Assembly: GCA_036002405.1 (NCBI GenBank)
Contig: DASYTK010000040.1
Coordinates: 1,299-65,298, forward strand
DNA: 64,000 bases
From: Candidatus Limnocylindrales bacterium
GTDB lineage: Bacteria > Chloroflexota > Limnocylindria > Limnocylindrales > CSP1-4
Reading direction: 5' to 3'
Part shown: piece by piece, positions 1 to 64,000 of the stretch
Position numbering within the stretch: position 1 is the first letter of the stretch
How the letters are laid out: each line of letters opens with the position of its first letter
Translations under genes and position numbers: made by a program
The notes under the pieces: generated by a model
The model's database searches: none
What the model saw: only the letters and a program-made list of their open reading frames with translations
Told to the model about the DNA's origin: nothing

Positions 1-1
1 G

Positions 2-856
2 CGACTCCGGCAACCGCGGCGCCTCCTCGCCATCGGCCTGATCGCGGCGTTCGGCGGGATCGGCCTGGCCTTCCTCGTCGCACGGGGCGAGCTCGCCGGA
101 GGGGACGCCCGCGCCTACTGGGCCGGAGTTCGGATCTGGTTGGCCGGTGGCGATCCCTACCACCCGGTCGAGCCGTTCATGCCCTATCCCTATGCGCCCT
201 GGCTCCTGCCCGCCTTCACGCCCTGGGCGCTTCTCCCCTGGAACGTGGCCTGGTTCTTCTGGCGCGGCCTCAACGTCCTCCTCCTCCTCTGGTCGGCCGA
301 GTGGGCGTACCGGCGCCATCCCCTGGCCACCGCGGTGGTCCTCGCCGTTCTCATGGCCCCGATCGTCGTCACCCTCGACACCGGCAACATCACGCTCGTC
401 CTCGCACTCGCGGTCTGGGCGGCCCAGTTCGTGGGACCGCGCCTGGGCGGCGTTCTGTGGGCCCTGACGGTGAGCACGAAGTGGTTCCCTGCCCTGCTGC
501 TCGTCTTCCTCCCGCCCCGGACCCGCCTCTGGGCGCTCGCGGCGCTGGGCGGCGCGATCCTCCTTTCCCTCGCCACGCTCCAGCAGACGCTGACCTGGAT
601 CGAGGCGATGGTGAGCTTCCCCCGGCCGATCCGGATCGACTACCTCCTCTTGCTCTGGGCCGCCGTGCCCTGGCTGTGGCGGCATCCCGACCCGCTCTGG
701 TGGCTGAACCGGCGCGACATCGCCCGCCTGGCCACCCTGCGACGGAGGCGACTGGCCCTCTGGTTGCGGGGCTTGCGCGAGGATCCCGAAGCCGCCGCGG
801 GCGAGGCCCGCGACGGTCTTGGCGCCCGGCTCCGGGCGTTCTTCGGGGTGGGCTGA
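2..856 (+). CDS. Integral membrane protein, DUF2029/GT87-like glycosyltransferase family (5' end runs off the window)
   Basis: Track ORF 140..856 stays open in the same frame back to nt 2 (...GDARAYWAGVRIWLAGGDPYHPVEPFMPYPYAPWLLPAF...). It has several Trp/Leu-rich TM segments. The PY...YPYxP pattern recalls GT87/DUF2029 proteins (from memory, no HMM). Confidence 0.45.
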   Translation, partial: RLRQPRRLLAIGLIAAFGGIGLAFLVARGELAGGDARAYWAGVRIWLAGGDPYHPVEPFMPYPYAPWLLPAFTPWALLPWNVAWFFWRGLNVLLLLWSAEWAYRRHPLATAVVLAVLMAPIVVTLDTGNITLVLALAVWAAQFVGPRLGGVLWALTVSTKWFPALLLVFLPPRTRLWALAALGGAILLSLATLQQTLTWIEAMVSFPRPIRIDYLLLLWAAVPWLWRHPDPLWWLNRRDIARLATLRRRRLALWLRGLREDPEAAAGEARDGLGARLRAFFGVG

Positions 857-880
857 CGCGGTCCGAGGCGCGGAGGCCGG

Positions 881-2308
881 CTATCGAGCCCTCGCGCCTT
901 CGAGCACGATCTCCTGGTCCGCCGCGGCAGGCTCGTCCTCCCGCCGACGCTCGTCGACCGGCCGGAGAAGGATCGCGCCGACGACGAAGTACGCGACCGC
1001 GAAGACGTACGCCGCGCGTGGACCGCTGCCGGCCTGTGCGGTGCCACCAATGAGATCCATGACGGTTCCGCCGATGGCGAGGGCAAGCGCGCCGGAGGAC
1101 GCCGTCGCCACGTTGCTGATCCCCATGAACCGCCCGGACGACGCCTTCGGGATGATGTCGGTCATGAGGGCCCAGTCGACTGCAAGGAAGGCTCCGGCCG
1201 CGATCCCCACCAGCAGGAGCCCTGCCTCGGCGAGGAAGATCGACGGCGCGACCACGATCAGGCTCATCCCCGCGGCGCCGATGAGGCAGCTCGTGTAGAT
1301 CAGCATCTTGCGTCCGTAGCGGTCCGAAAGACGCGCCGCGGGGATCGTGCTGATCCCCGTGACGACCGCCACGAGGGCGAGGCTGATGGGAACCCAGAAT
1401 CCCTTCTCCGCCGGGCCGAACCCGAGCGAACGAGTCATGTAGAACGTCACCAGGCCGGTGAGGGATCCCACGGCCATGAGGACGAAGAGCCGCGATCCGA
1501 GGAGCCACATGAAGCTCCGCTCCCGCAGCACGTCAGTCCCCCACGTCTCCCGAGCCACGCCCAGCCAGGAACGGCCGGCCCGGTCCTTCGGGAGGCGGCC
1601 CTCGCGGACCCAAAGGAGCGTTCCGACCGCGGTCGCCAGCTCGATGAGGCCGAGCCCGATCGTGGGCAGCACAAAGTCCGCCGGCTCGAGCGGCCCCCCC
1701 GAGAGCGCCGCCGATACGTAACCCAGTGAGGCGATCGCGGTACCCCCAACGGCACCCATGATGCTCATGAAGCCGACGAGCGCGCTGGCCAGGCCGACCT
1801 GCGGTGCCGGGACCAGGTCGGGCACGTAGCCCTGGAACGGTCCCTGCGCGAAGTTCGAGCTGAATTGCAGAAGGACGATGAACGCGAAGACGCTCAGATA
1901 GGTCTGAGACGTGGCGATGCCGACAAGGAAGACGACGTCGAGCAGGGCACCGATCGCGATGTACGGCTTGCGCCTGCCCCAACGGCTCGTCGTGTAGTCA
2001 CTGATCGATCCCACCGTCGGCTGGATGAGGATCGCCATGACGACCCCAGCGATGGTCATCAGCCCAAGGCCCCGGCCCACCTCCCCTGGTGGGACGAGGA
2101 AGTTCATCCGCTCCTGGAGGATGACGTTGTGCAGACCGGCCCAGATCGCGGTGATCCCGAACCAGTAGACCGACAGCTGTAACAACTGCGGGACGGGCAA
2201 TGTGTCGGTCGGGCGGCCAGCAGTCGCGACCGACGTCTCGGCCGTCGCGACCGTCGGAGCGTGCATCTCCGGCTCCTCCCGTGTGCCTGGCTTGGCCTGG
2301 AGGTCCAT
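881..2308 (-). CDS. MFS transporter, GPH-like (glycoside/cation symporter type)
   Basis: 475 aa and polytopic. The loop motif SISDYTTSRWGRRKPYIAIG matches the D-x-x-x-RWGRR-P signature of MFS/GPH symporters. The start could instead be the internal Met (MHAPTV). Confidence 0.8.
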   Translation of the reverse strand: MDLQAKPGTREEPEMHAPTVATAETSVATAGRPTDTLPVPQLLQLSVYWFGITAIWAGLHNVILQERMNFLVPPGEVGRGLGLMTIAGVVMAILIQPTVGSISDYTTSRWGRRKPYIAIGALLDVVFLVGIATSQTYLSVFAFIVLLQFSSNFAQGPFQGYVPDLVPAPQVGLASALVGFMSIMGAVGGTAIASLGYVSAALSGGPLEPADFVLPTIGLGLIELATAVGTLLWVREGRLPKDRAGRSWLGVARETWGTDVLRERSFMWLLGSRLFVLMAVGSLTGLVTFYMTRSLGFGPAEKGFWVPISLALVAVVTGISTIPAARLSDRYGRKMLIYTSCLIGAAGMSLIVVAPSIFLAEAGLLLVGIAAGAFLAVDWALMTDIIPKASSGRFMGISNVATASSGALALAIGGTVMDLIGGTAQAGSGPRAAYVFAVAYFVVGAILLRPVDERRREDEPAAADQEIVLEGARAR

Positions 2309-2456
2309 CGGATCGACACTCGCTTGGCCGGACCCGCGGAGGGGTCATCCTACGCGGGCCGCGTGGCCGACCGGCGGGCCATCACGCACCGGAGCGCATG
2401 CCGCAGCGGCGCCCGCGCCGCAGCGTAGATTCGGAGGGCATAGGCCGCGATGAGCC

Positions 2457-3299
2457 CTACCCGATGTCGGGCGCTAAACCGAGCCGCTGGCATTTCGGGC
2501 ACCAGTAGATGCTCCGCTGAAGCGCCCCGCCCCGCGCGACCCTGATCGTCGTGCCGCAACGACGGCAGGGCCGTCCGGCACGTCGGTAAACCCAGAGCCG
2601 GCGGGCGCCGCGCGGTCCGTCCGACTCGACCGGCCCGCCGAGCAGGTCGGGCATCGTCGTGCGCGGTCCGCGGAGATTCGCACGGAGGAGGCGGGAGGCC
2701 GTCAGCAGGAGACGTCGAAGCGTCCCGTCGTCGAACGACCCGACGGGAGCGAAGGGATCGACGCGCTCGATGAAACAGACCTCACTGCGGTAGACGTTGC
2801 CGAGGCCGGCCACGACCGTCTGGTCGATGAGGGCCTCGCCGACCGGGGATGCGGCGAGTTCGGGGGCGCGAAGACGGCGGAAGGCCGCGCCCAGGTCCGG
2901 CGAGGGCTCGACCAAGTCGGGCCCGAGGGCGGCAAGCCGGGGATGGATCCGGACGGCCCGGCTGTCGAGGAGCTCCACCGTCGGAGCGTCGAAGCAAACG
3001 GCGACCGCGCCCGGCACTTCCAGCACCGCGACCGCCCGGTCCGGCATTCGCTGCCAGCGTTCGTTCGGCCGGTACCGGTGCCACGACCCGCGCATCCGGA
3101 GGTGCGTGTGCAACGTTTGGCCGCTGCCGAAGCCGATCAGCAGGTGCTTCCCGACACTCTCGACCCGCTCGACCCGGCTGCCCACGACCCGCCCGAGCGC
3201 GGGGCCGCCGGCTCGGCCGCGGGCCCGGGTCACCTCACGCCCGACGAGCACCTCGGCGAGGGTGGCCGCCATTCGTCGAAGCGTGTCGCCCTCCGGCAT
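2457..3299 (-). CDS. nei: Fpg/Nei family DNA glycosylase / AP lyase (endonuclease VIII-like)
   Basis: N-terminus MPEGDT (catalytic Pro2/Glu3). C-terminal zinc finger CRRCGTTIRVARGGALQRSIYWCPKCQ. The start lies 16 nt downstream of the lhr stop. Confidence 0.85.
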   Translation of the reverse strand: MPEGDTLRRMAATLAEVLVGREVTRARGRAGGPALGRVVGSRVERVESVGKHLLIGFGSGQTLHTHLRMRGSWHRYRPNERWQRMPDRAVAVLEVPGAVAVCFDAPTVELLDSRAVRIHPRLAALGPDLVEPSPDLGAAFRRLRAPELAASPVGEALIDQTVVAGLGNVYRSEVCFIERVDPFAPVGSFDDGTLRRLLLTASRLLRANLRGPRTTMPDLLGGPVESDGPRGARRLWVYRRAGRPCRRCGTTIRVARGGALQRSIYWCPKCQRLGLAPDIG

Positions 3300-3315
3300 C
3301 GCGCCGGTACTCGGC

Positions 3316-6300
3316 TCAGCCCGACGGACGAGCGACGACCCAGCCGCGATAGCCCGCCCGGAAGCCGGCCTCTGCGAGGAGCGCGCGGGCCGGCGACTCG
3401 GCGACGGGCAAACCGTCGACCCGCTCGAGCCGCAGCGCCCGGAGGCGGCCGTCGGCGACGAGGTCGGTCAACGCCCGAAGGGCGGCCGAGGCGGCGCTCG
3501 GTGAGGCCGCAAAGGCGGGCAGGGTCACGAGCGACCGTCCGCCCCGCTCGAGGTAGACGACCGGCTCCCCGTCGTTGAGCACGACGTAGGCGCCTGCCAC
3601 GCGGGGAAGGCTGCGGCGGTCCTCGGAACCGATCGGCCAGGCGAGCGCGGCGCCATACGGGTTCGCCGGATCGGTGGCGGCGAGGAGCACCGTCGTGGCA
3701 TCCCGGCGGCCGCCGCCCGGATCGGGCCGCTCGGCCCGTAGCCGGTCGACCGCGCCAGGGAGTGCGAACTGCGCGCCGCCGAGCCCCTCGACGAAGTAGC
3801 CGCGCCGGATCCGGCCCCGCTCCTCGAGCTCGCGAAGGACCGGATAGAGCGCGGCGAACCCGCCGGGGATGCCCTCGGCGACGAGCGCCGGCCGGGTGAG
3901 CACCCCGTGCCGCTCGAGGAGGCCGATCGTCAGGGCATGGCGTCGTTCCGTCTCGGAGGGCGGAGCTGGCGCGATCGCTTCCGCCGTCGTGACGGCGTCG
4001 CGCACCAGGGACCAGCGACCGGCAGCCTCGGGCGGACCCAGGCGGATCGACCCGCGGCGCGGCCGCGCCTCGCGGCTGGGACGCCGCCAGCGGAGCGCGC
4101 GGAGCGGCGCAAAGGTGTCGTTCGTCACCTCGCCGGCCCAGACGAGGTCCCACAGCGCGTCGAGGATCTGCCGCTCCGAAGGCGGGCGGCGATCGTCCGT
4201 CCGCGCGGCCGCGGTCGTGGCGGCGAGGAGGTCACGGTAGAACGAGGCGCCGCGCCCAGAGAGCTGCGCCCGGATCGCGTCGCGGAGCCAGTCCTCAGAG
4301 GCCGTAGCAGTCGCATCGTCCTCGGTGGCTGCCGGGGGGGCCGATCGGAGGAGGGCGAGCCGATCCGGTCGGAAGAGACGGATGCGGCCGTCGTCGCGAC
4401 CCAGGCTGCCCTGGCCGACCCAGGCGACCTCGCCCGCGGCACCCAGCTCGTCCAGCAGGCGCGGCGTGTAGCCACGAACCCGGGACGGCAGGATGTCGCG
4501 CTCGAGGGCACTTGCGGGCAGGGCCACGCCCTCGAGCTGCGCGACGACCTCGGCCAGCCGCTCGAGGCCTGTGGCAGCCGAGCCGATCCCGTGCCAGGCC
4601 GGAAGGAAGCGCCCCAGCGCCGCCGGCTCGACCGGCTCGATCTCCCGGCGGAGCCGGGCCAGGGAGCGGCGCCGGAGAAGGCGCAGGACCTCCGGGTCGC
4701 ACCATTCGCGCTCCACCCCCGTGGGCCGGAACTCCCCTCGCAGGATTGCCCCATCCGCAAGCAGCCGGTCGAGCTCGCGCTCGATGAGCGCCTCGGGCAC
4801 GCCCCAACGCTGGGCGGGCTCTCGGGCGAGGAACGGGCCGTGCCGTCGTGCCCAGCGCGCAAGGAGAGAGCGGAGGGGCGTTTCGGTCGCACCGAGGTAC
4901 GCCTCCGGCACTCCCACGGGAAGCGGGATGCCGACTGCGTCCCGGAAACGGCCTGCCTCCTCGGCCGCGATCCAGCGCCGCTCGCCGCAGATGCGCACTT
5001 CGATCGCGCGCCGGTCGGCGGCGAGCGCCTCCAGCCACTCCCCCGCGGCCGCGGCGCGGGCACGCGCGTCGGTGCCGCGAACGCGAGCGGCGACGTCGGC
5101 CGCCGAGAGGTCGCCCAGGCCGCGCAGCAGATCGTGGACCGAGTCGGCCGAGCCGGCGGCTCGCTCCGGCGTCAGGCCCTGGAGCTCGAGCTCGAGCTCG
5201 GCGAGCGCATCGGCGTCGAGCAGCTCACGCAGCTCCTCCGCGCCCAGAAGCTCCCGCAGGAGCTCGCGGTCAAGGGAGAGCGCCTGGGCACGCCGGTCGA
5301 GGAGCGGTGCGTCGCCCTCATACATGTAGGCCGCGATGTAGTCGAAGAGGAGCGAGCTCGCGAAGGGGCTTGCCCTGGCCGTCTCGACGGAGACGACCCG
5401 GATGCTTCGGCTGCGGATGGCGGCCAGGACCTCGCGGAGCGCGGGCAGGTCGAAGACGTCCTGGAGACACTCGCGGTACGTCTCGAGCACGATCGGGAAG
5501 GAGCCGTAGCGGGAGGCGACGGCGAGGAGCTGGGCGGAGCGCTGACGCATCTGCCAGAGGGGCGTGCGCCGGCCGGGTCGCTGGCGGGGCAGGAGCAGGG
5601 CGCGGGCGGCGTTCTCGCGGAAGCGGCTGGCAAAGAGCGCCGAGCCGCCCAGCGCGGCGACGACAAGGTCCTCGATCGCCTCCGGCTCGATCAGCACGGC
5701 CGACTCGGCCGCGGCCACGCCCGACCGGCCCGTCAGGCCGAAGCCCCCGAGGGATCCTCCCCCGTCGGCCGGTCCACGCCGCCCGTTCCCGTCATCGACC
5801 CGACCGTTCGGCGCCCCGAACGGACCGCCCTCGCCGTCACCGGCCACCACCCTGTCCTCGATGGCCCAGGCATCCGCGCCCTCGTCGGTCGCCGGCAGGC
5901 GGACGACGATCCCGTCGTCGGACCAGATCGGCTGGACCTCGAGTCCCAGCGTCTCGCGCAGGCGTGTCTCGATCGCCAGCGCCCAGGGTGCGTGGACGCG
6001 GGCTCCGAAGGGTGTTAGGAGGCAGAGCCGCCAGTCGCCGAGCTCGTCGCGGAAGCGCTGGAGGACGATCGTGCGGTCTGTCGGGAGGGCGCCCGTCGCC
6101 TGTCGCTCTTCCTCGAGGTAGTCGAGCAGGTTCCTCCCCGCGTGCTCGTCGAGATCGTGCTCCCGCCCGAGCCGTTCGACTGCGGCTCGACGCGTCGCAT
6201 CGGTGCCGTCGAGCGCCTCACCCAGCTCGCGGGTGAGCTCCCCGAGGGCCCGGCCCAGCTCGATCGGCCGGCCCGGCGCGTCACCGTGCCAGAACGGGAT

Positions 6301-8163
6301 CCGACCGGGCTCGCCCGGCGCCGGGTTGACCAGGACGCGATCGTGGCCGATCTCCTCGATCCGCCAGGCACTCGCGCCCAGGAGGATCACCTCGCCCGGG
6401 CGGGCCTCGTAGACCATCTCCTCGTCGAGCTCGCCGACACGTCGCCCACCCCGGTCGCCCGCTCCCCTCGCCCGCGTCCGCGGGCCGTCCCGTCCGCCGG
6501 CCGCGTCGCCGTCGTCGGCGATGAAGACACCGTAGAGGCCGCGGTCCGGGATCGTGCCCCCAGAGACGACCGCGACCGTTCGGGCGTCCCGCCGGCTCTG
6601 GACGGTCCCGGCCACCCTGTCCCAGACGACCCGCGGGCGCAGCTCGGCGAACTCGTCCGCCGGGTACTGCCCGGCGAGCATCCCCAGCACCGCCTCGAAG
6701 CTCTCGCGGCCCAGCTCGGCGAAGTTCTCCGCCCTCTGGACGAGCGCGTAGAGGTCGTCGACCGGCCAGGGTCGCTCGACGCAGGCGGCCACGATCTGCT
6801 GCGCCAGGACGTCGAGCGGATTGCGGGGAAGGGCCGTCGACTCGATCGCCCCCTCGTGCATCCGCCTCGTCACGACGGCGCATTCGAGCAGGTCGCCGCG
6901 GTATTTCGGGAAGATCACGCCGATCGAAGGTTCGTCCACCCGGTGCCCGGCCCGGCCGATCCGCTGGAGTCCCCGTGACACAGACCCCGGCGACTCGACC
7001 TGGACGACGAGGTCCACCGCCCCCATGTCGATGCCGAGCTCGAGCGAGCTGGTGGCCACGATCGCCGGCAGGCGGCCCTGCTTCAGCGCCTCCTCGATCG
7101 CGAGGCGCTGCTCGCGAGCGAGTGAACCGTGGTGGGCGCGGACGAGTTCCTCGCCCGCGAGCTCGTTGAGCTTCTGCGCCAGCCGCTCGGCAAGCCGGCG
7201 GCTGTTGGCGAAGACGATCGTGCTGCGATGGGACCGGATGAGCTCGAGGATCCGGGGATGGATCGCGGGCCAGATGCTCGTCCGCGCCTCGGGCCCGGCC
7301 GCGGAGCCCCCGGGCGCCTCGTCGAGAGGGATCGCCTCACCGAGACGGCTCATGTCCTCGACCGGGACGACGACCTCGAGCTCGAGGGGCTTCCGGATGC
7401 CGACGTCGACGATCGTCACGGGGCGCCGCTCGCCGACCGTGTCCAGGGAGGCTCCCTTGCGAGCTGGGCGCCGGCCGCCGAGGAAGGCCGCTACGACGGG
7501 GAGGGGCCGCTGCGTTGCCGAGAGCCCGATCCGCTGGGGCGGGCGCTCCGTGAGGGCCTCGAGCCGCTCGACGGAGAGGGCGAGATGCGCCCCCCGTTTC
7601 GTGCCGGCGAGAGCGTGGATCTCGTCCACGATGAGCCACTCGACCGAGCGGAGCGCTTCACGCGCCTGCGAGGTCAGGATCAGGTAGAGCGATTCGGGCG
7701 TCGTGACAAGGACGTCGGGGGGGTGCTTGCCGAAGGCACGACGCTCCTCGGCCGGCGTGTCGCCGGTCCGCATCCCGACCCGGATCCGTGGGGGCTCCTG
7801 GCCGCGCGCCCGGGCGGCGAGCGCGATGCCCTGGAGCGGCGCCCGAAGGTTCCGCTCGACGTCATGGACGAGGGCCTTGAGCGGCGAGACGTAGAGCACA
7901 CGCAGCCTGCGGAGCGGATCCTCCGGGGGCGCCGTGGAGAAGAGGCGATCGAGACACCACAGGAACGCGGCGAGGGTCTTGCCCGACCCGGTCGGCGCGC
8001 AGACGAGCGTGTGCTCGCCGCGAGCGATCGCGCGCCATCCCTCGACCTGGGCGGGCGTCGGCTCGGCGAACGACGAGCGGAACCAGTCCTGGGAGGCGGG
8101 CGTGAACGCCGCCAGCGGATCTCCGGCACGGCCGGGGACCGGGCCGGCGCTTGGAGAGGGCAC
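3316..8163 (-). CDS. lhr: Lhr-type large ATP-dependent DEAD/DEAH-box helicase
   Basis: 1615 aa. Walker A CAPTGSGKT, DEIH box, SAT-like LSAT, and HHGSLAREQR...TSSLELGIDMG motifs. The long C-terminal extension is typical of Lhr. GTG start. Confidence 0.9.
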   Translation of the reverse strand: MPSPSAGPVPGRAGDPLAAFTPASQDWFRSSFAEPTPAQVEGWRAIARGEHTLVCAPTGSGKTLAAFLWCLDRLFSTAPPEDPLRRLRVLYVSPLKALVHDVERNLRAPLQGIALAARARGQEPPRIRVGMRTGDTPAEERRAFGKHPPDVLVTTPESLYLILTSQAREALRSVEWLIVDEIHALAGTKRGAHLALSVERLEALTERPPQRIGLSATQRPLPVVAAFLGGRRPARKGASLDTVGERRPVTIVDVGIRKPLELEVVVPVEDMSRLGEAIPLDEAPGGSAAGPEARTSIWPAIHPRILELIRSHRSTIVFANSRRLAERLAQKLNELAGEELVRAHHGSLAREQRLAIEEALKQGRLPAIVATSSLELGIDMGAVDLVVQVESPGSVSRGLQRIGRAGHRVDEPSIGVIFPKYRGDLLECAVVTRRMHEGAIESTALPRNPLDVLAQQIVAACVERPWPVDDLYALVQRAENFAELGRESFEAVLGMLAGQYPADEFAELRPRVVWDRVAGTVQSRRDARTVAVVSGGTIPDRGLYGVFIADDGDAAGGRDGPRTRARGAGDRGGRRVGELDEEMVYEARPGEVILLGASAWRIEEIGHDRVLVNPAPGEPGRIPFWHGDAPGRPIELGRALGELTRELGEALDGTDATRRAAVERLGREHDLDEHAGRNLLDYLEEERQATGALPTDRTIVLQRFRDELGDWRLCLLTPFGARVHAPWALAIETRLRETLGLEVQPIWSDDGIVVRLPATDEGADAWAIEDRVVAGDGEGGPFGAPNGRVDDGNGRRGPADGGGSLGGFGLTGRSGVAAAESAVLIEPEAIEDLVVAALGGSALFASRFRENAARALLLPRQRPGRRTPLWQMRQRSAQLLAVASRYGSFPIVLETYRECLQDVFDLPALREVLAAIRSRSIRVVSVETARASPFASSLLFDYIAAYMYEGDAPLLDRRAQALSLDRELLRELLGAEELRELLDADALAELELELQGLTPERAAGSADSVHDLLRGLGDLSAADVAARVRGTDARARAAAAGEWLEALAADRRAIEVRICGERRWIAAEEAGRFRDAVGIPLPVGVPEAYLGATETPLRSLLARWARRHGPFLAREPAQRWGVPEALIERELDRLLADGAILRGEFRPTGVEREWCDPEVLRLLRRRSLARLRREIEPVEPAALGRFLPAWHGIGSAATGLERLAEVVAQLEGVALPASALERDILPSRVRGYTPRLLDELGAAGEVAWVGQGSLGRDDGRIRLFRPDRLALLRSAPPAATEDDATATASEDWLRDAIRAQLSGRGASFYRDLLAATTAAARTDDRRPPSERQILDALWDLVWAGEVTNDTFAPLRALRWRRPSREARPRRGSIRLGPPEAAGRWSLVRDAVTTAEAIAPAPPSETERRHALTIGLLERHGVLTRPALVAEGIPGGFAALYPVLRELEERGRIRRGYFVEGLGGAQFALPGAVDRLRAERPDPGGGRRDATTVLLAATDPANPYGAALAWPIGSEDRRSLPRVAGAYVVLNDGEPVVYLERGGRSLVTLPAFAASPSAASAALRALTDLVADGRLRALRLERVDGLPVAESPARALLAEAGFRAGYRGWVVARPSG

Positions 8164-8176
8164 GAGCCGAGTATAG
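8164..8176 (-). promoter_or_regulatory. Candidate -10 box (TATACT) placed for a leaderless lhr transcript
   Basis: The minus strand reads GAACC-TATACT-CGGCTC-GTG(start). TATACT ends 6 nt before the GTG start and no Shine-Dalgarno is present. This geometry is typical of leaderless mRNAs in high-GC Gram-positives. Confidence 0.3.
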
Positions 8177-8194
8177 GTTCGAAGGAGCAGATTC

Positions 8195-8590
8195 CTGTCA
8201 TGTACGCAGCTCCTCCTTGCACAACCTGGCTCGCACCTGACCCGCCGGACACACGGCCGGCCCTATCGCGGCGAGGACCTCGGCTTCGATCGCCGGGCTC
8301 ATCGGGTTTCTGCCACTTACGAGCGGGGCTCGTGCAAGTCAACGCGTTGACAGCTGTGGCGGCCCGGCCCAGGTCCATCGGGGCCATGGTCGAGCGTGGC
8401 GGCGCGCGCTTCCGGCCGCGCAATCGGCCGCAAAGTGGCGGCCAGCTCTGACTTACACGAACGTGACTCGTGGGTGACAGCGAATCAGCTCGAATCCGAC
8501 GTCCCTACGAACCTCGCTCGTACATGACAACGAATCTCGCGCGATCCCGCGTTCGCACGATCGCCGCGCGCAGGTGGCAGCACCAGGGCC
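8195..8590. repeat. Cluster of at least 4 dispersed copies (both orientations) of a CTG[CT]CAC-[CT]TACGAG-loop-CTCGT[AG] hairpin repeat
   Basis: Copies read by eye:
- 8310-8338: CTGCCACTTACGAGCGGGGCTCGTGCAAG.
- 8448-8480: palindromic CTGACTTACACGA...TCGTGGGTGACAG.
- 8503-8532: reverse copy, whose complement reads TGTCATGTACGAGCGAGGTTCGTAGGG.
- 8195-8225 and 8571-8590: partial copies.
The same core occurs at 45091-45368. Confidence 0.55.
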
Positions 8591-8627
8591 ACAGACGGGC
8601 CTTCGATGAGCGGCGGACCCGCGATCG

Positions 8628-9833
8628 CTACTCGGCCCTCCTCGACAACCGACGGAAACGTGAGAGTGCCAGCTCGACCGTCCGGCGGTTCTCCGAGACG
8701 ATCTCCTCCGGATCTGGCGTGACGAGATCGGGCGGGTCGAGGAAGTGATCGGGCGGAGGAGCCTGATGGCGGCGGTCCGCCTCCTCAGACCAGCGCTCGC
8801 GCCAGTCGGTGGGGATCGACCGGGGCGGCTCGCGGTGGGCCTGGGCGAGCCAGACGAGGGACCACGCGCGGGGGATCACGCGGTAGACGTCGTAGCCACC
8901 CCCGCCGGTGGCCAGCCAGCGACCCTCGCAATAGTGGTGAGCGAGCTCGTCCATCAACCGATCGGCCCGCCAGTACGCCGCGGTCGTGACGCGCTGGTGC
9001 GCCAGCGGATCGAGGGCGTGGGAATCGCAGCCGTGCTGGGTGACGAGGAAGGTCGGGCGCCAGGCGTCGGCGAGGGCGGGTACGACCGTCTCCACTGCCG
9101 AGCACCAGGAGGCATCACCGCTCCCGGGCAGGAGCGGGACGTTCACCGCCGTGCCCTCGGCATCGGGACCGCCACTCTCCTCGACGAAGCCGGTGCCCGG
9201 GAACAGCGCGAGGCCGGTCTCGTGGATCGAGACGGTCAGGACCTGCGGGTCGTTGTAGAAACAGGCTTCCGTCCCATCTCCGTGGTGGACGTCGAGATCG
9301 ACATAGAGGATGCGATGGCTGGCGTCCCGGGCCCGCGCGACGCCGAGCGCGACGTCGTTGTAGATGCAGAACCCGGAGGCACGCCCGGGCATCGCGTGAT
9401 GGAGTCCGCCTCCCGGGTGGAAGGCGTGCTCCGCGCCACCGTCGAGGATGCTCGCGACAGCGTCGAGCGAACCGCCGGCGACCGCCGCCGAGGCCTCGTG
9501 CATCCCCGGGAAGGCCGGGCAATCGCCCGGTCCGATCCCGGCCCTGGGCGGTCCCGCCGGATCCTCCGAGAAGGACCTCACGATCTCGAGATACGCCGGA
9601 TCGTGGATCCGCTCGAGCTCTGCGTCGCCCGCGACCCGCGGCTCGATGAACTCCTCCGCCCCGATCGCTCGGAGGAGGTCGATCGCGGGGCCGAAGCGCC
9701 GCGGCGTGAGTGGGTGGAGCGGCCCGAAGTCGTACCTCGTCGACCAGGCGCCGAAGACGACGGCCGGCCCGGCCCGTGCCAGGGATCGGGCAGGCGTCGT
9801 CGCGGCGACCGTCTCCCCTTCCGGCCCCTTCAC
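8628..9833 (-). CDS. Histone deacetylase-family (AcuC/AphA-like) deacetylase
   Basis: The segment HPGGGLHHAMPGRASGFCIYNDVAL...DLDVHHGDG carries the class I/II HDAC zinc-site and active-site motifs. The GTG start overlaps the upstream stop (GTGA). Confidence 0.85.
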   Translation of the reverse strand: MKGPEGETVAATTPARSLARAGPAVVFGAWSTRYDFGPLHPLTPRRFGPAIDLLRAIGAEEFIEPRVAGDAELERIHDPAYLEIVRSFSEDPAGPPRAGIGPGDCPAFPGMHEASAAVAGGSLDAVASILDGGAEHAFHPGGGLHHAMPGRASGFCIYNDVALGVARARDASHRILYVDLDVHHGDGTEACFYNDPQVLTVSIHETGLALFPGTGFVEESGGPDAEGTAVNVPLLPGSGDASWCSAVETVVPALADAWRPTFLVTQHGCDSHALDPLAHQRVTTAAYWRADRLMDELAHHYCEGRWLATGGGGYDVYRVIPRAWSLVWLAQAHREPPRSIPTDWRERWSEEADRRHQAPPPDHFLDPPDLVTPDPEEIVSENRRTVELALSRFRRLSRRAE

Positions 9834-10438
9834 GCCGACGGCGACTCCCAGCCGGTCGCCGCACGTGCGGTGGCGAAGGCGTTCTCCGGCGATTCCCCCC
9901 GATCGAGCGAGGCGGCATACCGTCCGACGAGCTCCCCGAAGGCGGTCCCGGCGTCCGCGGGCGCCTCGAGGATCGTTGCGCTCTCCGGAAAACCCGCCGC
10001 GTCGTCGCTGGCGGCCGGCACGACCGCCACGACCGCCGCTCCCTGGAAGCTCGCTCCGTCGACCGCGGCCACGCGGCCCTCCGCCCCTAGCGGTTCCGCG
10101 ACGACGAGGACGCGGTAGTCGGGCAGGTATCGAAGCCCGAGCTCGATGTCGTCCGCGTCGAGGCGCGGCAGGCGACCCCGGTCGATGCCGACGATCGGCG
10201 TGCGACCGGCCGGGTCGCGCAGCAGCGCCGCGTGGCCGATCCCTTCCCGGCCCAGCCCGACGGCGATGATGTCGCCCTCGGGATCGTCGCCGATCGTCCC
10301 GAGCAGCTCGACCTCGGCTCCGCCAGCCCTGGCGGCAACGGCGATCTCCGCGGGGAGGCCTCCCGGCCGCCCGTTCGACCCGGCAGCATCTGCCGGCGCT
10401 GGCGGCACGAGGCTGGGACGACCGAGGACGACGATCAC
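9830..10438 (-). CDS. Short PfkB/ribokinase-like protein with degenerate ATP/anion-hole motif
   Basis: 202 aa. The N-terminal part resembles the PfkB sugar-kinase fold (AEIAVAARAGGAEVELLGTIGDDPEGD). The place of DTxGAGDxF reads PADAGTAFG, and the protein is about 100 aa shorter than active kinases. It is translationally coupled to the deacetylase. Confidence 0.5.
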   Translation of the reverse strand: MIVVLGRPSLVPPAPADAAGSNGRPGGLPAEIAVAARAGGAEVELLGTIGDDPEGDIIAVGLGREGIGHAALLRDPAGRTPIVGIDRGRLPRLDADDIELGLRYLPDYRVLVVAEPLGAEGRVAAVDGASFQGAAVVAVVPAASDDAAGFPESATILEAPADAGTAFGELVGRYAASLDRGESPENAFATARAATGWESPSA

Positions 10439-10532
10439 GCCCGATCGTCGGACGGAGCCTGGATCACGCCGCCGAGCCTAGCCGTCGCCTCCGGCGCTGC
10501 GCAAGCTCGGCCAGGAGACCGATCGGGCCCGG

Positions 10533-11306
10533 TCAGTCGAGGTCCGTGTCGCTCCCCGAGTCGCTCCCTTCGCCGCCGGCACCCTCTTCGTCACCGGAGC
10601 CGCTTCCGTCCGGCTCCCCGCCACCCTCCTCCGCGCCGTCATCGTCGTCCCCGTCCGGCTCGTCGGTCTCGGTGGGCTCGGGCCTGTCGGGCTCGGCGGT
10701 CGGCGGCTCGGTGGGCTCTGTGACCGGCGACCGGCGCGGGCTGGGCGAGGGCGTTTGAGTCCCCGGCGTAGGAGCCGGGTCGTCCGGCGCGTTGTCGCTC
10801 GGCGTCGGGGCGATCGTCGGCGAGGGATCGGTCGCGTCGCTGTCCTCCTTCGTCGGCGCGGGCGTCGGCGTGGGCGAGCGATCGGCCTCGACGGGGAGCA
10901 CGGGCGCCGGCCGGGGCGGTGGCACGAGGCCGTCGACGAGAGCGCTCAGCCCGGCCAAGGCGACGGTCCCGCCGGCCCCGAACGCGAGCATGAGCGCGAC
11001 GAGCAGGCAGATCGCCTGGATCCGAATCGCGGCGGGGAAGGGCCTCCCCACGCCGAGCGCCAGGCGGATCGTCTGTGCGAGCGGCTCGAGCGCAGCCCGC
11101 AGCGAGCCCGACTCGAGCGCTCGGAGGAACTGGACAGGAGGCACGGGCGCCGCCTCGCGCGAGATCGCCGCGGTCACGCGCTCCACGAGACCGGCCGGCG
11201 GCTCGATGGCGAGCTCGCCCGCGTATGCCTCCAGCTGGTATGCGACGGAGGCAAGCTGGCCGACGTCAGCTCCGAGCTCGAGGAGGTTGAACCCTCGGCG
11301 GGTCAT
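10533..11306 (-). CDS. Putative anti-sigma factor: single-pass membrane protein with Pro/Thr/Asp/Glu-rich extracytoplasmic tail
   Basis: The start ATG at 11306 overlaps the sigma-factor stop (ATGA). One TM segment (AICLLVALMLAFGAGGTVALAGL). The C-terminal roughly 130 aa are low-complexity P/T/D/E. The longer track ORF (to 11420) overlaps the sigma gene and was trimmed. Confidence 0.55.
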   Translation of the reverse strand: MTRRGFNLLELGADVGQLASVAYQLEAYAGELAIEPPAGLVERVTAAISREAAPVPPVQFLRALESGSLRAALEPLAQTIRLALGVGRPFPAAIRIQAICLLVALMLAFGAGGTVALAGLSALVDGLVPPPRPAPVLPVEADRSPTPTPAPTKEDSDATDPSPTIAPTPSDNAPDDPAPTPGTQTPSPSPRRSPVTEPTEPPTAEPDRPEPTETDEPDGDDDDGAEEGGGEPDGSGSGDEEGAGGEGSDSGSDTDLD

Positions 11307-11842
11307 GCCGCGGCCTCCTCGCCGAGCGCCTGGCGGAGCCGGAGGAGGCCACGCCGAAGATGCGTCTTCACCGTGGCCAGCGGCCGCCCGGTCGCGTCCG
11401 CGATCTCCGCCAGCGAGCACTCGGCGAAGAACCGGAGGGCGACGACCTCGCGGTACGGGTCGGGCAGTGCCGCGACGGCCGCCCGGAGCCGCTCCCCCCG
11501 TTCTGCGGCCAGGGCTGCGCCGAGCGGGTCGGGTCCCTGCTCCGGTCGATCATGTGCGATCGGGTCGAGCGAAACGACGAGCCGCCGCTGCCCAAGACGC
11601 CGGAGCGCGAGCCGCGTCGCGATCCGCGCGAGCCAGGCCGAGAGGCTGCCCTCGCCACGGAACGTATCGAGCGATCTGAACGCGCTCACGAATGTCTCCT
11701 GGACCGCGTCCTCGGCCTCATCGACCCGACCGAGGATCCGGTAGCAGGTGCGAAAGACCGCACCCGACTCCGCTTCGACGATCCGGCCGAAGGCGTCGCG
11801 ATCACCGGCGGTGACGGCCGCGATGATGCTGGCCTGATCCAC
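11303..11842 (-). CDS. ECF-type RNA polymerase sigma-70 family factor
   Basis: 179 aa. Region 2 (AEDAVQETFVSAFRSLDTFRGEGSLSAWLARIA) and region 4 HTH (YREVVALRFFAECSLAEIADATGRPLATVKTHLRRGL) are both present. Confidence 0.85.
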   Translation of the reverse strand: MDQASIIAAVTAGDRDAFGRIVEAESGAVFRTCYRILGRVDEAEDAVQETFVSAFRSLDTFRGEGSLSAWLARIATRLALRRLGQRRLVVSLDPIAHDRPEQGPDPLGAALAAERGERLRAAVAALPDPYREVVALRFFAECSLAEIADATGRPLATVKTHLRRGLLRLRQALGEEAAA

Positions 11843-11903
11843 GCCGGAATCGTGACAGACCTGTCCGCCGGGGGCAGCGGGCCGAACGGGCTAGAGCGGG
11901 GGT

Positions 11904-12377
11904 CTAGTCGTCCCCGCCCTCGCCTCCGTCGTCCTCGTCGCCAGAGCCGCCCTGGTCGCCGTCATCGCCATCGTGGGCGTCTTCGTCGCCCTGCTCGTCG
12001 GCGTCTTCGGCGTCGTCGGCGTCTTCGGCGTTATCGGCGTCCTCATCGCCCTGCTCGTCGGCGTCCTCGCCCTGCTCGTCGGCGTCCTCACCCTGCTCGT
12101 CGGCGTCCTCGCCCTGGTCATCCTCGACCTCGGGGCTCCCGGACGCTTCCGTCTCAGGACTCTCGGACTCCTCGACCTCGGGACTCTCGCTCGGCTCGGC
12201 CGACTCGTCCTCGACGTCGGCGCTCGGCTCCGACTCGAGCTGGCTGCCGACGCTCTGGTGGCTGGCTCCGCCCCAGGCACCGCTCAGCTGGCCGGCCGCC
12301 GCGGCGGCAGACACGACGAGGAGGACCGAGACGAACCCGGCTCCGAGGCTCCGAAGGATCCGTGTGCGATCGGACAT
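11904..12377 (-). CDS. Signal/anchor-bearing hyper-acidic repeat protein
   Basis: 157 aa. It has an N-terminal hydrophobic segment (LGAGFVSVLLVVSAAAAAG). About 100 aa of D/E-rich sequence follow, including GEDADEQ x3. Confidence 0.6.
   Translation of the reverse strand: MSDRTRILRSLGAGFVSVLLVVSAAAAAGQLSGAWGGASHQSVGSQLESEPSADVEDESAEPSESPEVEESESPETEASGSPEVEDDQGEDADEQGEDADEQGEDADEQGDEDADNAEDADDAEDADEQGDEDAHDGDDGDQGGSGDEDDGGEGGDD
12038..12120. repeat. 21-nt in-frame tandem repeat (about 4 units) inside the acidic protein gene
   Basis: The plus strand reads CGTCCTC(ATC)GCCCTGCTCGTCGG, CGTCCTCGCCCTGCTCGTCGG, CGTCCTCACCCTGCTCGTCGG and CGTCCTCGCCCTGGTC. These encode the GEDADEQ units. Confidence 0.7.
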
Positions 12378-12520
12378 GTCGTCTTTACCCCTTGAGGAAT
12401 GGCCGCAGCGGGTGCGGCACTCACCAGGGATGAGGCAGACAGCGGGGCGAAGGTTTCAACCGCCACGAGAAACACGACTCGAGGCGCGCCCGCCGACGAT
12501 GCAGCGGCCGATCGCCGTGC

Positions 12521-13948
12521 TCAGGCGGTCTGTCCGGCGCTCGGCAGAGGCTCGCTGACGATCGCAAGGGGCGCGAAGCTCGCGACCTCGAGCTCCGACT
12601 CGATCCGGGCCGCGTCGCCGACGAGCACGATCGAGGCATCCTGCGGTCGCAGGTGCGCCCGGGCGGCGACCGCGACCTCGTCGGCGGTCACGGCGGCGAC
12701 GGCGGGCCGGTAACGGTCCAGCTCGTCGTCGGGCAACCGATGGATCACCAGGCCGGCGAGCGCGGCGGCGACCTGGCCGGGCGTCTCGAACCGGAGCGGG
12801 AAGACGCCCACGAGATACTCGCGGGCCTCGTTGAGCTCCGCCTCGCTCGGAGGTCCCGTCAGCATCCCGCCCACCTGCTCGAGGATGTCCCGGAGTGCGG
12901 GGACCGTCACCTCCGTCTGGACCGCCGTCCGAACGCCGAACGGGCCGGCCGAGCGGCGCATGTCGAAACCGGCGCCGATACCGTACGTGTAGCCGCGCTC
13001 CTCGCGGAGAAGCCGCTGCAGCCGGGAGTTGAAGAGCCCGCCCAGGATCGTGCTCATCACGACAACGGCGTGGAAATCGGGGATTCGGCGCGGCACGCCC
13101 GCGTGACCCACCCGGATCTCCGACTGGGCCGACCCAGGCCTGTCCACGAGGACGACCCGTGCACCGGCCGGATGCTCGGAGGCATCGGGAGCGTATGGTT
13201 CGCGACGCTGTCCCTGGCTGGTCCACTTCTCGAAGGTCGCCTCCGCCAGCTCGGCCACCGGGAGGTCGCGCAGGTCGCCGGCGACGATCAGCGTCGCCGC
13301 AGCCGGGTCGAGCAGCGCGGCGTGGCGGGCCGCCACCGCGCCCCGCTCGAGCGGGCCGACCGTCTCCTCGACCCCGCCCTGCGGGCGGGCGTAGGGCGAC
13401 GACGGGGCGTAGATCGTCTCGTTGAAGGCCCACTCGACGCGGCGCCGGGGCTCCGCCCGCGCCTGCATCAGGTCGTTGAGGCGCTCGTCGCGGAGACGTG
13501 CCACCTCCGTCGGTGGGAAGCTGGGCCGGAGCGACATCTCGGCGAGGAGTTCGAGAGCCGGCGCGAAGTGCCGGCGGGGGACGTCAAGCGAGGCGACGAC
13601 CGTCTCCCAGCCCGCCTCCGCGTGGAGCTCGGCACCCAGGCGCTCGGCTGCCTCGATCAGCTCGATCGCCGAGCGCCGCTCGGTGCCCTCGGTCAGGGCT
13701 CGTGCACCGAGCGCGGTGATCCCCGCCTGCTCGGGCGGCTCATCGGCCGCACCTCCTTCGAGCACCAGGTTTGCCGCGAGCAGCGGGCGGCCGGGCAGGT
13801 CGGCCGTGAGAAGGCTGAGACCGTTGTCCAGGCGGTTCCGCTCGAAGGCGGGGAAACGGTACGGACGCGCCGATCCGGGACCCGGCCGGTGGTCGAGGAT
13901 CGCGAGGTCGCCCTCGGCGCGCAGCCGGGCGCGGACGGCGGCGCTCAC
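12521..13948 (-). CDS. M16 (pitrilysin) family peptidase-like protein lacking the HxxEH zinc motif (probable non-catalytic partner)
   Basis: 475 aa with M16 architecture. The position of HxxEH reads GITALGARALTEGTERRS. It has a 4-nt overlap with the upstream M16 gene. Confidence 0.8.
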   Translation of the reverse strand: MSAAVRARLRAEGDLAILDHRPGPGSARPYRFPAFERNRLDNGLSLLTADLPGRPLLAANLVLEGGAADEPPEQAGITALGARALTEGTERRSAIELIEAAERLGAELHAEAGWETVVASLDVPRRHFAPALELLAEMSLRPSFPPTEVARLRDERLNDLMQARAEPRRRVEWAFNETIYAPSSPYARPQGGVEETVGPLERGAVAARHAALLDPAAATLIVAGDLRDLPVAELAEATFEKWTSQGQRREPYAPDASEHPAGARVVLVDRPGSAQSEIRVGHAGVPRRIPDFHAVVVMSTILGGLFNSRLQRLLREERGYTYGIGAGFDMRRSAGPFGVRTAVQTEVTVPALRDILEQVGGMLTGPPSEAELNEAREYLVGVFPLRFETPGQVAAALAGLVIHRLPDDELDRYRPAVAAVTADEVAVAARAHLRPQDASIVLVGDAARIESELEVASFAPLAIVSEPLPSAGQTA

Positions 13949-15252
13949 GCGGCGACCGCTTCGTGCGCCCGCTGGGGAACGTAGGTGACGACCGCCCGGT
14001 TGTCGGGCCGGAAGACGTCATGGGCGAGGGCCCGGATCTCCTCGGCGTCGACGGCCAGGTAGCGCGCGAGCTGCTCGTTGATGCGCTCCGGCCGGTCGAA
14101 GAGCGTCGCGTACATCGCCAGACGGTCGGCGACCTCCTCGACCCGGCCCAGGGCCGCGAGCTCCATGGACTCGATGAGCGCCTGGGCGCGCGAGAGCTCG
14201 TCCTGGGTCACCGGCTCCGCGCCGAGCCGCTCGAGCTCCTCGAGGAAGGCGGTCTCGACCGTCGCCGCGTCGCTCTCCGGTCGGACGGTCGCCCAGCCGG
14301 CGAAGATCGAGCCCCCGGTCACGAGGGGCAGGGCGAACGCGGTGACGTCCTGGGCGATCCGCCGTTCGCGGACGAGCGAGCGATGGAGTCGGCTGCCCTT
14401 CCCCCCGGCGAGGATCTGCCCGGTCAGCTCGAGCGCGTCGAAGGCGGTCGTCCCGAAGGGCGGCGTCCGGAAGCCGAAGTGGACCCGCTCGAGGGGCACC
14501 CGGTCTGGGACGACCTCCCGGATCTCGCGACCGATCCGCGGCCCGATCTCGGGTGCCTCGAAGCTCGGCCGGGCGACGTTCGGTGGGACGGGCCCAAACC
14601 ATCGCTTCGCGGCCGCGAATGCATCCGCCTCCTCGACGTCGCCGACGATGGAAAGGACCGCGTTGTTCGGTGCGTACCAGGTCCGGAAGAAGGCCGCGAC
14701 GTCGTCCAGCGAGGCCGCGTCCAGATCCTCCATCGAGCCGATCGGCGTGTGATGGTAGGGATGCTCGGGGGGGAAGACGGCGGCCATGAGCTTCTCGTAG
14801 AACGAGCCGTAGGGCCGGTTGTCGTAGCTCTGGCGCTTTTCGTTCTTCACCACCTCGCGCTGGTTGTCGAGGTTCTCCTGATCGAGCGCCTCGAGCAGCG
14901 TCGCCATCCGGTCGGCCTCGAGCCAGAGGGCGAGCTCGAGCTGATGGGAGGGCATCGTCTCGAAGTAGTTCGTGCGGTCGAAGTACGTCGTGGCGTTGTT
15001 CACGCCGCCGGCCGCCTGGATCAAGCTCATGTGCTCGGCCTTCGTGACATGCCCCGAGCCCTGGAACATGAAATGCTCGAAGAGGTGGGCGAAACCGGTC
15101 TTGCCCGGCGACTCGTGCTTGGAGCCGACGTCATACCAGAGGTTGACCGCGACGACCGGCGCGATGTGATCCGGCGCGACGATCACCCGCAGGCCGTTCC
15201 GGAGGGTCCTCTGGGTGAAGCGCACCTGGACGCGCTCGACGTCGGTGAGCAT
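13945..15252 (-). CDS. M16 family zinc metallopeptidase (catalytic subunit)
   Basis: 435 aa. The inverted zinc motif HLFEHFMFQG (HxxEH) is present, together with the downstream E of the M16 signature. Confidence 0.85.
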   Translation of the reverse strand: MLTDVERVQVRFTQRTLRNGLRVIVAPDHIAPVVAVNLWYDVGSKHESPGKTGFAHLFEHFMFQGSGHVTKAEHMSLIQAAGGVNNATTYFDRTNYFETMPSHQLELALWLEADRMATLLEALDQENLDNQREVVKNEKRQSYDNRPYGSFYEKLMAAVFPPEHPYHHTPIGSMEDLDAASLDDVAAFFRTWYAPNNAVLSIVGDVEEADAFAAAKRWFGPVPPNVARPSFEAPEIGPRIGREIREVVPDRVPLERVHFGFRTPPFGTTAFDALELTGQILAGGKGSRLHRSLVRERRIAQDVTAFALPLVTGGSIFAGWATVRPESDAATVETAFLEELERLGAEPVTQDELSRAQALIESMELAALGRVEEVADRLAMYATLFDRPERINEQLARYLAVDAEEIRALAHDVFRPDNRAVVTYVPQRAHEAVAA

Positions 15253-15332
15253 GGTCCTCCGACTGCGGTCTTCCGGGTGACGGGTCCCGGGGATTCTGCC
15301 ATCCGCGGGGTTGCGGCCGGCCGCGCAGCTGC

Positions 15333-15371
15333 TTGACAGGCTGCGAGTCCGTGTTAGCCTTGCGTCTAACA
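15333..15371 (+). promoter_or_regulatory. Promoter (TTGACA-N16-TAGCCT) overlapped by the perfect palindrome TGTTAG-N8-CTAACA
   Basis: TTGACA lies at 15333-15338 and TAGCCT at 15355-15360. The inverted repeat TGTTAGccttgcgtCTAACA at 15352-15371 sits 19 nt upstream of the ArsR-family start. Confidence 0.5.
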
Positions 15372-15389
15372 GCCGTAAGACGAGAAGCG

Positions 15390-16469
15390 ATGAGCGCCCG
15401 ACGTCGATCCCCCAGCCCTGCCGCCCGCTGTCATGCCGCGATGCGCGGCGTGGGGGCGGGAACGCGCTACGAGCTCGTCCTCGATGAGCGTCCTGTCTTC
15501 GACTTCGTCGTCAGCCTAGTCCACGACCTGGACGATGTCACCGAGCTCCAGCCCCAGGATCGTCGCTGGCTGACCGAGGGACGGGATGCACTGGCGGCGG
15601 ACGATGTCGCCCTTCTCGACCTCGGGCACAGCGCGAGCGGACCGCCGAATCTGTCGGCGATCGCGATCGAGCATCCCGAGGTCCGCGACGCGGCGGGCCT
15701 CGTGGAACACGTCCGCAGCGCCGATCCCGCGGACCTGCTGCGGATCACGCTCGGCGACCTGGCCGCCGAACACGGCCTCGCCGACCAGCTCGAGGGCGCG
15801 CTGGCCGGGGACGCGTCGGCACTGGCAGCGTGGGCCTCGGCACTCGACGACGAGCGCACGATCGAGGCGCTGCGCGATCCGGCCTCCTGGGCCCAGCGGC
15901 TGCTTGCCATCCTCGAGGCCTGGCTCCAGAGATACGGCGAAGTCGAAGGACGTGTCAGGCACTACCTGGAACGGGACCTCGCAGCGCGGCGGGGCGACCT
16001 GGCCCTGCTGCCGACTGGCGAGATGGTCGAGCGCACGACCGGAGGCATCCGCTTCCTGGCCGACCCGATCGTCCGGCGAGTGGTCCTCGCTCCGAGCTAT
16101 TTCGCCCGGCCCTTCAATTACGTCTTCGCGGCCGACGGGTGGCGCCTCTTCTGCTACCCGATCGCCGACAACGCGATCGGTGGTATCGACCCGATCGCCC
16201 CGCCGCCGGCCGCGGTCCGGCTCTACCGCGCCCTGGGCGACGAGACCCGCCTGCGGATCCTCCGCCTCCTCAGCGAGCGCGATCACTACATGACGGAGCT
16301 CGCGCAGCAGCTCGAGCTCTCGAAGCCGACGATCAAGCACCATCTGGCGCAATTGAGGGCGGCCGGGCTCGTGACGCTGACCGAGGAAGGGTCGCTGACC
16401 TACTACAGCCTCAGGCGCGATCGGATCGCCGAGGCCGGCGACGACGTGATGCGGTATCTCGCCCGCTGA
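15390..16469 (+). CDS. ArsR/SmtB-family transcriptional regulator with large N-terminal (DUF5937-like) domain
   Basis: C-terminal winged HTH: LYRALGDETRLRILRLLSERDHYMTELAQQLELSKPTIKHHLAQLRAAGLV. The start was moved to the ATG at 15390 because the track start (15333) is the -35 box itself. MRGVGAG is an alternative start. Confidence 0.8.
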   Translation: MSARRRSPSPAARCHAAMRGVGAGTRYELVLDERPVFDFVVSLVHDLDDVTELQPQDRRWLTEGRDALAADDVALLDLGHSASGPPNLSAIAIEHPEVRDAAGLVEHVRSADPADLLRITLGDLAAEHGLADQLEGALAGDASALAAWASALDDERTIEALRDPASWAQRLLAILEAWLQRYGEVEGRVRHYLERDLAARRGDLALLPTGEMVERTTGGIRFLADPIVRRVVLAPSYFARPFNYVFAADGWRLFCYPIADNAIGGIDPIAPPPAAVRLYRALGDETRLRILRLLSERDHYMTELAQQLELSKPTIKHHLAQLRAAGLVTLTEEGSLTYYSLRRDRIAEAGDDVMRYLAR

Positions 16470-16486
16470 GGGACCGCGTCGCAGGC

Positions 16487-16516
16487 CGGCCGCGCACCGC
16501 TCGGCGGGCGCGGCCG
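16487..16516 (+). terminator. GC-rich hairpin after the ArsR-family gene (weak T-tract)
   Basis: CGGCCGCGC-accgctcggcgg-GCGCGGCCG is followed by ACTTT. It has a 9-bp stem and begins 18 nt after the stop. Confidence 0.3.
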
Positions 16517-16531
16517 ACTTTGGGACCGCAG

Positions 16532-16550
16532 GTTAGATGGATGGCTAACA
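16532..16550 (+). promoter_or_regulatory. Second copy of the GTTAG-N8-CTAACA palindrome
   Basis: GGTTAGatggatggCTAACA lies about 50 nt upstream of the small ORF at 16600. The half-sites and spacing match the palindrome at 15352-15371. I found no other GTTAG-N8-CTAAC in the window. Confidence 0.45.
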
Positions 16551-16599
16551 ACAGGATCATCAGTGACTGACACGAAGGAGTGATACGGGAGGTGGAGTG

Positions 16600-16851
16600 A
16601 TGGATGAGCTACGGAGGATCGTGGTAAGCGAGCGGCAGCGGGGCCTCCGCGCCGAGGCAGCCGAAGACCGGCTTGGACGCCTGACGAACGACGCTGGGAC
16701 CGGGGCCATGGTGACCGAGACCTCCCACTTCGGCGCCGCGGTCGGTCCCGCGCCGGAAGCGCGCCTCGAGCGTGCGCTCTTCGGGAGGGAGACCAGGGCG
16801 ATCGGATCGAACTGCTGTGTCCCGTTCGCCGAGCGGGCAGGCCAGCTGTGA
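16600..16851 (+). CDS. Small hypothetical protein (83 aa) with C-terminal Cys-Cys
   Basis: A strong SD (GGGAGGTGGAG) ends 3 nt before the ATG (core GGAGG about 7 nt upstream). Third-position G+C is about 85% by hand count, matching neighbouring genes. The protein ends ...RAIGSNCCVPFAERAGQL. I recognise no family. Confidence 0.45.
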   Translation: MDELRRIVVSERQRGLRAEAAEDRLGRLTNDAGTGAMVTETSHFGAAVGPAPEARLERALFGRETRAIGSNCCVPFAERAGQL

Positions 16852-16862
16852 TTCGGACGGAA

Positions 16863-18140
16863 TCACTGCCGGCACTCGCCCCGGCCGATTCGGCGCGCGG
16901 GTCCACGAAACACGGCGTAGACGAGCAGGTCGTAGGCGATCTTCAGGCCGCCAGCGACGACGAACGGGACTCCGGCCAGCCCCGGTGTGCCGATGAGCGG
17001 CGCCGAGAGCACCGGGGCAAGGCTCGCTCCGATGCTCCGCGCGACGCCCGCGATTCCCGCCGCAGCCGAGCGCTCGTCCGGGTCCACGAGCCCGATCGTC
17101 AGTGCCTGGCGAGTGGGAACGTCCATCTGCGAGATCGAGAACCGGGCCAGGAGGACGGCCGCCGCCAGCGGTAGCGTCGGCATGAAGGGGACAAGGATGA
17201 GCAGGACGTTCGAGGGCAGATGCGTCACGACCATCGTCTCGACGAGCCCGATTTTTTCGGCCAGCCTCGCGGCGGCGAGCGCGGAGACGGCGGCGAGGAG
17301 GTTCGCGGCGAAGAACAGGAGGCCGAGCACCGCGGGATCCGCGCCGAAGCGCACGTGGAACCAGTAGACGAGCAGGCTCTGCATCACGAAGCCGCCCGCG
17401 AATGCATCGAGCGAGAAGAGCGCGGCGAGGCGGGCGACGATCCCCTGGGAGCGACGGAGCCCGAAGCGCGTCGCCGGCCCACCGGCGAGCCGCGTCTCGG
17501 CCGCCGGCGAGAGGCGCATGAAGATCACGGCGAGCAGCAGCCCGACGAGGGCATAGCCGACGATCACGAGCCGATAGGCGTCGGCGGGGGCACGTCCCGA
17601 CTCGAGCGCAAGGCCCGCCGCGAGCCCGCCGGTGCCGACGCCGACCGCCGTCGCGACCGATCCCACGAGGTTGTACCAACCGAACACGCGCGTCCGCCGT
17701 CCCGCCGGCAGCGCCTCGGAGAGCGCCGCCTGCTCGACGGCCAGGAATGGCCCGACCTCGTTCCCGCTGGGACTGATCACGCCGATCGTGGCCGCGACGA
17801 TCAGGACAGGGAGCGAGGTCGCGGCCGCGAAGGCGACGCCCGCGCCGGCCATCAGGAGGGCCCCGATCACGAGGATCCGGCGGCGCCCCAGGCGATCGGC
17901 CGCGGTCGTGAGCCACAGCGAGACCGCCACGTCGCCCACGAGCGTCAGCGTCAGAAGCGCGCCGATCTCGAGATCGCTCCGCCCGATCGCCACCAGGTAG
18001 AGGACGAGGACGACCGAGAGCGCGCCGTAGCCGGCCATCCGCGCCGCCCGGGCGGCGAAGAGCAACGCTCGATCGTGCGTCGGCCGCGACGCCTCCGGGC
18101 CGTTCAGACCGACGCCGGCTGACGGCTCGAGGTCAGCCAT
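16863..18140 (-). CDS. MFS transporter
   Basis: 425 aa and about 12 TM. It carries the motif AADRLGRRRILVIGALLMAG. The annotated start overlaps the carB 3' end by 37 nt, so the start is uncertain. Confidence 0.8.
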   Translation of the reverse strand: MADLEPSAGVGLNGPEASRPTHDRALLFAARAARMAGYGALSVVLVLYLVAIGRSDLEIGALLTLTLVGDVAVSLWLTTAADRLGRRRILVIGALLMAGAGVAFAAATSLPVLIVAATIGVISPSGNEVGPFLAVEQAALSEALPAGRRTRVFGWYNLVGSVATAVGVGTGGLAAGLALESGRAPADAYRLVIVGYALVGLLLAVIFMRLSPAAETRLAGGPATRFGLRRSQGIVARLAALFSLDAFAGGFVMQSLLVYWFHVRFGADPAVLGLLFFAANLLAAVSALAAARLAEKIGLVETMVVTHLPSNVLLILVPFMPTLPLAAAVLLARFSISQMDVPTRQALTIGLVDPDERSAAAGIAGVARSIGASLAPVLSAPLIGTPGLAGVPFVVAGGLKIAYDLLVYAVFRGPARRIGRGECRQ

Positions 18141-21100
18141 TCGCCGAGCGACCTGATCTCGCCGAGTCGGGCGCGGACCAGCGGGTCGAGCGACTCGGCG
18201 GCGGCGATCGCCGTCTCGATCGCGGTGAGGCAGAGGATCCCCTCCGCCAGTGCCGCGGCACGGATCTCGGACGCGTCCCGCACGGGGCCGGGCTCTGGCG
18301 ACGGCGTGTTGACGACGAGGCGCACCTCTGTCGATCCGATCGTCTCCACGATTCCCGGCCAGCCTCGTCCCTCATCACCAAGCTTCCCGACCTCGCGGAC
18401 CTCGTGGCCTAGCGCCGCCAGGCTCGCGGCGGTGCCGCGGGTCGCGGCGAGACGGTACCCGGCCGCGACGAGTGCCTCGGCGAGCCTGGGAAGTCCCCAC
18501 TTGTCGCGATCGGCGATCGAGAGGAGCGCGAGCGCGCCGTCGGGGCCGGGAAGCGGCGGGCGCAGCGAGGCGGCCACGAGCGCCTTGGCGAGCGCGACGC
18601 GGGCGTCCTCGTGGATCCCGATCACCTCGCCCGTCGAGCGCATCATCGGCCCCAGGGCGGGGTCCGCTCCCCGCAGCTTCTGGCCCGAGAAGACGGGTGC
18701 CTTGACGGCCGTGAACCGGGGTGGCTCGAGCAGGCCGCCCGACCAGCCGAGCTCGTCCAGCGAGGCACCCAGACAGATGCGGGTGGCGAGCGAAACCATC
18801 GGGACGCCGGTGACCTTCGAGAGGAAGGGCACCGTCCGGCTCGCGCGCGGGTTGGCCTCGATCAGGTAGACGCCGTCGTCCCGCACGATGAACTGGGCGT
18901 TCACGAGGCCGCGCACCCCGAGCTCGAGACACACCCGGCGCATCGATTCGACGACGAGCTCCTGGTCCGCCCGGCCGACCCTCCGGGGCGGGAAGATCCC
19001 GATCGAGTCGCCCGAGTGGACGCCGGCCTCCTCGACGTGCTCGATCAGCCCGGGGATGAGGACCTGCTCCCCGTCGGCGAGGGCGTCGACGTCGAGCTCG
19101 ACCCCTTCGAGGTACGCGTCGATGCGCACGGGACGGTCGGGCGTGACGATCGTCGCCGCGGCGAGCTGGGCGGCCAGGTCGTCCTCGCCGTAGGCGAAAT
19201 CGATCGCCAGCCCGCCGATCACGAAGCTGGGCCGGACGAGGACCGGGTAGCCGACCTCGCCGGCTACGGCGAAGGCCTCCTCGATCGAGCGGGCCATCCC
19301 GCCGCGCGGCTGGGGGATGCCGAGGCGATCGACGAGATCCGCGAAGCGACGGCGATCCTCCGCCAGATCGATCGTGCGGAGGTCGGTGCCCACGAGGGGG
19401 ATGCCTGCTGCGACGAGATTCGCCGCGAGGTTCAGCGGAGTCTGGCCGCCGAACTGGACGAAGGCGCCGGGCGCCGCCTCACCGGCGGGGGTCTCCGCCT
19501 CGGCCACGGCGATGACGCTCTCCGCGTCGAGCGGCTCGAAGTAGAGGCGCGAGCTGGCGTCGAAGTCGGTCGAGACGGTCTCGGGGTTCGAGTTCACCAT
19601 CACCGCCTGCCAGCCGGCCTCGCGCAGGGCATCGGCGGCCTGAACGGCGCAATAGTCGAACTCGATCCCCTGGCCGATCCGAACCGGTCCCGAGCCGATC
19701 ACGAGGCCGGCCGGGCGTTCCACGGGAGCGGCCTCGGGCGGCGAGCCCGCGGCCGCGTACGTGGAGTAGAAGTAGGGCGTCTCGGCCGCGAACTCGGCGG
19801 CGCACGTGTCGACCATCGCGAAGCCCGGCTCGAGACCGATCTGCCGCCGCTGATCGGCGATCCGCTCGATCGACCGTCCCGTGAGGGTCGCGATGTCGCG
19901 GTCGCCGAAGGCGGCGAGCTTCGCCTCGGTGAGCAGCAAGGTGGGCAGCGGCTCGTCTGGATCCGCCTCCGAGAGCCGGCCCTCGATCCCCACCAGTCGG
20001 TCCATCTCGGCGAGGAACCAGGGCGCGATCCCGGTCGCGGCCTGGAGGTCGGCCGCGACCACGCCACGGCGCAGCAACGCGAGAAGCCGCCACAGGCGCG
20101 AATCCGAGGGCGTCAGGAAATCGCGGAGGGCGGGCCGCCGAGCGTCGGGGCCGCCGGCGGCGAGGGCAGCCAGGTCGGACTGCCACTCGGGATCCTCGGC
20201 GAGCAACCCGCTCCCGGCCTGCTCGAGTCCCCGGAGCGCCTTGTTCAGCGCCGCCCCAAAGGTCCGGTCGATCGCCATCACCTCGCCTGTCGCCTTCATC
20301 TGCGAGCCCAGCGTCCGGTCGGCGCGAGGGAACTTGTCGAACGGGAAGCGAGGCAACTTCACGACGACGTAGTCGAGCGCCGGCTCGAACGCGGCGACGG
20401 TCGTCTTCGTGATCGCATTCGGGATCGAGGCCAGGCGCCGACCCACCGCGATCTGCGCCGCCACCCGCGCGATCGGATAGCCGGTCGCCTTCGAGGCGAG
20501 CGCGGACGAGCGGCTGACCCGCGGGTTCACTTCGATGACGGCGTATTCCGAACTGTCCGGCGAGAGCGCGACCTGGACGTTGCAGCCGCCCTCGACGCCG
20601 AGCGCCCGGATGATCGCGAGGGCGGCCGAACGCAGGCGCTGGTGAACCGGGTCGGACAGCGTCTGGACGGGCGCCACGACGATCGAGTCCCCCGTGTGGA
20701 CCCCGAGCGGGTCGACGTTCTCCATCGAGCAGACCGCGATGCAGGTGTCGTCCGCGTCGCGCATCACCTCGTACTCGATCTCCTGCCAGCCGGCGAGGAA
20801 GCGCTCCACGATCACCTGGCCGATCGGGCTCGCGCGGAGCCCCGCCCGGACGCGCTCGCCGTAGTCCGCTTCGGTCTGCGCGATCCCGCCGCCGGTGCCG
20901 CCAAGGGTGAAGGCCGGTCGGATAATCGCCGGGAGGCCGATCCGTTCGAGCGCTCGAGCGGCGGAATCCCTCCGGTCCGCCTCTGCCGAGCCCTGGACGA
21001 TCTCGGAGGCGGGGAAGGGCTGACCGATCGCGCGGAGAAGCTCACGGAAGCGTTCCCGATCCTCCGCGCTGCGGATCGCCTCGAGGGGCGTGCCCAGCAG

Positions 21101-21424
21101 CCGCAGGCCCGTCCGCTCGAGGAGGCCGGACTCGGCCAGCTCGAGACAGAGGTTCAACGCCGTCTGGCCGCCAAGCCCGGCAAGGATGCCGTCGGGTCGC
21201 TCGCGCTCGACGATCCGCTCCACCGAGTCGACCGTGAGCGGCTCGAGGTAGACGACGTCGGCCACGCCCGGGTCGGTCATGATCGTGGCCGGGTTCGAAT
21301 TCAGCAGGATCGTCCCGATCCCCTCCTCGCGGAGGGCCCGACAGGCCTGGGTACCGGCATAGTCGAACTCGGCCGCCTGCCCGATGACCACGGGCCCCGA
21401 GCCGACGATCAGGACGCGCTCGAT
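18104..21424 (-). CDS. carB: Carbamoyl-phosphate synthase large subunit
   Basis: The sequence carries duplicated ATP-grasp halves and an MGS-like C-terminus (VIGQAAEFDYAGTQA..., IGQGIEFDYCAVQA...). The track start (GTG 21391) cuts off the conserved RVLIVGSGP strand. The frame is open upstream to a TGA at 21458-21460 and contains no ATG, GTG or TTG. I therefore extended it to an ATC at 21424-21422, 6 nt after GAGGAGGGGAGG. Confidence 0.9.
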   Translation of the reverse strand: MERVLIVGSGPVVIGQAAEFDYAGTQACRALREEGIGTILLNSNPATIMTDPGVADVVYLEPLTVDSVERIVERERPDGILAGLGGQTALNLCLELAESGLLERTGLRLLGTPLEAIRSAEDRERFRELLRAIGQPFPASEIVQGSAEADRRDSAARALERIGLPAIIRPAFTLGGTGGGIAQTEADYGERVRAGLRASPIGQVIVERFLAGWQEIEYEVMRDADDTCIAVCSMENVDPLGVHTGDSIVVAPVQTLSDPVHQRLRSAALAIIRALGVEGGCNVQVALSPDSSEYAVIEVNPRVSRSSALASKATGYPIARVAAQIAVGRRLASIPNAITKTTVAAFEPALDYVVVKLPRFPFDKFPRADRTLGSQMKATGEVMAIDRTFGAALNKALRGLEQAGSGLLAEDPEWQSDLAALAAGGPDARRPALRDFLTPSDSRLWRLLALLRRGVVAADLQAATGIAPWFLAEMDRLVGIEGRLSEADPDEPLPTLLLTEAKLAAFGDRDIATLTGRSIERIADQRRQIGLEPGFAMVDTCAAEFAAETPYFYSTYAAAGSPPEAAPVERPAGLVIGSGPVRIGQGIEFDYCAVQAADALREAGWQAVMVNSNPETVSTDFDASSRLYFEPLDAESVIAVAEAETPAGEAAPGAFVQFGGQTPLNLAANLVAAGIPLVGTDLRTIDLAEDRRRFADLVDRLGIPQPRGGMARSIEEAFAVAGEVGYPVLVRPSFVIGGLAIDFAYGEDDLAAQLAAATIVTPDRPVRIDAYLEGVELDVDALADGEQVLIPGLIEHVEEAGVHSGDSIGIFPPRRVGRADQELVVESMRRVCLELGVRGLVNAQFIVRDDGVYLIEANPRASRTVPFLSKVTGVPMVSLATRICLGASLDELGWSGGLLEPPRFTAVKAPVFSGQKLRGADPALGPMMRSTGEVIGIHEDARVALAKALVAASLRPPLPGPDGALALLSIADRDKWGLPRLAEALVAAGYRLAATRGTAASLAALGHEVREVGKLGDEGRGWPGIVETIGSTEVRLVVNTPSPEPGPVRDASEIRAAALAEGILCLTAIETAIAAAESLDPLVRARLGEIRSLGEWLTSSRQPASV

Positions 21425-21516
21425 GGGTGTCCTCCCCTCCTCGGTCTCACGGGACCGTCACCCCGGCCTCCCGGGCCGGTCCGAAGGATCGGCCGAAGGG
21501 TAGCAAGTCCGACTCC

Positions 21517-23679
21517 TCAGCGTCCCCAGTCGATCGCGGAGATGAGGTCGATGTGGTCGTCCGTCCAGGGCCGCCGTCCCTCGCTGGCGGGCGAGTGCCA
21601 TCGCGAGTCGGAGCGGAGGCGATCGAGCGCGGCTTCCTCGCCCAGGACGAGCCAATGGGAGCCGTCCTCGTCGCCCGCGCGGGCCGGGTCGGTCGGATCG
21701 TCGCGAGCGAGCGCTCCCAGCCCAAGATCGCGGCCCGCCGCGGCCAGGACCGGCTCCAGCTGGACGTAGCGGTTCGAGATGTTCGCCGCGACGAGGCCTC
21801 CCGGCGCGAGGCGGGCGCGGTACGTCGCGAGAGCCTCGCGGGTGAGGAGGTGGACGGGGACGGCGTTGGAGCTGAATGCGTCGAGCACGACGAGGTCGGC
21901 GGCGCCGGGCGGCTGAGCTGCGAGGACGAGCCTGCCGTCGCCCACGAGCACGCGGCTCTGCGCCGGACAGGCCTGGAGCTCCCGGAAGTGGCGCGCGTCG
22001 CGGGCGATCGCGACGACCAGCGGATCGATCTCGACGAACGTGAACGAATCGGTCGCCCTGCCCAGGGCGGTCATCCCGCCGATGCCCAGCCCGATCACGT
22101 CGATCCGGAGCGCGAGACGCTCGGCCTGGAGTGCGGACAGGAGGTCCCCGATCGGCCCATGCCGGTGGTAGTAGCCCATCGGCACGCAGATCTCGCCCGG
22201 CCCTAGCCGGGCGATCCCCTGAACGGTCGAACCGCTCACGAGGGCGCGACGTCCCGCCGCGTCGTCGACGACCCGGTAGAGCCCATAGAACGAGCGCTCG
22301 GTCAGCCGCGCCGGAGGGAGGCCGACCTGCCCAACGAGCAGGAGTCCGGCCGCGGCGGCCGCGAAGGCCGACCGGTGATGGGCGAGGAGCATGGCCAGGG
22401 AGAGACAGAGCGCCGCCAGGAGCGCTCCCGGCTCCGGGCCGGTGTCGAGGGCGACAACGAGCAGCCCGAGGGGGGCCGCCGTCGATGCGACGAGGAGATA
22501 CGGTCGAGCCCGGGTGCCCGTGATCCGGAGCGCGGCCGCCGCCGCGGCGGCGAGCGGCAGCTCGACGAGTCCGTCGAACACGAGCGGAGCGACGAGCGCC
22601 GCCGCGATCCCGCCCAGGGCGCCGCCGGCCGCGATGACGAGGTAGTACCCGGTCAGGCGTTCGGGAGGGGGCCGCTCGGTCGCCAGCCGGGCGTGGAGGG
22701 CGGTGGCGAGGACGAACAGCGCCCCCAGGTGGATCCCAAGGACGAGCCAGAGCGGTCGCGCGATCGCGCCCACGAGGACCAGGGCGAGAAGGACGACCGC
22801 GACCGGCACCGCCGCGCCGGCCAGCCGGGCGGCCCGATCGGCCGCGCCCGGCGCGAATGCCACGACCCAGCTCAACAGGTAGAGCGCAAGCGGGAGGTCC
22901 CACAGGACGGGCGAAGCGGCAAGGTCGAGGGTGATCGCGGTCGTGACGGCGATCGCGAGTGCCGCCGGGACGGCGGCGAGGAGCATCCAGCGGAGCGCGG
23001 TGAGTGGCACCGGGAGGGAGGCCCGGGGCCGGCCGATCCGAGGGCGCTCCGCCGGCGCTCCGATTGCGGTCCCAGGGCGAGCGAGTGCGGCGGTGACGAC
23101 GGTCAGGCCGACGAACGCCGCGTAGCCGATCGACCAGGCCAGCCCCTGCGTGGAGAGGCCCGCGAGCGGCTCGACGACGAAGGGATAGGCCAGCAGGCCA
23201 CAGAGGCTGCCCGCATTGCCGGCCGCGTAGAACGCATACGGATCGGAGCCTTGGGGATGGCCGGACCCGGCGAACCAGCGCTGGAGTGTCGGGCCGGCCG
23301 TCGCGAGCGCGATCGGCAGGGGCCCGACGACCGCGAAGAGGCGAAGGGCGACGTCGAGGGCCGGCGTATCTCCGGGAGCCGCCGCGCCGACCGGTCGAAG
23401 TGGCAGCCAGAGGAGCGGCGCGCCGGCGATCGCCAGCTGGACGAGGACCTGCCCGGTCGGGGCAAGGAATCGCGCCGTGGCGTGGGCCAGCGCGTAGCCG
23501 AGGAGAAGCGCCACCTGATAGAAGACGAGGGCCGTGGCCCACACCGAGCTCGCGCCACCGAAGGCCGGCAGGAGCGCTCGTGCGCTGAGCGGCTGGACGA
23601 CGAACAGGAGCGCACCGGCGAGGAAGACCGCCGCACCGATCGCGACCGCGAGCGCGGCGTGCCGGTGGACAGGGTTCAC
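21517..23679 (-). CDS. Fused polytopic membrane domain / spermidine synthase-like (class I methyltransferase-fold) protein
   Basis: 720 aa. The N-terminal roughly 430 aa are polytopic. The C-terminal part carries VIGLGIGG...FVEIDP...DLVVLDAFSS, the aminopropyltransferase/SAM-fold signature. The GTG start overlaps the carA stop (GTGA). Confidence 0.75.
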   Translation of the reverse strand: MNPVHRHAALAVAIGAAVFLAGALLFVVQPLSARALLPAFGGASSVWATALVFYQVALLLGYALAHATARFLAPTGQVLVQLAIAGAPLLWLPLRPVGAAAPGDTPALDVALRLFAVVGPLPIALATAGPTLQRWFAGSGHPQGSDPYAFYAAGNAGSLCGLLAYPFVVEPLAGLSTQGLAWSIGYAAFVGLTVVTAALARPGTAIGAPAERPRIGRPRASLPVPLTALRWMLLAAVPAALAIAVTTAITLDLAASPVLWDLPLALYLLSWVVAFAPGAADRAARLAGAAVPVAVVLLALVLVGAIARPLWLVLGIHLGALFVLATALHARLATERPPPERLTGYYLVIAAGGALGGIAAALVAPLVFDGLVELPLAAAAAAALRITGTRARPYLLVASTAAPLGLLVVALDTGPEPGALLAALCLSLAMLLAHHRSAFAAAAAGLLLVGQVGLPPARLTERSFYGLYRVVDDAAGRRALVSGSTVQGIARLGPGEICVPMGYYHRHGPIGDLLSALQAERLALRIDVIGLGIGGMTALGRATDSFTFVEIDPLVVAIARDARHFRELQACPAQSRVLVGDGRLVLAAQPPGAADLVVLDAFSSNAVPVHLLTREALATYRARLAPGGLVAANISNRYVQLEPVLAAAGRDLGLGALARDDPTDPARAGDEDGSHWLVLGEEAALDRLRSDSRWHSPASEGRRPWTDDHIDLISAIDWGR

Positions 23680-24821
23680 ACCGGAGCGGCGGCCTCCCGA
23701 ACCCGCGCCGCGAAGCGGTCGAAGACCTCGGTCGCGTCGAGTGGCCCCGGCGATCCCTCCGGGTGGTACTGGACGGTCTCGATCGGCAGCTCCCGGTGGC
23801 GCAGCCCCTCCACCGAGCCGTCGTTGAGATTCCGCTGGCTGACGTAGAAGCCGCTGGCGGCGGCGAGCTCCCCGCCGACGACTTCTACCTCGTGGTTCTG
23901 CGCCGTGATCGTCACCCGGCCGGAGTCGACGTCCTCGACGGGATGATTCGCGCCGTGGTGGCCGAAGCGTAGCCGGCGCGTCTCGGCTCCTGCCGCGCGG
24001 GCGACGATCTGATGACCGAGGCAGATCCCGAGGAGTGGCCGCCCGTCCTGGATCGCAGCACGGGCGAGTGCGACCGGGTCCGCAAGTCGGGCCGGGTCGC
24101 CGGGTCCGGGCGAGAGGACGAGGCCGGCGAGGTCGGCCGCGAGGCAGACGTCGCTACCCGCCGTGTAGGGGAAGACCCGGACGCCCAGGCCTCGGGCCAC
24201 GAGAGCCCGAACGATGTTCGTCTTCAGCCCGTAGTCGACGACCCCCACTCGCGGCGCCGTGTCCTCGCCCACGTCATAGGGCTCCCTTGCCGACACCTGG
24301 TCCACGAAGTCCTGGTCTTCCCAGCGCGCGACGGCAGAGGCCGCCGCGATCGCCGCCTCGCGATCGACCGATCCGGGAGCGGTCAGGACGGCCCGCTGGC
24401 TGCCCGTCGAGCGGAGCCTGCGGGCGAGGGCCCGGGTATCGATCCCGGCGATCGCGGGCACCCCGTGGTCGCGGAGCAAATGGACGAGCTGATACGCGTC
24501 GTCCACGACGGCGGCCGTGCCGTGGGCCACGACGAGCCCCCTGAGCCACGGCCGGCTCGACTGGTCGTCGGCGAGCAGGCGCCCATGGTTTCCGATCAGC
24601 GGATAGGTCATCACGACGAGCTGACCGGCATAGGAGGGGTCGGTGCAGACCTCCTGGTAGCCGGTCTGGCTCGTATTGACGACCAGGTCGCCGCCGGATC
24701 CAACGGCTGCCCCGAAGGCGACGCCCTGGAAGACGGTCCCGTCCTCGAGGGCGAGGAGCGCGGGTCCGGTCGCTCCCAGGCGCGGGTCGACGACGGCCCC
24801 GACGGGGACCGGCAGGCTCAA
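23676..24821 (-). CDS. carA: Carbamoyl-phosphate synthase small (glutaminase) subunit
   Basis: 381 aa. GATase triad context LLGICLGHQIV...HHGANHPV. TTG start overlapping the upstream stop. Confidence 0.9.
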   Translation of the reverse strand: MSLPVPVGAVVDPRLGATGPALLALEDGTVFQGVAFGAAVGSGGDLVVNTSQTGYQEVCTDPSYAGQLVVMTYPLIGNHGRLLADDQSSRPWLRGLVVAHGTAAVVDDAYQLVHLLRDHGVPAIAGIDTRALARRLRSTGSQRAVLTAPGSVDREAAIAAASAVARWEDQDFVDQVSAREPYDVGEDTAPRVGVVDYGLKTNIVRALVARGLGVRVFPYTAGSDVCLAADLAGLVLSPGPGDPARLADPVALARAAIQDGRPLLGICLGHQIVARAAGAETRRLRFGHHGANHPVEDVDSGRVTITAQNHEVEVVGGELAAASGFYVSQRNLNDGSVEGLRHRELPIETVQYHPEGSPGPLDATEVFDRFAARVREAAAPV

Positions 24822-25357
24822 GCGCTCTCGCTCCGCTCGCCGGTCGTGGCCGACTCGGAGGGCTCCGAGGCCTCTGTCGAGGCGTAGCTACCGGCTTCGG
24901 TGGTCGCAGCCCTCGGAGCCTCGTCCTCGCTGGCAGCCAGCCCACCCGCGGCGGTGCCGGCGACTTCACCCCTGGTCGTCGCGCCGGCGTAGATCGTGTC
25001 GGCGCTGTCGAAGACGGGCGTGCCCGCGCTCGTGTACGCGGTGTCGGTAGAGCTCATCCCGGCGATCTTCTCGCGGGTTCGATCGGCCGCCGTCCCAAGC
25101 CGCTCAGCTGGCCGCTGGAACATCCGCATCACCCGGGCGCGCCGGTCGACGCCCGCCTCCGGGTCGAGCAGCCACATCGCCACGGCGCCCAGGATCAGCC
25201 CGCCGAGGAAGGCGATCGCCGCCGGCCGCGGGTCCGGGGGCGGTGGCTGGAAGCGTCGGCGGTTGAGCTCGATGTACTCGCGAACCTGGTCCCGCACCTG
25301 GTGGGCGATGCGCTCGGGATCCGCCTCCGTCAGGCGGCGCAGCCGCTCGAGGTCCAT
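24818..25357 (-). CDS. Hypothetical single-pass membrane protein
   Basis: Start set at the second ATG (MDLERL), which is preceded by AGGAGGA at 7 nt. One TM (AIAFLGGLILGAVAMWLL). The C-terminus is Ala/Thr/Ser/Glu-rich. Confidence 0.55.
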   Translation of the reverse strand: MDLERLRRLTEADPERIAHQVRDQVREYIELNRRRFQPPPPDPRPAAIAFLGGLILGAVAMWLLDPEAGVDRRARVMRMFQRPAERLGTAADRTREKIAGMSSTDTAYTSAGTPVFDSADTIYAGATTRGEVAGTAAGGLAASEDEAPRAATTEAGSYASTEASEPSESATTGERSESA

Positions 25358-25615
25358 CTCACGTCCTCCTGGCATCGTGGTCAGGCGATCGTCGCACTCG
25401 GCGTCGTTCCAGGGCGGCGGTCTGTGTGCCTCGAAGATAGCGATTCCATGCCAAGCCGGTGGTCTCGGGGTCCGGACCCCCCGGTACCGTCGTCCGCTGG
25501 CGTGGTTGACCTGGGCGGCTATCCTGTCCGGGCTGCGGGAGTGGTGCCCGCAGGCACAGCCGCCGGCGGACGATGCCGGCGCTCAAGGACGGCTCCGGGA
25601 GGTCGCGAAAGACCG

Positions 25616-26587
25616 ATGGCGCGCTCGATGTGGCGGGGGGCGATCCAGTTCGGGTTGGTGACGATCCCCGTCCGGTTGTACCTCGCGACCGAGGCGAACG
25701 CCGGGCTCAGCTTCAACCTGCTCCACAAGACCTGCCTGAACCGGATCCAGATGAAGATGTACTGCCCCTACCACGAGGAGTACATCAACCGCGCGGACAC
25801 CGTTCGGGGCTTCGAGTGGTCGAAGGGCGAGTACGTGATCATCACCGACGAAGACCTCGAATCCGTCCCGCTCAAGACGGTCCGCTCGATCGAGATCGAG
25901 TTGTTCGTCGACGCGCGGAAGGATTCGCACGGCGCGCAGTTCGTCAAGCAGGCCTACTACCTCGAGCCCGAGCCGGTCGGCCGGAAGGCCTTCTATCTCC
26001 TGAAGTCGGTCCTGGGCGAGAAGGGCCTCTCGGCGATCTGCAAGGTCGTCATCAAGGACCGCGAGCATCTCGCCGCCCTGAATCCCTACTCCTCGACGAT
26101 GCTCCTCACGAGCCTCTACTGGCCCGACGAGGTCCGCTCGATCGACGAGCTCGAGCTACCCGAGGAACAGCAGGAGTTCCGGGCGGCCGAGCGCAAGATG
26201 GCCGAGCAGCTCGTGGCCGCGATGACCGGCGATTTCACCGCCGACGACTACAAGGACGACTACCGCCAGGCTCTCCTCGCCGTTCTGGAGGCGAAGATCG
26301 CCGGTCGAGCGCCACGCGCCGCCGAGCCCGAGAAGCCGGCCACGAAGCTCGTCGACCTGATGACCGTCCTCGAGGCCAGCGTCGAGGCCGCGAAGGGATC
26401 CCGTCGCGCTCGACCGGCCGAGGCTGCGGCCGATGCGGAGGAGCCCCTCGCCGTCGCAGCGAGTGGCCGACGCGGTCGCGGACGGGCCCAGCCGACGCCC
26501 TCGACGGCTCCCACGAACGGACGCCGCCGGCGAGGAAGCGCGGCTGAGGAGGCCGCCCCGCCGCAGCGGAAGCGAAAGACCGCCTGA
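25616..26587 (+). CDS. ku: Ku protein (NHEJ DNA end-binding)
   Basis: MARSMWRGAIQFGLVTIPVRLYLATE... is the canonical bacterial Ku N-terminus. The tail is Arg/Lys-rich and ends ...QRKRKTA. The ATG at 25616 has GGGAGG upstream. The track ORF start at 25301 was rejected. Confidence 0.9.
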   Translation: MARSMWRGAIQFGLVTIPVRLYLATEANAGLSFNLLHKTCLNRIQMKMYCPYHEEYINRADTVRGFEWSKGEYVIITDEDLESVPLKTVRSIEIELFVDARKDSHGAQFVKQAYYLEPEPVGRKAFYLLKSVLGEKGLSAICKVVIKDREHLAALNPYSSTMLLTSLYWPDEVRSIDELELPEEQQEFRAAERKMAEQLVAAMTGDFTADDYKDDYRQALLAVLEAKIAGRAPRAAEPEKPATKLVDLMTVLEASVEAAKGSRRARPAEAAADAEEPLAVAASGRRGRGRAQPTPSTAPTNGRRRRGSAAEEAAPPQRKRKTA

Positions 26588-26591
26588 GCGC

Positions 26592-27326
26592 GTGCCGTCG
26601 GCGACACGCACGGATGCGAACGGACCCGGCCCCGCCGAGGAGTCCCGCGACCAGCTGAAGCTCGCGATCGAGGAGCGCGGGTCGGCGGGCGCTCCGCTCC
26701 GCGTTCGGCCGATGATCCCGTCCGAGGGCCACGCCCCTTTCGACGATCCGGCCTATCTCTTCGAGCCGTGGTGGCCCGGGAGCCGGGCGTTCCTGGGTGT
26801 CGCGCGCGAGGGCCTGCGCCTCTGGAGCGAGCACCTGGCCGACCCGCTCGAGGTGTTCCCGGAGCTCGCGACGATCGCCGACCAGGCACGCGGCCTGCCG
26901 CTGCTCCTCGAAGGGACCCTGCTCGTCCTCGACCCTGAAGGCCAGCCCGACGCGGAGCTGCTCCGTCGCCGGCTCGAGGGACACGAAGCGGACGTGGGGG
27001 AGCCCGCCTTCGTCGCGACCGATCTCCTCGAAGCCGAGGGCCGGCTCATCGGCGGGCGTCCCCTGGCCGAGCGACGCGACCGACTGGAGACGCTCCTCCC
27101 CGACGGAGAATGGTGCGTCGTCGGGCGGGCCTGGCGCGACGAGGGCCAGGCCGTCGCGGAGGCGCTCGGCTCGATGGGCCTGGAGTGGATGTCCGCCCGG
27201 CGGCTCGACGCCCGTTATCGCTCCGGGCCGGCGGGAGACGACTGGCTGAAGGTGCCGGTCGTGCCGACCGAGCCCCCGGTGCGCCGGCCGATCCTCGCCG
27301 TCATCCAGCGCCTGCCGCTCGGCTGA
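26592..27326 (+). CDS. ATP-dependent DNA ligase-like protein: adenylation-domain homolog with degenerate catalytic motifs and no OB domain
   Basis: Collinear with LigD/LigC NTase-domain motifs:
- Motif I: PFDDPAYLFEPWWPGSRAF, where KxDG is expected.
- Motif III: LEGTLLVLD.
- Motif IV: AFVATDLL.
- Motif V: LEWMSARRLDARYRSG...WLKVP.
The start is either GTG 26592 or ATG 26712. Confidence 0.65.
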   Translation: MPSATRTDANGPGPAEESRDQLKLAIEERGSAGAPLRVRPMIPSEGHAPFDDPAYLFEPWWPGSRAFLGVAREGLRLWSEHLADPLEVFPELATIADQARGLPLLLEGTLLVLDPEGQPDAELLRRRLEGHEADVGEPAFVATDLLEAEGRLIGGRPLAERRDRLETLLPDGEWCVVGRAWRDEGQAVAEALGSMGLEWMSARRLDARYRSGPAGDDWLKVPVVPTEPPVRRPILAVIQRLPLG

Positions 27327-27358
27327 CCGCCCGCCCCTGCCGCGCGGACGCCCTCGCC

Positions 27359-27571
27359 CTACGCCATGCGGCGGATTGAAGCCGGCGCCCACGGAAGGTA
27401 GATATCGGCCGCGAGGCCCCGCCCGTCCGATCCTTCCCCCCGATCGTGCGTGTGCGGGGCCTCCTCGTGCCCCCAGCCGTCATGCACAGCGTGCGCGACG
27501 ATCATCCCCTGTAGCCCGTTTGCAACCCCGACCACTCGATCCGCGGCTGGTTCCGGGCGGACGTAACGCAC
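27359..27571 (-). CDS. Possible small His-rich protein (70 aa)
   Basis: The ORF contains VAHAVHDGWGHEEAPHTHD. Third-position G+C is about 76% by hand count. There is no clear RBS and no recognisable family. Weak call. Confidence 0.25.
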   Translation of the reverse strand: MRYVRPEPAADRVVGVANGLQGMIVAHAVHDGWGHEEAPHTHDRGEGSDGRGLAADIYLPWAPASIRRMA

Positions 27572-27863
27572 CGATTCATCGTGGAGGGGGTGGCTCCACC
27601 GGAAGGCCGGTCGGCGCTATGCGGAGGGGCGCGGCTTTCGTCGCGAATATCAGCTCACGCGCTTCCTTCCGCAGGTCTGAGCGATAAGGGCGGCGCTGGT
27701 TGCCACGTCTCCGATGGCTAATCGCGCGCCCTGACGCGCCAGCAACCCTCGGTGCGCTATGCAGCGACTCAAAGCCCAGAGCTCGAGCCGGGCTGCTGTT
27801 TCGGGGCTGGTCACGGACGGTACGCTTGGGCGAGCTGACCTTGCCCCAGAGGAGGATCGTTCG

Positions 27864-28697
27864 ATGACTGCCGACGTGACACGGATCGCCTCGCGCCGCG
27901 CGATGCTCGCCGCGGGTGCGGCTGGATTGCTCGGGGCGATCGCTCACGCCTTCGCCAGCGCCACCCAGGTGCGCGCCGCGAACGGCGACGCCGTCCTCCT
28001 CGGCCAGACGAACACCGCAACCGAGGTGACGACCGTCCAGAACACCGACGCGTCCGAGTGGGCCTTCGCGGGAATGGGCTCGGACACGGGCGTCGGTCTT
28101 CGCGGCGAGGGCGGCGTGGGGGTATCCGGGTTCAGCGATCTCGGGACGGCCGTCGAGGCGCACAGCAATTCGGGTCGGGCAGTGAACGCCGATTCGGGCG
28201 CCGCCACCGAGCCCGCCGTCCGGGCCCGCTCGCTCGGCTTCAGCTCCGGCGTCCTGGGCTACAGCGGCGTCAGTGGAGCGCAGCCCTTCCCGACCGGCAA
28301 GACCGGTGTCGAGGGCGTGTCCGAGATCGACTCCACGGCCCGCGGCGTCTACGGGCGCTCGACCGTCGGTCGGGGGGTGATGGGCTCCGCGACCACGGGT
28401 ACCGCGCTCTACGCGGTCGCTGCCACGAACGGAACGGCCCTCCGGACGACGCGCGGCCACGTCCGCTTCAGCACGGCCGGGCTGGCCACGATCGCGGCCG
28501 GCACGAACAGCGTCACCGTGACCCCGGGCTTCGACATCTCGTCCGGGTCGAAGGTGCTCGCGGTCCTCCAGGGCAACCCGGGTGCCGGGATCCTCTTCCG
28601 CTTCGTGCGCCGGGACTCGGTGAACGACCGCTTCACGATCTACCTGAGCGGTAACGCGACGGCGAATACACCCGTGGCCTGGTTCGTCATTGGCTAG
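27864..28697 (+). CDS. Tat-signal secreted protein with Gly/Ser/Val-rich beta-strand repeats
   Basis: The ATG at 27864 is preceded by GGAGGA. Twin-arginine signal: TRIASRRAMLAAGAAGLLGAIAHAFA-SA. The mature part has iterated G-x-G-V-x-G/S units. No family recognised. Confidence 0.65.
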   Translation: MTADVTRIASRRAMLAAGAAGLLGAIAHAFASATQVRAANGDAVLLGQTNTATEVTTVQNTDASEWAFAGMGSDTGVGLRGEGGVGVSGFSDLGTAVEAHSNSGRAVNADSGAATEPAVRARSLGFSSGVLGYSGVSGAQPFPTGKTGVEGVSEIDSTARGVYGRSTVGRGVMGSATTGTALYAVAATNGTALRTTRGHVRFSTAGLATIAAGTNSVTVTPGFDISSGSKVLAVLQGNPGAGILFRFVRRDSVNDRFTIYLSGNATANTPVAWFVIG

Positions 28698-28751
28698 CCC
28701 GGCCACAACGATGCACACTGGCCGCACGGAACACGACTGAGGCATCGGCAG

Positions 28752-29285
28752 ATGAACATCGACCTGGGGCTTCTCGTCCTTCGCGCGGCAGTCGGCGGCA
28801 TCGTTCTCGCCCATGGACTGATGAAGATCGGCTGGCCGATCTCGACGGGAACGCGGGGCATGGCCTCGGTGCGGGGCGTGGCCGGCTTCTTCGGCAGCCT
28901 CGGCTTCTGGCCGCCGATGTTCTGGGCCTTCGTCACGATCCTCGCCGAGGTCGGCGGAAGCCTGCTCATGATCCTCGGGCTGGGCGGCCCGATCGGCCCG
29001 GGCCTCGTGTTCGGCGACATGCTGATCGTGACGATCGTCGCCCACTGGCCGCAGGGCTTCTGGGTCGGGCAGAACAAGGCCGGGGTCGAGTTCCCCATTC
29101 CGCTGACGGCGGGCCCGCTCGCCGTCGCCCTGATCGGCAACGGCGGATGGTCGCTCGACGGCCTGCTCGGCCTCGCCTATCCCGAATGGCTGATGCCGGC
29201 CTGGCTCGTCCTCATGCTCGCCGGAGACGTCGGTCTGCTGGTGATCCGGGCGGTGGTCCCCAGGCCCGCCGCCCCGGCGAGCTAG
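28752..29285 (+). CDS. DoxX family membrane protein
   Basis: 177 aa and 4 TM. The N-terminus LGLLVLRAAVGGIVLAHGLMKI is typical of DoxX. Confidence 0.8.
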   Translation: MNIDLGLLVLRAAVGGIVLAHGLMKIGWPISTGTRGMASVRGVAGFFGSLGFWPPMFWAFVTILAEVGGSLLMILGLGGPIGPGLVFGDMLIVTIVAHWPQGFWVGQNKAGVEFPIPLTAGPLAVALIGNGGWSLDGLLGLAYPEWLMPAWLVLMLAGDVGLLVIRAVVPRPAAPAS

Positions 29286-29298
29286 GAGAGACCGACGC

Positions 29299-29745
29299 GT
29301 GGAAGTCAGGGAGCTCGGACACGTCGTCCTGTACGTGCGGGATCTCGCTCGGTCGCGCCACTTCTACCGGGACGTGCTCGGGTGGCGGGAGGTGACCGAG
29401 CTCGGTGGGATCGGCGCGATGTTCTCGTCCGGGCGTACCCACCACGAGCTGCTCTTGCTCGAGGTGGGCCGCGATGCCGCCCCACCCCCGCCCGGCAGGC
29501 GTCTCGGCCTCTATCACTTCGGGCTGAAGATCGGCGAGACGGACGACGAGCTGCGTGACGCGCTCGAGACGCTCGAGCGCGAAGGGGTGAGCATCGTCGG
29601 CACGGCCGACCACACGGTCACGCACAGCGTCTACGTCACCGACCCCGACGGCAACGAGATCGAGCTCTACATCGACGTCCAGCCCGAGGTGTGGCGCGAC
29701 GATCCCGCTGCCATCGTCGCTCCCCCGCGGCCGCTGAGGCTGTAA
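29299..29745 (+). CDS. VOC superfamily (glyoxalase/bleomycin resistance/extradiol dioxygenase-like) protein
   Basis: LGHVVLYVRDLARSRHFYRDVLGW...HHELLL...YHFGLK...HSVYVTDPDGNEIELY shows the VOC metal-ligand pattern. GTG start. Confidence 0.8.
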   Translation: MEVRELGHVVLYVRDLARSRHFYRDVLGWREVTELGGIGAMFSSGRTHHELLLLEVGRDAAPPPPGRRLGLYHFGLKIGETDDELRDALETLEREGVSIVGTADHTVTHSVYVTDPDGNEIELYIDVQPEVWRDDPAAIVAPPRPLRL

Positions 29746-29789
29746 CTCTCGGCCCCTCCCGTGGTGGGCTCACAGCGAAGGAGCGAGCG

Positions 29790-29987
29790 ATGGCGATGCG
29801 TCACGAGTGGCGGGTGTCGGCCACTGTCATCAGCGGCCCTCCGCCAGCGGCCCAGACGACGGTTCCGGTCGCCGTTTGCATCCGCTGCGGGGCAGTACGG
29901 ACGCAGCTGGTGACTCCGGGAGCGCAAGGCCAGATGGATCTCTCCGGCGACTGCGCCGATTCGGGCCCTAGCTCGCGCCCACGCTAG
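29790..29987 (+). CDS. Possible small Cys-containing protein (65 aa)
   Basis: GAAGGAG lies 6 nt upstream of the ATG. The protein contains CIRCG...GDC. Third-position G+C is about 77%. No family recognised. Confidence 0.35.
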   Translation: MAMRHEWRVSATVISGPPPAAQTTVPVAVCIRCGAVRTQLVTPGAQGQMDLSGDCADSGPSSRPR

Positions 29988-30010
29988 ACGCCGGCCCGGC
30001 AACGACGGCC

Positions 30011-30085
30011 TGGTGAGCCCGGCAGGATTCGAACCTGCGACACGCAGATTAAGAGTCTGCTGTTCTACCGCTGAACTACGGGCCC
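30011..30085 (-). tRNA. tRNA-Lys (anticodon CUU), CCA encoded
   Basis: The reverse complement folds as a cloverleaf: GGGCCCG-TA-GTTC-AGCGGTA-GAAC-A-GCAGA-CTCTTAA-TCTGC-GTGTC-GCAGG-TTCGAAT-CCTGC-CGGGCTC-A-CCA. Confidence 0.9.
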
Positions 30086-31627
30086 GCCGTCCGCTCGACC
30101 CGCGGGCTGCGCCGTCGGGGCGCCCGGCATCGGTCGGTGTTCCAGTCTAGCAGAGGCCCCGGCCCGGAGGTCCAGCCTCTCCGAAGCGACGGCGATCAGG
30201 TCTCGATCATGGGTCGCGGCGATGACCGTCGTCGAGGGCGAGGCGAGGCCGGCGAGGAGCCGGGCGATCGCCCGGGCATTGCGCCGGTCGAGAGTCGAGG
30301 TCGGCTCGTCGAGGACGAGAAGCTCGGGCTCGCCGGAGATCGCGCGGGCGATCGCGACCCGCGTCCGCTCACCCGCTGAAAGCACGTCCGGGCGGCGGTC
30401 GCTGAGGGCGAGGACGCCGAGGCGCTCGAGGGCGGCCGAGGCGCGCTCGTCGGCATCCGGCCCGCCGAGTCCTCGGAGGTCGAGGCCGAGGACGACGTTC
30501 TCGATCGCGCTCAGGAAGGAGATCAGCCGGGGTGCCTGGTCGACGATCCCGATCCGGCGGGCGCGGAGGATCGCGAGGGCATCGCGATCGAGCTCGCCCA
30601 GGTCGACGCCCAGCGTGACGACCCGGCCGGCATCGGGGACGTCGAGTCCGGTGACCAGCCGCAGGAGCGTCGACTTGCCGCTCCCCGACGGCCCGGTCAC
30701 GACGTGGAATCCGCCGCTGCCGAAAGCCGCGCTGATCCCGTCGAGCGCGACGGCCGCGATGCCTCCCGTGCCGTAGCTCCGGGAGACGCGCTCCAGCCTG
30801 ACCGCGCTGCCTGCATCGACAGCCGTCGTCGCCGGAGGGCCGACGGCCTGGGCCCGGACAGGCGCCGGAGCGCGCCAGCCGCTCGCGTCCACGGCGGTTC
30901 GGAGGCGTCCTGCGCGCCGTTCGGCGATCGCCCGGCCGTCGCGCAGGTAGACGATCCGGTCGGCGGCCGACTCGAGCTGCTCGTCGTGAGTGACGACGAT
31001 GCCCGTTGCGCCCACCTCGCGCAGGAGCTCGCGCATGAGACGAACGAGGCTCGCGGCGGTGGCGTCGTCGAGCTCGCCGGTCGGCTCGTCCGCGAGGAGG
31101 ATCCGGGGCTCGATGACGAGCGCGGTCGCGACCGCGATCCGCTGCTGCTCCCCGCCCGACAGCTCGGAGGGCAGCGCGTCGGCGCGACCGGCCAGGCCGA
31201 CCCGCTCGAGGATGGCGGCGACGCGCCGCTCCCGCTCGGGGCGGGCAACGCCCCGCAAGCGGAGCGGCAACTCGACCGTGCGGCCGACCGGGAGGTACGG
31301 CGAGAGCGAGCGCCAGTAGTGCTGCTCCACCGTCCCGACGAGCCCCGTCCGGTACTGCCTCAGCTCGGCCTCCGAGGCCCGCTCGAGGGCCACGCCGGCC
31401 GAAAGGATCGAGCCCGCGGTGGGACGCTCGAGACCGGCCAGCAGCCGAAGGAGGGTCGACTTGCCCGACCCGCTCGGCCCGACGACGGTCACGAGCTCTG
31501 CCGGCTCGACGGTCAGATCGAGTCCCCGCAGCGCCGCCACCCCGCCTTCCGCGGCCGGATGGACGTGGATCACCCCCCGCGCCTCGATCGCTCCCGCGGG
31601 TCGCCGGGGCAAGGAGGTCTCAGCCAC
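30065..31627 (-). CDS. ABC transporter ATP-binding protein with two fused ATPase domains
   Basis: 520 aa. It has two Walker A sites (GPSGSGKST twice), two signature motifs (LSGGEQQR, LSAGERTR) and two Walker B sites (LLADEPT, LVLDEPT). The last 21 nt overlap tRNA-Lys. Confidence 0.85.
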   Translation of the reverse strand: MAETSLPRRPAGAIEARGVIHVHPAAEGGVAALRGLDLTVEPAELVTVVGPSGSGKSTLLRLLAGLERPTAGSILSAGVALERASEAELRQYRTGLVGTVEQHYWRSLSPYLPVGRTVELPLRLRGVARPERERRVAAILERVGLAGRADALPSELSGGEQQRIAVATALVIEPRILLADEPTGELDDATAASLVRLMRELLREVGATGIVVTHDEQLESAADRIVYLRDGRAIAERRAGRLRTAVDASGWRAPAPVRAQAVGPPATTAVDAGSAVRLERVSRSYGTGGIAAVALDGISAAFGSGGFHVVTGPSGSGKSTLLRLVTGLDVPDAGRVVTLGVDLGELDRDALAILRARRIGIVDQAPRLISFLSAIENVVLGLDLRGLGGPDADERASAALERLGVLALSDRRPDVLSAGERTRVAIARAISGEPELLVLDEPTSTLDRRNARAIARLLAGLASPSTTVIAATHDRDLIAVASERLDLRAGASARLEHRPMPGAPTAQPAGRADGGPVVQR

Positions 31628-34600
31628 GGATCTCTCGACGGCCCAGTCGCTCCGCGGCGAAGGCTCGCCGCGCCAGGAGCGCCACGAGCCCCCCGACCGT
31701 GACGACGAGCGCGATCACGACCGCGGCCACCGGCAGCCACGGCAGGACCGGCACGAGCGGCGGGATGGGAAGCGCGGCGCCGGCCGACAGGGCAAGGGCG
31801 GAGGTGAGGACGATCGTCAAGGCCACGCCGGCGCCGAGACCGGCAACGATGCCCCCGCCGGTCAGCCAGCCGGTCCGGGCGATCGCCTGGCGGCGCAGCG
31901 CAGCGGGGGCCATGCCCTGTGCCTCGAGATCGGCCAGCTCGCCCCGCTCGTCGCGGACGTCGGCGGCCGCGCCGACGAGGAGCCCGACCACCGCCAGGGC
32001 AATCCCCGTCAGAGCCGCGAGCACGAGAGCCCAGATGACGGCGGCCGCCAGCGGGTCGCTCGCGCGCTGGCTCTCGAGCGCGGCGCGGGAGATGACCTCC
32101 GGGCGCCGGAACGGTCCGCGCTCGATCGCCGAGGCGACCTCGGCCGCGCGACGCTCGTCGGGGGCCCGGATCCAGAGCTCGTCGGGGAAGGCGCTGCCGG
32201 GCTGGTCCGCGTTGATCGCCGTCGCGAGCGGCTCGAGGTCGGCGATCGCGAAGCGGGGCGCCGAGGCCTCGAGGGTGGGGAAGTAGCGAGCGATGCCCGA
32301 GATCCGCAGGTCGAGCGCACCGTCGTCCCCGAGCCGGACCGTCAGCCGGCCGGCGGAGTCGGCGGTCGCAGCCAGGTCGGGGCTGACGATCGCGGGGATC
32401 GTGATCCCGTCGGTGGGCTGCGGGGCCCGGAAGGTGAGCGAGGGCTGGGCATTCGTGAATTCCAGGCGCAGCGGCTCGTCGCCGACAACCTCCGGCAGCC
32501 CGGGCAGGTCGACGACGGCGCGGTTCGTGGACCGCACCGCGCCACCGTGAAAGCCCGTCGACTCGGTGTCCTTGTTCAGGCGGACGGCGATGACCGTCCC
32601 CCCGGCGGCTTCCTCCGGCAGCGGCTGGCGGACGACGCGCCGGCCGGGCGCGACCCGACCGTAGCTCAGCGTCACGAAGTCGCCGCGAGGCGTCGCGACG
32701 ACGGCCGTGAGGAGGATCGGGTCACCCTCGACCGAGATGTCCAGGGCAAGCTGGCCCGCGTTCGCGGGGACGGGCTGACCGCGGAGGGTCCAGTCGCCGG
32801 GGGCGGCGATCCGTCGGCCGAGCTCGTCCACGGATAGCGTCGAGAAGTCCGATCGCCAGCCCCGCAGCCGGGCGACCGACTCGGCCGGCAGCCCGACCAG
32901 CTCGACCGGGGCACCCGTCACGGTGTCGCCGCGGTGGCGGAGCACCGGGGTCCGTTCCACGTCGGCGGGGAGCGCTGCGTACCGGTCGAGCGGCACCACC
33001 GAGGACGAGAAGGTAAGCCCGGTGGGCAGCTCCCGAACACGCAGGTCCATGCCGGCCTGGTAGGCGGCCTGGTCGGCGATGCCCTGCCGGAGGCTCGCCC
33101 CGTACCCGGCCGCGAAGACGATCATGCCAAGACTGAAACAGAGGAGCGTCAGCGTCGCCGCCGGGCGCTCGGGATCGCGAGCCACCGCGAGAATCGAGAA
33201 CCGAAGCGAGAGCGGGGCACGAGCGGTGCGCCTGGCGAGCCAGCGGAAACAGAACGGCAGGAGGGCGAGCAGGCAAAGCGCGACGAGGAAGGCGACGAGC
33301 GGCGGCAGGATGACGACGACAGGGCTGGCGATCGTCCCGGCGAGCCGTGCCGGATCGAGCGCTCCCTCGGCGACGAGCTGCCAGCCGATCAGGCCGAGCG
33401 CGGTCGCCGCCACGACCGGGAGGATGCCGTAGATCCGCCGTCCGGCCAGCGGAAGCGTCGGCAGGAGGATCGCAAAGGCGGCGGCAACGATCACCAGCGC
33501 GAGGCCGGCGATCCCAGTCACGGAAAGGACGGAGTCCATCACCGATGCGACGACGGGCACTCCCTCCACCGCGGCGAGCGCGGCCACCCCGAACGCGGCG
33601 AGGATCACGCCCAGCGCACCGCCACAGATCGCAGGCGCGATCGCCTCGACGGCCAGGAACGAACCGATCTGGCCTCGACGCGCCCCGAATGCGACGAGGC
33701 GCGAGCGCTCGGCGAGGACGTCGGCACGCCCAACGAGCGCGGCGAAGGCGGCGAAGGCGAGGAGGACCGCCGCGGCGAGCGACGAGAGCAGCAGGAGGCG
33801 CGCGGCGGCCGCGCGATCGCGCGCCAGCTCGACCTCGATCGGAGCGAGCGGCGCAGACGACGTCAGCTCGTCTTCCGTCGCGGCCAGCCGCTGATCGACG
33901 AGGCTCACGCGGCGGCGCAGCTCCGTGACGCTCCAGGGGTGGATCACTGCGGGATCCAGGGGAGCGGTCCAGAACTGGGTGCGGCCGATCTCGCCCGCAC
34001 CCTTCCCCGTCGCGGCCGCATCGACGCCCCTGACGAGAAGGATCGCGGCCGCCGGATCCTCGGCGAACCCGAGCGGGCTCGGCGGTCCCTGCTCCGGGCC
34101 GGACTGGTGGAGCGCACCAAGGGGCAGGGCGCTCGTGAGCGTGCCCCGGCCCACGATCCGGAGCTCCAGCTCGCCAAAGCGCACGCCTGCCCGGATCGCG
34201 TCGGGGACAGGGGCCTCGCTCAGGAGGATCGCCTCGCAGCGAGCTCCGTCGCAGGCCTGTGGCTGCCGGCCTTCCGACAGGCGCGTCCAGCGCCCGGGCT
34301 CGTCGAGCGCGACAAGCCGAAGCTCGAAGCGGGCCGCCCTGTCCCGGAGTGGACGCGAGAGGAGGCCCCGAACGGGTGGCTCACCGAACTCGCCGAGCAG
34401 CGCGAGCGCGTCGCGCGCCTCCCGATCGAGCCGCCCGAGATCGCGCCCGCTGGGCACGAACGTCGAGACGCGCACTGCCCGCTCGCCCTCGGGCAGGCCG
34501 GCGAGCGTTCGCGCCAGGGCCAGGTCGCCGCTGACGGACCCGATCCCGAGGATCGTGCCCACGAGCGCCACGGCGGCCGTGACGGCGGCCGTCACGAGGA

Positions 34601-34670
34601 GGGCGTGGCCGCGGCGACGCGCCAGTCGGGCGCGCACGAGATGGAGGATCGCGTTCATCGCAGGCGACAA
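31620..34670 (-). CDS. Large FtsX/MacB-type ABC permease (two FtsX-like TM modules with large extracytoplasmic domains)
   Basis: 1016 aa. Two clusters of TM helices are separated by long soluble regions. It has an 8-nt overlap with the downstream ATPase gene. Confidence 0.75.
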   Translation of the reverse strand: MSPAMNAILHLVRARLARRRGHALLVTAAVTAAVALVGTILGIGSVSGDLALARTLAGLPEGERAVRVSTFVPSGRDLGRLDREARDALALLGEFGEPPVRGLLSRPLRDRAARFELRLVALDEPGRWTRLSEGRQPQACDGARCEAILLSEAPVPDAIRAGVRFGELELRIVGRGTLTSALPLGALHQSGPEQGPPSPLGFAEDPAAAILLVRGVDAAATGKGAGEIGRTQFWTAPLDPAVIHPWSVTELRRRVSLVDQRLAATEDELTSSAPLAPIEVELARDRAAAARLLLLSSLAAAVLLAFAAFAALVGRADVLAERSRLVAFGARRGQIGSFLAVEAIAPAICGGALGVILAAFGVAALAAVEGVPVVASVMDSVLSVTGIAGLALVIVAAAFAILLPTLPLAGRRIYGILPVVAATALGLIGWQLVAEGALDPARLAGTIASPVVVILPPLVAFLVALCLLALLPFCFRWLARRTARAPLSLRFSILAVARDPERPAATLTLLCFSLGMIVFAAGYGASLRQGIADQAAYQAGMDLRVRELPTGLTFSSSVVPLDRYAALPADVERTPVLRHRGDTVTGAPVELVGLPAESVARLRGWRSDFSTLSVDELGRRIAAPGDWTLRGQPVPANAGQLALDISVEGDPILLTAVVATPRGDFVTLSYGRVAPGRRVVRQPLPEEAAGGTVIAVRLNKDTESTGFHGGAVRSTNRAVVDLPGLPEVVGDEPLRLEFTNAQPSLTFRAPQPTDGITIPAIVSPDLAATADSAGRLTVRLGDDGALDLRISGIARYFPTLEASAPRFAIADLEPLATAINADQPGSAFPDELWIRAPDERRAAEVASAIERGPFRRPEVISRAALESQRASDPLAAAVIWALVLAALTGIALAVVGLLVGAAADVRDERGELADLEAQGMAPAALRRQAIARTGWLTGGGIVAGLGAGVALTIVLTSALALSAGAALPIPPLVPVLPWLPVAAVVIALVVTVGGLVALLARRAFAAERLGRREIRG

Positions 34671-34689
34671 CCGTGCGTCGCCGGGTGGA

Positions 34690-36033
34690 TCACTCGGCGG
34701 CGATCCGATCCAGGTAGCTGGCGATGGCCGGCACGCCGAGGAGCCGCCGCTCGAAGTAGTCGTTGACCGCGTCCAGGGCGGCGCTGCGGATGCCTTCGAC
34801 GTCCTCGGCCCTCGCCGTTCGCTCGGCGGCTGCCGAGAGGCTGTCCCGGACGCGCAGGAGATGCTCCACGATCTGCGTCTCGGCGCGGCCCTCGAGCGCC
34901 GAGATCGCCGACATGATCAGCCGATCGGTCTGCGCGACGAGCGTCTCGAGGGCGAAGGCAGAGCCCGGTGCGGCCGCCTCGTCGATCGTCCGGATGAGCG
35001 CCGCGACCTGGTAGAGGACCGTGGCCGGCTCGTCGAACAGCTCGCGGACGTAGGCCGCCTCCTGGTAGCGCCCGGTGAGCCGGAAGACGTTGTACATCCG
35101 CCGCGCGGCCTTGCCGAAGTTGCGCGTCTCGGTGACGTACTTGCGGATCTCGTGCTCGAGCTCGGCGACATACCGGTCGACCGCGTCCCCTTCCAGCTCG
35201 CGCACGATCTTCGTGAAGACCGGGATCGACTCCGCCTCGAGGTAGACCTCCTGGAAGTAGGGATCGATGAAGGTATCGAGCGAGCTGATCGTCCCGTCCG
35301 GCGCCTCCCATGTGACGTCGAGGACGTTCGAGGCATTCGCCAACTGCCCCCGCGCCGGATCGGATACGACCCAGTCCAGCTTGCACCATCCTGGGGTCCG
35401 GGCGGCGTCCTGCCAGGTGATCGACTCGGCCGTCCCGTCCGTACGCTCGACCGCGATCCGGCCCTCGGTCACCTCCTGCGCACTCCAGCTGATCGGTCGG
35501 CCGGCCTTCTGCGGTTCGCCGTTGCGCAGGCAGTCGAAGGGATAGTCGCCGAACTTCACCTCCCAGAGGCGGTAGGTCGGTCCCGACAGCGTGGAGATCG
35601 ACTTCTCCCGAACGACGTCGGCGAGAATCGCGCACGCCTCGTCGCGTGTCGGTGCCCTGACGTTCACCCGCTCGAAGAAATCGCAGTCGCCCGGGAAGGC
35701 CTGGATCCGGCTCTGCGCGGCCGAGCCCGAAAGGGCCAGGGCGGTCTCGACGATCCCGGGCCGGTCGGCCAGCCCGACGATCCGCCCGATCGTCCGGAAA
35801 CGGGCGACGTCGCCGGCCTGGAAGTCGAGCATCGTGACCTTGTGCCCGTAGGTGCCGGACTCGACGTCGAGCACGACCTCGCCCTCGCCTGAGACCTCTG
35901 CCGACATCGCCTCCAGCCAGCGCCGCGCCTCGGCATCGTCGAGCTCGACCCCCATCCGCTCCGCCGATGCCTTGAGAGTGGCGATCGGATCCGGGCCGGA
36001 GGACCCGCCGTCGGCGAGCGGTCGGTCGATCAT
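34690..36033 (-). CDS. Uncharacterised 447-aa protein with pol-beta nucleotidyltransferase-like GS...DxD signature
   Basis: This is the only long ORF that is not a shadow frame here. Residues 100-120 read ALSGSAAQSRIQAFPGDCDFF (nt 35680-35727), with a later acidic strand WCKLDWVVSD. The C-terminal half is helical and A/E/R/L-rich. The start overlaps the upstream stop (ATGA). Confidence 0.7.
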   Translation of the reverse strand: MIDRPLADGGSSGPDPIATLKASAERMGVELDDAEARRWLEAMSAEVSGEGEVVLDVESGTYGHKVTMLDFQAGDVARFRTIGRIVGLADRPGIVETALALSGSAAQSRIQAFPGDCDFFERVNVRAPTRDEACAILADVVREKSISTLSGPTYRLWEVKFGDYPFDCLRNGEPQKAGRPISWSAQEVTEGRIAVERTDGTAESITWQDAARTPGWCKLDWVVSDPARGQLANASNVLDVTWEAPDGTISSLDTFIDPYFQEVYLEAESIPVFTKIVRELEGDAVDRYVAELEHEIRKYVTETRNFGKAARRMYNVFRLTGRYQEAAYVRELFDEPATVLYQVAALIRTIDEAAAPGSAFALETLVAQTDRLIMSAISALEGRAETQIVEHLLRVRDSLSAAAERTARAEDVEGIRSAALDAVNDYFERRLLGVPAIASYLDRIAAE

Positions 36034-36569
36034 CGTCCCGTCAGTCGATCGTGGAGGACCTCCGCGGCGAGGCCCAGCGTCGCCCAGAGCGGCGCGTAGT
36101 CCAGCCGGATCAGACCGGCAACGGCAAGCGGCGACCTGTCGCTGTAATCCCAGGGACAGCGGCCGGTGGAGCGACGAAGGAGCCAGCCACTCGCCGCTTC
36201 GACGGCGAAGATCCCGGTCGCGTACGTCGCGCCCCGGAGGATGGTCGGTCTGTCCCGCAGCCGGTCATGGGCGACCTCGAAGGCCGGCATCGCGAGGCCA
36301 TAGAGGGGCAGCATCCAGGCCGTCGACGGGCCGTGGAGATGGAAACGGCCATCGCGCCGGGCCGTGAGCGCCGTGCTGAAGGCCGACTCGACCGCACAAC
36401 CGACGAGCCCATACGTGAGGAAACGCAGGAGCGGATGCGCGGGCCCTGTCGTTCTTGCGCTGCCAGGCGCGGGCTCTGCCTTTGGTCTCATACGCCCACC
36501 CCTGGAGCGCAAGAGATCGGATGGCGCCGAAATCGACGACGCGGGGGAGCGAGTCGAGGGGCGTTTCAT
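36030..36569 (-). CDS. Small polytopic membrane protein, DUF1113/CmpB-like ('putative ABC-transporter type IV')
   Basis: The hydrophobic core runs LLRFLTYGLVGCAVESAFS...AWMLPLYGLAMPAF...GIFAVEAASGWLL. The C-terminal motif is GRCPWDYSDRSPLAVAGLIRLDYAPLW. The start is uncertain (ATG 36569 or ATG 36491). The track start at 36665 overlaps the aldehyde dehydrogenase gene. Confidence 0.6.
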   Translation of the reverse strand: MKRPSTRSPASSISAPSDLLRSRGGRMRPKAEPAPGSARTTGPAHPLLRFLTYGLVGCAVESAFSTALTARRDGRFHLHGPSTAWMLPLYGLAMPAFEVAHDRLRDRPTILRGATYATGIFAVEAASGWLLRRSTGRCPWDYSDRSPLAVAGLIRLDYAPLWATLGLAAEVLHDRLTGR

Positions 36570-36595
36570 CGCAGGCTGGCCGAGCCGCAGCCGAA

Positions 36596-38134
36596 TCACT
36601 CGGGCTGGTTGTCGATCTGGGCCCGCTGGAGGCGGCCCGAGTAGTCGACGTAGATCGCCTTCCACTCGGTGTACGTGTCGAGTGCGGCATGGCCCGCCTC
36701 GCGATGGCCGTTGCCGGTGCGCTTCATGCCCCCGAACGGAAGGTGCGTCTCGGCTCCGATCGTCCCCGCGTTCACGTAGACGATCCCGGTCTCGAAGTCG
36801 CGCATCGCCCGGAAGGCCGTGTTCGTGTTCGTCGTGTAGATGCTCGACGAGAGGCCGTAGCGAGTCTGGTTCAGCGCCATCGCGGCCTCCTCGTAGCCGG
36901 GCACCCGAATGACCGACAGGACCGGCCCGAAGATCTCTTCCTGGGCCATGCGATCCATCGGCTGGACGTCGTCCACGATCGTCGGCTCGAAGAAGTGGCC
37001 ATGCTCGAGCCCGGCACGATCGGTCGCCCGGCGTCCGCCGCAGGCGATCCGGTTCTCCTCCCCGGCGATCGCGAGATGGCGCTCGACCTTCTCCACTGCC
37101 CCCGCGTTGATCAGGGGCCCGACGTCCGTCGACGGGTCCAGTCCCGCCCCCAGGCGGAGCGCCTGCGCACCCGACTCGAGTCGGCCGACCAGGTCGTCCG
37201 CGATCCGCTCGTGGACGATCAGCCGGCTGCAGGCGGTGCAGCGCTGGCCGGTCGTGCCAAAGGCCGACCAGAGGATGCCCTCGGCGGCCAGGTCGAGGTC
37301 GGCGTCGTCCATGACGACGATCCCGTTCTTCCCGCCCAGCTCGAGTGAGACCCGCTTCAGCCGGCGCGCGGCGAGCTCCGCGATCCGGGTCCCGGTCTCG
37401 GTGTGACCGGTGAAGCTGATGACCGCCACGTCGGGACTGTCGACGAGGGCCATGCCGACCTCATCGCCCGACCCGGTCACGAGGTTGACGACACCGGGCG
37501 GGAACCCGGACTCCGCGAGGAGCTCGACGAGGAGGACCGCGCAGTGCGGCGTGTCGGAAGCGGGCTTGAGGACGACGGTGTTCCCGCTGATGAGCGCCGG
37601 CATAAGCTTCCAGCAGGGGATCGCGACGGGGAAGTTCCAGGGCGTGATCAGCCCGGCCACGCCGATCGGCTCGCGGATGCTCATCGCCCACTTGTTCGGC
37701 AGCTCGGAGGGGACGGTGTCCCCGAAGAGCCGCCTCCCCTCCCCGGCCATGAGGTACGCGATGTCGATCCCCTCCTGGACGTCACCGCGGCCCTCGGGAA
37801 GGATCTTGCCCATCTCGCGGGTCATCTCGCGGGCCACTCGCTCCTTGTGCTCGGCGAGGAGAGCGGCGAAGCGGTACATGATCTCGCCCCGCTTCGGGGC
37901 CGGGGTCGCACGCCAACCCGGGAAGGCCATCCCCGCGGCCCGGATCGCGGCGGCGACGTCGGCCGCGCTCGACAGCGCGAACTGGCCGATCACCTCGCGA
38001 GTGTCGGCCGGGTTGACCGAGGCGAACCGCCGCCCGGTGACCGAGGGCATCCATTCGCCGCCGATGAAGTTGCCGTGGCTGGGCGCGGCGTCTGCGCCCT
38101 GCCGCTCGGGCGCTTCCTCGATCGTCGTCGCCAT
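36596..38134 (-). CDS. NAD(P)-dependent aldehyde dehydrogenase
   Basis: 512 aa. It carries [14 protein letters not shown] and the catalytic Cys context [10 protein letters not shown]. Confidence 0.9.
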
Positions 38135-38259
38135 CGAGCTTCTGCCTCCTGCCCCGTCGGGACGATGTATGTGTACACCATCGCCTCACCTGGGGGGCGG
38201 GTCTCCCCAGCTATCGTCAGGACGTGTGTAAATAGCCGGCTCTGGGCCCGCGAGGGCAA

Positions 38260-39700
38260 AGGAGAACGGCGTACCCTTCCGAGGTCGTTGAAGCCAACAG
38301 AAGGAGCACGCCGCCGATGGAAACCTACCATGCCCTGACCCCGGTCGCCCAGCCCGAGCCGCCTTCCGACGGCACGGCCGATGCGCTGGCCATCGCCTCG
38401 GTTCAGCCGCCTGCCCTGGACACCGACGCCGAGCCCGAACCGAGCGAGCCGCCGGCTGCGATCGTCAACACCACCATCGAGGAGCTGGCCCGCGAGGGCG
38501 CCAGACGCATGCTGGAGCGGGCTCTGGCGGTCGAGGTCGACGAGTTCCTGGGCCGTCCCCGCTACGAGCGTCGCATGCTGGCCGAGCATGGGTACCGCAA
38601 CGGCTACGGCCGCCCGCGACCGGTGGCCATCGGCACCTGGCCGGTCGAGGTCCGCGCGCCGCGCATCCGCGACCTGCCAGACGAGACGCCACCGTTCCAC
38701 AGCGCCATCCTGCCGCGGCGACGGATGCTGTCGGCCGAGACGCAGCGCCTGTTCGCGCGGCTGTACCTGGAGGGTCTGTCGAGCGGAGACTTCGAGCCCG
38801 CTTTCCGCGAGTTGCTGGGCGAGTACGCCACCCTGTCGAGTTCGACCATCCTCAGGCTCAAGGAGGAGTGGTCATCGGAGTACGCCGCCTGGCGGGTGCG
38901 ACCACTGAAGGCCGGGTACGCGTATATCTGGGCGGACGGGATCTACCTCGGCGCCGGGCTCGAGCCCGAGAACTCGTGCCTGCTGGTCGTCGTCGGCGCC
39001 CGCGAGGACGGCCGCAAGGAGCTGCTGGCCATGGAGCTCGGCTACCGCGAGAGCACCCAGTCGTGGGCTGGTGTACTGCGCGGCCTGAAGGCACGCGGCC
39101 TCGAGGCGCCGCTGCTGGCCTGTGGCGACGGCGCGCTCGGGCTGTGGGCCGCGCTCGACGAGGTGTACCCGGGCACCCGTCACCAGCGCTGCTGGAACCA
39201 TCGCGTGCTGAACATCTTGGACAAGGTCCCAAAACGGCTGTGGCCCGACATCCGCCGTCGGCTGCGTGACGTGTGGAGCGCCGAGAGCCGGGCCGAGTGC
39301 GAGCTGCGACGCGACGGGCTGCTGCGCTGGCTGGAGGCCCACGGTCAGCTGGCCGCGGCCGACACGGTGCGCCGCGACTGGGACGACTTTGCCACCTTCT
39401 ACGACTTCCCGGCCGAGCACTGGATCCACCTGCGCACGAGTAACCCCGTTGAGTCGCTGTTTGCCGGCGTGCGGCTGCGCACCGACGTCGCCAAGCGCAT
39501 GCGGCGCCGCGAGAATGCCCTCTACCTCGTATTCAAGATCGCCCAGCGCCTGGAGCACTCCTGGCGCCCACTCAACGGCGGGCTCACGATCATGACCCTG
39601 CTGCTCGGTGGTGCCCGGTTCGTCGATGGGGTCTACGTCCCAGAGGTGAAGGAGACGTCAGCCGCCTGAGCGCGGTCGGAGGCCAGCGGCGGAAGGAGCA
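38260..39700 (+). mobile_element. IS256-family insertion sequence (ends approximate)
   Basis: The transposase fills the space between the aldehyde dehydrogenase promoter region and the RBS of the hydrolase gene. I could not identify convincing terminal inverted repeats or target duplications by eye, so the boundaries are guesses. Confidence 0.35.
38317..39669 (+). CDS. IS256-family (mutator-type) transposase
   Basis: 450 aa. WADGIYL..., CLLVVVGAREDGRKELLA..., QRCWNHRVLNILDKVPK... and ...RTSNPVESLFA are hallmark IS256/Mutator DDE segments. Confidence 0.9.
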   Translation: METYHALTPVAQPEPPSDGTADALAIASVQPPALDTDAEPEPSEPPAAIVNTTIEELAREGARRMLERALAVEVDEFLGRPRYERRMLAEHGYRNGYGRPRPVAIGTWPVEVRAPRIRDLPDETPPFHSAILPRRRMLSAETQRLFARLYLEGLSSGDFEPAFRELLGEYATLSSSTILRLKEEWSSEYAAWRVRPLKAGYAYIWADGIYLGAGLEPENSCLLVVVGAREDGRKELLAMELGYRESTQSWAGVLRGLKARGLEAPLLACGDGALGLWAALDEVYPGTRHQRCWNHRVLNILDKVPKRLWPDIRRRLRDVWSAESRAECELRRDGLLRWLEAHGQLAAADTVRRDWDDFATFYDFPAEHWIHLRTSNPVESLFAGVRLRTDVAKRMRRRENALYLVFKIAQRLEHSWRPLNGGLTIMTLLLGGARFVDGVYVPEVKETSAA

Positions 39701-39704
39701 GCGA

Positions 39705-40585
39705 ATGCAGATCGAGGTGAACGGGACACGGTTGTGGTTCGACGTCGACGGGCCGGCGCTCGTGCCCGACGGCGACCACATGCGCGAACGGCCGACGCTC
39801 GTCCTCGTGCACGGCGGACCCGGTGGCTACGACCACTCCTACTTCAAGCCTCACTTCGCACGCCTGACCGGCGAGGCGCAGGTGGTCTATCTCGACCTCC
39901 GCGACCACGGCCGGTCCGCCCGCACGACCCGGCTGACTGGAGCTTCGAGGTGTGCGCCGATGACCTGCGCGCCTTCTGCGACGCCGTCGGCATCGTCCGG
40001 CCAACCGTCCTCGGCCACTCCATGGGCGGCTGGATCGTTCTGCTCTATGGCGCGCGCCACCCCGGCCACGCCGGAGGCTTGATCCTGCAGTCCACGATGG
40101 CCCGATTCGACCTCGAGCGCCTGGTCGACGGCTTCCGTCGCCGCGGCGGCGAGGAGGTGGCCGAACTCGCCAAGCGCGACTTCGGCGGCGATCCAATCAC
40201 CGTCGAGGAGTGGGCGCGGGTCTTCGCCGTCTTCGGGCCACATGTTCCAAGCACTGCGGAGCTGGCACGCAGGGTCCGCAACCCCGACGTCGGCCCGCCG
40301 GGCATGGAGCTGCTTCGCCGGCTGGACGTGGTTGACCAGCTGGCCCGCATCACCTGCCCGACGCTGATCTGCGTGGGCGAGCTCGATCCTGTCACCCCGG
40401 TGGCCGCCTCGCGAGAGATCGTCGATGCGCTGCCGCCTCAGGTCGGGCGGTTCGAGGTGATCGAACGGGCCGGTCACTTCCCGTGGTTGGACCGCCCCGA
40501 TCGATACTGGTCGCTCATCACCGCGTTCGTGACGGCGGCGACAGTGCGACGGGGCGCCACCGAGACGCCGAGCGCAACCGCTTGA
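39705..40585 (+). pseudogene. Alpha/beta-fold hydrolase interrupted by a 1-nt frameshift
   Basis: The N-terminal part is in frame 0 (ORF 39705: ...LVLVHGGPGGYDHSYF...VVYLDLRDHGRSA). The rest is in frame 2 (ORF 39734: ...HDPADWSFEVCADDL...LGHSMGGWIVL...GHFPWLD). The frames switch within 39909-39930 (GGCCGGTCCGCCCGCACGACCC). Confidence 0.7.
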
Positions 40586-40663
40586 AGGAGTTCACACCAC
40601 CAGAGGAAGCGGAAAGAATTTCCACACAACTTGACGAGAGCTCTCCCCCAGCCCGACCTTCGT

Positions 40664-40987
40664 CTACAACGCTGCTCGCCGGAGCGTGACCCGAACCAGG
40701 ACCGGGACACCGCCGATCACGAAGAACTGCTGCTCCGCTGGCTCGAAGCCCCGGGCGCTGACCCGCACGCGGTAGCTCCCGGGGACGAGCTCACGTTCAT
40801 CCTGGCCGGACGCGTCGGTCAAGGCCGGAGGTGGACCCTTGGGCGCCCCATCGACCCGGTCGATGACGACAGCGGCGTGGGCGATCGGCCGGCCGGCGTC
40901 GTCCACGACCTCCACCCGGACCATCGAGTCGATCCCGCAGGCGAGGACGAGGATGGTCGCCAGGTACAGGGGGAGGACGCGGGTCAA
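40664..40987 (-). CDS. Small lipoprotein with carboxypeptidase-regulatory-like (CarboxypepD_reg) beta-sandwich domain
   Basis: Lipobox-like ILVLAC-G. The core VEVVDDAGRPIAHAAVVI...TDASGQDERELVPGSYRVRVSARGFEP is typical of that fold. It has a 4-nt overlap with the upstream MFS gene. Confidence 0.6.
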   Translation of the reverse strand: MTRVLPLYLATILVLACGIDSMVRVEVVDDAGRPIAHAAVVIDRVDGAPKGPPPALTDASGQDERELVPGSYRVRVSARGFEPAEQQFFVIGGVPVLVRVTLRRAAL

Positions 40988-42282
40988 TCGAGCGGCTCCT
41001 CCGCCCGCATCCAGGCGTGATCGGGCGCGGCGAGCACCTCGTGCTCAACGGAGCGCAGCCGGCGGAGCGGCACGAGCGCGCCCCCCAACAGGACCAACGT
41101 CCCGATCAACAGCCCGTCGATCCCGCGCCACTCGGCGGCGACACCGCCGAGGAAGCTCCCGCCGATCTGGCCCAGGGCCAGGAAGACGCTGTAGAGGCCC
41201 ATGATCGCCCCGCGGTCCGTGGGATAGCTCTCCGAGATGTCGGCCAGGAGGCCCACCGCGGCAGGGGTGGCTCCCGCAAGGACGAACAACCCGAACGCGG
41301 CCGCCAGCCCGGCCGCAAGCGGGACGACGACCGGCGCGCCAGTGGAGTGGTTCACCACGAGCGCGGCGGCACCCAGCGCTGCACCGCCGAGGATCCCGTA
41401 GAAGATGATCGTCGTCCGTCGCAGCGTCCTGAACCGGTCGCCCCAGTAGACCAGGCCCGCCATGAAGACGACGCCGATGACCGCGGCGCCCACACTGATG
41501 AGCGTCAGGCTGAAGCCCTGGTGGAGGAGCTGTTCGGGGAAGCGCGGGTCGGCCCGGGCGAACTGGAAGACCGATTGGCTGAACCAGAGCCCGATCGCCG
41601 CGTTGATCGCGATCCATGTCGGTGCCAGCAGCCAGACATGTGAGCTCGTCACCAGCTCGAGATACCGGCCCAGGCCGTAGTGGCGGGCGCTCGGTGTCGC
41701 CGCCAGCTCGGTCGGGCTGGGATCCGCCACGCCGAAGCGGTAGATGGCCAGCGACACCGCGTAGATGCCCGCGTTCAGCAGGAACGCCAGCGGGCCGATC
41801 GCCTGGTAGAGCAGCGGTCCCACGACGAAGCCCATCCCGAGGCCGGCCAGGGTGGCCGCCTCGAACCGCGCCGAGGCACGCCCGCGCAGCGCCTCGTCGT
41901 ACGCGGTCGCCAGGGCGAGATAACCGAGGATCGACGGGACGCTGGCCGCCGTCGACGCTCCCTCGAGCCAGCGCGTCCCACCCAGCACGGCGAGGTTGGT
42001 CGTGAGGTAGGTGAGGACGACGGCGACCCCGCCGAAGATCGGGCCGAGCTGCATCACCCGGTGGTGGCCCCAGCGGTCGGACAGGATGCCGAAGAACGGC
42101 GAAAGGACGAGTTCAGCCACGTAGAAGGTGGCGTGGAAGAGGGCCACGACGATCGCGCCTACCTCGGGCCCGCCATGGCCGGGCAGGTCGCCCAGGTAGA
42201 TGGCCAGCAACACCCCCGTCAGGCCGGTCGAGAAGCGGAGCGTGAAGGTCCCGACGATGACGGCCCACAGCGAGCGATCCAC
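40984..42282 (-). CDS. MFS transporter
   Basis: 432 aa and polytopic. It carries the motif GILSDRWGHHRVMQLGP. Confidence 0.8.
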   Translation of the reverse strand: MDRSLWAVIVGTFTLRFSTGLTGVLLAIYLGDLPGHGGPEVGAIVVALFHATFYVAELVLSPFFGILSDRWGHHRVMQLGPIFGGVAVVLTYLTTNLAVLGGTRWLEGASTAASVPSILGYLALATAYDEALRGRASARFEAATLAGLGMGFVVGPLLYQAIGPLAFLLNAGIYAVSLAIYRFGVADPSPTELAATPSARHYGLGRYLELVTSSHVWLLAPTWIAINAAIGLWFSQSVFQFARADPRFPEQLLHQGFSLTLISVGAAVIGVVFMAGLVYWGDRFRTLRRTTIIFYGILGGAALGAAALVVNHSTGAPVVVPLAAGLAAAFGLFVLAGATPAAVGLLADISESYPTDRGAIMGLYSVFLALGQIGGSFLGGVAAEWRGIDGLLIGTLVLLGGALVPLRRLRSVEHEVLAAPDHAWMRAEEPLD

Positions 42283-42291
42283 GCCGGAGCC

Positions 42292-43527
42292 TCAGCCGGC
42301 CGCGCGGCCCTCGAACGTGGCCGTTCCGTAGGCGACGCCGAGGCCGATGACGGCGACGAGGAGGAGGATCGCGATCAGGCTGACGAGGAGCTCGGTCGTC
42401 GGAGCGAAGCGCGACTCGGGACCGCCGCCGGGCGCTGACCGCGCGCCACCGGGCCGGGTGTTCTGCCAGAGGCGCGAGCTCGTGGGCATGCCCCGCGGCC
42501 GGATCGCGAGACCGAGCCAGGCGCCGGCCACCAGACCGCCGATGTGCGCGGCGTTGTCGATGAACCTTCCCAGCCCGAAGCCGAGCGCGAGGTTGAAGAC
42601 GATGAGGATCCCGATCTGGCTGGCCAGGCCACGCACGTTGCGCAGCGCCTGCGGCCGATGGACGCGCAGAGCCACGAAGAGGCAACCGAACAGGCCAAAG
42701 ATCGCCCCGCTCGCGCCGACCGAGTCGTTCGGGGTGAAGACGTAGCTCGCGGTCGAGCCCGCCGCCGCCGCAAGCACGTAGATCGCCAGGTACGCCGCCC
42801 TCCCGTACAGGCCTTCGACCCATGGCCCGACGAGGTAGAGCGCATACATGTTGCCGGCGAGGTGAAGGACGAAGCTGGGACTGTGAACGAGGACGACGCT
42901 CACCAGGCGGTAGAGCTCCCCCTGGGCGACGGCCGCCTTGTCGAGCGCGAAGAGCGACAGGAACAGCGAGCCGTCGGGTGACAGGATCTCGGTCAGCCCG
43001 ATGCCCACGGTGAGCGCGATGATCGACCACGTGACGAGTGGCGCCGCGAGGCCGCCGGCACGGGCGCGGGCGAAGTACCCGCTCGCCGCGCGCCGGTCGC
43101 CGCTCTCCTTCGCCAGCCACCCCAGCCGCGCGGCGATCTCAGCGCGCTCGGAGAGCGGTGCCCGCCGTTCCGCCTCGCGATAGGCCCGCATCGCGCCGAC
43201 GAGGTTCCCCTCCCGGACACGAGCGCCGGCGAGTTGCTTCCAGGCCAGCCAGCTCAGGGGCGTCTCGGGCGCCTGCGCGGCTGCGATCCAGGCCTGGAGA
43301 GCGCCCGGCTCGTCGTCCAGTCGATAGCGAGCCTCCGCCAGCCCGAGGAGGGCGGCGACGTGGATGTCGGCGTCACCATGACCGATCACCCGGCTGTAGC
43401 GTCGGGCGGCCTCGGCGTACTCGCCCTGCGCCGCGAGTGCATCGCCTTCCTCGACGAGGCGGATCGCCGTCGACCGGTCGAGGCGGCCGGCCGACGGCAG
43501 GTCGTGATCAGCGGTGGCGCCGGACAC
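42292..43527 (-). CDS. Rhomboid-family intramembrane serine protease with N-terminal TPR-like domain
   Basis: It carries the catalytic motifs GASGAIFGLFG and HIGGLVAGAWLG, with HLAGNMYALY upstream. The N-terminal 160 aa are helical repeats (AEAARRYSRVIG..., AMRAYREAERRAP...). Confidence 0.85.
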   Translation of the reverse strand: MSGATADHDLPSAGRLDRSTAIRLVEEGDALAAQGEYAEAARRYSRVIGHGDADIHVAALLGLAEARYRLDDEPGALQAWIAAAQAPETPLSWLAWKQLAGARVREGNLVGAMRAYREAERRAPLSERAEIAARLGWLAKESGDRRAASGYFARARAGGLAAPLVTWSIIALTVGIGLTEILSPDGSLFLSLFALDKAAVAQGELYRLVSVVLVHSPSFVLHLAGNMYALYLVGPWVEGLYGRAAYLAIYVLAAAAGSTASYVFTPNDSVGASGAIFGLFGCLFVALRVHRPQALRNVRGLASQIGILIVFNLALGFGLGRFIDNAAHIGGLVAGAWLGLAIRPRGMPTSSRLWQNTRPGGARSAPGGGPESRFAPTTELLVSLIAILLLVAVIGLGVAYGTATFEGRAAG

Positions 43528-43571
43528 TCCGGCCGAGTCTAGCAGCGCGAGCCTGGCCGCCCGGGACCGGC

Positions 43572-45059
43572 CTAGACGACGAGTTCGTCCTCCGCGTCGC
43601 GGCGCGCGCCGACCGAGACGAACTCGCCCCGCTCCTCCCCCACCGGCTCTCCTGGTCGCGTCCGGGTGCGCCGAACGTTGATCTCGACGACGTCCCGGGC
43701 AAGGATCAGATCGAGCGTCCAGTCGATCGCCACCCTGATCCGCCGCTCGAACGTGGGCAGCCGGAGCAGGTAGTAGCTCCGCCAGAGGAACCAGGCCAGG
43801 AAGCCGGAGACCCGCACTCCCCGGATCTCGCCGACCCCCTTGAAGCGCCCCAGCGACACGAGCATCCCCTGGGTACGATACGAGAAGGGAGTGGGCGCCC
43901 GCCCATCGAGCACAGCCAGGACGTTGCGCGCGGCGACCGGTCCTTCGCGGATCGCGTGCTGGGCCGTGGCGGGCATCGGTCGTCCCGTGCCCGGCTCGAC
44001 TATCGATGCGCTGTCCCCGAGGACCCAGATCTGCTCCAGCCCGGGCACCGCGAACGTTGCGTCGGGCATGATCCAGCCTCGCTCGTCCTTCGGGCCGGGC
44101 AAGGCGGCGACGACCGGATGGGGCGCATTGCCCACTGTGCTCACGACGGTCCCCGCCTCGATCGAGGAGCCGTCGTCAAGCTCGACCCGGTCGGCGTGGA
44201 CCCGGACGAGCCGGCGGTTCAGCACGAGCTCCACGCCGGTCTGGGCGAGCTTCCGCGTGGCGTAGCGGGCGAGCCGATCGCCGAACGCTTCGAGGACCCG
44301 CTGCCCGCGATGGACGAGGACGACGCGCGGCTCGTCCGGGGCAAGTCGGGGGAACGTGCGGCCGGCCACGCGCAGGAGATCGCGCAACTCGGCGGCGACC
44401 TCGGCGCCGGTCGAGCCGCCGCCCACGACGACGAAGGTCAGGAGCCGGCGCCGGCGGTCCGGGTCGGGCTCGATCGTCGCCTCCTCGAGCATGTCGAGAG
44501 CCCGATTGCGCAGGTAGAAGGCGTCGCCGAGCGTCCGGATCCCGAGGGCGTGCTCCGCCATGCCCGGCACCGATCCGAAGTCGGTGACGCTTCCGAGCGC
44601 GACGATCAGGGCGTCGTAGCCGAGGGTCAGCCGCTCGCCGCCCATCCGTCGCCGAGCGTGGACCTCGCGGCGCCCGGGGTCGATCCCCTCGACGATCGCG
44701 ACCTCCACCTCGACGTCGCGGAGCATCCGCCTCAGGGGGACGACGACGTGCGTCGTCTCGATCGTCCCGGAGAGGATGTCCGCGAGCAGGGGCTGGAAGA
44801 CGAAGTAGTTGTCTCGGTTGAGGAGGACGATCTCGACCGACCCGTCGACCTCCGCCGCGTCCGTCCCCTCCCCCGGTCGCTGCCTCCCGACCAGCCGACC
44901 CGCCCGGATCAGCCGGCCCTCGCCGACCGGCCGACCTGCGCGGACCAACCGGCCCTCGCTCCGGAGCCGCTTCGCGAGCTCCTGGGCGGCGCTGACGCCT
45001 GCGAAGCCGCCGCCGAGGATCACGACCCGGCGCGGATCGGCGGTCGGCTGTCCGATCAC
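43572..45059 (-). CDS. ndh: Type II NADH dehydrogenase-like FAD-dependent pyridine nucleotide-disulfide oxidoreductase
   Basis: VVILGGGFAGVSAA...NYFVFQPLL...FVVVGGGSTGAEVAAEL is the NDH-2 pattern. It contains an Arg-rich repeat insertion after the first Rossmann strand. Confidence 0.8.
   Translation of the reverse strand: MIGQPTADPRRVVILGGGFAGVSAAQELAKRLRSEGRLVRAGRPVGEGRLIRAGRLVGRQRPGEGTDAAEVDGSVEIVLLNRDNYFVFQPLLADILSGTIETTHVVVPLRRMLRDVEVEVAIVEGIDPGRREVHARRRMGGERLTLGYDALIVALGSVTDFGSVPGMAEHALGIRTLGDAFYLRNRALDMLEEATIEPDPDRRRRLLTFVVVGGGSTGAEVAAELRDLLRVAGRTFPRLAPDEPRVVLVHRGQRVLEAFGDRLARYATRKLAQTGVELVLNRRLVRVHADRVELDDGSSIEAGTVVSTVGNAPHPVVAALPGPKDERGWIMPDATFAVPGLEQIWVLGDSASIVEPGTGRPMPATAQHAIREGPVAARNVLAVLDGRAPTPFSYRTQGMLVSLGRFKGVGEIRGVRVSGFLAWFLWRSYYLLRLPTFERRIRVAIDWTLDLILARDVVEINVRRTRTRPGEPVGEERGEFVSVGARRDAEDELVV
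44883..44960. repeat. In-frame 36-nt tandem duplication inside ndh (EGRLVRAGRPVG / EGRLIRAGRLVG)
   Basis: Residues 34-59 of the NDH-2-like protein show a visible DNA-level repeat, ...CCGGCCCTCGCCGACCGGCCGACC.../...CCGGCCCTCGCTCCGGAGCCG... Confidence 0.55.
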
Positions 45060-45090
45060 CGTCTCGTGGGCCTCCTTCGCCAGTGCGGGA

Positions 45091-45234
45091 CTGCCATTTC
45101 TGCGATGTACGAGTCAGCCTCGTACCTCATCGCCGAGCCGCCGGACCCGCTGTCACTTACGAGCCAGGTTCGTACTCCATCGCGGAGCCACCGGATCCGC
45201 TGTCACCTACGAGCCAGGTTCGTACTCGGCAGCG
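45091..45234. repeat. Tandem array (about 2.7 units of roughly 50 nt) of the CTG[CT]CAC-TACGAG hairpin repeat
   Basis: U1 45091-45149 reads CTGCCATTTCTGCGATGTACGAGTCAGCCTCGTACCTCATCGCCGAGCCGCCGGACCCG. U2 45150-45199 reads CTGTCACTTACGAGCCAGGTTCGTACTCCATCGCGGAGCCACCGGATCCG. U3 45200-45234 reads CTGTCACCTACGAGCCAGGTTCGTACTCGGCAGCG. Confidence 0.75.
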
Positions 45235-45340
45235 TCTATGCCGCCGAAGTCCCCGTGAGCGGTTCGCGGAGGACTCCATCAAGCACGTTTTACCCGCCTC
45301 GTTCGTCAGCGTGAGACGCCCAGGCTGTCAGAACCCTGAC

Positions 45341-45368
45341 TAGCACGAGCCCCAGTCGTAGGTGGCAG
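45341..45368. repeat. Inverted solo copy of the same hairpin repeat
   Basis: The complement reads CTGCCACCTACGACTGGGGCTCGTGCTA, nearly identical to the 8310-8338 copy. It lies 26 nt from the tRNA-Arg 3' end. Confidence 0.6.
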
Positions 45369-45393
45369 CACCCTGGGCGCACCGAGGCTGAAC

Positions 45394-45469
45394 TGGCGCG
45401 CCCGGCAGGATTCGAACCCGCGACCTGGTGGTCCGAAGCCACCCGCTCTGTCCGCTGAGCTACAGGCGC
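45394..45469 (-). tRNA. tRNA-Arg (anticodon UCG), CCA encoded
   Basis: The reverse complement folds as GCGCCTG-TA-GCTC-AGCGGACA-GAGC-G-GGTGG-CTTCGGA-CCACC-AGGTC-GCGGG-TTCGAAT-CCTGC-CGGGCGC-G-CCA. Confidence 0.9.
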
Positions 45470-45804
45470 GCGGCTCCGATTCTAGACGTCAGGCACCGCA
45501 GCGCCGACCGCGGGTCCCCGGGGCCGGGCCTGGAGACCAGACCGAGGCGGCTGCCCGTCATGTTGAGCGAGCTCGCCACCGAGCCCGCGCCCGACTCGAG
45601 CGTCAGCGTCCCAGCCGACTTCACCCTGGCCTGCCGGCTCCCGATCGAGGGGTCAACGATGTTGACGACGGTGCCGGTCGCGGCCAGGCCGTGGAGTCAA
45701 TCCGAAGCCGGTAGATTGACCATCAGCCCGGGCTCATCGCGTCGCGCCGGCAGCCCGATTGGCCAGCTCCGCGGCCGGGGACAGAGCCTTGACCGGTCAG
45801 GTAC

Positions 45805-46287
45805 TCAGATCCAGGGAAACGCGGTCCCCGTCGCGATCGCCGCGATGACGACGACCACGAGCCACCCCGCCAGAGCGACACCGATGTCCACGGCCCGATT
45901 GAGCAGGATCTCCGTCTCACCGAAGCCGGGGACGAAGTACTCGAACGCCTCCCAGGCGAAGACGAGGATTACGACCCAGAGAAGCGGGACATACCAGACG
46001 CCGAACACGAGACCGGCGCCGGTGTGCGAGATCGTCCACCAGTCGAACGGTTGGTCGTCCCTGGCACCGGCCGCTCGACTCGGAGCACGGGCGGAACCGA
46101 GCACGAAGTCCCGCAGGCCGATGCCCACCGTATAGGCGATCCACAGCCCGGTCACTGTCCAGCGAAGCCCATCCGGCACGACCGGCTTCTGGGTGAAAAG
46201 GACGATCAGCACCCCGACGGCCAGGACCGCCACCAGCGCCAGCCAGCTATACCAGGGGATGGATGACTCCCGCGCCGCCACCGCCAT
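45805..46287 (-). CDS. Hypothetical 4-TM membrane protein
   Basis: 160 aa with four hydrophobic helices (WLALVAVLAVGVLIVLF, VTGLWIAYTVGIGL, GLVFGVWYVPLLWVVILVFAW, VALAGWLVVVVIAAIA). No family recognised. Confidence 0.6.
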   Translation of the reverse strand: MAVAARESSIPWYSWLALVAVLAVGVLIVLFTQKPVVPDGLRWTVTGLWIAYTVGIGLRDFVLGSARAPSRAAGARDDQPFDWWTISHTGAGLVFGVWYVPLLWVVILVFAWEAFEYFVPGFGETEILLNRAVDIGVALAGWLVVVVIAAIATGTAFPWI

Positions 46288-46544
46288 CTCCGCCTCCTAC
46301 CGACTCCGTCCGCGACCCGCGATTGAGACCGGTCGCTCGTCTTCTCCCGGATGCCTACACCGCGCAAGTCATACCACAGACGATGCCCGGTCGACCAGAG
46401 GTTGACATTCGTTGAGGGGAGCCGGAAGTCACGCTCCTCGGTCATCTCGTGAGCGGCCGGCGGCGAAACATCTCATCTGGCGACGTAAGGCGCGGCGATA
46501 TCGACTGGGGACGATCCAGCCGCAGGAAGCGCCGCTGTTTCCCC

Positions 46545-46762
46545 GGGGTGTTCGTCGGGCGAATGGAAGAGCCAACGAGGTCCGCTGGCGCGCCCCTGGC
46601 GCGGCTCTTGCTGTCCCTGCCATGCGCGGGGCGCATATAGCGGCTGACGAGACGCCAGTCGGGGTCCGCCGTTGGTAGTTCCATTCACCCCGCGCATATG
46701 GCGGCTGACGAGACGCCAGTCGGGGTTCGCCGTTGGTAGCTCCATTCACCCCGCGCATATCC
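46545..46762. repeat. 61-nt tandem repeat (2.2 copies, 46631-46762) plus a diverged inverted copy (46545-46592)
   Basis: Copy A (46631-46691) and copy B (46692-46752) differ at 3 positions. Copy C is the first 10 nt only. Upstream, GGGGTG...GAATGGAAGAGCCAACGAGGTCCGCTGGCG is the approximate reverse complement of the unit. Confidence 0.75.
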
Positions 46763-46777
46763 CGGGGCGGGGGTGGG

Positions 46778-47590
46778 CTAGGTCGGCGCGGCGAGGTCGC
46801 GACGCGGGAAGACGATCAGCGCATAGATGACGCCGGCGACGATAACCGTCGACAGCAGCACGAGGTGGAACGGGTCGAGCTTTCCCTCGAGGATCTTTTG
46901 CGGCTGCAGGTAGTGGAAGAGCGAATAGGGCTGGAGGAAGTCGGCGTCCGGCCAGAGCGAGCCCAGGACCTGGAAGAAGTAGCTCATGAGGAGGACGGCG
47001 AGCGTCACAGCAAGAGCCGGGGTCAGCCGGTCGAAGGTGACCGAGGCGCCGAGGGCGATCGATGCGAACGCGAGGTGGAGGAGCACGCCGTTGAGCCAAA
47101 GGGCCGGAAGGTTCGGGGTCTGGAGCTCGTCGAGCAGGTTCCAGAGCGCCGCTCCGACAAGCGTCCCGCTCAGCAGGGCAAGGATCGCGAGGCCCACGAA
47201 CACCAGCGACGCGAGGAAGAGCGTCCCGTAGAGCGTCCGGCGCGAGATCGGCCGGGCGAGCAGCACCTCGAGCGTCCCGCGCTGACGTTCGCCCGCCACC
47301 GACGCGACCGTGAAGCCGACCGTGAAGACCGCCAGCAGGATGACGGCGATCGGATGGATGAAGCCGATCGCGATCATTCCCGCCAGCCGGGTGATGTCGC
47401 CTCCCCCGAACTGGGTCATCTGCCGGAACTGATCCGGGACGAGCCCGGAATCCATGAGCTGCTCGAACTGGCGGCCGAACTCGCTCCAGATGACCGGCAT
47501 GAGCGAGCCCCAGGCCGCGAGGGCGAGCATGACGATCGCCAACCTCAGGCGCTGGGCAGCCAGGATGCGCCGGAAGTACACGTGGTTCAC
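46778..47590 (-). CDS. ABC-2 type transporter permease
   Basis: The GTG start overlaps the ATPase stop (GTGA). About 270 aa and 6 TM. The track ORF to 48304 is an artefactual upstream extension. Confidence 0.75.
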   Translation of the reverse strand: MNHVYFRRILAAQRLRLAIVMLALAAWGSLMPVIWSEFGRQFEQLMDSGLVPDQFRQMTQFGGGDITRLAGMIAIGFIHPIAVILLAVFTVGFTVASVAGERQRGTLEVLLARPISRRTLYGTLFLASLVFVGLAILALLSGTLVGAALWNLLDELQTPNLPALWLNGVLLHLAFASIALGASVTFDRLTPALAVTLAVLLMSYFFQVLGSLWPDADFLQPYSLFHYLQPQKILEGKLDPFHLVLLSTVIVAGVIYALIVFPRRDLAAPT

Positions 47591-48660
47591 GGCCGCTCGT
47601 CCGGTCCCGATCGGGCCGCGGTCACCTCGGCCGGGGGTGCAGACTCGGCCGGGGATGCCGACTCGGCCGGGGGTGCCGACTGGAGCGCTGGCGCCCCTGC
47701 CAGCCCGGGCGGGGTTGCCGAATCGCGCGAGGGAGGGGGCGGCTCGACCCCACCATGCACGCCGTCCGGCCCGTAGTACTCGAGGAAGGCGTCCTCGAGG
47801 CTCGCCGGCCTGATCGTTAGATCGGTGATCGTCGCCGGTCCCAGCGCCTGGAGGAACGGCCCAACGTCGCCCTGGAGCAGGCAGGTGAGGATGCCGTCCG
47901 TGAGGCGGATGTCGGACACGCCGGCAACCCCGTCGAGGAGGGGCGGCCGGCCGGCGTAGCGAAGCTCGACGTGGCGTCGGCGCCGCGTGATCAGGGCGTG
48001 GATCTCCTCCAGCGCCACGAGCCGGCCCTCGCGGATGATCGCGACCCGGTCGCAGACGCGCTCTACCTCGGGAAGGATGTGCGAGGAGAAAAAGATCGTC
48101 CGGCCTTCCTTCTTCAGGTCGTCCAGGACCGAGTAGAAGGCCTGCTGCATGAGTGGATCGAGGCCTTCGCTCGGCTCGTCGAGGATCGCCAGCTCGGGAT
48201 CGTGTTGAAGCGCCTGGATGATGCCCATCTTCTGACGCATCCCCCGCGAGTAGTCGCGGATCGGACGTCGCAGCGCGTTCGTTCCCATCTCCAGGCGATC
48301 GCACAGCTCGCGCCGTCGCGAGCTCTCTCGGCCGTAGAGCCGCCCCAGGTACTCCAGCAGCTCCTGGCCGGTCATCGAGTCGTAGAGAGCGATCCCGCCG
48401 GGCAGATATCCGACCCGGCGACGGATCTCGAGACTGTCCCGCGCGATGTCATGGTCCAGCACCTGCCCGCCTCCGCTCGTCGGATGGAGGAAGCCAAGCA
48501 GGCAGCGGATCATCGTGCTCTTGCCCGCCCCATTCGGTCCCAGGAAGCCGAAGATCTCGCCCTCGCGCACCTCGATCGAGACGTCCTCGAGCGCCCGGAC
48601 ACGGCCCACCATCCGCCGGCCGTAGTGCTTCGTCAGGCCCTTCGTCTCGATCGCGGTCAC
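47587..48660 (-). CDS. ABC transporter ATP-binding protein with Pro/Ala/Ser-rich C-terminal tail
   Basis: It carries Walker A GPNGAGKST, signature YSRGMRQK and Walker B AILDEPSEGLD. Confidence 0.85.
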   Translation of the reverse strand: MTAIETKGLTKHYGRRMVGRVRALEDVSIEVREGEIFGFLGPNGAGKSTMIRCLLGFLHPTSGGGQVLDHDIARDSLEIRRRVGYLPGGIALYDSMTGQELLEYLGRLYGRESSRRRELCDRLEMGTNALRRPIRDYSRGMRQKMGIIQALQHDPELAILDEPSEGLDPLMQQAFYSVLDDLKKEGRTIFFSSHILPEVERVCDRVAIIREGRLVALEEIHALITRRRRHVELRYAGRPPLLDGVAGVSDIRLTDGILTCLLQGDVGPFLQALGPATITDLTIRPASLEDAFLEYYGPDGVHGGVEPPPPSRDSATPPGLAGAPALQSAPPAESASPAESAPPAEVTAARSGPDERP

Positions 48661-48805
48661 GGTGTAGACGCTACCTCAGGACGCCGGCCGGCGGCGCGGT
48701 GGTGGAATACCGCTGCAACGCTGGATCTGTCGGAGGGCGAATCGTTCGAGATGCCCTGGAGGCCATCATCCCACTCGACGACGCCCCACCGCGCCGCATC
48801 TCTTG

Positions 48806-49345
48806 ATGTCTGAGACCGAAACTCCCGCAATCTTCATCGACCTGGAGGGCGCACTGATCGAGGTGCGGCCCGGTCGCGAGCGGCCGGCGTTCTCGATGCA
48901 GCCGGCGGTCGACGAGGGCCTTCGTCGGCTGGCCGAGCTGACCGACACGATCGTCGCCCTCGTCGAGCCTGCACCCTCGGGCAGCCGGCCGCGGCCGAGC
49001 GCCCGCCTGGTCGGCAGCCGCGCATCAATGGTCCAGGGCGGCCCGAAGATCCTCTTCGTCGGCTGCCCCCACACGACGGGGCGCTGTCGCTGCGCGAAGC
49101 CGTACCCCGGGCTGATCGAGCTCGCAGCCTCCGAGCACGGGATTCCGCTGACCGGTGCCTGGCACATCACCTCCGATGCCCTCGGGGTCCAGGCCGGGCG
49201 CGCCGCGGGCCTGAAGACGATCAGGATCGGACCGCACGCCGGGGACCCCGAGAGCGCCGTCCACCGGCCCGACTACGAGGCGCGCGACCTCCTCGACGCG
49301 GCGAACTGGATCCTCGTCCAGGCCCTGGGACAGCCGACCGCCTAG
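48806..49345 (+). CDS. HAD-IIIA family phosphatase (GmhB/histidinol-phosphatase-like)
   Basis: Motif I reads FIDLEGAL (DxE instead of DxD). The C-x-C-(R/A)-KP-x-PG element reads CRCAKPYPG. Motif IV region is SDALGVQAGRAAG. Confidence 0.65.
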   Translation: MSETETPAIFIDLEGALIEVRPGRERPAFSMQPAVDEGLRRLAELTDTIVALVEPAPSGSRPRPSARLVGSRASMVQGGPKILFVGCPHTTGRCRCAKPYPGLIELAASEHGIPLTGAWHITSDALGVQAGRAAGLKTIRIGPHAGDPESAVHRPDYEARDLLDAANWILVQALGQPTA

Positions 49346-49358
49346 GGGCCGGGGCGGC

Positions 49359-50051
49359 TCAGCGGTCGGCCCCCCTGTGACGGACGGCCCACCAGCCGAC
49401 CGGCAGCAAGCCCGCGGCGAGGGCGATCTTCAGGACGTCGCCCGGAATGAACGGAAGCAGCCCGTAGCGGATCGTGTCGTCCGCGCTGAGGGACGCCGCA
49501 ACTGCCAACCAGGGCAGCCCGACGACGTAGATCAGCGCGTTCCCGAGCGCCAGGGCGGCTATCGCGCCGGCCAGGTTGCGGTCCCATCCGAGCTCCGCCA
49601 GCCGGCCCACGAGCCCGGCGGCGAGGACGAAGCCGAGCAGGTAGCCGCCGGTCACGCCCAGCACGATCCGGCCCCCCTCGAGCCCGACGATCGTGTCCAG
49701 CCCGGCCCGGTACGAAGCGCTATCCGAGTCCCAGGCGAAGACGGGAAGCCCGACGGCTCCGAGGGCCAGGTAGAGGCCGACGGCGAGGAGCCCGCGGCGG
49801 AATCCGAGCAGCGCGCCTCCGAAGAGGACGCTCGCCGTCTGGAGCGTGACGGGCACGAGCGGGTTGTCCGGCAGATAGAAGCTGATCCGGGCGCCCAGGA
49901 TGATGAGGAGTGTCCCGGCCACGATCATCAGGAGATGGCGCTGGCGGGACGACGCCCGCTCCCCCACCCGGATGGGGACGAGGAAATCCCCAAGGGTGAT
50001 GCCGCGCTCGAAGGGCGGGACGCGCGCCAGCCGGGACGTGGCGGTCGCCAT
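49359..50051 (-). CDS. bioY: BioY family biotin transporter S-component
   Basis: 230 aa. PVTLQTASVLFGGALLGFRRGLLAVGLYLALGAVGLPVFA is the conserved BioY core. Confidence 0.8.
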   Translation of the reverse strand: MATATSRLARVPPFERGITLGDFLVPIRVGERASSRQRHLLMIVAGTLLIILGARISFYLPDNPLVPVTLQTASVLFGGALLGFRRGLLAVGLYLALGAVGLPVFAWDSDSASYRAGLDTIVGLEGGRIVLGVTGGYLLGFVLAAGLVGRLAELGWDRNLAGAIAALALGNALIYVVGLPWLAVAASLSADDTIRYGLLPFIPGDVLKIALAAGLLPVGWWAVRHRGADR

Positions 50052-50060
50052 GCCCGGATG

Positions 50061-51128
50061 CTACCAGACGGATTCGCCGCTCAGCGGGCCGCCCGCGGTC
50101 GCGCCCCCGGCGCCCACGATCCTCAGCGCCGCGGGCAGGACTCGGAACTCGAAGGGCTCGCGGCCCAGGAGCTCGCCGTCGGCCTGGAGGTAGATCGGGC
50201 CACCCGAGTCGACGGCCTCGATCCCCAGCCGGCCGGTGCGCTTGAGCTCGACTCGGGGACTGCTCAGGTGGGCGCCGGTTCGGACGCGCCAGGCGAACGT
50301 CAGCATCTCGGGACGCGAGACCGCGCCCAGGAGGAGCACGTCGAAACAGCCGTCGGTGGGATCGGCGCCCGGAGCGACCAGCATCCCGCCGCCCTCGTAC
50401 GGGGCCAGGAGGACCTCGACGCTCTCCAGCGCGCGCTCCTCCTCCTGGCCGTCGTCCCAGCGGAGGCGGAGGCGGCGGTCCCGCCAGTCGACGATCGTGA
50501 GGATCGCCGCGGCCGTGTAGAGGTACGCACCGAGACGGGCGGGGAAACGGGCCGTGCGCTGGGCCACGAACGGGCTGAACCCGACGCCCGCCGCGTTGAT
50601 GAAGCGCCGGCGCGCCGATCGGTCTGGGTCCGTGGAGCCGGCGGCCGGGTCCCGGCCGCCGATCCCGTCCGCGGGGAGCCGCCCCGCGACGAGCGCGCCT
50701 GGCCGGTACGTGACCTCGCCGGCGTCCAACCGCTCCGCGGCCGCTGGGTCGCCATCGAGGAAGGCCCGGAACGCGATCGCAAGAGCGGCCGGGTCGGTCG
50801 GGAGCCGGAGTCCGCGGGCGTAGTCGCTGCCTCGGCCGGCTGGCACCAGGCCCACGCCGGGCTCGTCGGGCAGCCGGTCGTCTCCATGGAGCAGCCCGTT
50901 CACGACCTCGTGGAGCGTCCCGTCTCCGCCGACCGCCACGACGAGGCGCGCCCCCTCGTCGCGTGCTCCCCGGGCTAGGCGAGCGGCCTCGGCCGCCCCG
51001 GCCGTCAGCTCGACGCGGTACGGGATGCGCGCCGCCTCGAGTGCGGCGGCAACGGGCGGCCAGCGCCTGGAGAACGCCCCGCGGCCCGCGCCGGGATGGG
51101 CGATGACTCGGACCGCCGGCTCGCCCAT
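50061..51128 (-). CDS. Diacylglycerol kinase catalytic-domain (YegS/DagK-like) lipid kinase
   Basis: It carries the VVAVGGDGTLHEVVNGL motif and has the architecture of DAGK_cat family proteins. Confidence 0.8.
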   Translation of the reverse strand: MGEPAVRVIAHPGAGRGAFSRRWPPVAAALEAARIPYRVELTAGAAEAARLARGARDEGARLVVAVGGDGTLHEVVNGLLHGDDRLPDEPGVGLVPAGRGSDYARGLRLPTDPAALAIAFRAFLDGDPAAAERLDAGEVTYRPGALVAGRLPADGIGGRDPAAGSTDPDRSARRRFINAAGVGFSPFVAQRTARFPARLGAYLYTAAAILTIVDWRDRRLRLRWDDGQEEERALESVEVLLAPYEGGGMLVAPGADPTDGCFDVLLLGAVSRPEMLTFAWRVRTGAHLSSPRVELKRTGRLGIEAVDSGGPIYLQADGELLGREPFEFRVLPAALRIVGAGGATAGGPLSGESVW

Positions 51129-51140
51129 CGTCGACCGGTC

Positions 51141-51512
51141 TCAGCCCACCAGGCGGTCGCTGACGCTGAAGCGGAGGAGGCCCAGGTCCCGCTCGTAGAT
51201 CTCGACCTCCAGTCGGTGCTCACCCGGTGACAGCGGCTCGCCCGCGACATGGAGCGTCACCCGGTCACCCTGGCGCACCGCGATCGGGCTCGTAGGGCTG
51301 ACCTCGGCAGCCGGGAACCGCGCGCCGTCCGATTCGCGGACCGCGGTGACGGCCCGCGGGTCGATCGTCCGCTCGTCGACGCTGAGTCGCCCGAGACCGA
51401 TGAGGCGGCCGTCCCCGAGCGTGTTCTGGGCCTGGAGCGTGAACCCGTCGGGCGCATTCCGGAGACTGCCCTGGACGTAGAAGCGCCGGACGAGGAACCC
51501 GGGAACGTTCAC
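51141..51512 (-). CDS. Hypothetical protein (123 aa)
   Basis: It is tightly packed between the BadF-type kinase gene (adjacent stop/start) and the lipid kinase gene (12-nt gap). No family recognised. Confidence 0.55.
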   Translation of the reverse strand: MNVPGFLVRRFYVQGSLRNAPDGFTLQAQNTLGDGRLIGLGRLSVDERTIDPRAVTAVRESDGARFPAAEVSPTSPIAVRQGDRVTLHVAGEPLSPGEHRLEVEIYERDLGLLRFSVSDRLVG

Positions 51513-52508
51513 TCAGGCCGTCTCGAAGAACTGGGGAGGAGGGCTCGTCTTGCCGAGCCGCTGACGGTCGACGGCGATGCCCGCCGCGTCATAGGCAAGG
51601 AGGAGGGCACCGAACACGGGCTCGATCGTGGCCCGCACCATCGTCGCCGTGGGCAGGCCTCGAGCGATCCCGTCGACGAGGTCGGTGCAGCGGTGACGGA
51701 GGACGCCGCCACAGAGGACGACCGGGTAGCCGGAGTCCCAGCCGACCTGCCTCGCGGCAGCGATCGCATAGTCGGCGATCACCTGCCCATGCCTGCGCAC
51801 GATCCCGCCCGCGACGGCGTCACCCTCATGGCCCGCATCCAGGAGGACCGGGGCGAGCCTGGCCAGACCCTGGTCGCCCATGCCGTCCCGCCCGGTGATC
51901 GCGTGCAGGAGCTCCTCCACCGAGGCGACTCCCAGACGCTTCAACGCCGAGGCAGTCATCGACGTGGCCGGCCCGATGCCGAGCTGGGCCCGGACGATCG
52001 CGAGCATCGCCTGCTCGCCCAGCTCCACCGCGCCCGACGCCTCGCCCCAGAAACCGAGGTGCCAGCTCGTCCCCGCCGGCCCGCCCGGGCCGCGTGCGCC
52101 GATCGCCATCCCGGTCCCGATGACGACCGACACGCCCTGGCCATCATCGGTCCCCGAGCGGAGGGCACCGATCGCGTCGTTGACGACGAGGGGCAGTTCC
52201 CCCAGCTCGAGCCGGTCCCGGAGCTCGGTCCGGTAGAGCTCGACGTCCTCGGGCCAGTCGGCGCCGGCCAAGCTGAAGACCGCCGGATGCAAGCGCGCCG
52301 TGGGGACCCGGGCCTCCGCCGCGGCCAGGACCACGGCGCTCACGACGTTCCCCAGCGGCACGTTCGGCTCTCGGAAGGCGTGGACGTCGGAGGAACCGCT
52401 TCGTCCCGCGCCAAGGATCCGACCGCGGGCGTCCGCGACGAGCGCCACGGTCTTCGTCTGGCCACCGTCGACGCCGAGAACGCATCGCCCGGCCGGCCTT
52501 CGAGGCAT
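51513..52508 (-). CDS. BadF/BadG/BcrA/BcrD-type ATPase (N-acetylglucosamine kinase-like)
   Basis: It has an N-terminal LGVDGGQTKT phosphate-1 motif and the ASKHA-fold pattern. Confidence 0.8.
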   Translation of the reverse strand: MPRRPAGRCVLGVDGGQTKTVALVADARGRILGAGRSGSSDVHAFREPNVPLGNVVSAVVLAAAEARVPTARLHPAVFSLAGADWPEDVELYRTELRDRLELGELPLVVNDAIGALRSGTDDGQGVSVVIGTGMAIGARGPGGPAGTSWHLGFWGEASGAVELGEQAMLAIVRAQLGIGPATSMTASALKRLGVASVEELLHAITGRDGMGDQGLARLAPVLLDAGHEGDAVAGGIVRRHGQVIADYAIAAARQVGWDSGYPVVLCGGVLRHRCTDLVDGIARGLPTATMVRATIEPVFGALLLAYDAAGIAVDRQRLGKTSPPPQFFETA

Positions 52509-52526
52509 CGTCCCGGCTTCCTTCGC

Positions 52527-53828
52527 TCAGGCCAGGAGCCGTTCCGGCAGATAGGCCCGGTGCGCTGCCGCCATCTCGTCGTAGAGGCGCTCAGCCACGT
52601 CGAGCGAGAGGACCCAGGGATGTGCGGCGAGCGCTCGCACCGCGTCGCGCCGGGTTCCGTGCCAGGCGGCGTCCGCGGTCAGCCGCTGGTACTCGGCGAG
52701 CATCTTGATCAGGCCTGAGACGTGGCCCGGCAGCGGTGGCGACGGTTCGGGATGGACTCCCGCCCGATCGACCCGGGCGAAGATCTCGACGACGAGGTCG
52801 TCGTCGAAGCCGGGCAGCGCTCCCCGGTTCGGGGTGTTCACGGGCAGCACCTTCCCCAGATCGTTGAACAACGAGTCCATCGCCTCGAGGGCGAGCTCGA
52901 GCTCGAAGATCCCGCCCCGGGAGCGGCCAGGATTGAGCTGGGGGTCCTCCGAGTTTGCCTGCTCGGCATAGTGCTCCCAGTAGCCCGCTGTCCAGGCGAG
53001 GATGTCCTCCGCCCGCGTCGTCGGCTTCGCCCGGAGCTCTTCGACGATCTCGTCGCGGAAGTAGTAGTAGCGCAGGTACGTGGCCGGAATCGCGCCCATG
53101 ACGGCGGCCAGCTTGAGGAGCCGCCGTGCGGGGGAGGCAGGCTCGGCCCGTGCGGCCATCTCCTCCCAGGCGGCCTCGACGAGCGGGATGGGGTCCTGCC
53201 CGTCGTACGTCGCCTCGACCGACCATGTCGTGTGGTTCAACCCGACCATCCGGGCCGAGATCTTCTTCGGGTCCAGCCCGGCCGCGACGGCGAGCTCGCG
53301 CGGGAAGTCGTACGTGCCCTCGCAGAACGACGTGAACGGGATCGGCGAGTGTCGGCTCGCCGCGTCGGCGAGGATGTTCACCGGGTTCGTGTAGTTGAAG
53401 ATGCGGGCTCGCGGTGCGACGGCCTCGAGATCGTCCGTGATCGCGCGCAGGACGTGGATCGAGCGGAGCGCCATGAAGAACCCGCCCGGCCCCTGCGTCT
53501 CCTGGCCGATGATCCCGTGGCGGAGCGGGATCCGCTCGTCCTGGATGCGGGCCTCGAAGCCCCCGGGCCGGTACGAGGAGAGGACGGCGTCGACGTCTGT
53601 CAGCCCCGCCCGGCGGTCAGTCGTGGCGCTGAAGCGAAGGTCGAGCGCGCGAGCCGCGGCCATCCGCTCCGACAACCGCCGGATCAACTCGAGCCGCTCG
53701 GGCACGAGGTCGATGAGCACGACCTCCGAGCCCCCGAAGTTCGCCCCGTGGTTGTGGATGAAGCCAGCCATCGTGCCGGCAGCCCGGGTCGATCCACCGC
53801 CGACGTACGCGAGCCTGATCGCGGCCAC
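52527..53828 (-). CDS. Glycoside hydrolase family 4 (NAD/Mn-dependent glycosidase)
   Basis: It has an N-terminal Rossmann IRLAYVGGGSTRA, the NYTNPVNIL segment, and an overall length typical of GH4. Confidence 0.8.
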   Translation of the reverse strand: MAAIRLAYVGGGSTRAAGTMAGFIHNHGANFGGSEVVLIDLVPERLELIRRLSERMAAARALDLRFSATTDRRAGLTDVDAVLSSYRPGGFEARIQDERIPLRHGIIGQETQGPGGFFMALRSIHVLRAITDDLEAVAPRARIFNYTNPVNILADAASRHSPIPFTSFCEGTYDFPRELAVAAGLDPKKISARMVGLNHTTWSVEATYDGQDPIPLVEAAWEEMAARAEPASPARRLLKLAAVMGAIPATYLRYYYFRDEIVEELRAKPTTRAEDILAWTAGYWEHYAEQANSEDPQLNPGRSRGGIFELELALEAMDSLFNDLGKVLPVNTPNRGALPGFDDDLVVEIFARVDRAGVHPEPSPPLPGHVSGLIKMLAEYQRLTADAAWHGTRRDAVRALAAHPWVLSLDVAERLYDEMAAAHRAYLPERLLA

Positions 53829-53829
53829 C

Positions 53830-54657
53830 TCACTCTCCCTTCACTGCACCGGACAGGAATCCGCGGATGAACTGGCGCTGGAGGACCGCGTAGGCGAGGA
53901 CGACTGGGAGCGCGACGAGGACGGCGGCAGCGGCGACGACCGTCTGGTCGGTCGTTCGTTGCGAGCCCGCGAAGAACGTGAGCGCGAGGGGCGCGGTCAG
54001 GAGTGTCCCGCGCGGGTTCATCACGAGGGCCAGGAGGAAGTCGTTCCAGGTGTACATGAACAGGAGCACGGCGAGGGTGAGGATCGCGGGTACCGCCTGG
54101 GGGACGAGGATCCCGACCAGCGTCCGCAGGTGACCCGCCCCGTCGACCCGGGCCGCCTCGATGACCGACCGCGGCGCCGAGCGGAAGAACGCGCGCATCC
54201 AGAACGTGCCGAGGCAGACGGAGACCCCGATCTGGGGAAGGATCAGGGCGGGGTAGGAATCGGTCAGCCGCGCCGCCCGGAAGATGTGGTAGAGCGGGAT
54301 GACGAGCGACTCGTAGGGGATGATCAGGCCGCTGACGAGGACATAGAAGATCAGGGTCGCGCCCGGGAAGCGCATCGTCCCGAGGGCATAGCCTGAGAGG
54401 ACGGACAGGACGACCGATGCGAGCACGACCGTCGAGGCGACGATCGCGCTCGTCAGCAGCCCGTCACCGAAACGACCTTCCGTCCAGGCCCGCCCGAAGT
54501 TGTCGAGCGTCGGCTGGCTGGGGATGGAGAAGCCCGTCACCGGCTCGTTCCTCCGGTGGAAGGCGAGCAGGACGATCGAGACGATCGGGTAGACGGCGAG
54601 CAGGCTGAAGGCCGCGAGGATCAGATAGGTCGCCCCCCGCTCGAGTCGGACCGTCAC
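53830..54657 (-). CDS. Carbohydrate ABC transporter permease (MalG-like)
   Basis: The GTG start overlaps the upstream permease stop (GTGA). EAA-loop region IEAARVDGAGHLRTLVGILVP. The track ORF to 55101 is an overlapping extension. Confidence 0.8.
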   Translation of the reverse strand: MTVRLERGATYLILAAFSLLAVYPIVSIVLLAFHRRNEPVTGFSIPSQPTLDNFGRAWTEGRFGDGLLTSAIVASTVVLASVVLSVLSGYALGTMRFPGATLIFYVLVSGLIIPYESLVIPLYHIFRAARLTDSYPALILPQIGVSVCLGTFWMRAFFRSAPRSVIEAARVDGAGHLRTLVGILVPQAVPAILTLAVLLFMYTWNDFLLALVMNPRGTLLTAPLALTFFAGSQRTTDQTVVAAAAVLVALPVVLAYAVLQRQFIRGFLSGAVKGE

Positions 54658-55598
54658 CCGGCTGCCTCCGACTCCTGGCCCCGCTCCCCGAGGCGGGTGA
54701 TCACGATCGTGACCACGAGGATGACGGCGGTCAGGATGACCGCGATCGCGGCGCCCGCCCCGATCCGCCGCGCCTCGAAGCCGAGCTGGTAGAGCAGGAC
54801 GGCAGGCACCGCGGTGGCATCGCCGGGGCCGCCGCGCGTCGCGACCCAGACGAGGTCGAAGTTCCGCAAGGCGAAGATGACCGTGATCGTGAGCGCCACG
54901 AGGATCTCGTTCCGCAGCCCGGGCAGGGTTACCGCGAAGAACTCGCTCACCGGCCCCGCCCCGTCGACTCGCGCTGCGTCGTAGAGGTCGAGCGGGATCT
55001 TCTGGACGCCGGCCACGAAGAGCACCATGCAGAGCCCGAAATTCACCCAGGTGCCGACCAGCCCGACCGCCGGCAGCGCCCAGGTGAAATCGCCCAGCCA
55101 CGCTCGTGTGAGCCCGTCGAGGCCGACCAGCCGGAGGAGCTCGTTGAGGGCGCCGTTCCGGCTGTAGATCCAGCTCCAGGCGATCGCCACGACGACCATC
55201 GCCACCGTCTGGGGCAGGAAGAGGAGGACGCGGAAGGCGCGGATGCCCCGGATCGGGATCCGCGACAGGAGCGCGGCGAGGAGAAGCCCGATCCCGACCG
55301 GGATGAGCGAATAGAAGCCGACCAGGATGAGCGAGCGGACGAAGGCGAGATAGAGTCCCGGATCGCTGACGATGTCGGCGTAGTTCCGCGGCCCGATGAA
55401 CACGGCCGCCCCCACGCCGTTCCAGCGTGTGAAGGAGAGCCAGACCGTGTTGACGAAGGGATAAAGCCCGAAGACCGTGAAGAAGAGGAGCGAGGGAGCG
55501 GCGTAGGCGAGGCCAACGAGACGCGGCTCGCCGGGCGGAGCGCTTCCGCGAGCCGCGTCCGCCGTGCTAGCGAGAATCCTGGAACTTGGCCCAATCAT
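54654..55598 (-). CDS. Carbohydrate ABC transporter permease (MalF-like)
   Basis: EAA loop YDAARVDGAGPVSEFFAVTLP and 6 TM. The start overlaps the SBP gene by 32 nt and no alternative canonical start was seen. Confidence 0.8.
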   Translation of the reverse strand: MIGPSSRILASTADAARGSAPPGEPRLVGLAYAAPSLLFFTVFGLYPFVNTVWLSFTRWNGVGAAVFIGPRNYADIVSDPGLYLAFVRSLILVGFYSLIPVGIGLLLAALLSRIPIRGIRAFRVLLFLPQTVAMVVVAIAWSWIYSRNGALNELLRLVGLDGLTRAWLGDFTWALPAVGLVGTWVNFGLCMVLFVAGVQKIPLDLYDAARVDGAGPVSEFFAVTLPGLRNEILVALTITVIFALRNFDLVWVATRGGPGDATAVPAVLLYQLGFEARRIGAGAAIAVILTAVILVVTIVITRLGERGQESEAAG

Positions 55599-56955
55599 CC
55601 TGGACGGTCTGGACGAACTCCTCCGGCGACTTCTGGCCGCCGATCAGCTCCTGGAGCGACTTTGTGATCGTGTCGAACATCGTGTCCGTCGCCCAGTCCT
55701 GGTAGTAGATCAGCCCGTCGTCCTGGGCGATCCGCGTCCAGGCATCGAGAAGCTGTTGCGTCACCTTGTCGTCCGGCTTTGCGGTCACCCCGGCGGCGGC
55801 CGCGATCCGGCCGTGCTTGAAGTACACGTCGCCCTTGTCCGGGGCCATAACGAAGTCGAGGAAGGCAGCGGCGAGGTCCTGGTTCTTCGAGCGGGCCGAG
55901 ATGTGGAAGGGGAGGCTCAGGGCGGCCACGGCCACGACTTTCCCGGAATCGCCGGGCGGCGGGGCGATGAAGCCGACCGCGTCCTCGCCCATCGCGTCGC
56001 GCAGCCCGGCGGCGAGCCAGCTTCCCGCGATGAGGAACACGCCGTCGCCCTGGGCGAACTCCGCCCAGGCGGTGTCGTACTTCAGGCCGTTCGCATCCTC
56101 GCTCAGGTAGCCCTTGTCGACCCAGTCCTTGAAGGTCTTCGCTGCCTCCAGGTTCCCGGGTGCCGTGTAGTCGGCGCCTTCCTTGCCGAAGACCCAGTCG
56201 CGGATCTCCTGGGCCGACCAGGTCGCGCCCTGCGCGATCCCCAGGTCATGGGTCGCGGGCCAGCCCTCCAGGTTGCCCAGCTTGATCGCTAGCTGGCCCT
56301 CGCTCTTCGCCTTCTCGAGGGCAGTCTCGAAGTCGGCGAAGGAAGCGGGTGGCTCGACTCCGATCGCGGCGAGCTTGTCGACGTTGTAGTAGATGCCCAC
56401 GAAGTCCGCCGACTCGGCGATGCCCCAGATCGACCCCGTCCCGAATGTCTTGCCGTCATCCGAAAAGCGGAACTGGTCGGTCGTCGCCGCCCCGTACCAA
56501 GCGGTCCAGCCGTATGCGTCGAAGTACTTGTCGAGCGGCACGATCAGGCCGCCGGACACCAGCGCGCCGTCGGTCACGTACCCCTGGTTGCCGAGCAGGA
56601 TATCGGGCGCGTCCTCCGAGTCGGCGACGTTGAGGACCGTCTTCATGTAGTCGTCGAACGACTTGAAGTCGAGCTGCACGGTGATGTTGGGGTAGCGCTC
56701 CATCCACCGGCCGGCGAGCTCGGTGAGCGTGTCCTTCGAGGCGTTCTCGGCGTTGACCCGGAGCGTGACGTCGCCGATCGACTCCCAGCCCTCGGTCTTG
56801 ACGCCGGGCGCCGACGCCGGAGCCGATCCCCCGGTTTCCGCCGACGTCGGACCGCCCGTCGGGCTGCCCCCCCCGACGCAGGCGGCCGTCAGCAGGACGA
56901 CGCTGAGCAGAACGCTCGGGGCGGCGCGCCACGGCCGGCGTAGGCGGGATTCCAT
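55567..56955 (-). CDS. ABC transporter extracellular solute-binding lipoprotein (sugar type)
   Basis: It has a signal peptide with lipobox LLTAAC and is a 462-aa family-1 SBP-like sequence. Confidence 0.85.
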   Translation of the reverse strand: MESRLRRPWRAAPSVLLSVVLLTAACVGGGSPTGGPTSAETGGSAPASAPGVKTEGWESIGDVTLRVNAENASKDTLTELAGRWMERYPNITVQLDFKSFDDYMKTVLNVADSEDAPDILLGNQGYVTDGALVSGGLIVPLDKYFDAYGWTAWYGAATTDQFRFSDDGKTFGTGSIWGIAESADFVGIYYNVDKLAAIGVEPPASFADFETALEKAKSEGQLAIKLGNLEGWPATHDLGIAQGATWSAQEIRDWVFGKEGADYTAPGNLEAAKTFKDWVDKGYLSEDANGLKYDTAWAEFAQGDGVFLIAGSWLAAGLRDAMGEDAVGFIAPPPGDSGKVVAVAALSLPFHISARSKNQDLAAAFLDFVMAPDKGDVYFKHGRIAAAAGVTAKPDDKVTQQLLDAWTRIAQDDGLIYYQDWATDTMFDTITKSLQELIGGQKSPEEFVQTVQDDWAKFQDSR

Positions 56956-57012
56956 GGTCCAGTCCTCCTCGGGTCACGGATGGGCAGCCTGAAGGCAAGT
57001 ACCGTACCGCCG

Positions 57013-58086
57013 ATGAGCCTCTTGTGGCGGGACACGGTCGCGATGCCCGATGCGATCGAGCGGACACTCGTCGCGCGCGATGGCGTCGACGCGGTCGTGG
57101 CCGAGCTGCGGGATGCTCGCACGCGGCGCATCGTGGCCTCCGGCAACGGCGCCGCCTGGTACGTCTCCCATGCGCTCTGGCTGGCATCGCTGGAGGGAGT
57201 GCCGCCGACCGCTCCTCTCATCTCCCTGCCGGCCGGGGCCCTCGCCGGCGGGCGATTCCGGTGGCGGGCTGGTGACGTCCTGCTCGCGGTGTCGACGAGC
57301 GGCGAACTGCGCGACCTGATCGATGTCGTCGACGTGCAGGCGGGGACGGACGGTCCCGACCGGACGGCCCTGATCACCGCCACGCCGAACTCCTCGCTCG
57401 CGCGTCGGGCGACAGCGGTGGCCACGACCCGGCTGGCCGACCCTGCCGCCTTCACGCACAGCCAGGCGTACGTTTCGAACGTCGCCCTGGGACTGCTCAT
57501 CCTTGCGGAAACCACAGCCGACCGCGGGCTCGCGCGGCTCGTCCGCAGGACGCCGGCCGCTGCGGCGGAGGCGGTCCAGGCGGTCGAGGCCTGGTCCGTG
57601 GAAGCGGACCCGTCGAACAGTGGATCCCGACCGGACGTTCCGCGCTCTGTCACGGTGTTCGGGAGCGGGCCCGCCTGGGCGGCCGCCCTCGAGGCGGCGC
57701 TCCTGCTCCGCGAGGTCGGACGCCTCGCGGCGGAGGGGACGGAAACGCGCGAGGCGGCTACATCCTCGATGTTCGGCCTGGGACCCGCCGATCTCGTCGT
57801 GAGCCTGCCGATCGCCGGAGATCGCTGGCTCGACGAGGCCGAGCGGACCTGCGCCGGCACCGGCGCGCGGGTCGTCCGGATCCCGGGCTCCGGTCGCGCC
57901 GACGCCCGGCTCGCCCCGATCCTCGCCTTCCCAGGATCGGTCCACCTCTCGATCCGTTTCGCCGAGCTCCAGGGCCTGGACCCCGACGCGCCCGAGACGG
58001 CGACGGCGTACTACGCGACGGCGCGCCGGGTGGCCCCGGGACCGGGGGCGTCCGGGGCGGAGGGTGATGCCGCGCGGAGTGGTTAG
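57013..58086 (+). CDS. SIS-domain sugar phosphate isomerase/deglycase-like protein (two SIS repeats)
   Basis: IVASGNGAAWYVSHALW and a second SIS-like half are present. It is divergent from the sugar ABC operon. Start set at ATG 57013. Confidence 0.7.
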   Translation: MSLLWRDTVAMPDAIERTLVARDGVDAVVAELRDARTRRIVASGNGAAWYVSHALWLASLEGVPPTAPLISLPAGALAGGRFRWRAGDVLLAVSTSGELRDLIDVVDVQAGTDGPDRTALITATPNSSLARRATAVATTRLADPAAFTHSQAYVSNVALGLLILAETTADRGLARLVRRTPAAAAEAVQAVEAWSVEADPSNSGSRPDVPRSVTVFGSGPAWAAALEAALLLREVGRLAAEGTETREAATSSMFGLGPADLVVSLPIAGDRWLDEAERTCAGTGARVVRIPGSGRADARLAPILAFPGSVHLSIRFAELQGLDPDAPETATAYYATARRVAPGPGASGAEGDAARSG

Positions 58087-58850
58087 TCGACCAGGCGCTG
58101 TGTCTGGAGGCGCGGTGGCGCGACGCTGGCCGGGACGACGAGCACCCACTTCCCGGCCAGGGAGGGCGCCGCGACCGGGACGCCATCGGAGCCGATCGGG
58201 CGGCGTCGGCGGGGGATGAAGGAGGCGCCCAGGGTCTCGAGCGTCAGGCTGGTTCCGGGCTCGGGGCTCCGACCCCAGGTCGTGCTGTGGCGTGGATAGA
58301 GCGGGTCGAGCACCCGCGCGTGCGTGACGCGGAACTCGTCGGTCGCCAGCGGGTCGGCCGTTGCGGTGAAACCGCTCATCACCCACGCGTGCCGGCCGCC
58401 CCAGACGAGAAGCCCGACCGGCTTCCCGGTCACCCGGATCGCCCGGGCGGCCGCACGTGTCGCGGCCTCAAGCGTGCTGAAGCCGGCCACGCGATAGGGT
58501 CCGTAGCCCAGCTCGTTGAGCCCGAGCGACCAGCCGCGGACCGACGCTCCTTGCCGGCCGGGCCGCACCGGGATGCTCCGGAACGAGCGAGCCAGCAGCC
58601 AGAGACGGTGCTGGGTCTCGGCGGTCCGGTCGTCCCGCGCGGCGATGATGTTGATCATCATCTGCATGCTCGCCCCCACGCACTGGACGAGGTTCGTCTG
58701 GGCGACGAAGTCGCCTGAGCGGTAGAGATCGAGCTCGTAACCGGGGGCGGCCGCGACCCGCCCTGCCGGGGTGCCGGCGACCGCGGCGACGGCCAGGACG
58801 AACGCGACGAGCGCCGAGCCAAGCGGCTCGCGACGGCGGCGGTCGATCAC
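58083..58850 (-). CDS. Secreted papain/C39-like putative cysteine peptidase, paralog 1
   Basis: It has a signal sequence, then Q-x5-C (AQTNLVQCVGASMQMM) and GRHAWVMSGF. It is clearly homologous to 60350..61312 and 61477..62280. Confidence 0.65.
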   Translation of the reverse strand: MIDRRRREPLGSALVAFVLAVAAVAGTPAGRVAAAPGYELDLYRSGDFVAQTNLVQCVGASMQMMINIIAARDDRTAETQHRLWLLARSFRSIPVRPGRQGASVRGWSLGLNELGYGPYRVAGFSTLEAATRAAARAIRVTGKPVGLLVWGGRHAWVMSGFTATADPLATDEFRVTHARVLDPLYPRHSTTWGRSPEPGTSLTLETLGASFIPRRRRPIGSDGVPVAAPSLAGKWVLVVPASVAPPRLQTQRLVD

Positions 58851-58975
58851 GGCGGAGAAGGATACGGCCGGAGGGCGTACGCGGCCCCCCGCCCCGATTA
58901 CGCTTGAGGTGCCCTGATCCTCCAGCCTTCCCCTCCCCCATCCCTGTCGCGCGCCGGCCCGTCGACGGATCGGCC

Positions 58976-60337
58976 GTGACGATCCTCCGGGCCCTCCTCA
59001 CTCGGTTCGTCCCGCGCGGGGCGATCCTCCTCTCGGTCCTGACCTTCGCGAGCTACGTCATCGGGCTCCTGCGAGACCGGATCTTCGCGCGGACGTTCGG
59101 GGCCGGGCACGAGCTCGATGCGTACAACGCGGCCTTCGTCCTGCCAGAGCTGGCGCTCGACGTGCTCGTCGCCAGCGGGCTCGCGGCGCCCTTCGTTCCG
59201 ATCTTCCTCCAGCTTCGCCACGACGATGAGGGGGCGGCCGTGGCGTTCGGCCAGACGATCCTGACCGGGGCGGTCATCGTCATGGGCGCCACGGCGGGCG
59301 TCCTGTTCGTCCTCGCCCCCCTGACCAGCTCGCTCATCACGCCCGGGTTCGACGCCTCGCAGCGGGAGCTCTACGTCTCGCTCTTCAGGGTGATGCTCGT
59401 GACGCCGATCATCTTCGCCGCCTCGATCGCCCTGGGGGAGGTTCTCGTCGCGCAGCGTCGCTTCCTCTTCTACGGGCTTGCTCCCCCGCTCTACAACGGG
59501 GGGATCATCCTCGGGACCGTCCTGCTCAGCGGCAGCCTGGGGATCTTCGGGCCGGCCGTGGGGGCGGTGATTGGCGCCCTGCTCCACCTCGGCATCCGCC
59601 TCGTGGGGATCCGGCGGACGGCGTTCCGCGTCCGTCCCCGCCTGGCCCTGCGGACGAGAGCCGTGGTCGAGTTCCTCCGCCTGATGATCCCGAAGATGGC
59701 CAGTCACCCGATCGAACCGTTGACCTTCCTCTTCTTCACGTCCCTGGCCACAACGCTCGGCGCCGGCAGCGTGAGCTCCGTCAGCTTCGCCCGCAACTTC
59801 CAGAGCGTGCCCGTCAGCCTGATCGGCATTTCGTTCTCGCTCGCGGCATTCCCCGCGCTCGCCGCCGCCTTCGTGGCCGGCGATCGGAGGCGCTTCACCG
59901 GGATCGTGGCCGCGAACGCCGTCACGATCTCCGTCCTCACGATCGGGGCCGCCATCGGACTCTTCCTCGTGGCCCGGATCGCGATCGAGCTCTTCCTGGG
60001 GGGCGGTGCCTTCGACGCCGAGGACATCGCCCGCACCTCGCTCGTCCTCTCGGCCTTCGCGGTATCGGTGCCCTTCGAGAGCCTGAGCCACCTGCTCAGC
60101 CGCGCGATCTACGCCACGCGGAACACGCTCCTGCCAGTCGGGGCGTCGATCTGCGGCTTCGCGCTCACGGTCGCGGCCGGGCTCTGGCTCGCGCCTCAGG
60201 TCGGCATCACGGCGATCCCCCTCGCGTTCGCGCTGGGGAGCGCGCTCAAGCTCGGGCTCCTCGCCCTTGCGCTCGTGCCTCGCATCCGGCTCGTGGGCGC
60301 GACCGCCGAGCGACCCGACCTCACCGAGGCGCTCTGA
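58976..60337 (+). CDS. murJ: Lipid II flippase MurJ (MviN family)
   Basis: ILLSVLTFASYVIGLLRDRIFARTFGAG...ELDAYNAAFVLPE... is the canonical MurJ N-terminus, with 14 TM-like segments. The GTG at 58976 is preferred over the track start at 58904. Confidence 0.85.
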   Translation: MTILRALLTRFVPRGAILLSVLTFASYVIGLLRDRIFARTFGAGHELDAYNAAFVLPELALDVLVASGLAAPFVPIFLQLRHDDEGAAVAFGQTILTGAVIVMGATAGVLFVLAPLTSSLITPGFDASQRELYVSLFRVMLVTPIIFAASIALGEVLVAQRRFLFYGLAPPLYNGGIILGTVLLSGSLGIFGPAVGAVIGALLHLGIRLVGIRRTAFRVRPRLALRTRAVVEFLRLMIPKMASHPIEPLTFLFFTSLATTLGAGSVSSVSFARNFQSVPVSLIGISFSLAAFPALAAAFVAGDRRRFTGIVAANAVTISVLTIGAAIGLFLVARIAIELFLGGGAFDAEDIARTSLVLSAFAVSVPFESLSHLLSRAIYATRNTLLPVGASICGFALTVAAGLWLAPQVGITAIPLAFALGSALKLGLLALALVPRIRLVGATAERPDLTEAL

Positions 60338-60349
60338 AGGACGGCGGCG

Positions 60350-61312
60350 CTAGCGGTGTGAGGGGACGGGGATCGTGGGGACGAGGACGATGAACCGGCT
60401 GTCGCGGTCCGGATAGAGCCCCTCCGGTCGCTTCCAGGGCAGGAAGTTCCGCTCCATCTCGGCCGCGTCCTGGAACGTGGCCGGCGGGTCCGAGGGTCCC
60501 CAGATGCTCGACACCCAGGGATACCAGGGGTCCAGAACGTACGTGCCGCTGACCGTCGCGTCGGGGAAGATGCTGGGATCGGCGTCTGCCCGGTAGCCCG
60601 TCATGACCCAGGTGTGGGCGCCGCGCCAGGCGATGAGGATGACCGGCGCCCCCGTCTGGGTCAGCGCAGCCGCGGACCCCCGCAGCGCGTCGGCGCGGGA
60701 GTCGTAGGCCCGGATCTCGTAGCCCTGTGCACCGTACGCATCGAGCGCCTCGACCATGGCCGCGGGTCCCCAGCCGCCGTTGTGGCTGTCCTCCCAGCTC
60801 TCCCATTCGCCGATCCGGCTCACGAGCTCGTTCTGGAAGCGCTCCGAGGTGTCGCCGTGGCCCAGGATCGTAAGCACCATCTGGACGCCCGCCGGCGCGC
60901 ACCACTCCTTCGTCAGCTCGTGGGCGAAGACCGACTCCGGGTTCGCCACGATCTGGAGGTCGACCGGCTCCCGGACCGGCTGCGCTGAGGGTGTCGGCGA
61001 GGAGGATGGGGTCGGGCGGGCGGTCTCCGGGCCTGCCGACTCGCTCGGCGGGCCGCTCGCAGGCGGTTCGGAGGTGCGCTCCGCAGGCGTCGCGAGGCTG
61101 GGCGCTGGAGTGATCACGACCGTGCGGCGCGTCGGTCGATTCGGCGGCGGGTCGATCGCGAGCTGGATCCGGTCGAGCACGTGGTCGTAGCGGTCGCCCA
61201 CGCCGAAGGCGTTCGTCCAGATCGCCCCGAGGCCCAGGGACGCGACGACTAGGAGGCCCAGCGCGGCGATCCGCGCGCGATGGCGCGGCCTGCGATTGCG
61301 CCGCTCGACCAT
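60350..61312 (-). CDS. Membrane-anchored papain/C39-like putative cysteine peptidase, paralog 2
   Basis: Start set at MVERRNRR (61312). It has a TM anchor, a Pro/Ser/Thr linker, then KEWCAPAGVQMVL and GAHTWVMTGY. The track ORF to 61651 overlaps the divergent paralog 3. Confidence 0.65.
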   Translation of the reverse strand: MVERRNRRPRHRARIAALGLLVVASLGLGAIWTNAFGVGDRYDHVLDRIQLAIDPPPNRPTRRTVVITPAPSLATPAERTSEPPASGPPSESAGPETARPTPSSSPTPSAQPVREPVDLQIVANPESVFAHELTKEWCAPAGVQMVLTILGHGDTSERFQNELVSRIGEWESWEDSHNGGWGPAAMVEALDAYGAQGYEIRAYDSRADALRGSAAALTQTGAPVILIAWRGAHTWVMTGYRADADPSIFPDATVSGTYVLDPWYPWVSSIWGPSDPPATFQDAAEMERNFLPWKRPEGLYPDRDSRFIVLVPTIPVPSHR

Positions 61313-61476
61313 CGGGCGCAGGGCGAGGCCGCTTCGGGGAATCACGCCGGTTCGACCTGATCGGGACGTAGCTGGAGCTCCTCCGATCGCTGCCTGGGGT
61401 CGGTCCCGCCGGAGCATACACAGGGGGCGGCGCTCACCATGCCGGCAAGCCTGGTCGGGCGGAGAATCAGCGGGAG

Positions 61477-62280
61477 ATGGGCATCCCAGGACGCATGCTG
61501 CCGCCGGTGGTTCCGCTCGTCGCCCTGGCGCTCGCCGGCGCGATCGTCGGCGGCTCCGGCCGCGACGCGCTCGCGGGCTCCGAGCGGGCCCCGGCGACGG
61601 CCGCCGGGTTGAGCCCCCCTGCCGCCGGGGGCCGCCGCGCGCTCGATCCACCGCCCCGGCCGGGTCCGTTCGGGATCGACCTCTACCGTGGCGGTGACTT
61701 CGTCTCCCAGGCGACGCCGGACTGGTGCGTGGCGGCTTCGATGCTCACGATGATGAACATCGTCGACGAGGGCGCCGACCACTCGACGGCAAGGCAGCGG
61801 AGGCTCTACGACCTTGCCCGAACGCGCTCGACGTGGCGACTCGTGGGACCGGGCGCCGAGCCGGAGGGCTGGGCTCGCGGTCTCGACGCGCTCGGCTATG
61901 GGCCGTACGCCGTGCACGTGGATGACACGCGCTCCGGGGCGATCAGGACGGCCGCGCGGGCCCTGCGCATGACGGGCCGCCCGGTCGGTCTCCTGCTCTG
62001 GCACGGTGCCCACGCCTGGGTGATGTCCGGCTTCGAGGCCACCGCGGATCCGGCCTACACCGACGACTTCGCGGTCACGGCCCTGTCTGTCGAGGACGCC
62101 TGGTACCCGCGGATCAGCTCGGTCTGGGGGGCGTCGCGACCGCCGGACACCCTCGTCCCGCTGGAGGCCCTCTCGGAGGCGTACTTACCCTGGCGACGCC
62201 CCAGCGTCCGCTATCCGGAGAAGGACGGCTTGTTCGTGCTCGTCCTGCCGATCGCCGAGGCGCCGGCCCGGCTTCGCTGA
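61477..62280 (+). CDS. Secreted papain/C39-like putative cysteine peptidase, paralog 3
   Basis: It has a signal sequence, then SQATPDWCVAASMLTMM and GAHAWVMSGF. It is collinear with paralog 1 along the whole domain. Confidence 0.65.
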   Translation: MGIPGRMLPPVVPLVALALAGAIVGGSGRDALAGSERAPATAAGLSPPAAGGRRALDPPPRPGPFGIDLYRGGDFVSQATPDWCVAASMLTMMNIVDEGADHSTARQRRLYDLARTRSTWRLVGPGAEPEGWARGLDALGYGPYAVHVDDTRSGAIRTAARALRMTGRPVGLLLWHGAHAWVMSGFEATADPAYTDDFAVTALSVEDAWYPRISSVWGASRPPDTLVPLEALSEAYLPWRRPSVRYPEKDGLFVLVLPIAEAPARLR

Positions 62281-62300
62281 TCGCTCCTCCCCGGCCCCGG

Positions 62301-63758
62301 CTAGTCCCGGAGCACGCCCCGGAGACAGGAGCGGGCGGCGTGCCAGCCGCAGAGGCCGTGCACCCCGGTCCCAGGCGGCGTGGACGACGAGCAGATGAAG
62401 ATCCGAGGGTCGGGCGTCCGGTAGGGATCGACGCGGAGCGCCGGGCGGGTCCAGAACTGCCGGAGGTCCTGGAGGCCGCCCGTGATGTCGCCCCCGACCT
62501 CGTTCGGGTTCTCCCGCTCGAGGTCGGCCGGCGCCCGGCTTGCCAGGCCGATGATCCGCCCCCGCATGCCGGGGGCGAAGCGTTCGATCTCGTCGAGGAT
62601 CGCCTCGGTCATGTCGGCGGTCGAGCCGTTCGGGACGTGGCAGTAGGCCCAGACGGTGTGCCGACCGGCGGGCGCGCGCGAGGAGTCGAAGAGCGAGGGC
62701 TGGGCGAGGAGGACGAAGGGCCGCCGGGGCAGGCTCCCCCGGCGAACGGCATCCTCCCCCGCCGCGATCTCCTCGAGCGTGCCGCCCAGGTGGACGGTGG
62801 CCGAGCGGAGGATCCGCTCGTCGCTCCAGGGGATCGGGCCGTCGAGCGCGAGGTCGAGCTTGAAGACACCGGACCCGTGGCGGTAGCCGTGGAGCTGGCG
62901 GACATAGCGCCGGCCGAGCCGGCCGCGGGACAGCCGCTGGCCACAGATCGAGACGAGCTGGCGGGGCGTCACGTCGAAGAGCGCGGCCCGGTGATCCGGA
63001 AGATCGTCGATGCGCTGGACCCACCGCCCGGTGACGATCTCGCCGCCGAGGTCGACGAGGTGCCTGGCGAGTGCGTCGGCGATCCGCTGCGAGCCCCCTT
63101 CCGCGATCGGCCAGCCGACCGCGTGAGCGCTGCCGAGGAGCAGGAGGCCGAACGCTCCGCTCATCGGCTCGGAAAGTCGAAGCATCGAGTGAGCCGCGCA
63201 GCCGGCGAGGAGCGCCCGGGCCTGCGGAGTCCGCAGGCCGCGACACAACCGCGTGACCGGCTGGATCGCGCGGATCCCGAACGCGGCCGCGGCGAGCGCC
63301 TTCCGGGGATCGAGCGGCACCCGGAACGGTCCCGAGAGCTCGCCGAAGAGGAGCTCCCACTGACGGACCACGGGGGAGATCAGATCCCGGTAGGCACGAC
63401 GGTCGGGACCCAGTGAGCCCGCCGTCTCGTCCACGTCGCGCACCACGAACCCCGTCTCGTCGTCGTCGAGCGGGTGGGCCAGCTGGATCTCCGGCTCGAC
63501 CCAGCGCAGGCCCAGCCGCCCGAGCGGCAGCTCGCGGAAGAACGGTGACGAGCGGGCGAGCGGGTGGACCGCGCTGCAGACGTCGTGAAGGAAGCCGGGC
63601 AGCGTCAGCGCGGCCGAGCGACTCCCACCGCCGATCGTTTCCGCGCCTTCGAGGAGCCTGACGGATCGGCCTTCCCTGGCGAGCCCGATCGCCGCCGCCA
63701 GCCCGTTCGGGCCTCCGCCGACGACGACCGCGTCGACCGAGCGACCAGCGCCGTCCAT
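62301..63758 (-). CDS. Phytoene desaturase-family NAD(P)/FAD-dependent oxidoreductase
   Basis: The start at MDGAGRSVDAVVVGGGPNGLAAAIGLAREG gives a dinucleotide-binding N-terminus. CrtI-like length (485 aa). The upstream part of the track ORF was rejected. Confidence 0.8.
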   Translation of the reverse strand: MDGAGRSVDAVVVGGGPNGLAAAIGLAREGRSVRLLEGAETIGGGSRSAALTLPGFLHDVCSAVHPLARSSPFFRELPLGRLGLRWVEPEIQLAHPLDDDETGFVVRDVDETAGSLGPDRRAYRDLISPVVRQWELLFGELSGPFRVPLDPRKALAAAAFGIRAIQPVTRLCRGLRTPQARALLAGCAAHSMLRLSEPMSGAFGLLLLGSAHAVGWPIAEGGSQRIADALARHLVDLGGEIVTGRWVQRIDDLPDHRAALFDVTPRQLVSICGQRLSRGRLGRRYVRQLHGYRHGSGVFKLDLALDGPIPWSDERILRSATVHLGGTLEEIAAGEDAVRRGSLPRRPFVLLAQPSLFDSSRAPAGRHTVWAYCHVPNGSTADMTEAILDEIERFAPGMRGRIIGLASRAPADLERENPNEVGGDITGGLQDLRQFWTRPALRVDPYRTPDPRIFICSSSTPPGTGVHGLCGWHAARSCLRGVLRD

Positions 63759-63762
63759 CGCC

Positions 63763-64000
63763 TCAGGCCGCCCGGTCCAGCGTCGACTCGGGCCTCCGCC
63801 GGGACCTGGCCGGCTCGTCCTCGGGTTCCAGGCGCATCGGCGGCAGGTAGTCGCCGACGAGCGTCCGCGCCCACCAGGAGCCGGTCTCGCGGTGCTCCCG
63901 CCATGTCGTGAAGCGGTATTCATAGAACCGGGCCCGGACCCAGACCGGCGGGGCGTGCGAAAAGGGGTCACGACGGAGCAGCGAGCGGACGCCCCGGTCG
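63763..64000 (-). CDS. C-terminal end of a lipase-maturation-factor (LMF1)-like membrane protein (N-terminus outside the window)
   Basis: My hand translation of the minus strand gives ...RRDPFSHAPPVWVRARFYEYRFTTWREHRETGSWWARTLVGDYLPPMRLEP...*. The YxYRFT...WW.R...Y.P ending recalls bacterial LMF-family proteins (from memory). The stop is 4 nt from the next start. It is not in the ORF track because no start codon lies in the window. Confidence 0.4.
   Translation of the reverse strand, partial: DRGVRSLLRRDPFSHAPPVWVRARFYEYRFTTWREHRETGSWWARTLVGDYLPPMRLEPEDEPARSRRRPESTLDRAA

What the first reader, a model, noticed from the sequence alone, without database searches (positions are those of the whole stretch)
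25616..27326. Ku is paired with a ligase-like gene whose catalytic lysine motif is destroyed (KxDG becomes WWPG) and which lacks an OB domain
Seen in sequence:
- The ORF starts 5 nt after the ku stop and is collinear with the adenylation domain of LigD/LigC-type ATP-dependent ligases.
- Motif I reads EPWWPGSR (nt 26763-26786) where E-x-K-x-D-G-x-R is expected.
- Motif V reads LEWMSARR where EG-x-x-x-K is expected.
- The W-L-K-V-K element reads WLKVP.
- The protein stops about 20 aa later, so there is no OB-fold domain.
- No polymerase/primase or phosphoesterase domain gene is nearby.

Established knowledge: the motif I lysine is the AMP-accepting nucleophile of all ATP-dependent ligases. Bacterial NHEJ normally needs Ku plus a competent LigD or LigC.

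Inference: this is either a decaying ligase gene or a retained pseudo-enzyme. A pseudo-enzyme could act as a Ku-binding or DNA-end-binding adaptor, with the real ligase encoded elsewhere.
Basis: partly seen in the sequence, partly recalled or inferred. Interest (0 to 1): 0.65.

Follow-up and report, generated by a model that had tools for sequence, protein, structure and literature searches.

The report
Ku-coupled dead ligase-like protein family
Right behind the DNA-end-binding gene ku sits a conserved gene derived from a DNA ligase that has lost every residue needed to ligate. It is kept under selection in at least 248 uncultured Chloroflexota (Limnocylindria) species, so it is most likely a non-enzymatic helper of bacterial end-joining repair.

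Summary
Window 26592-27326 (+) encodes a 244-aa homologue of the adenylation (NTase) domain of LigD-type ATP-dependent ligases. It starts 4 nt after the ku stop. Motif I reads EPWWPGSR instead of ExKxDGxR, the other nucleotide-contact residues are also replaced, and there is no OB domain.

It is not a lesion. EPWWPG is invariant in 83/83 orthologues examined, and 248 species-level genomes, all Chloroflexota/Limnocylindria, encode a relative. Pairwise dN/dS is 0.05-0.3, the same range as the neighbouring ku. Family members carry a median of zero lysines.

Ku lies immediately upstream in 80 of 81 evaluable loci, usually with overlapping or nearly abutting stop and start codons. In 12 of 82 related loci a full-length, intact LigD (PE-Lig-Pol) sits beside the pair. 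In 23 loci a three-domain ligase lies 3-6 kb upstream. The 64-kb window has neither.

The core is acidic, and the two disordered ends carry conserved peptide motifs: an N-terminal QLxLx[ILF], which resembles a beta-clamp-binding motif, and a C-terminal RPxLxLIxRLPL.

Best reading: a non-catalytic Ku partner derived from the ligase domain that Ku's C-terminal helix normally docks on. I found no description of it in the searchable literature. The mechanism is inferred, not shown.

The parts
25616..26587 (+). ku gene (323 aa): Ku core, minimal C-terminal helix and a basic extended tail (residues 257-323, pI 11.8, net +9)
   Evidence: TIGR02772 2.7e-74 and PF02735 1.6e-36. Tail charge.
26588..26591 (+). 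4-nt spacer between the ku stop (TGA 26585-26587) and the GTG start of the ligase-like gene, suggesting translational coupling
   Evidence: Sequence. Across 75 orthologous loci the stop and start overlap by 4 nt in 16 cases, and the median gap is 8 nt.
26592..27326 (+). Pseudo-ligase gene (244 aa plus stop): a LigD-type NTase (adenylation) fold without catalytic residues and without an OB domain
   Evidence: homology and fold. (motif loss conserved across the family). (purifying selection).
26652..26669 (+). N-terminal peptide motif QLKLAI (family consensus [ED]-Q-L-x-L-x-[ILF]) in a region predicted to be disordered; it resembles the beta-clamp-binding hexapeptide QLxLxL
   Evidence: Q in 66, L in 75 and L in 74 of 83 orthologues, the remainder being mostly alignment gaps. 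pLDDT is 53-57 for residues 1-30. Motif definition from PMC4564189 and PMC5397184. Function is inferred only.
26763..26786 (+). Motif I remnant EPWWPGSR, with W60 in place of the AMP-accepting lysine and P62 in place of the aspartate
   Evidence: Aligned to EGKWDGYR of Mtb LigD. EPWWPG is invariant in 83/83.
26907..26924 (+). Motif III remnant LEGTLL (LigD has xDGExV; the ribose-contacting Glu is replaced by Thr)
   Evidence: Family consensus is (L/I/V)(D/E)GTLL. The co-resident LigD has IVDGEVV.
27009..27029 (+). Motif IIIa remnant FVATDLL (the adenine-stacking aromatic of LigD 'aFDLL' is replaced by Thr or Ser)
   Evidence: Family reads A(S/T)DLL. LigD reads FMAFDL.
27180..27203 (+). Motif IV remnant LEWMSARR (LigD has EGxxxK; Lys is replaced by Arg203)
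   Evidence: xSARR is conserved across the family. LigD has LEGAMAKHR.
27243..27257 (+). Motif V remnant WLKVP (LigD has WLKxK; the family consensus is WLRxP, so the second Lys is replaced by Pro)
27285..27323 (+). Conserved extreme C-terminal peptide RPILAVIQRLPLG (family consensus RPxLx[LV][LI]xRLPL), predicted to be disordered
   Evidence: P233, L235, R240, L241, P242 and L243 are each conserved in at least 90% of 83 orthologues. pLDDT is 60-65. The motif is shared with the sister Lys-less family and with P0266.

Best explanation
The gene encodes a conserved pseudo-enzyme. It is a paralogue of the nucleotidyltransferase (adenylation) subdomain of a LigD/LigC-type NHEJ ligase. It can no longer bind or transfer AMP, has no OB domain, and is made together with Ku from a two-gene operon.

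Most likely it is a non-catalytic subunit or accessory factor of the Ku end-joining machinery. Its inert NTase fold keeps the surface on which the Ku C-terminal helix normally docks in LigD. Its acidic surface complements Ku's basic tail. Its two disordered terminal peptides tether further partners, possibly the beta sliding clamp through the N-terminal QLxLx[ILF] motif and/or a real ligase.

**Shown:** homology and fold, loss of all catalytic residues, purifying selection, obligate ku linkage, the presence of an intact LigD beside the pair in some lineages, and the acidic shift.

**Inferred:** physical binding to Ku, and what the terminal motifs bind.
For: **1. Ligase NTase fold without chemistry.**
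- Mtb LigD K481 aligns with W60.
- The AF2 model's top structural matches are ligase NTase domains.
- Motifs I, III, IIIa, IV and V are all altered in a family-wide conserved way.
- No K or H is conserved, and the median member has 0 lysines. Ku in the same operon has 19.
- No OB domain is present.

**2. Functional gene.** 248 species-level genomes encode a relative. dN/dS is 0.05-0.3, equal to the adjacent ku.

**3. Ku linkage.**
- Ku is immediately upstream on the same strand in 80 of 81 evaluable loci, while the flanking genes differ.
- Stop and start overlap by 4 nt in 16 of 75 loci, and the median gap is 8 nt.

**4. It works beside real ligases, not instead of them.** The order Ku, pseudo-ligase, full-length LigD (PE-Lig-Pol, intact EPKWDGYR) is seen in 12 of 82 loci and in L083.

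**5. Published precedent for the docking surface.** The Ku minimal C-terminal helix binds the LigD ligase (NTase) domain in M. tuberculosis (10.64898/2025.12.12.693941). AlphaFold models of B. subtilis Ku-LigD place that helix against the ligase domain (PMC13201618).

**6. Charge complementarity.** The window protein core has pI 4.6 and net charge -15. The family median pI is 5.0, against pI 7.4-9.8 for co-resident LigD NTase domains. The Ku tail has pI 11.8 and net +9.

**7. Conserved terminal peptides in low-pLDDT regions.** They are shared with a sister Lys-less family and with a Lys-less NTase+OB relative. The N-terminal one matches the QLxLxL clamp-binding consensus and sits near the N-terminus, as in Hda.
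Against: - No direct evidence of Ku binding. Complex prediction was not possible with these tools.
- The Mtb LigD residues that contact Ku (D522, R567, T572, K579, L580) are not conserved in identity in the family. My mapping gives G101, R151, R156, D163 and R164. Ku-LigD contacts are species-specific, so this is inconclusive.
- The sister family, which has the same terminal motifs, is a stand-alone gene with no ku within 7 kb. The ancestral role of the scaffold therefore need not involve Ku.
- One orthologue (L058) lacks an upstream ku.
- Arg replaces Lys at motif IV and at the first motif V position, so some phosphate-binding capacity could remain.
Confidence: 0.62

Rival explanations
1. Decoy or negative regulator. 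The dead NTase domain competes with the LigD ligase domain for the Ku C-terminal arm, or masks Ku's basic DNA-binding tail as an acidic DNA mimic. This would hold Ku in check, for example to stop Ku blocking recombination or to limit mutagenic NHEJ.
For: - It derives from the domain Ku docks on.
- It has a strongly acidic core opposite a basic Ku tail.
- Translational coupling implies stoichiometric co-synthesis.
- It is present even where LigD is encoded next door.
Against: - Nothing distinguishes a decoy from an adaptor in the present data.
- The conserved terminal peptide motifs suggest recruitment of further partners rather than simple blocking.
- A constitutive inhibitor co-translated 1:1 with its target is an unusual design.
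Confidence: 0.18
2. Clamp-associated factor whose main partner is the beta sliding clamp or another ubiquitous protein. On this reading ku linkage is a secondary acquisition of one subfamily.
For: - The N-terminal [ED]QLxLx[ILF] motif near the N-terminus matches the QLxLxL clamp-binding consensus.
- The same termini occur in the sister EPxWGG family, which is not next to ku.
Against: - This is a motif match only, with no binding test.
- In the LigD-adjacent subclade the Gln is often replaced, giving xPLPLEF.
- 80 of 81 EPWWPG genes are fused operonically to ku.
Confidence: 0.1
3. Cryptic enzyme. The fold has been re-tooled for a different activity, for example a phosphate or nucleotide sensor, a lyase, or a transfer reaction that does not use lysine.
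For: - Arg is kept at the motif IV and first motif V positions (R203, R220), and acidic residues D51, E58, D114 and D144 are invariant.
- The LigD ligase domain has a reported secondary 5'-dRP lyase activity (PMC4770248, listed).
Against: - No K or H is conserved. A dRP lyase needs an amine nucleophile, and the median member has 0 lysines.
- The nucleotide-stacking and ribose contacts are lost.
- There is no OB domain, and the surface is acidic.
Confidence: 0.07
4. Decaying pseudogene, strain-specific lesion or sequencing error.
For: None beyond the loss of catalytic motifs in this one sequence.
Against: - EPWWPG is invariant in 83/83 orthologues.
- 248 species encode a relative.
- dN/dS is 0.05-0.3.
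- Reading frames are intact throughout.
Confidence: 0.01

Closest known systems
Ligase (NTase) subdomain of bacterial DNA ligase D / LigC, e.g. M. tuberculosis LigD LigDom (PDB 1vs0, 6nhx)
   Same: - Same fold, with collinear motifs I-V.
- Closest intact relatives by profile are NCBIfam LigD families. A co-resident Limnocylindria LigD ligase domain hits at 1e-15 to 1e-31, against 1e-6 to 1e-9 for the three-domain ligase.
- Genomic association with ku.
- In LigD, this subdomain is the one contacted by the Ku C-terminal helix.
   Different: - No motif I lysine, and most members have no lysine at all.
- Motif III Glu, motif IIIa aromatic and the second motif V Lys are lost.
- No OB domain, and no PE or Pol domains.
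- Acidic rather than neutral or basic.
- Extra conserved N- and C-terminal peptides.
- Scores below every curated family cutoff.
Sister Lys-less family in Limnocylindrales (motif I EPxWGG; e.g. P0353, P0328, P0341, P0361) and the Lys-less NTase+OB relative P0266
   Same: - About 250 aa, NTase-only for the EPxWGG family.
- No motif I lysine.
- Same N-terminal DQL(S/T)LxL and C-terminal LALI(Q/R)RLPL motifs.
- Same phylum.
   Different: - Motif I is EPxWGG rather than EPWWPG.
- In both contexts examined it is a stand-alone gene between a peptidase S9 gene and an ABC transporter, with no ku within 7 kb.
- P0266 still has a weak OB-domain match.
Eukaryotic non-catalytic NHEJ scaffolds that bind Ku through short terminal peptides (XRCC4/XLF/PAXX/APLF-type Ku-binding motifs). 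This is from my own knowledge and is a functional analogy only.
   Same: A non-enzymatic protein dedicated to the Ku pathway, with conserved short linear motifs at disordered termini.
   Different: No sequence or fold relationship. Ku binding by the present protein is untested.
Hda and other beta-clamp clients with a QLxLxL/QLxLF clamp-binding motif (PMC5397184, PMC4564189)
   Same: A hexapeptide Q-L-x-L-x-[LIF] in a flexible N-terminal segment a few residues from the start.
   Different: The rest of the protein is unrelated. Clamp binding is not tested, and the Gln is not universal in one subclade.

Membership tests
ATP-dependent DNA ligase (LigD/LigC-type ligase domain, as an enzyme) | Nucleotidyltransferase (adenylation) fold with collinear motifs I-V | tested here: met
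   phmmer against 1vs0/6nhx gives about 1e-10. The AF2 model has pLDDT 87, and its top Foldseek hits are ligase NTase domains.
ATP-dependent DNA ligase (LigD/LigC-type ligase domain, as an enzyme) | Motif I KxDG with the AMP-accepting lysine | tested here: not met
   The motif reads EPWWPGSR, and K481 of Mtb LigD aligns with W60. W is present in 83/83 orthologues. No lysine is conserved anywhere, and the median member has 0 lysines.
ATP-dependent DNA ligase (LigD/LigC-type ligase domain, as an enzyme) | Nucleotide-contact residues of motifs III (DGE), IIIa (aromatic), IV (EGxxxK) and V (WLKxK) | tested here: not met
   The family reads (D/E)GT, A(S/T)DLL, xSARR and WLRxP, against DGE, AFDL, EGAMAK and WLKLK in the neighbouring LigD.
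ATP-dependent DNA ligase (LigD/LigC-type ligase domain, as an enzyme) | C-terminal OB-fold domain (PF04679) completing the catalytic core | tested here: not met
   The protein ends 22 residues after motif V, and no PF04679 hit is found. The model shows no further domain.
ATP-dependent DNA ligase (LigD/LigC-type ligase domain, as an enzyme) | Score above curated family thresholds | tested here: not met
   PF01068 scores 21.9 against 26.2. TIGR02779 scores 76 against 227.75. PRK09632 scores 80 against 989.
ATP-dependent DNA ligase (LigD/LigC-type ligase domain, as an enzyme) | Self-adenylylation and nick sealing | not testable with these tools
   Needs a biochemical assay with [alpha-32P]ATP and nicked DNA.
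Pseudo-enzyme (conserved catalytically dead paralogue) | Homologous to an enzyme family, lacks catalytic residues, and is maintained by purifying selection | tested here: met
   Homology. Residue loss. dN/dS of 0.05-0.3 in closely related pairs, like ku. 248 species.
Bacterial NHEJ gene cluster | Same-strand adjacency to ku, conserved across lineages with different flanks | tested here: met
   80 of 81 evaluable loci. The flanks differ between loci. The median intergenic gap is 8 nt, and 16 loci have a 4-nt overlap.
Bacterial NHEJ gene cluster | A catalytically competent LigD/LigC (ligase, with or without Pol and PE) in the same genome | tested here: inconclusive
   None is present in the 64-kb window. 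A full-length LigD is adjacent in 12 of 82 related loci, and a three-domain ligase lies within 6 kb in 23 of 82. The rest of this genome is not available.
Ku-binding NHEJ accessory factor | Physical interaction with Ku | not testable with these tools
   Only single-chain structure prediction was possible. Support is indirect.
Beta-clamp-binding proteins | QLxLxL/QLxLF motif in a flexible region | tested here: met
   The window has QLKLAI at residues 21-26. The family consensus is Q-L-x-L-x-[ILF], in a low-pLDDT segment.
Beta-clamp-binding proteins | Binding to the DnaN hydrophobic cleft | not testable with these tools
   Needs a peptide-DnaN binding assay or complex modelling.

The most novel reading that the evidence does not exclude
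The pseudo-ligase is a dedicated non-catalytic third component of a bacterial NHEJ machine, a prokaryotic counterpart in role (not ancestry) of XRCC4/XLF/PAXX-type scaffolds. It would dock on the Ku C-terminal arm with its dead NTase fold and use its terminal peptides to bring in the beta sliding clamp and/or a ligase that cannot bind Ku itself, such as a three-domain ATP ligase or LigA. That would permit Ku-dependent end joining without LigD in lineages such as the one in this window.
Probability: 0.2. Interest if true: 0.8.

Novelty: new variant of a known kind. Interest (0 to 1): 0.62.

Why it matters
Bacterial NHEJ is usually described as a two-protein system of Ku and LigD. Comparative surveys score genomes simply by the presence of Ku and LIG/POL/PE domains (PMC7719229).

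A ligase-derived protein that cannot ligate, yet is translationally coupled to Ku and conserved in hundreds of species, would be a third, non-enzymatic component.

It is also an annotation trap. JGI labels it 'bifunctional NHEJ protein LigD'. Genomes carrying it may therefore be scored NHEJ-positive when the only 'ligase' next to ku is dead.

The family offers a natural separation-of-function version of the LigD ligase domain: the docking surface without the chemistry. That could help dissect how Ku's C-terminal arm engages the ligase.

My profile search also turned up many other Lys-less LigD-like representatives, which suggests ligase pseudo-enzymes are more common than is appreciated.

Tried and rejected
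1. **Strain-specific lesion or pseudogene.** Rejected by family conservation and dN/dS.
2. **C-terminal tail as a remnant of the first OB strand.** LigD has WLKLKVRPTQELVVGGY at that point. Rejected because P0266 keeps an OB-like domain between motif V and the same tail, and P0307, an apparently intact ligase, has a similar tail.
3. **Mapping the published Ku-contact residues of Mtb LigD onto the family.** D522, R567, T572, K579 and L580 map to G101, R151, R156, D163 and R164. Their identities are not conserved, so this is uninformative.
4. **Looking for LigD elsewhere in pseudo-ligase genomes that lack an adjacent LigD.**
   - I matched 'longest contig' lengths in a LigD homologue search against the contig lengths of pseudo-ligase loci.
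   - The only matches came from loci already known to have LigD adjacent (219120, 251300, 221872, 163971, 13417).
   - None came from the 1-2.9 Mb contigs.
   - Only the top 120 of 7287 hits are listed, so this is inconclusive.
5. **Neighbourhood clustering.** Only ku is universally linked. All other neighbours occur in at most 28 of 83 loci. The three-domain ligase upstream is separated from ku by unrelated genes, a methyltransferase and an opposite-strand ATPase.
6. **Viral contigs.** No relatives found.
7. **PADLOC and PHROGs.** No hits.
8. **Sigma-70 promoter and intrinsic terminator scans around the operon.** Nothing found.
9. **Rfam.** Only two tRNAs in the window.
10. **Literature searches** for a Lys-less ligase paired with Ku, or a DNA 'pseudoligase'. 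Nothing relevant.
Full report
**What is there.** The window has 71.6% G+C. It carries a bona fide bacterial ku at 25616-26587 (+) (TIGR02772 2.7e-74, above its cutoff; PF02735 1.6e-36). Four nucleotides after the ku stop, a GTG at 26592 opens a 244-codon ORF that ends at 27326.

That ORF is a genuine but highly diverged homologue of the adenylation (nucleotidyltransferase, NTase) subdomain of LigD-type ATP-dependent ligases.
- NCBIfam LigD models hit at 1e-22 to 1e-15, far below their curated cutoffs.
- Pfam PF01068 scores 21.9 bits, below its gathering score of 26.2.
- The best solved structures by sequence are the M. tuberculosis LigD ligase domain entries 1vs0 and 6nhx, at about 1e-10. In that alignment the catalytic K481 of EGKWDGYR falls on W60 of EPWWPGSR.
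- An AlphaFold2 model built on 42 family members is confident (pLDDT 87; residues 40-225 above 90). Its best PDB matches are NTase domains of ATP-dependent DNA ligases, including Mtb LigD.

- The gap to ku is 4 nt, not 5.
- LEWMSARR is the remnant of motif IV, and WLKVP is the remnant of motif V.
- Only K to W and D to P are new in motif I, because LigD already reads KWDG.

The protein ends 22 residues after motif V and has no OB domain. I searched all window ORFs with the PE, ligase and Pol domains of a Limnocylindria LigD and with a three-domain ligase. No other ligase, polymerase or phosphoesterase gene is present in the 64 kb.

**It is a conserved family, not a lesion.**
- A search of 5.8 billion proteins returned 486 hits. 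The best 120 are all 195-300 aa, are 46-80% identical, and come largely from Candidatus Limnocylindria (Chloroflexota) MAGs. EPWWPG is present in 117 of these 120.
- A scan of one genome per species for [FL]FEPWWPG found 248 genomes that encode a relative. All those listed are Chloroflexota/Limnocylindria.
- In the 83 orthologous genes I extracted (82 loci plus the window), EPWWP is invariant. The other motif remnants are also family-wide: (D/E)GT for DGE, A(S/T)DLL for aFDLL, xSARR for EGxxxK, and WLRxP for WLKxK.
- No lysine or histidine is conserved, and the median member contains no lysine at all. The ku in the same operon encodes 19 lysines.
- Nei-Gojobori dN/dS for pairs at least 70% identical is 0.05-0.3, the same range as the adjacent ku.

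The 'decaying gene' and 'sequencing error' readings are therefore excluded. So is a lysyl-AMP mechanism.

**Genomic company.**
- Ku lies immediately upstream on the same strand in 80 of 81 loci where upstream DNA is available. L058 is the one real exception.
- Flanking genes differ between lineages. Clustering of all neighbouring ORFs found nothing else present in more than 28 of 83 loci.
- The ku stop and the pseudo-ligase start overlap by 4 nt in 16 of 75 loci. The median gap is 8 nt. This points to translational coupling and co-synthesis.
- In 12 of 82 loci, and in L083, a full-length LigD abuts the pair. It has PE, ligase (NTase+OB) and Prim-Pol domains and an intact EPKWDGYR. The usual order is Ku, pseudo-ligase, LigD.
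- The stretch around motif I of that LigD (PMLATPGTAPFDDEAWLFEPKWDGYR) closely resembles the pseudo-ligase consensus (RPMxPxxGxAPFDDPxYFFEPWWPGxR). This suggests the pseudo-ligase arose from a LigD/LigC-type ligase domain.
- In 23 loci a three-domain ATP-dependent ligase (PF04675/PF01068/PF04679) lies 3-6 kb upstream. It is separated from ku by unrelated genes.
- A more distant Chloroflexota locus has Ku and LigD but no pseudo-ligase between them (L084).

So the protein works alongside real ligases where these can be seen. For the window's own genome, the whereabouts of a real NHEJ ligase remain unknown.

**Clues to mechanism.**
1. Published work shows that the Ku minimal C-terminal helix contacts the ligase (NTase) domain of LigD.
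   - Mutagenesis, binding assays and AF3 modelling show this for M. tuberculosis (bioRxiv 10.64898/2025.12.12.693941).
   - For B. subtilis, AlphaFold models place that helix against the ligase domain, and chimera experiments show that the minimal C-terminal region sets specificity for the cognate LigD (PMC13201618).
   - A stand-alone copy of that subdomain, co-translated with Ku, is thus a natural candidate Ku-arm binder.
2. The core has turned acidic. In the window it has pI 4.6 and net charge -15. The family median pI is 5.0, whereas co-resident LigD NTase domains have pI 7.4-9.8. Ku's extended tail here has pI 11.8 and net +9. This argues against DNA-end binding by the core and for binding a basic partner.
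3. Both termini are predicted to be disordered yet carry conserved peptides.
   - Near the N-terminus is [ED]-Q-L-x-L-x-[ILF], beginning a median of 26 nt after the ku stop.
   - At the extreme C-terminus is RPxLx[LV][LI]xRLPL.
   - The N-terminal peptide fits the hexameric beta-clamp-binding consensus QLxLxL and sits near the N-terminus, like QLSLPL in Hda (PMC4564189, PMC5397184). This is a motif match only.
   - The same two peptides occur in a sister Lys-less family (motif I EPxWGG; 822 hits, Limnocylindrales), which is a stand-alone gene with no ku nearby.
   - They also occur in a 362-aa Lys-less relative that still has an OB-like domain (P0266).
   - A similar C-terminal tail is present on an apparently intact 358-aa ligase (P0307).
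   - The tails therefore predate, or are independent of, the Ku linkage, and probably recruit a common partner.

**Best explanation and rivals.**
- I conclude with high confidence that this is a conserved, catalytically dead, OB-less paralogue of the NHEJ ligase adenylation domain, expressed with Ku.
- With moderate confidence (about 0.6) I read it as a non-catalytic Ku partner that uses its inert NTase fold to dock on Ku and its terminal peptides to tether other factors.
- Whether it promotes joining (an adaptor, perhaps to a ligase or to the clamp) or restrains Ku (a decoy or tail mask) cannot be decided from sequence.
- A re-tooled enzyme is unlikely, given that the median family member has no lysine and no lysine or histidine is conserved, and that the nucleotide contacts are lost.
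- A role centred on the clamp, with Ku linkage secondary, remains possible because of the stand-alone sister family.

**Comparison with what is known.** It is not a member of the ligase family in the functional sense. Four defining features were tested and are not met: the motif I lysine, the nucleotide-contact residues of motifs III-V, the OB domain, and the curated score thresholds. It has the ligase fold and ancestry.

Comparative surveys of bacterial NHEJ classify genomes by the presence of Ku and LIG/POL/PE domains and do not mention inactive ligases (PMC7719229). Five further literature searches found no description of a Lys-less ligase paired with Ku. Databases call it 'hypothetical protein' (NCBI) or, wrongly, 'bifunctional NHEJ protein LigD' (JGI).

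I rate it a new variant of a known kind: an uncharacterised pseudo-enzyme branch of the LigD/LigC ligase-domain family, and a candidate third component of bacterial NHEJ.

**Limits.**
- All members come from uncultured organisms.
- The rest of this genome could not be inspected.
- The proposed functions of the terminal motifs rest on resemblance alone.

Noticed in passing
L085 7001-7783 and L086 7001-7792 (proteins P0405, P0485; family of P0353): A sister family of about 250-aa Lys-less ligase-like proteins (motif I EPxWGG) in Limnocylindrales. It shares the N-terminal DQL(S/T)LxL and C-terminal LALI(Q/R)RLPL peptides. It is a stand-alone gene between a peptidase S9 gene and an ABC transporter, with no ku within 7 kb.
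   Followed up: partly
Representative proteins P0264-P0384: Among the best LigD/LigC-like representatives, about 30 further sequences lack the motif I lysine (K replaced by R, L, A, D, S, N or G; e.g. EPSWDGLR, EIDWDGSR, EPAWDGVR, EVLWDGIR). Some are about 350 aa and still have an OB region. Dead ligase paralogues appear to be recurrent. Their taxonomy and genomic context are unknown.
   Followed up: no
L083 1950-3290 (+), L084 2476-3801 (+); also L063, L071, L049, L058, L007, L002: A conserved protein of about 445 aa with no Pfam, PADLOC or PHROG hit lies near ku in at least 8 loci, at varying position and orientation. It contains a PD-(D/E)xK-like 'KGDFVV...VVEAKDR' stretch. It is absent from the window.
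   Followed up: partly
LigD proteins P0121-P0240 (e.g. L063 10745-13630): Full-length LigD of this clade ends in a conserved extreme C-terminal GPGQELP(K/R)L in 106 of 110 sequences. This is reminiscent of the xRLPL tail of the pseudo-ligase, so the two tails may share a docking site.
   Followed up: no
23 loci, e.g. L044 4013-5779 (+): A three-domain ATP-dependent DNA ligase (PF04675/PF01068/PF04679; motif I IEDKYDGIR) lies 3-6 kb upstream of the ku/pseudo-ligase pair on the same strand. A methyltransferase and an opposite-strand ATPase lie between them. It is probably clade synteny rather than an operon.
   Followed up: partly
L023 4821-5750 (+); L010/L057 and L047/L070: One locus has a second, solitary ku 4 kb upstream of the ku/pseudo-ligase pair. 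Two MAGs each carry two separate ku/pseudo-ligase loci, which may be paralogous operons or strain mixtures.
   Followed up: no
Protein P0307 (358 aa): An apparently intact stand-alone ligase (ELKWDGIR, LDGEIV, GIVAKR) carries a C-terminal tail, RPRLIVLNSLPF, similar to that of the pseudo-ligases. The tail motif may therefore also be used by active ligases.
   Followed up: no
window 26592-27326 and its homologues in public databases: JGI annotation calls these dead 200-250-aa proteins 'bifunctional non-homologous end joining protein LigD' or 'ATP-dependent DNA ligase'. Domain-presence surveys would count them as NHEJ ligases.
   Followed up: yes
window 30011-30085 (-) and 45394-45469 (-): tRNA-Lys(CTT) and tRNA-Arg(TCG) are the only Rfam or ARAGORN hits in the window. 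The genes flanking the operon are the carbamoyl-phosphate synthase small chain (23676-24821, -) and a weak YtxH-like ORF (24818-25375, -).
   Followed up: no

Follow-up and report, generated by a model that had tools for sequence, protein, structure and literature searches.

Four genes stand tightly packed on the minus strand of the window, by which we mean the whole stretch of 64,000 nucleotides analysed here, from a Candidatus Limnocylindrales MAG. One of them codes for a protein of 447 aa, here called X447, which is annotated as "hypothetical protein". The question raised by this locus is what X447 does, and whether it does so together with the genes next to it. A first-pass annotation of the sequence had postulated a membrane-tethered module that transfers nucleotides or produces a nucleotide signal and works with an envelope exporter.

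The gene cluster

The ORF listing gives the four co-directional genes the same coordinates as the first-pass annotation (Table 1), and the junctions, which were read directly, are also as it described them. The CmpB-like gene and the X447 gene share an ATGA overlap at 36030-36033, i.e. they are translationally coupled, and the permease and ATPase genes overlap by 8 nt at 31620-31627. The gap between X447 and the permease gene is 19 nt if the latter starts at TTG, and 31 nt with the NCBI-annotated ATG at 34658 (1012 aa, P0285). The longest ORF of the CmpB-like gene begins with GTG at 36665. It should be noted that the spacing is also tight between the aldehyde dehydrogenase (Aldh) gene and the CmpB-like gene, which are unrelated to each other. 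A scan of positions 29800-38400 found no promoters or terminators above shuffled expectation.

Three of the four products belong to known families. The proposed likeness of the upstream partner to DUF1113/CmpB holds, with a match to PF06541 (ABC_trans_CmpB) that scores 39.1 bits (cut-off 25.9) and covers residues 82-201 of the long ORF. The description of this protein as spanning the membrane four times is right in that four hydrophobic segments are present; these are only moderately hydrophobic, and none passes the Kyte-Doolittle cut-off of 1.4 over 19 residues. It does not end in DYAPLW as had been thought, as 17 more residues follow. The downstream partners are indeed a double FtsX permease, matched by PF02687 in two stretches and not by MacB_PCD (Pfam), and a fused double ATPase, matched by ABC_tran in two stretches (201.9 bits, Pfam) and by FtsE and LolD models in NCBIfam. 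In this the pair is like the MacB/FtsX-type ABC exporters.

Table 1. Positions of the genes, and of the domains and motifs of X447, in the window
Feature	Position	Strand	Basis
CmpB-like (PF06541) small membrane protein gene	36030-36569	-	ATG start; Pfam
X447 gene, 447-aa orphan pol-beta-fold nucleotidyltransferase (predicted)	34690-36033	-	ORF, AF2 model, Foldseek
Double-FtsX permease gene, 1016 aa	31620-34670	-	Pfam FtsX in two stretches; TM clusters
Fused double ABC ATPase gene, 520 aa, FtsE/LolD/MacB type	30065-31627	-	ABC_tran, NCBIfam
Aldehyde dehydrogenase (Aldh) gene, context only	36596-38134	-	Pfam Aldedh, E 1e-166
X447 N-terminal small alpha/beta domain, residues ~16-90	35764-35988	-	Model secondary structure; conservation
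X447 NTase catalytic core with large beta-sheet elaboration, residues ~95-265	35239-35751	-	Model, Foldseek
G103-S104 of the hG[GS] motif	35722-35727	-	Sequence and conservation
D116-C-D118, DxD (predicted metal-binding), strand after the GS helix	35680-35688	-	Sequence and conservation
WCKLDWVV strand, residues 216-223, holding D220	35365-35388	-	Sequence
X447 C-terminal all-helical domain, residues ~267-446	34696-35235	-	Model helices

Fold and conserved residues of X447

The first-pass annotation could place X447 in no family it could name, and the searches agree: neither Pfam, NCBIfam nor PADLOC (at E<=1) has a family for it, and Pfam has none for any of the 35 members of our alignment at E<=5. 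This alignment, A2, reaches down to 31% identity within the X447 family; its profile found no nucleotidyltransferase (NTase) among PDB sequences at E<=10, only spurious helical designer proteins. At the sequence level no CD-NTase/SMODS or other NTase model was matched in Pfam, NCBIfam, PADLOC or the PDB sequences.

The structure was more informative. An AlphaFold2 model of X447 (pLDDT 88.9, pTM 0.86) was compared with the PDB using Foldseek, and the best matches were the three structures of Mg662 from Megavirus chilensis (4ams, 4xul and 4amq; E 3e-6 to 1e-5, probability 1.00, target-normalised TM 0.51-0.56). The PDB deposition calls Mg662 "a new nucleotidyl transferase"; one of the structures contains GTP, the only ligand crystallised. 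Fifteen giant-virus and virophage proteins were found in BFVD (E 8.5e-13 to 7e-5), among them a Zamilon virophage protein, a Fadolivirus "V21 virophage-like protein", a Faunusvirus "L544-like helical domain" protein and a Pithovirus "nucleotidyl transferase". Mg662 and these viral kin correspond to X447 structurally over the full length (410-432 aligned columns, Foldseek probability 1.00, TM 0.43-0.64, E from 3e-6 in the PDB to 8.5e-13 in BFVD) and have the same architecture, an NTase core with a helical C-terminal domain. They differ from it in sequence, with 8-16% identity in the structural alignments and no profile-level homology detected, and in host, which is bacterial for X447 and viral for the Mg662-like proteins. 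The literature searched contained no published function for Mg662, 4AMS, 4XUL, virophage V21 or L544, and the match to Mg662 thus gives X447 a fold, not an activity.

Weaker PDB matches, interleaved with CorA, kinesins and other unrelated proteins, included FAM46/TENT5, the DZF domains of NF90-NF45, AadA/ANT(3'')(9) and MiD51 (E 0.02-0.5, TM < 0.3). In these too a helical domain follows the pol-beta NTase core; they differ from X447 in having no sequence similarity to it, other insertions and another N-terminal domain. cGAS, DncV and OAS were not among the best 50 Foldseek matches.

The core of the model has strands at residues 95-102, 117-126, 154-163 and 217-264. The hG[GS]-x11-DxD motif, which is the signature of pol-beta NTases that the first-pass annotation had seen in X447, lies where it had been placed, in residues 103-118 (GSAAQSRIQAFPGDCD, window 35680-35727). 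A-L-S-G103-S104 closes strand 95-102, as hG[GS] does in the pol-beta superfamily, and D116-C-D118-F opens strand 117-126, 11 residues past S104 and so within the 9-13 residues expected for DxD. A short GS...DxD motif may by itself arise by chance, and its reality therefore rests on conservation and on the fold match.

Conservation was read from A2, where S104, D116 and D118 are each present in 35/35 sequences, and from 31 divergent representatives of the 50% clusters, which are 30-53% identical to X447 and where G103, S104, D116 and D118 are each kept in 30. The identification as a pol-beta NTase was in this way borne out, both by the match of the AF2 model to Mg662 and by G-S and DxD being retained down to 30% identity. 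The first-pass annotation had asked whether these four residues and D220 are invariant, and D220 fell short (27/35 in A2, 20/31 among the divergent representatives); as the third catalytic residue it was rejected on this ground. Other acids are better kept among the divergent representatives: E158 (E or D in 27/31), D239 (29/31 and one E), D253 (30/31) and D257 (29/31 and one E), and of these E158, D239 and D253 are the candidates for a third carboxylate. Conserved residues of the N-terminal domain include W39, G63, D70 and R80. The C-terminal helical domain carries a conserved basic motif made up of K308, R312, Y314, N315, R318 and R330, with R318 in 31/31 and R312, Y314 and N315 each in 30/31 of the divergent representatives.

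We conclude with high confidence that X447 has the pol-beta NTase fold and is predicted to be an active enzyme. That X447 has lost catalysis and serves as a scaffold or nucleotide sensor of NTase fold, in the manner of MiD51 or NF45, is scarcely conceivable: MiD51 and NF90/NF45 do occur among the structural matches, but pseudo-enzymes typically lose their catalytic residues, and this family has kept G-S and DxD almost without exception.

Neighbours of X447 in other genomes

The X447 family is large. More than 5,900 homologues, counted as clusters at 90% identity, were found among 8,000 candidates scored; they form 529 clusters at 50% identity and come from at least 574 GTDB species genomes. 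Most are from Chloroflexota, with 55-66% identity across its classes, and they are annotated as "hypothetical" and have neither a Pfam nor an NCBIfam model. No homologues were found in collections of plasmids, phages and IMG/VR viral contigs. The high conservation and the absence from mobile and viral collections look like vertical inheritance, and like housekeeping rather than defence. A reading as part of a defence island was rejected because the neighbours are ordinary metabolic genes in three loci (L001, L002 and L084).

The neighbours were surveyed in 87 X447 homologue loci with targeted tblastn and HMM searches. Neighbour ORFs were also clustered de novo, but this was set aside because the clusters became chained through long, spurious ORFs of high GC. 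The survey bears on a model which hypothesizes that X447 is tethered through the CmpB-like protein and modifies, or signals to, the substrate of the FtsX/ABC exporter, with a role in envelope modification, signalling or defence. The ATGA coupling to the CmpB-like gene and the gap of only 19-31 nt to the permease gene favour this model, as does a second case of CmpB adjoining X447, in L083 (80% identity). It is also known that CBASS can use small multi-TM effectors, e.g. Cap19 (10.1101/2022.01.04.474952). But L083 is the only one of the 87 loci with a CmpB-like gene, the FtsX permease/ABC pair is at none of them (tblastn and HMM), and L083 itself has no FtsX/ABC downstream. Conversely, L086 has the order Aldh-CmpB-FtsX-ABC with no X447, CmpB being directly followed by FtsX-ABC; L087 and L088 have the FtsX permease paired with the double ATPase and neither CmpB nor X447; and CmpB occurs with none of X447, FtsX and ABC in L093, L094 and L095. 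Moreover, no TM segment was found in X447, and the unrelated Aldh and CmpB-like genes are closely spaced as well. A metagenome scan confirmed no relatives of the permease.

The co-occurrence with DUF1113-like and FtsX/ABC genes that the membrane-tethered module had led one to expect is thus not seen, and the survey has already largely refuted the exporter model, which we regard as very improbable. The FtsX-ABC pair is an autonomous two-gene module, and since it is found in other genomes without X447 and CmpB, X447 is not its accessory. The CmpB-like gene is a lineage-specific neighbour of X447 and no conserved partner of it. Aldh is the conserved upstream neighbour within the sublineage of X447, lying directly upstream of X447 in L013, L072, L077 and L081 and upstream of CmpB in L083 and L086. 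The packing in the window arose recently and within one lineage, downstream of Aldh, and does not reflect a conserved system; X447 is very probably tied functionally to neither CmpB nor the ABC exporter. Where a genome is compact and of high GC, stop and start codons that overlap are not enough by themselves to define a functional system.

In the family as a whole only one neighbour of X447 recurs, a gene for a Cap18-family DEDDh exonuclease, which is upstream-adjacent in 32/77 loci, 20 of them divergent and 12 co-directional. It is absent from the window and from over half of the X447 family loci; apart from it no neighbour cluster was found in more than 13/82 loci. The adjacency occurs in three gene arrangements, one of them beside an X447 homologue of 38% identity (cluster labelled Cyanobacteriota), where the two genes overlap by 4 nt and the exonuclease shares 44% identity with a copy from Chloroflexota. 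The partner matches E. coli Cap18 (PDB 7T2S) over its full length with E 3.9e-30 and 108 bits, the next PDB match being at E 0.12. It also scores 165-209 bits against PADLOC PDLC00753 ("Effector / Exonuclease"), which we take to be a CBASS exonuclease-effector model, and matches the Pfam families Rv2179c-like exoribonuclease and RNase_T. With 759 matches the exonuclease family is much smaller than that of X447. No conserved effector gene was found alongside the NTase-exonuclease pair, and for the DUF3786 partner no PDB relative was found. The functional link between X447 and the Cap18-type exonuclease is probably real.

The exonuclease would suit the processing of nucleic-acid ends just as well, and X447 could then be a template-independent enzyme for 3'-end tailing or repair, like the TENTs, poly(A) polymerases or CCA-adding enzymes, opposed by a 3'-5' exonuclease in the way RNase T and tRNA nucleotidyltransferase turn over tRNA ends in E. 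coli. A DEDDh 3'-5' exonuclease with Rv2179c-like and RNase_T matches would suit such a pair, as would the housekeeping-like conservation of the X447 family, the strongly basic conserved helical domain and the FAM46/TENT5 poly(A) polymerases among the non-viral Foldseek matches. The TENT5 matches are weak, however (E 0.02-0.03, TM < 0.25), X447 carries neither a PAP or CCA domain of Pfam nor an RNA-binding domain, and the exonuclease is specifically of the Cap18 type, neither RNase T nor Orn. The Cap18 type, named in earlier work (10.1101/2022.01.04.474952), includes a homologue that showed no activity on long RNA or DNA, and the exonuclease of CBASS (Exo/Cap18) is reported to hydrolyse the linear dinucleotide intermediate of cGAS-like cyclases (10.1101/2025.03.04.641389). 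We consider the tailing model unlikely.

X447 might instead nucleotidylate a small molecule or a protein, as ANT, Lnu, GlnE and other AMPylases do, in which case the exonuclease adjacency would be a coincidence. AadA/ANT(3'')(9) structures are among the Foldseek matches, albeit at E 0.1-0.5, and Mg662 was crystallised with GTP only. Two distant homologues point the same way: a fused one (P0179) lies in a biosynthetic-looking cluster with AMP-binding/PP-binding, carbamoyltransferase, glycosyltransferase and P450 genes, and another is fused to carbohydrate-binding modules. But chance is hard to invoke for an adjacency seen in three arrangements and down to 38% identity. The conservation and wide vertical inheritance of the X447 family also argue against the model; to our knowledge resistance-type NTases are usually neither so conserved nor so widely vertically inherited. 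We regard this model as decidedly improbable.

A working model and its relation to CBASS

The model which we prefer, with a probability of about 0.6, is that X447 is a stand-alone, soluble and cytosolic pol-beta-fold NTase of an unannotated family, that its adjacency to the exporter is incidental, and that its products are trimmed by an exonuclease where one is present. In such an enzyme D116 and D118, with E158, D239 or D253 as the third acid, would bind an NTP and two Mg2+, and nucleotides would be condensed without a template to short linear or cyclic oligonucleotides. The exonuclease would trim or threshold these products, and in the lineage of the window, where its gene is not adjacent, X447 may act by itself or rely on a partner whose gene lies elsewhere. 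That X447 makes an oligonucleotide or cyclic nucleotide is a tentative proposal, to which we give little more than one chance in three.

The idea of a nucleotide-signal producer put forward in the first-pass annotation has gained indirect support from the Cap18-type partner in other genomes; its membrane and exporter setting has gained none. The recurrent pairing suggests oligonucleotide signalling outside classical CBASS. More doubtful still is the wider hypothesis that the X447 family and the Cap18-type exonuclease constitute an unrecognised nucleotide-second-messenger module, vertically inherited in Chloroflexota, whose synthase belongs to the Mg662/V21-like structural family and is not a CD-NTase. 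If true, it would offer a biochemical function for the giant-virus and virophage ORFans of the Mg662 and V21-like type. The structural kinship in any case ties the bacterial X447 family to Megavirus Mg662 and the virophage NTases, and a family of thousands that had no name now has a fold, that of the pol-beta NTases, and a defined active site, which makes it directly testable.

Two known systems invite comparison. The MacB/FtsX exporter module occurs elsewhere without X447 and CmpB. As for CBASS, the literature searched yielded nothing that links it to Chloroflexota, an exonuclease and an NTase. Unlike the CBASS synthases X447 is recognised by neither CD-NTase nor SMODS models; the family has no conserved effector, Cap2/Cap3 or HORMA/TRIP13 genes, the linkage of X447 to CmpB, the one effector candidate in the window, being unconserved; and it looks vertically inherited and housekeeping-like. 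What is CBASS-like is the pairing, in 32/77 family loci and not in the window, of a pol-beta-fold NTase carrying GS...DxD with a Cap18-family DEDDh exonuclease. Should the second-messenger hypothesis be true, the logic of a cyclase checked by an exonuclease that degrades its intermediate would extend beyond CBASS.

The fold and active site of the 447-aa protein

The window's 447-aa protein (X447) is on record as an identical sequence (P0001, "hypothetical protein") in a Candidatus Limnocylindrales (Chloroflexota) MAG. It has no match in Pfam, NCBIfam or PADLOC, and 35 family members scanned singly against Pfam gave none. Among 8,000 candidates scored, the homologues with E<=1e-3 form 5,900 clusters at 90% identity, and those with names are all "hypothetical" and all Chloroflexota; an exhaustive phmmer search gives a family of 529 clusters at 50% identity. 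X447 occurs in at least 574 GTDB species genomes, including those of Limnocylindrales, Anaerolineales, Thermoflexales and Ardenticatenales (54-66% identity to the window protein), and a branch with 38% identity carries the label Cyanobacteriota. The gene is genuine and strongly conserved. One Limnocylindrales bin (MAG JBBSMF01) has, on each of two contigs (L077 and L081), an aldehyde dehydrogenase gene (Aldh) paired with an NTase of 61% and 60% identity to X447; these could be paralogous copies or a mixed bin. Two distant homologues are larger. In P0179 (1067 aa) the NTase domain is fused to a PQQ_2 beta-propeller region, and the co-directional AMP-binding/PP-binding, PLD, carbamoyltransferase, GT25 and P450 genes around it resemble a biosynthetic gene cluster. 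In P0243 (1291 aa) the NTase domain is C-terminal and preceded by AbfB, F-box-associated (FBA), C-type lectin-like and PLAT-like regions; the gene for a TonB-dependent receptor is close by.

An AlphaFold2 model based on a 35-sequence alignment reaching down to 31% identity is confident (pLDDT 88.9, pTM 0.86). The top three Foldseek matches in the PDB are 4AMS, 4AMQ and 4XUL (probability 1.00, E 3e-6 to 1e-5), all of them Megavirus chilensis Mg662 and bearing the title "a new nucleotidyl transferase"; one contains GTP. Below these are weak matches to the pol-beta-fold proteins FAM46/TENT5, NF90-NF45, AadA/ANT(3'')(9) and MiD51, among which unrelated proteins (CorA and kinesins, for example) are scattered. 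Among predicted viral structures 15 giant-virus and virophage proteins match (E 8.5e-13 to 7e-5, TM up to 0.64), including proteins of Zamilon, Yellowstone Lake and Qinghai Lake virophages and mavirus, a "V21 virophage-like protein", an "L544-like helical domain" protein and a Pithovirus "nucleotidyl transferase". The literature on Mg662, its PDB entries, virophage V21 and L544 yielded no paper describing what Mg662 does.

The first-pass annotation had read a pol-beta signature in X447. The motif GSAAQSRIQAFPGDCD indeed spans residues 103-118, with WCKLDWVV at 216-223. S104, D116 and D118 are present in 35/35 aligned sequences and G103 in 34; among the window protein and 30 cluster representatives (30-53% identity) each of the four is kept in 30/31. 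The predicted G-S/DxD active site is thus intact. D220, which had been proposed as a further conserved acid, is found in just 20/31 of this divergent set; for the role of third acid E158 (E/D 27/31), D239 (29/31 plus one E) and D253 (30/31) are better candidates. In the helical domain a basic/aromatic motif (K308, R312, Y314, N315, R318) is invariant. No TM segment is predicted, and X447 is by sequence cytosolic in character. A PDB-sequence profile search, like Pfam on the 35 members, gave no sequence-level link to described NTase families. The fold match together with the active-site conservation supports X447 as a pol-beta NTase.

Coordinates of features in the window, in the X447 model and in loci of other genomes (L numbers)
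Feature	Location	Strand	Remark
Double ABC ATPase	30065-31627	-	
FtsX permease	31620-34670	-	
X447	34690-36033	-	
CmpB	36030-36569	-	
Aldh	36596-38134	-	
Mutator/IS256-family transposase	38317-39669	+	PF00872, E 1.6e-56; divergent, upstream of Aldh
312-aa ORF	27759-28697	+	no Pfam family
X447 N-terminal small alpha/beta domain	residues about 16-90		AlphaFold2 model
X447 beta-rich core	G103-S104 ends strand 95-102; D116xD118 starts strand 117-126		AlphaFold2 model
X447 C-terminal half, all-helical	residues 267-446		AlphaFold2 model
Cap18-family exonuclease	L084:9383-9955	-	next to NTase
Cap18-family exonuclease	L001:9355-9900	-	next to NTase
Cap18-family exonuclease	L089:5447-6004	+	next to NTase
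Cap18-family exonuclease	30 other loci		next to NTase
HepT-like/MNT (NTP_transf_2) toxin-antitoxin pair	L089:8011-8662	-	near exonuclease-NTase pair
P0179	L091:6763-9966	+	distant homologue
P0243	L092:693-4568	+	distant homologue
DUF3786	L002:11332-12027	+	PF12654, E 1.8e-38
ComEA-like protein	L026:2074-2841	+	TIGR01259 comEA, E 1.9e-17

Gene order around X447 and the exporter

The first-pass annotation also coupled X447 to a small membrane protein and an ABC exporter as one system. ORF calling finds the four same-direction minus-strand genes, and direct reading of the junctions finds the ATGA stop/start overlap at 36030-36033, the 8-nt overlap at 31620-31627 and a gap of 19 nt from the X447 gene to the permease TTG start (31 nt with the NCBI-annotated 1012-aa permease start). 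Pfam supports three of the four genes: the upstream one is PF06541 CmpB, as proposed (39.1 bits, cut-off 25.9), two stretches of the permease match FtsX and two of the 520-aa ATPase match ABC_tran. NCBIfam groups the ATPase with FtsE, LolD and MacB-type ATPases. It should be noted that gene spacing is tight in the region even where genes are unrelated. The G+C content of the window is about 70-75%. Between the cluster genes no promoter- or terminator-like signal was found, nor any above shuffled expectation. The N-terminus of the 312-aa ORF, …TRIASRRAMLAAGAAGLLGAIAHAFA, resembles a twin-arginine signal peptide.

We gathered 87 loci with X447 homologues, 55 having at least 3 kb on each side. 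In the first 82, tblastn with the window proteins found no CmpB or FtsX adjoining a homologue, and the ABC matches were distant, generic and several kb off. An HMM of the permease family found no permease in the homologue loci, and the CmpB HMM found L083 only; this locus carries the closest relative (80% identity), with CmpB before it and an FAD oxidase gene downstream on the opposite strand. Homologues of the permease number about 48 and come from Limnocylindrales and from Solirubrobacter and Gaiellaceae, the latter two in Actinobacteriota. Permease (~1,000 aa, double FtsX) and fused double ATPase make up a small family, about 48 clusters in size, that Limnocylindrales share with these Actinobacteriota; MacB_PCD was not detected in the permease's two large extracytoplasmic regions. 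Permease then double ATPase occur without CmpB and X447 in L087 and L088, L086 has the order Aldh-CmpB-FtsX-ABC without X447 (CmpB-FtsX spacing 10 nt), and three more CmpB loci (58-64% identity) have none of the genes Aldh, X447, FtsX and ABC. In L013, L072, L077 and L081 Aldh is directly upstream of X447 with no CmpB between.

Since the locus survey and these reverse tests give varied orders, the window order Aldh-CmpB-X447-FtsX-ABC is one of several shuffles 3' of a conserved Aldh. The transposase upstream of Aldh fits gene-order shuffling among relatives of the region. X447 is autonomous from the exporter. The first-pass annotation was half right: its enzyme assignment stands, and its system was an artefact of local gene order, so that we consider an exporter-coupled X447 highly improbable.

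A Cap18-type exonuclease beside X447 homologues

The recurrent neighbour of the X447 family in other genomes is an exonuclease, which is absent from the window. Directly upstream of X447, 32 of the 77 loci with at least 1 kb upstream have a gene for a protein of about 185 aa, 20 divergent (spacing roughly 20-390 nt) and 12 co-directional; overall, about 40% of family loci have it beside the NTase. In L089, with the 38%-identity homologue, it overlaps X447 by 4 nt and shares 44% identity with a Chloroflexota copy. Because the adjacency persists over three arrangements and down to this homologue, it indicates a probable functional link. Two Uma2 endonuclease genes and an integrase fragment, besides a toxin-antitoxin pair, also flank the pair in L089 (Cyanobacteriota-labelled).

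The partner is a predicted DEDDh exonuclease (Pfam: Rv2179c-like 33 bits, RNase_T 29 bits). In the PDB it matches 7T2S, E. coli upec-117 Cap18, over its full length (E 3.9e-30), the next match having E 0.12, and it covers the whole of PDLC00753, a PADLOC model with the label "Effector / Exonuclease", at 165-209 bits. In our reading PDLC00753 is the CBASS set's exonuclease-effector model. The exonuclease family (759 matches) is smaller than the X447 family, and no CD-NTase or effector-type gene was among the annotated genes around it in the loci inspected.

Cap18 received its name as a 3'-5' exonuclease, then uncharacterised, encoded in a type III CBASS operon, and a catalytic mutant left lambda protection unchanged (10.1101/2022.01.04.474952). 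According to a preprint, CBASS "Exo" enzymes, E. coli Cap18 among them, hydrolyse the linear 2'-5' dinucleotides that cGAS-like cyclases form as intermediates, that of V. cholerae also 3'-5' dinucleotides, and this hydrolysis sets a threshold on signal synthesis (10.1101/2025.03.04.641389).

We rank first, at a probability of roughly 0.35, that X447 is an oligonucleotide synthase: it would bind NTP and two Mg2+ and join nucleotides template-free, and the exonuclease would trim the short linear or cyclic products. This ranking follows from the partner, which is of the type that accompanies CBASS pol-beta-fold cyclases and acts on dinucleotide intermediates. Less probable is that X447 tails nucleic-acid 3' ends and the exonuclease opposes it. 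The AadA-like structural matches and the distant fused homologue in a biosynthetic-looking cluster would fit nucleotidylation of a small molecule or protein, which we hold to be unlikely. Several points speak against a classical defence role: X447 matches no CD-NTase model, has no conserved effector gene beside it, was not found in plasmid, phage or viral collections and is highly conserved in sequence, and the neighbours of its homologues are metabolic and ordinary.

Other neighbours are lineage-restricted. A DUF3786 gene lies directly 3' of the homologue in eight loci (L002, L029, L033, L035, L040 and L048 among them), mostly labelled Anaerolineales; in L002 it overlaps the NTase stop codon by 4 nt, and the protein has no PDB relative. 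A ComEA-like protein (SLBB plus helix-hairpin-helix) is encoded 3' of the NTase in 11 loci, adjacent in 10 and more than 1 kb off in one; none of this set has the exonuclease.

Likeness to known systems

The pol-beta NTase superfamily and Cap18 are already known. The X447 family is absent from all libraries searched, and its pairing with a Cap18-type exonuclease was not found in the literature searched; the window locus adds one more member to the family and nothing further. The distinctive architecture predicted for X447 appears to be common to Mg662 and the giant-virus and virophage proteins alone, for which the literature searched gave no described function. X447 itself differs from the CBASS cyclases in matching no CD-NTase model, yet in other genomes an exonuclease partner of Cap18 type stands beside it as beside them.

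Follow-up and report, generated by a model that had tools for sequence, protein, structure and literature searches.

Layout of the locus

Why do three related proteins, each exported or anchored and each with the residue layout of a papain-like cysteine peptidase, surround the gene of a MurJ-family flippase? In the window, i.e. the whole stretch of 64,000 nucleotides that was analysed, from an uncultured member of the Limnocylindria (Chloroflexota), the ORF list confirmed the three genes of the original prediction (here P1, P2 and P3), with murJ between P1 and P2. The features of the locus are as follows.

58083-58850, minus strand: P1 gene, 255 aa, predicted exported papain-fold (C39-like) cysteine peptidase paralog of the P1-type lineage (ORF and alignment)
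58770-58826, minus strand: P1 N-terminal hydrophobic segment, residues 9-27, following RRRR; signal peptide or membrane anchor (Kyte-Doolittle scan)
58851-58903, no strand: P1/murJ divergent intergenic region, ending at 58975 if murJ begins at the GTG of an independent gene call (453 aa)
58904-60337, plus strand: murJ, MurJ-family (MOP superfamily) flippase, standalone form, 477 aa; the alternative start at 58976 gives 453 aa
60338-60349, no strand: murJ/P2 stop-to-stop gap of 12 nt between convergent genes
60350-61312, minus strand: P2 gene, 320 aa, predicted membrane-anchored C39-like cysteine peptidase, P2-type
60968-61150, minus strand: P2 Pro/Ser/Thr-rich linker, residues about 55-115, from anchor to catalytic domain (sequence and model)
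61205-61285, minus strand: P2 N-terminal transmembrane helix, residues about 10-36, with an Arg-rich stretch before it (hydropathy and model helix 10-36)
61313-61476, no strand: P2/P3 divergent intergenic region
61477-62280, plus strand: P3 gene, 267 aa, predicted exported C39-like cysteine peptidase, P3-type
61495-61551, plus strand: P3 N-terminal hydrophobic segment, residues 7-25; signal peptide or anchor (Kyte-Doolittle scan)

The minus-strand ORF of P2 extends to 61651, and its start was set at ATG 61312 because an independent gene call (P0401, 320 aa) uses that codon and the lengths of orthologs agree. The hydropathy scan found one N-terminal hydrophobic segment each in P1, P2 and P3, in keeping with the signal peptide or anchor foreseen for each protein, and the Pro/Ser/Thr linker foreseen for P2 is present in its sequence. 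Two divergent promoter regions had also been proposed; the geometry is as described (58851-58903 and 61313-61476), but neither region contains a sigma-70-type promoter consensus. No terminator-like hairpin was found at the murJ/P2 junction (60338-60349), and the murJ/P2 pair is not an operon because convergent genes share no promoter.

Paralogy and lineages

As originally described, P1, P2 and P3 align over about 200 aa and share a series of motifs. Their pairwise identities are 29-49% (49% for P1/P3, 29% for P1/P2), and BLASTP of P1 against P2 gives E=1e-19; they are true paralogs, with similarity far above chance. The common motifs are [QE]-x5-C, G-x-H-x-W-V-M, A-[TD]-A-D-P and D-[PA]-[LW]-Y-P...W-G. 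A Cys in the Q/E-x5-C context is found in all three proteins, but the order in which the Cys motifs had been listed was wrong: P3 (61477-62280) carries SQATPDWC and P2 (60350-61312) carries HELTKEWC. The Gln that was said to precede this Cys by six residues is present in P1 (Gln51) and P3 (Gln78), but P2 has Glu132.

The description of the three as a locally expanded family is misleading. Because each of them is nearer to proteins of other assemblies (56-75% identity) than to its neighbours in the window, P1, P2 and P3 represent, by sequence comparison, three old, separate lineages and not a recent local expansion. P1-type relatives are 50-59% identical to P1. The P3-type lineage is broad (510 homologs of P3 were found) and includes the domains that are fused to MurJ in relatives. 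The family as a whole is uncharacterised, lies at the edge of Pfam Peptidase_C39_2, and is common in Limnocylindria (Chloroflexota).

Fold and predicted active site

The Pfam scan matched P2 to Peptidase_C39_2 (26 bits, cut-off 24) and left P1 and P3 below every threshold. Among 77 diverse family members, 17 matched Peptidase_C39_2 and none matched NlpC/P60 or CHAP, entries of which were also absent from the Foldseek matches of the P2 and P3 models. AlphaFold models (pLDDT 85 for P3, with a core above 90, and 88.6 for P2) matched papain-fold enzymes only. These matches are distant, with E about 1e-3 to 3e-4 and, for the best of them, target TM-scores about 0.5-0.64. The PDB matches of P3 are Alr0975 (phytochelatin-synthase-like), UfSP, the C39-like protein 3erv and staphopains; P2 is matched best by a PCAT-transporter C39 domain (6mpz, E=2.7e-4, target TM-score 0.62), with 7n87 and 8vp5 also found. 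The linker in the P2 model has lower pLDDT (64-87 by block), and its sole regular structure is a strand of two residues.

In both models a helix begins at the Cys and a strand at the His, the canonical papain layout. The predicted catalytic residues are C57 (58680-58682), H154 (58389-58391) and D182 (58305-58307) in P1; C138 (60899-60901), H233 (60614-60616) and D261 (60530-60532) in P2; and C84 (61726-61728), H179 (62011-62013) and D207 (62095-62097) in P3. Among 231 relatives, the Cys is conserved in 229, the His in 230, a loop Asp in 228 and the strand Asp in 217; all four residues are retained in 19 of 19 domains fused to MurJ and 13 of 13 P2-type sequences, suggesting that the family is catalytically competent. 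The P2 Pfam match, the models and the near-invariant Cys, His and Asp support the assignment of P1-P3 as papain-fold (clan CA), C39-like cysteine peptidase-like proteins with a predicted Cys-His-Asp set. Of the affiliations first suggested, the C39-like one is supported and the NlpC/P60-like one is not.

The oxyanion-hole Gln is replaced by Glu in P2, in every fused domain and in some P2-type members, and this Glu could indicate chemistry other than simple hydrolysis. The MurJ-tethered domain might then be a transpeptidase rather than a hydrolase, a functional analogue of sortases or L,D-transpeptidases that forms a peptide thioester and hands the peptide to, or receives it from, the stem peptide of new lipid II, for surface-protein anchoring or unconventional cross-linking. 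Papain-fold acyltransferases such as BtrH are known (PMC10318531), a tether at the exit of lipid II suits an enzyme that has lipid II as its substrate, and the closest solved fold of P3 is that of a phytochelatin-synthase-like dipeptidyl transpeptidase, which acts on a gamma-glutamyl peptide by way of an acyl-enzyme. Alr0975 of Nostoc (MEROPS C83) is this best match of P3 by both sequence profile and fold, and the two share F-x-x-Q-x5-C-x-x-A-S...M-x-L-N around the nucleophile, but the sequence match, at E=0.05, is marginal and covers the N-terminal half only; P3 does not match PF05023 and has no sign of a glutathione-type substrate. Since ordinary peptidases match at least as well as phytochelatin synthase does, and donor-substrate genes are not conserved around the examined loci, such a transpeptidase in place of a hydrolase is considered unlikely, although transfer and hydrolysis are indistinguishable from sequence.

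Pairing with and fusion to MurJ in relatives

In all 11 of the standalone murJ loci of relatives that were examined (L083-L086, L089, L091 and L107-L111; nine of nine found from the MurJ side and two of two from the P2 side), a convergent P2-type gene lies directly 3′ of murJ. All named organisms among these loci are Limnocylindria. The stop-to-stop distance is 6-16 nt in five of them, and the flanking genes other than the pair vary. The order murJ-P2-P3 recurs in L084, the only locus that shares the position of P3, and P1 is next to murJ in no other locus examined; the proposed linkage to murJ is thus conserved for P2 but not for its two paralogs. It is also clade-specific, because MurJ homologs with identities of 47% or less have no such neighbour. 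A few P2-type orthologs are already named 'C39 family peptidase' by NCBI, and many pass the Peptidase_C39_2 threshold.

One clade of MurJ carries the association further: the MurJ C-terminus is followed by an additional transmembrane helix, a Pro/Ser linker and a P3-like domain, all in a single protein. The fusion is one ORF in 16 of 18 murJ-linked GTDB loci and in L088, L104 and L105; independent pipelines annotate fusions as single proteins of 758 aa and 767 aa, and of the 120 closest MurJ clusters, 11 have lengths of 737-772 aa. Pfam identifies the N-terminal part as MurJ and leaves every fused domain below the Peptidase_C39_2 threshold. The fused MurJs group together, 25 of the 27 sequences under their MRCA being fused, and the fused P3-like domains likewise form one clade; fused loci have no P2-type neighbour. 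No paper was found that describes a MurJ-C39-like fusion, nor a described C39_2 member that is paired with or fused to MurJ.

MurJ has an N-in/C-in topology. With one extra hydrophobic helix, located after an Arg-rich loop by hydropathy, the positive-inside rule places the fused domain outside the membrane, a predicted location that agrees with the N-terminal anchor or signal of each paralog and with the extracytoplasmic role first proposed. The same plan is seen in mycobacterial MurJ/MviN (Rv3910), where the MurJ core is followed by an extra transmembrane helix bearing an extracytoplasmic C-terminal domain that is thought to join in regulation; instead of a peptidase, its extension has a pseudokinase in the cytoplasm and an outer domain that is carbohydrate-binding-like. 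This likeness and the long, flexible linker would suit a non-catalytic or self-processing regulatory module that senses wall peptides and gates MurJ. Unlike Rv3910, however, the fusions have no kinase-like part and their outer domain retains a catalytic triad; the Cys, His and both Asp kept in every fused and P2-type sequence are the pattern of a working enzyme, making a regulatory module very unlikely.

Proximity to murJ might also be inherited synteny without function, the proteins being general secreted proteases for nutrient acquisition or protein maturation. Most P3-type genes of other genomes are indeed far from murJ, the position of P1 is found in the source locus alone, and the C39_2 peptidases of other systems have a single domain and no known specificity (PMC10318531). 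Such a role would nevertheless leave the translational fusion retained throughout one MurJ clade, the persistence of the pair in all 11 loci despite changing flanks, and the absence of the P2-type gene where the fusion exists hard to explain; the fusions are not assembly artefacts, and their domains retain the catalytic residues. A shared function is favoured for these reasons, general proteases are most improbable, and the functional tie to murJ is more strongly founded than when it was proposed.

Identity of the flippase

The murJ product has a strong, full-length match to Pfam MurJ (E=1.7e-62), and its orthologs carry the name MurJ in NCBI. A peptidoglycan precursor is assumed as its cargo on the basis of family membership. 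Some features would fit a MurJ-family protein that flips another lipid-linked glycan or glycopeptide, such as the precursor of a secondary wall polymer or S-layer glycan, with the peptidase processing the product or its protein acceptor: the TIGR01695 score of 222.8 bits is slightly below the equivalog cut-off of 235.55, R18 and R52 of E. coli MurJ are not conserved, several orthologs have a weak additional match to Polysacc_synt_3, and one fused locus has a Polysacc_synt gene at a distance of 4 kb. This cargo is quite unlikely, however, given the Pfam match and the names of the orthologs, the invariance of R24 and D39 in the alignment with E. coli MurJ, and the lack of a conserved glycosyltransferase or polysaccharide cluster around the murJ/P2 pair.

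Proposed function

The cysteine peptidase-like enzyme and the flippase very likely cooperate, because a P2-type gene is paired with every standalone murJ examined in relatives and a P3-like domain is fused to MurJ in one clade. P1-P3 and their relatives are probably exported C39-like enzymes, of which the P2-type proteins and the fused P3-like domains would partner MurJ outside the membrane and act on the peptide of lipid II or peptidoglycan, the substrate to which their context points. The enzyme would work at the outer face of the membrane. In genomes like the source, the partner would be a separate P2-type protein with an N-terminal anchor, encoded tail-to-tail with murJ; in the fused clade, the fifteenth transmembrane helix and the flexible Pro/Ser linker would join a P3-like domain to the MurJ C-terminus and keep its active site beside the cargo exit. 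Its most likely task would be cleavage or transfer of the peptide part of lipid II that has just been flipped, or of peptidoglycan close by, as an endopeptidase, carboxypeptidase or transpeptidase; the wall would then be remodelled, or its stem peptides edited, at the place where new precursor appears. P1 and P3 may be further paralogs, not linked to murJ, that act on related substrates in the wall.

Comparison with known systems

The family shares its papain fold and its Cys...His...Asp order with Peptidase_C39_2 (PF13529, clan CA, single-domain), a family noted near transporter genes (PMC10318531). It departs from the norm of that family in the sub-threshold scores of P1, P3 and the fused domains, in the long spacing from His to strand Asp (28 residues), and in having either Gln or Glu at position -6. 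Like the C39 domains of PCATs (LahT, PCAT1, ComA), the fused domain combines a C39-type cysteine peptidase with a membrane transporter in one protein, where cargo would be processed. In PCATs the peptidase is the N-terminal, cytoplasmic domain of an ABC exporter and cleaves double-glycine leader peptides ahead of export (PMC10318531), whereas the MurJ-fused domain is C-terminal, probably extracytoplasmic, and linked to a flippase of the MOP family with an assumed lipid-linked muropeptide cargo. PF03412 matched neither P1-P3 nor any of the 77 diverse members.

FtsEX is a membrane machine that places and controls a peptidoglycan-acting cysteine peptidase (CwlO, RipC or PcsB). The proposed arrangement, a wall-acting cysteine peptidase under a membrane machine, resembles FtsEX-governed hydrolases as well as phage lysins with cysteine-peptidase domains. 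FtsEX-type hydrolases differ in that they are NlpC/P60 or CHAP proteins of another superfamily branch, matches to which are absent from P1-P3, and are bound by their partner non-covalently. Among viral models, those nearest in fold to P3 are phage lysins, and Peptidase_C39_2 appears among endolysin catalytic domains (PMC8223927), a separate connection of this fold to the cell wall.

Arrangement and surroundings of the locus

The genes of three paralogous exported proteins resembling cysteine peptidases (P1, P2 and P3) and of a MurJ homolog were found with the coordinates and strands of the original prediction:

58083-58850, minus strand: P1, 255 aa
58904-60337, plus strand: MurJ-family gene (Pfam MurJ, E=1.7e-62)
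60350-61312, minus strand: P2, 320 aa
61477-62280, plus strand: P3, 267 aa

The alignment of the paralogs with one another over about 200 residues was also reproduced, and lies in their C-terminal parts: identities range from 29% (P1/P2) to 49% (P1/P3), and the most distant pair has a BLASTP E value of 1e-19. One hydrophobic segment preceded by basic residues forms the N-terminus of each protein, followed in P2 by a Pro/Ser/Thr-rich linker. The G+C content is ~70-75% across the region, and a promoter and terminator scan of 57900-62500 returned nothing, its consensus being ill-suited to an organism of 70-75% G+C. The nearest relatives of P1, P2, P3 and MurJ are all from metagenome-assembled Chloroflexota, and where a class-level name is given it is Candidatus Limnocylindria.

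Elsewhere, the window has ordinary chromosomal content (Lhr helicase, carAB, M16 peptidases, transporters), and no other wall genes were found there. A transposase gene of the Mutator/IS256 family (38236-39669, plus strand, Pfam E=1.9e-56) lies amid the housekeeping genes. Two neighbouring ORFs of 320 aa each (26364-27326 and 27735-28697, both plus strand) have coding-like GC3 and no Pfam match, and are unrelated to one another (BLASTP E>3). Just upstream of P1, 52527-58086 encodes a GH4 glycosidase, the binding protein and both permeases of a sugar ABC transporter, and a SIS-domain protein resembling GlmS/NagB, which may together constitute an amino-sugar uptake unit. The SIS-domain gene was considered as a conserved partner of murJ and rejected, as the SIS protein near murJ in one related locus (L083) is barely related to it and not an ortholog.

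A largely unannotated branch of C39-like enzymes

The original prediction left the family of P1-P3 between papain/C39-like and NlpC/P60-like enzymes and proposed a Pfam scan. The scan placed P2 in Peptidase_C39_2 (PF13529; 26.0 bits, cut-off 24) and returned no match for P1 or P3. Among 77 diverse family members, 17 match Peptidase_C39_2 (E<=0.01), two match DUF3335 and two match Peptidase_C70, but none matches NlpC/P60 (PF00877) or CHAP (PF05257). Neither P1-P3 nor the 77 members match the C39 bacteriocin-processing peptidases of PCAT type (PF03412) or phytochelatin synthase (PF05023, C83). Neither NCBIfam nor PHROGs has a family for P1-P3. A PF13529 match is precomputed for many P2-type orthologs, and a few are already labelled "C39 family peptidase" by NCBI.

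In the papain layout, the catalytic Cys opens a helix, the His opens a beta-strand and the partner strand terminates in an Asp. The AlphaFold models of P3 (pLDDT 85, core >90) and P2 (pLDDT 88.6) have this layout: C84 opens helix 84-96 and H179 opens strand 179-188 in P3, C138 opens helix 138-149 and H233 opens strand 233-242 in P2, and an invariant Asp ends the partner strand in both. In Foldseek searches of the PDB, papain-fold enzymes head the lists for both models down to about E=0.5, all significant matches have the papain fold, and no NlpC/P60 or CHAP protein is among the top 50 matches of either. The papain and C39-like part of the prediction is supported and the NlpC/P60 part is not. 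Matches of P3 include the phytochelatin-synthase-like protein Alr0975 (E=1e-3, TM-score 0.49), UfSP, a C39-like protein of Bacillus anthracis and staphopains. For P2, a PCAT transporter's C39 double-glycine peptidase domain comes first (6mpz; E=2.7e-4, target TM-score 0.62), with UfSP, staphopain, Alr0975 and the domain of PCAT1 next in the list. Profile searches of the PDB yielded little: the profile of the three paralogs gave only a marginal match to Alr0975 (E=0.05) that extends over no more than the Cys motif and the helices after it, the 77-member profile yielded less, and a P2-type profile matched low-complexity linkers only.

Across 231 relatives in five clades, the Cys (229/231), the His (230/231), a loop Asp (228/231) and the strand Asp (217/231) are near-invariant. 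The residue six positions before the Cys, the place of the oxyanion-hole Gln, is Gln or Glu family-wide. P1 and P3 have Gln there, but P2 has Glu, as do all 19 domains found fused to MurJ (next sections); two of the Cys motifs had been listed in swapped order in the original prediction. The family is moderately large, with 993 clusters at 50% identity in a profile search (E<=1e-3); cluster records of distant members gave neither names nor taxonomy. A scan of GTDB representative genomes gave 385 relatives, the best 80 of which are from Chloroflexota MAGs except for one bin labelled Acidobacteriota. The fold matches are distant enough to set P1-P3 apart within the C39-like group: the kind of enzyme is known, but this branch of it is new and has for the most part escaped annotation. 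One member of 512 aa (P0131) has the same peptidase domain joined to ankyrin repeats, and PKD domains are present in two others.

The MurJ homolog and its convergent P2-type neighbour

MurJ, the main flippase for lipid II, is an antibiotic target, and few physical partners of it are known on the outer face of the membrane. The MurJ homolog of the window scores 211.9 bits against PF03023 (cut-off 27.4) and 222.8 bits against the TIGR01695 equivalog, just below the cut-off of 235.55. Of five essential cavity residues of Escherichia coli MurJ, R24 and D39 are invariant, R18 is aligned with Tyr and R52 with Leu, and an Arg is found one position before R270. That the homolog carries a peptidoglycan precursor is assumed from its family membership.

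The functional tie to murJ that had been proposed is supported by linkage in relatives. Immediately downstream of all nine MurJ orthologs examined (L083-L086, L089, L091, L107-L109; 61-75% identical to the window MurJ) is a convergent P2-type gene whose product is 50-66% identical to P2, while the remaining flanking genes vary; the order murJ-P2-P3 of the window is repeated in L084. When the approach was reversed, murJ was found tail-to-tail with both of two P2-type genes on long contigs, 6-7 nt apart. A metagenome scan with MurJ gave 18 loci, seven of them close relatives, and a partner is present in all five of the close-relative loci that have downstream sequence, four being P2-type genes in tail-to-tail orientation and one (L088) co-directional. 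No family member was found within 5 kb of MurJ homologs of 47% identity or less. Wherever both gene calls are clean, the stop-to-stop gap between murJ and the P2-type gene is 6-16 nt (60338-60349 in the window; also L083, L109, L110 and L111). No terminator-like hairpin was found at the murJ/P2 junction; therefore, the convergent transcripts probably overlap, which may be a regulatory feature.

Fusion of MurJ to a P3-like domain

In 18 of the 80 most P3-like GTDB loci, a MurJ homolog is directly upstream on the same strand, and in 16 of the 18 the two parts form a single ORF of ~740-800 codons. The parts are in different frames only in L060 and L063, and the frame is broken inside MurJ in L020 and L067; all four breaks are suspected sequencing errors. 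Independent pipelines called single fusion proteins of 758 and 767 aa, and of the 120 closest MurJ clusters, 11 have lengths of 737-772 aa. The possibility that the fusions are frameshift or assembly artefacts was rejected, given the many assemblies from separate projects, the independent gene calls and the 11 protein clusters.

The last MurJ helix of the fusions is followed by an Arg-rich loop, an extra hydrophobic helix, the conserved motif ATLAVxPxVTPWAR, a Pro/Ser/Ala linker and the peptidase domain. In solved structures the C-terminus of MurJ is cytoplasmic, and so one extra helix would place the fused domain, like the anchored P2, outside the membrane. In three full-length fusions and a truncated one, Pfam recognizes MurJ in the N-terminal portion and has no match in the remainder; its silence on the C-terminal ~290 residues makes the architecture invisible in standard databases. 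The fusion proteins of 737-772 aa (P0368, P0301-P0386) are named just "MurJ" in the public NCBI annotation.

The fused MurJ sequences form one clade (25 fused within a most-recent-common-ancestor clade of 27), the fused domains form one clade within a broad P3-like group, and no P2-type gene was found downstream of the fused loci. It is an attractive conjecture that the fusion arose from the arrangement murJ-P2-P3 by loss of P2, yet the fused domains are not sister to the P3 of the window in the tree.

In both of the fused loci that were looked up (L104 5522-7410, L105 5744-7659), a divergent OmpR-type response regulator and HisKA kinase are directly upstream of murJ, with a trypsin-like protease and MsrA farther upstream.

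Proposed function of the MurJ-linked peptidases

The retention of the pair amid changing flanks, the clade-wide fusion and the occurrence of either the one or the other argue strongly that MurJ and the peptidase domain share a function. The observation that gave rise to this analysis is confirmed, and its interpretation is supported with corrections. An extracytoplasmic C39-like cysteine enzyme would be kept beside MurJ, by co-assembly in the P2 type and by a covalent tether in the fusions, and its target would be the peptide of flipped lipid II or the adjacent peptidoglycan, on which it may act by hydrolysis or by transfer.

Wall hydrolases typically have several paralogs in a genome. Among viral proteins, phage lysins are the best match in fold, mycobacteriophage Lysin A among them, and Peptidase_C39_2 is among the listed catalytic domains of endolysins (PMC8223927). 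A wall substrate of the predicted peptidase is thus indicated indirectly, by the MurJ-family partner, the lysin matches, the endolysin listing and the multiplicity of paralogs. Alternatively, the fused or paired domain might be a new kind of lipid II-directed cysteine transpeptidase that acts on the stem peptide just as lipid II is flipped. This is improbable, but it is kept alive by the Glu six positions before the Cys in all MurJ-fused forms and in P2 of the window, and by the resemblance to a phytochelatin-synthase-like protein that forms an acyl-enzyme. If true, it would give Limnocylindria a flippase-coupled route of cross-linking or surface anchoring unlike PBPs, L,D-transpeptidases and sortases.

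Three known systems resemble a peptidase coupled to MurJ. PCAT transporters likewise have a C39 peptidase built in, but differ in membrane side, transporter class and substrate: their C39 domain is an N-terminal cytoplasmic domain of an ABC exporter, whereas here it is preceded by a signal or anchor, or lies beyond an extra helix behind MurJ, and P2 agrees with PCAT-type C39 in structural resemblance only. Mycobacterial MviN has the plan of the fusions, its MurJ core being followed by an extra helix and an outer domain, but this outer domain is not a peptidase. In the NlpC/P60 or CHAP hydrolases controlled by FtsEX, a membrane machine also steers a wall enzyme of the papain superfamily, from another branch of it. 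A 2023 survey of papain-like families mentions C39_2 solely as peptidases of a single domain near a variety of transporters (PMC10318531). Literature searches for MurJ with C39, papain-like or cysteine-peptidase pairing, fusion or domain architecture found no description, and a search on Limnocylindria and peptidoglycan found no cell-wall information for the class; the conserved pairing and fusion appear to be undescribed.

A natural fusion of MurJ to a catalytic cysteine-peptidase domain, whose counterpart in sister lineages is a pair of genes, is a clue of the Rosetta-stone type. It points to a direct coupling, in one class of bacteria at least, between the export of precursor and a step that cuts or transfers peptides. 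The link to MurJ is confined to uncultured organisms of one class of Chloroflexota, and it offers a concrete protein pair for study.

History of the paralogs

The original prediction regarded P1-P3 as a local expansion. Recent tandem duplication was rejected because P1, P2 and P3 all have nearer relatives in other assemblies than in one another; the cluster in the window is therefore a gathering of three old, separate lineages. P1 was found upstream of murJ in no other locus examined, and P3-type genes are mostly elsewhere in the genome, away from murJ. Extra paralogs near murJ recur in some relatives (L048, L069, L075, L068). In three of these, a divergent family paralog is directly upstream of fused murJ on the same strand (L048 5667-6236, L069 5500-6201, L075 5584-6159); these paralogs are 35-41% identical to P3 and belong to a separate clade. 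Same-strand tandem pairs of P3-type genes occur in two genomes (L071 5772-8627, L080 6984-8621), in neither case near murJ.
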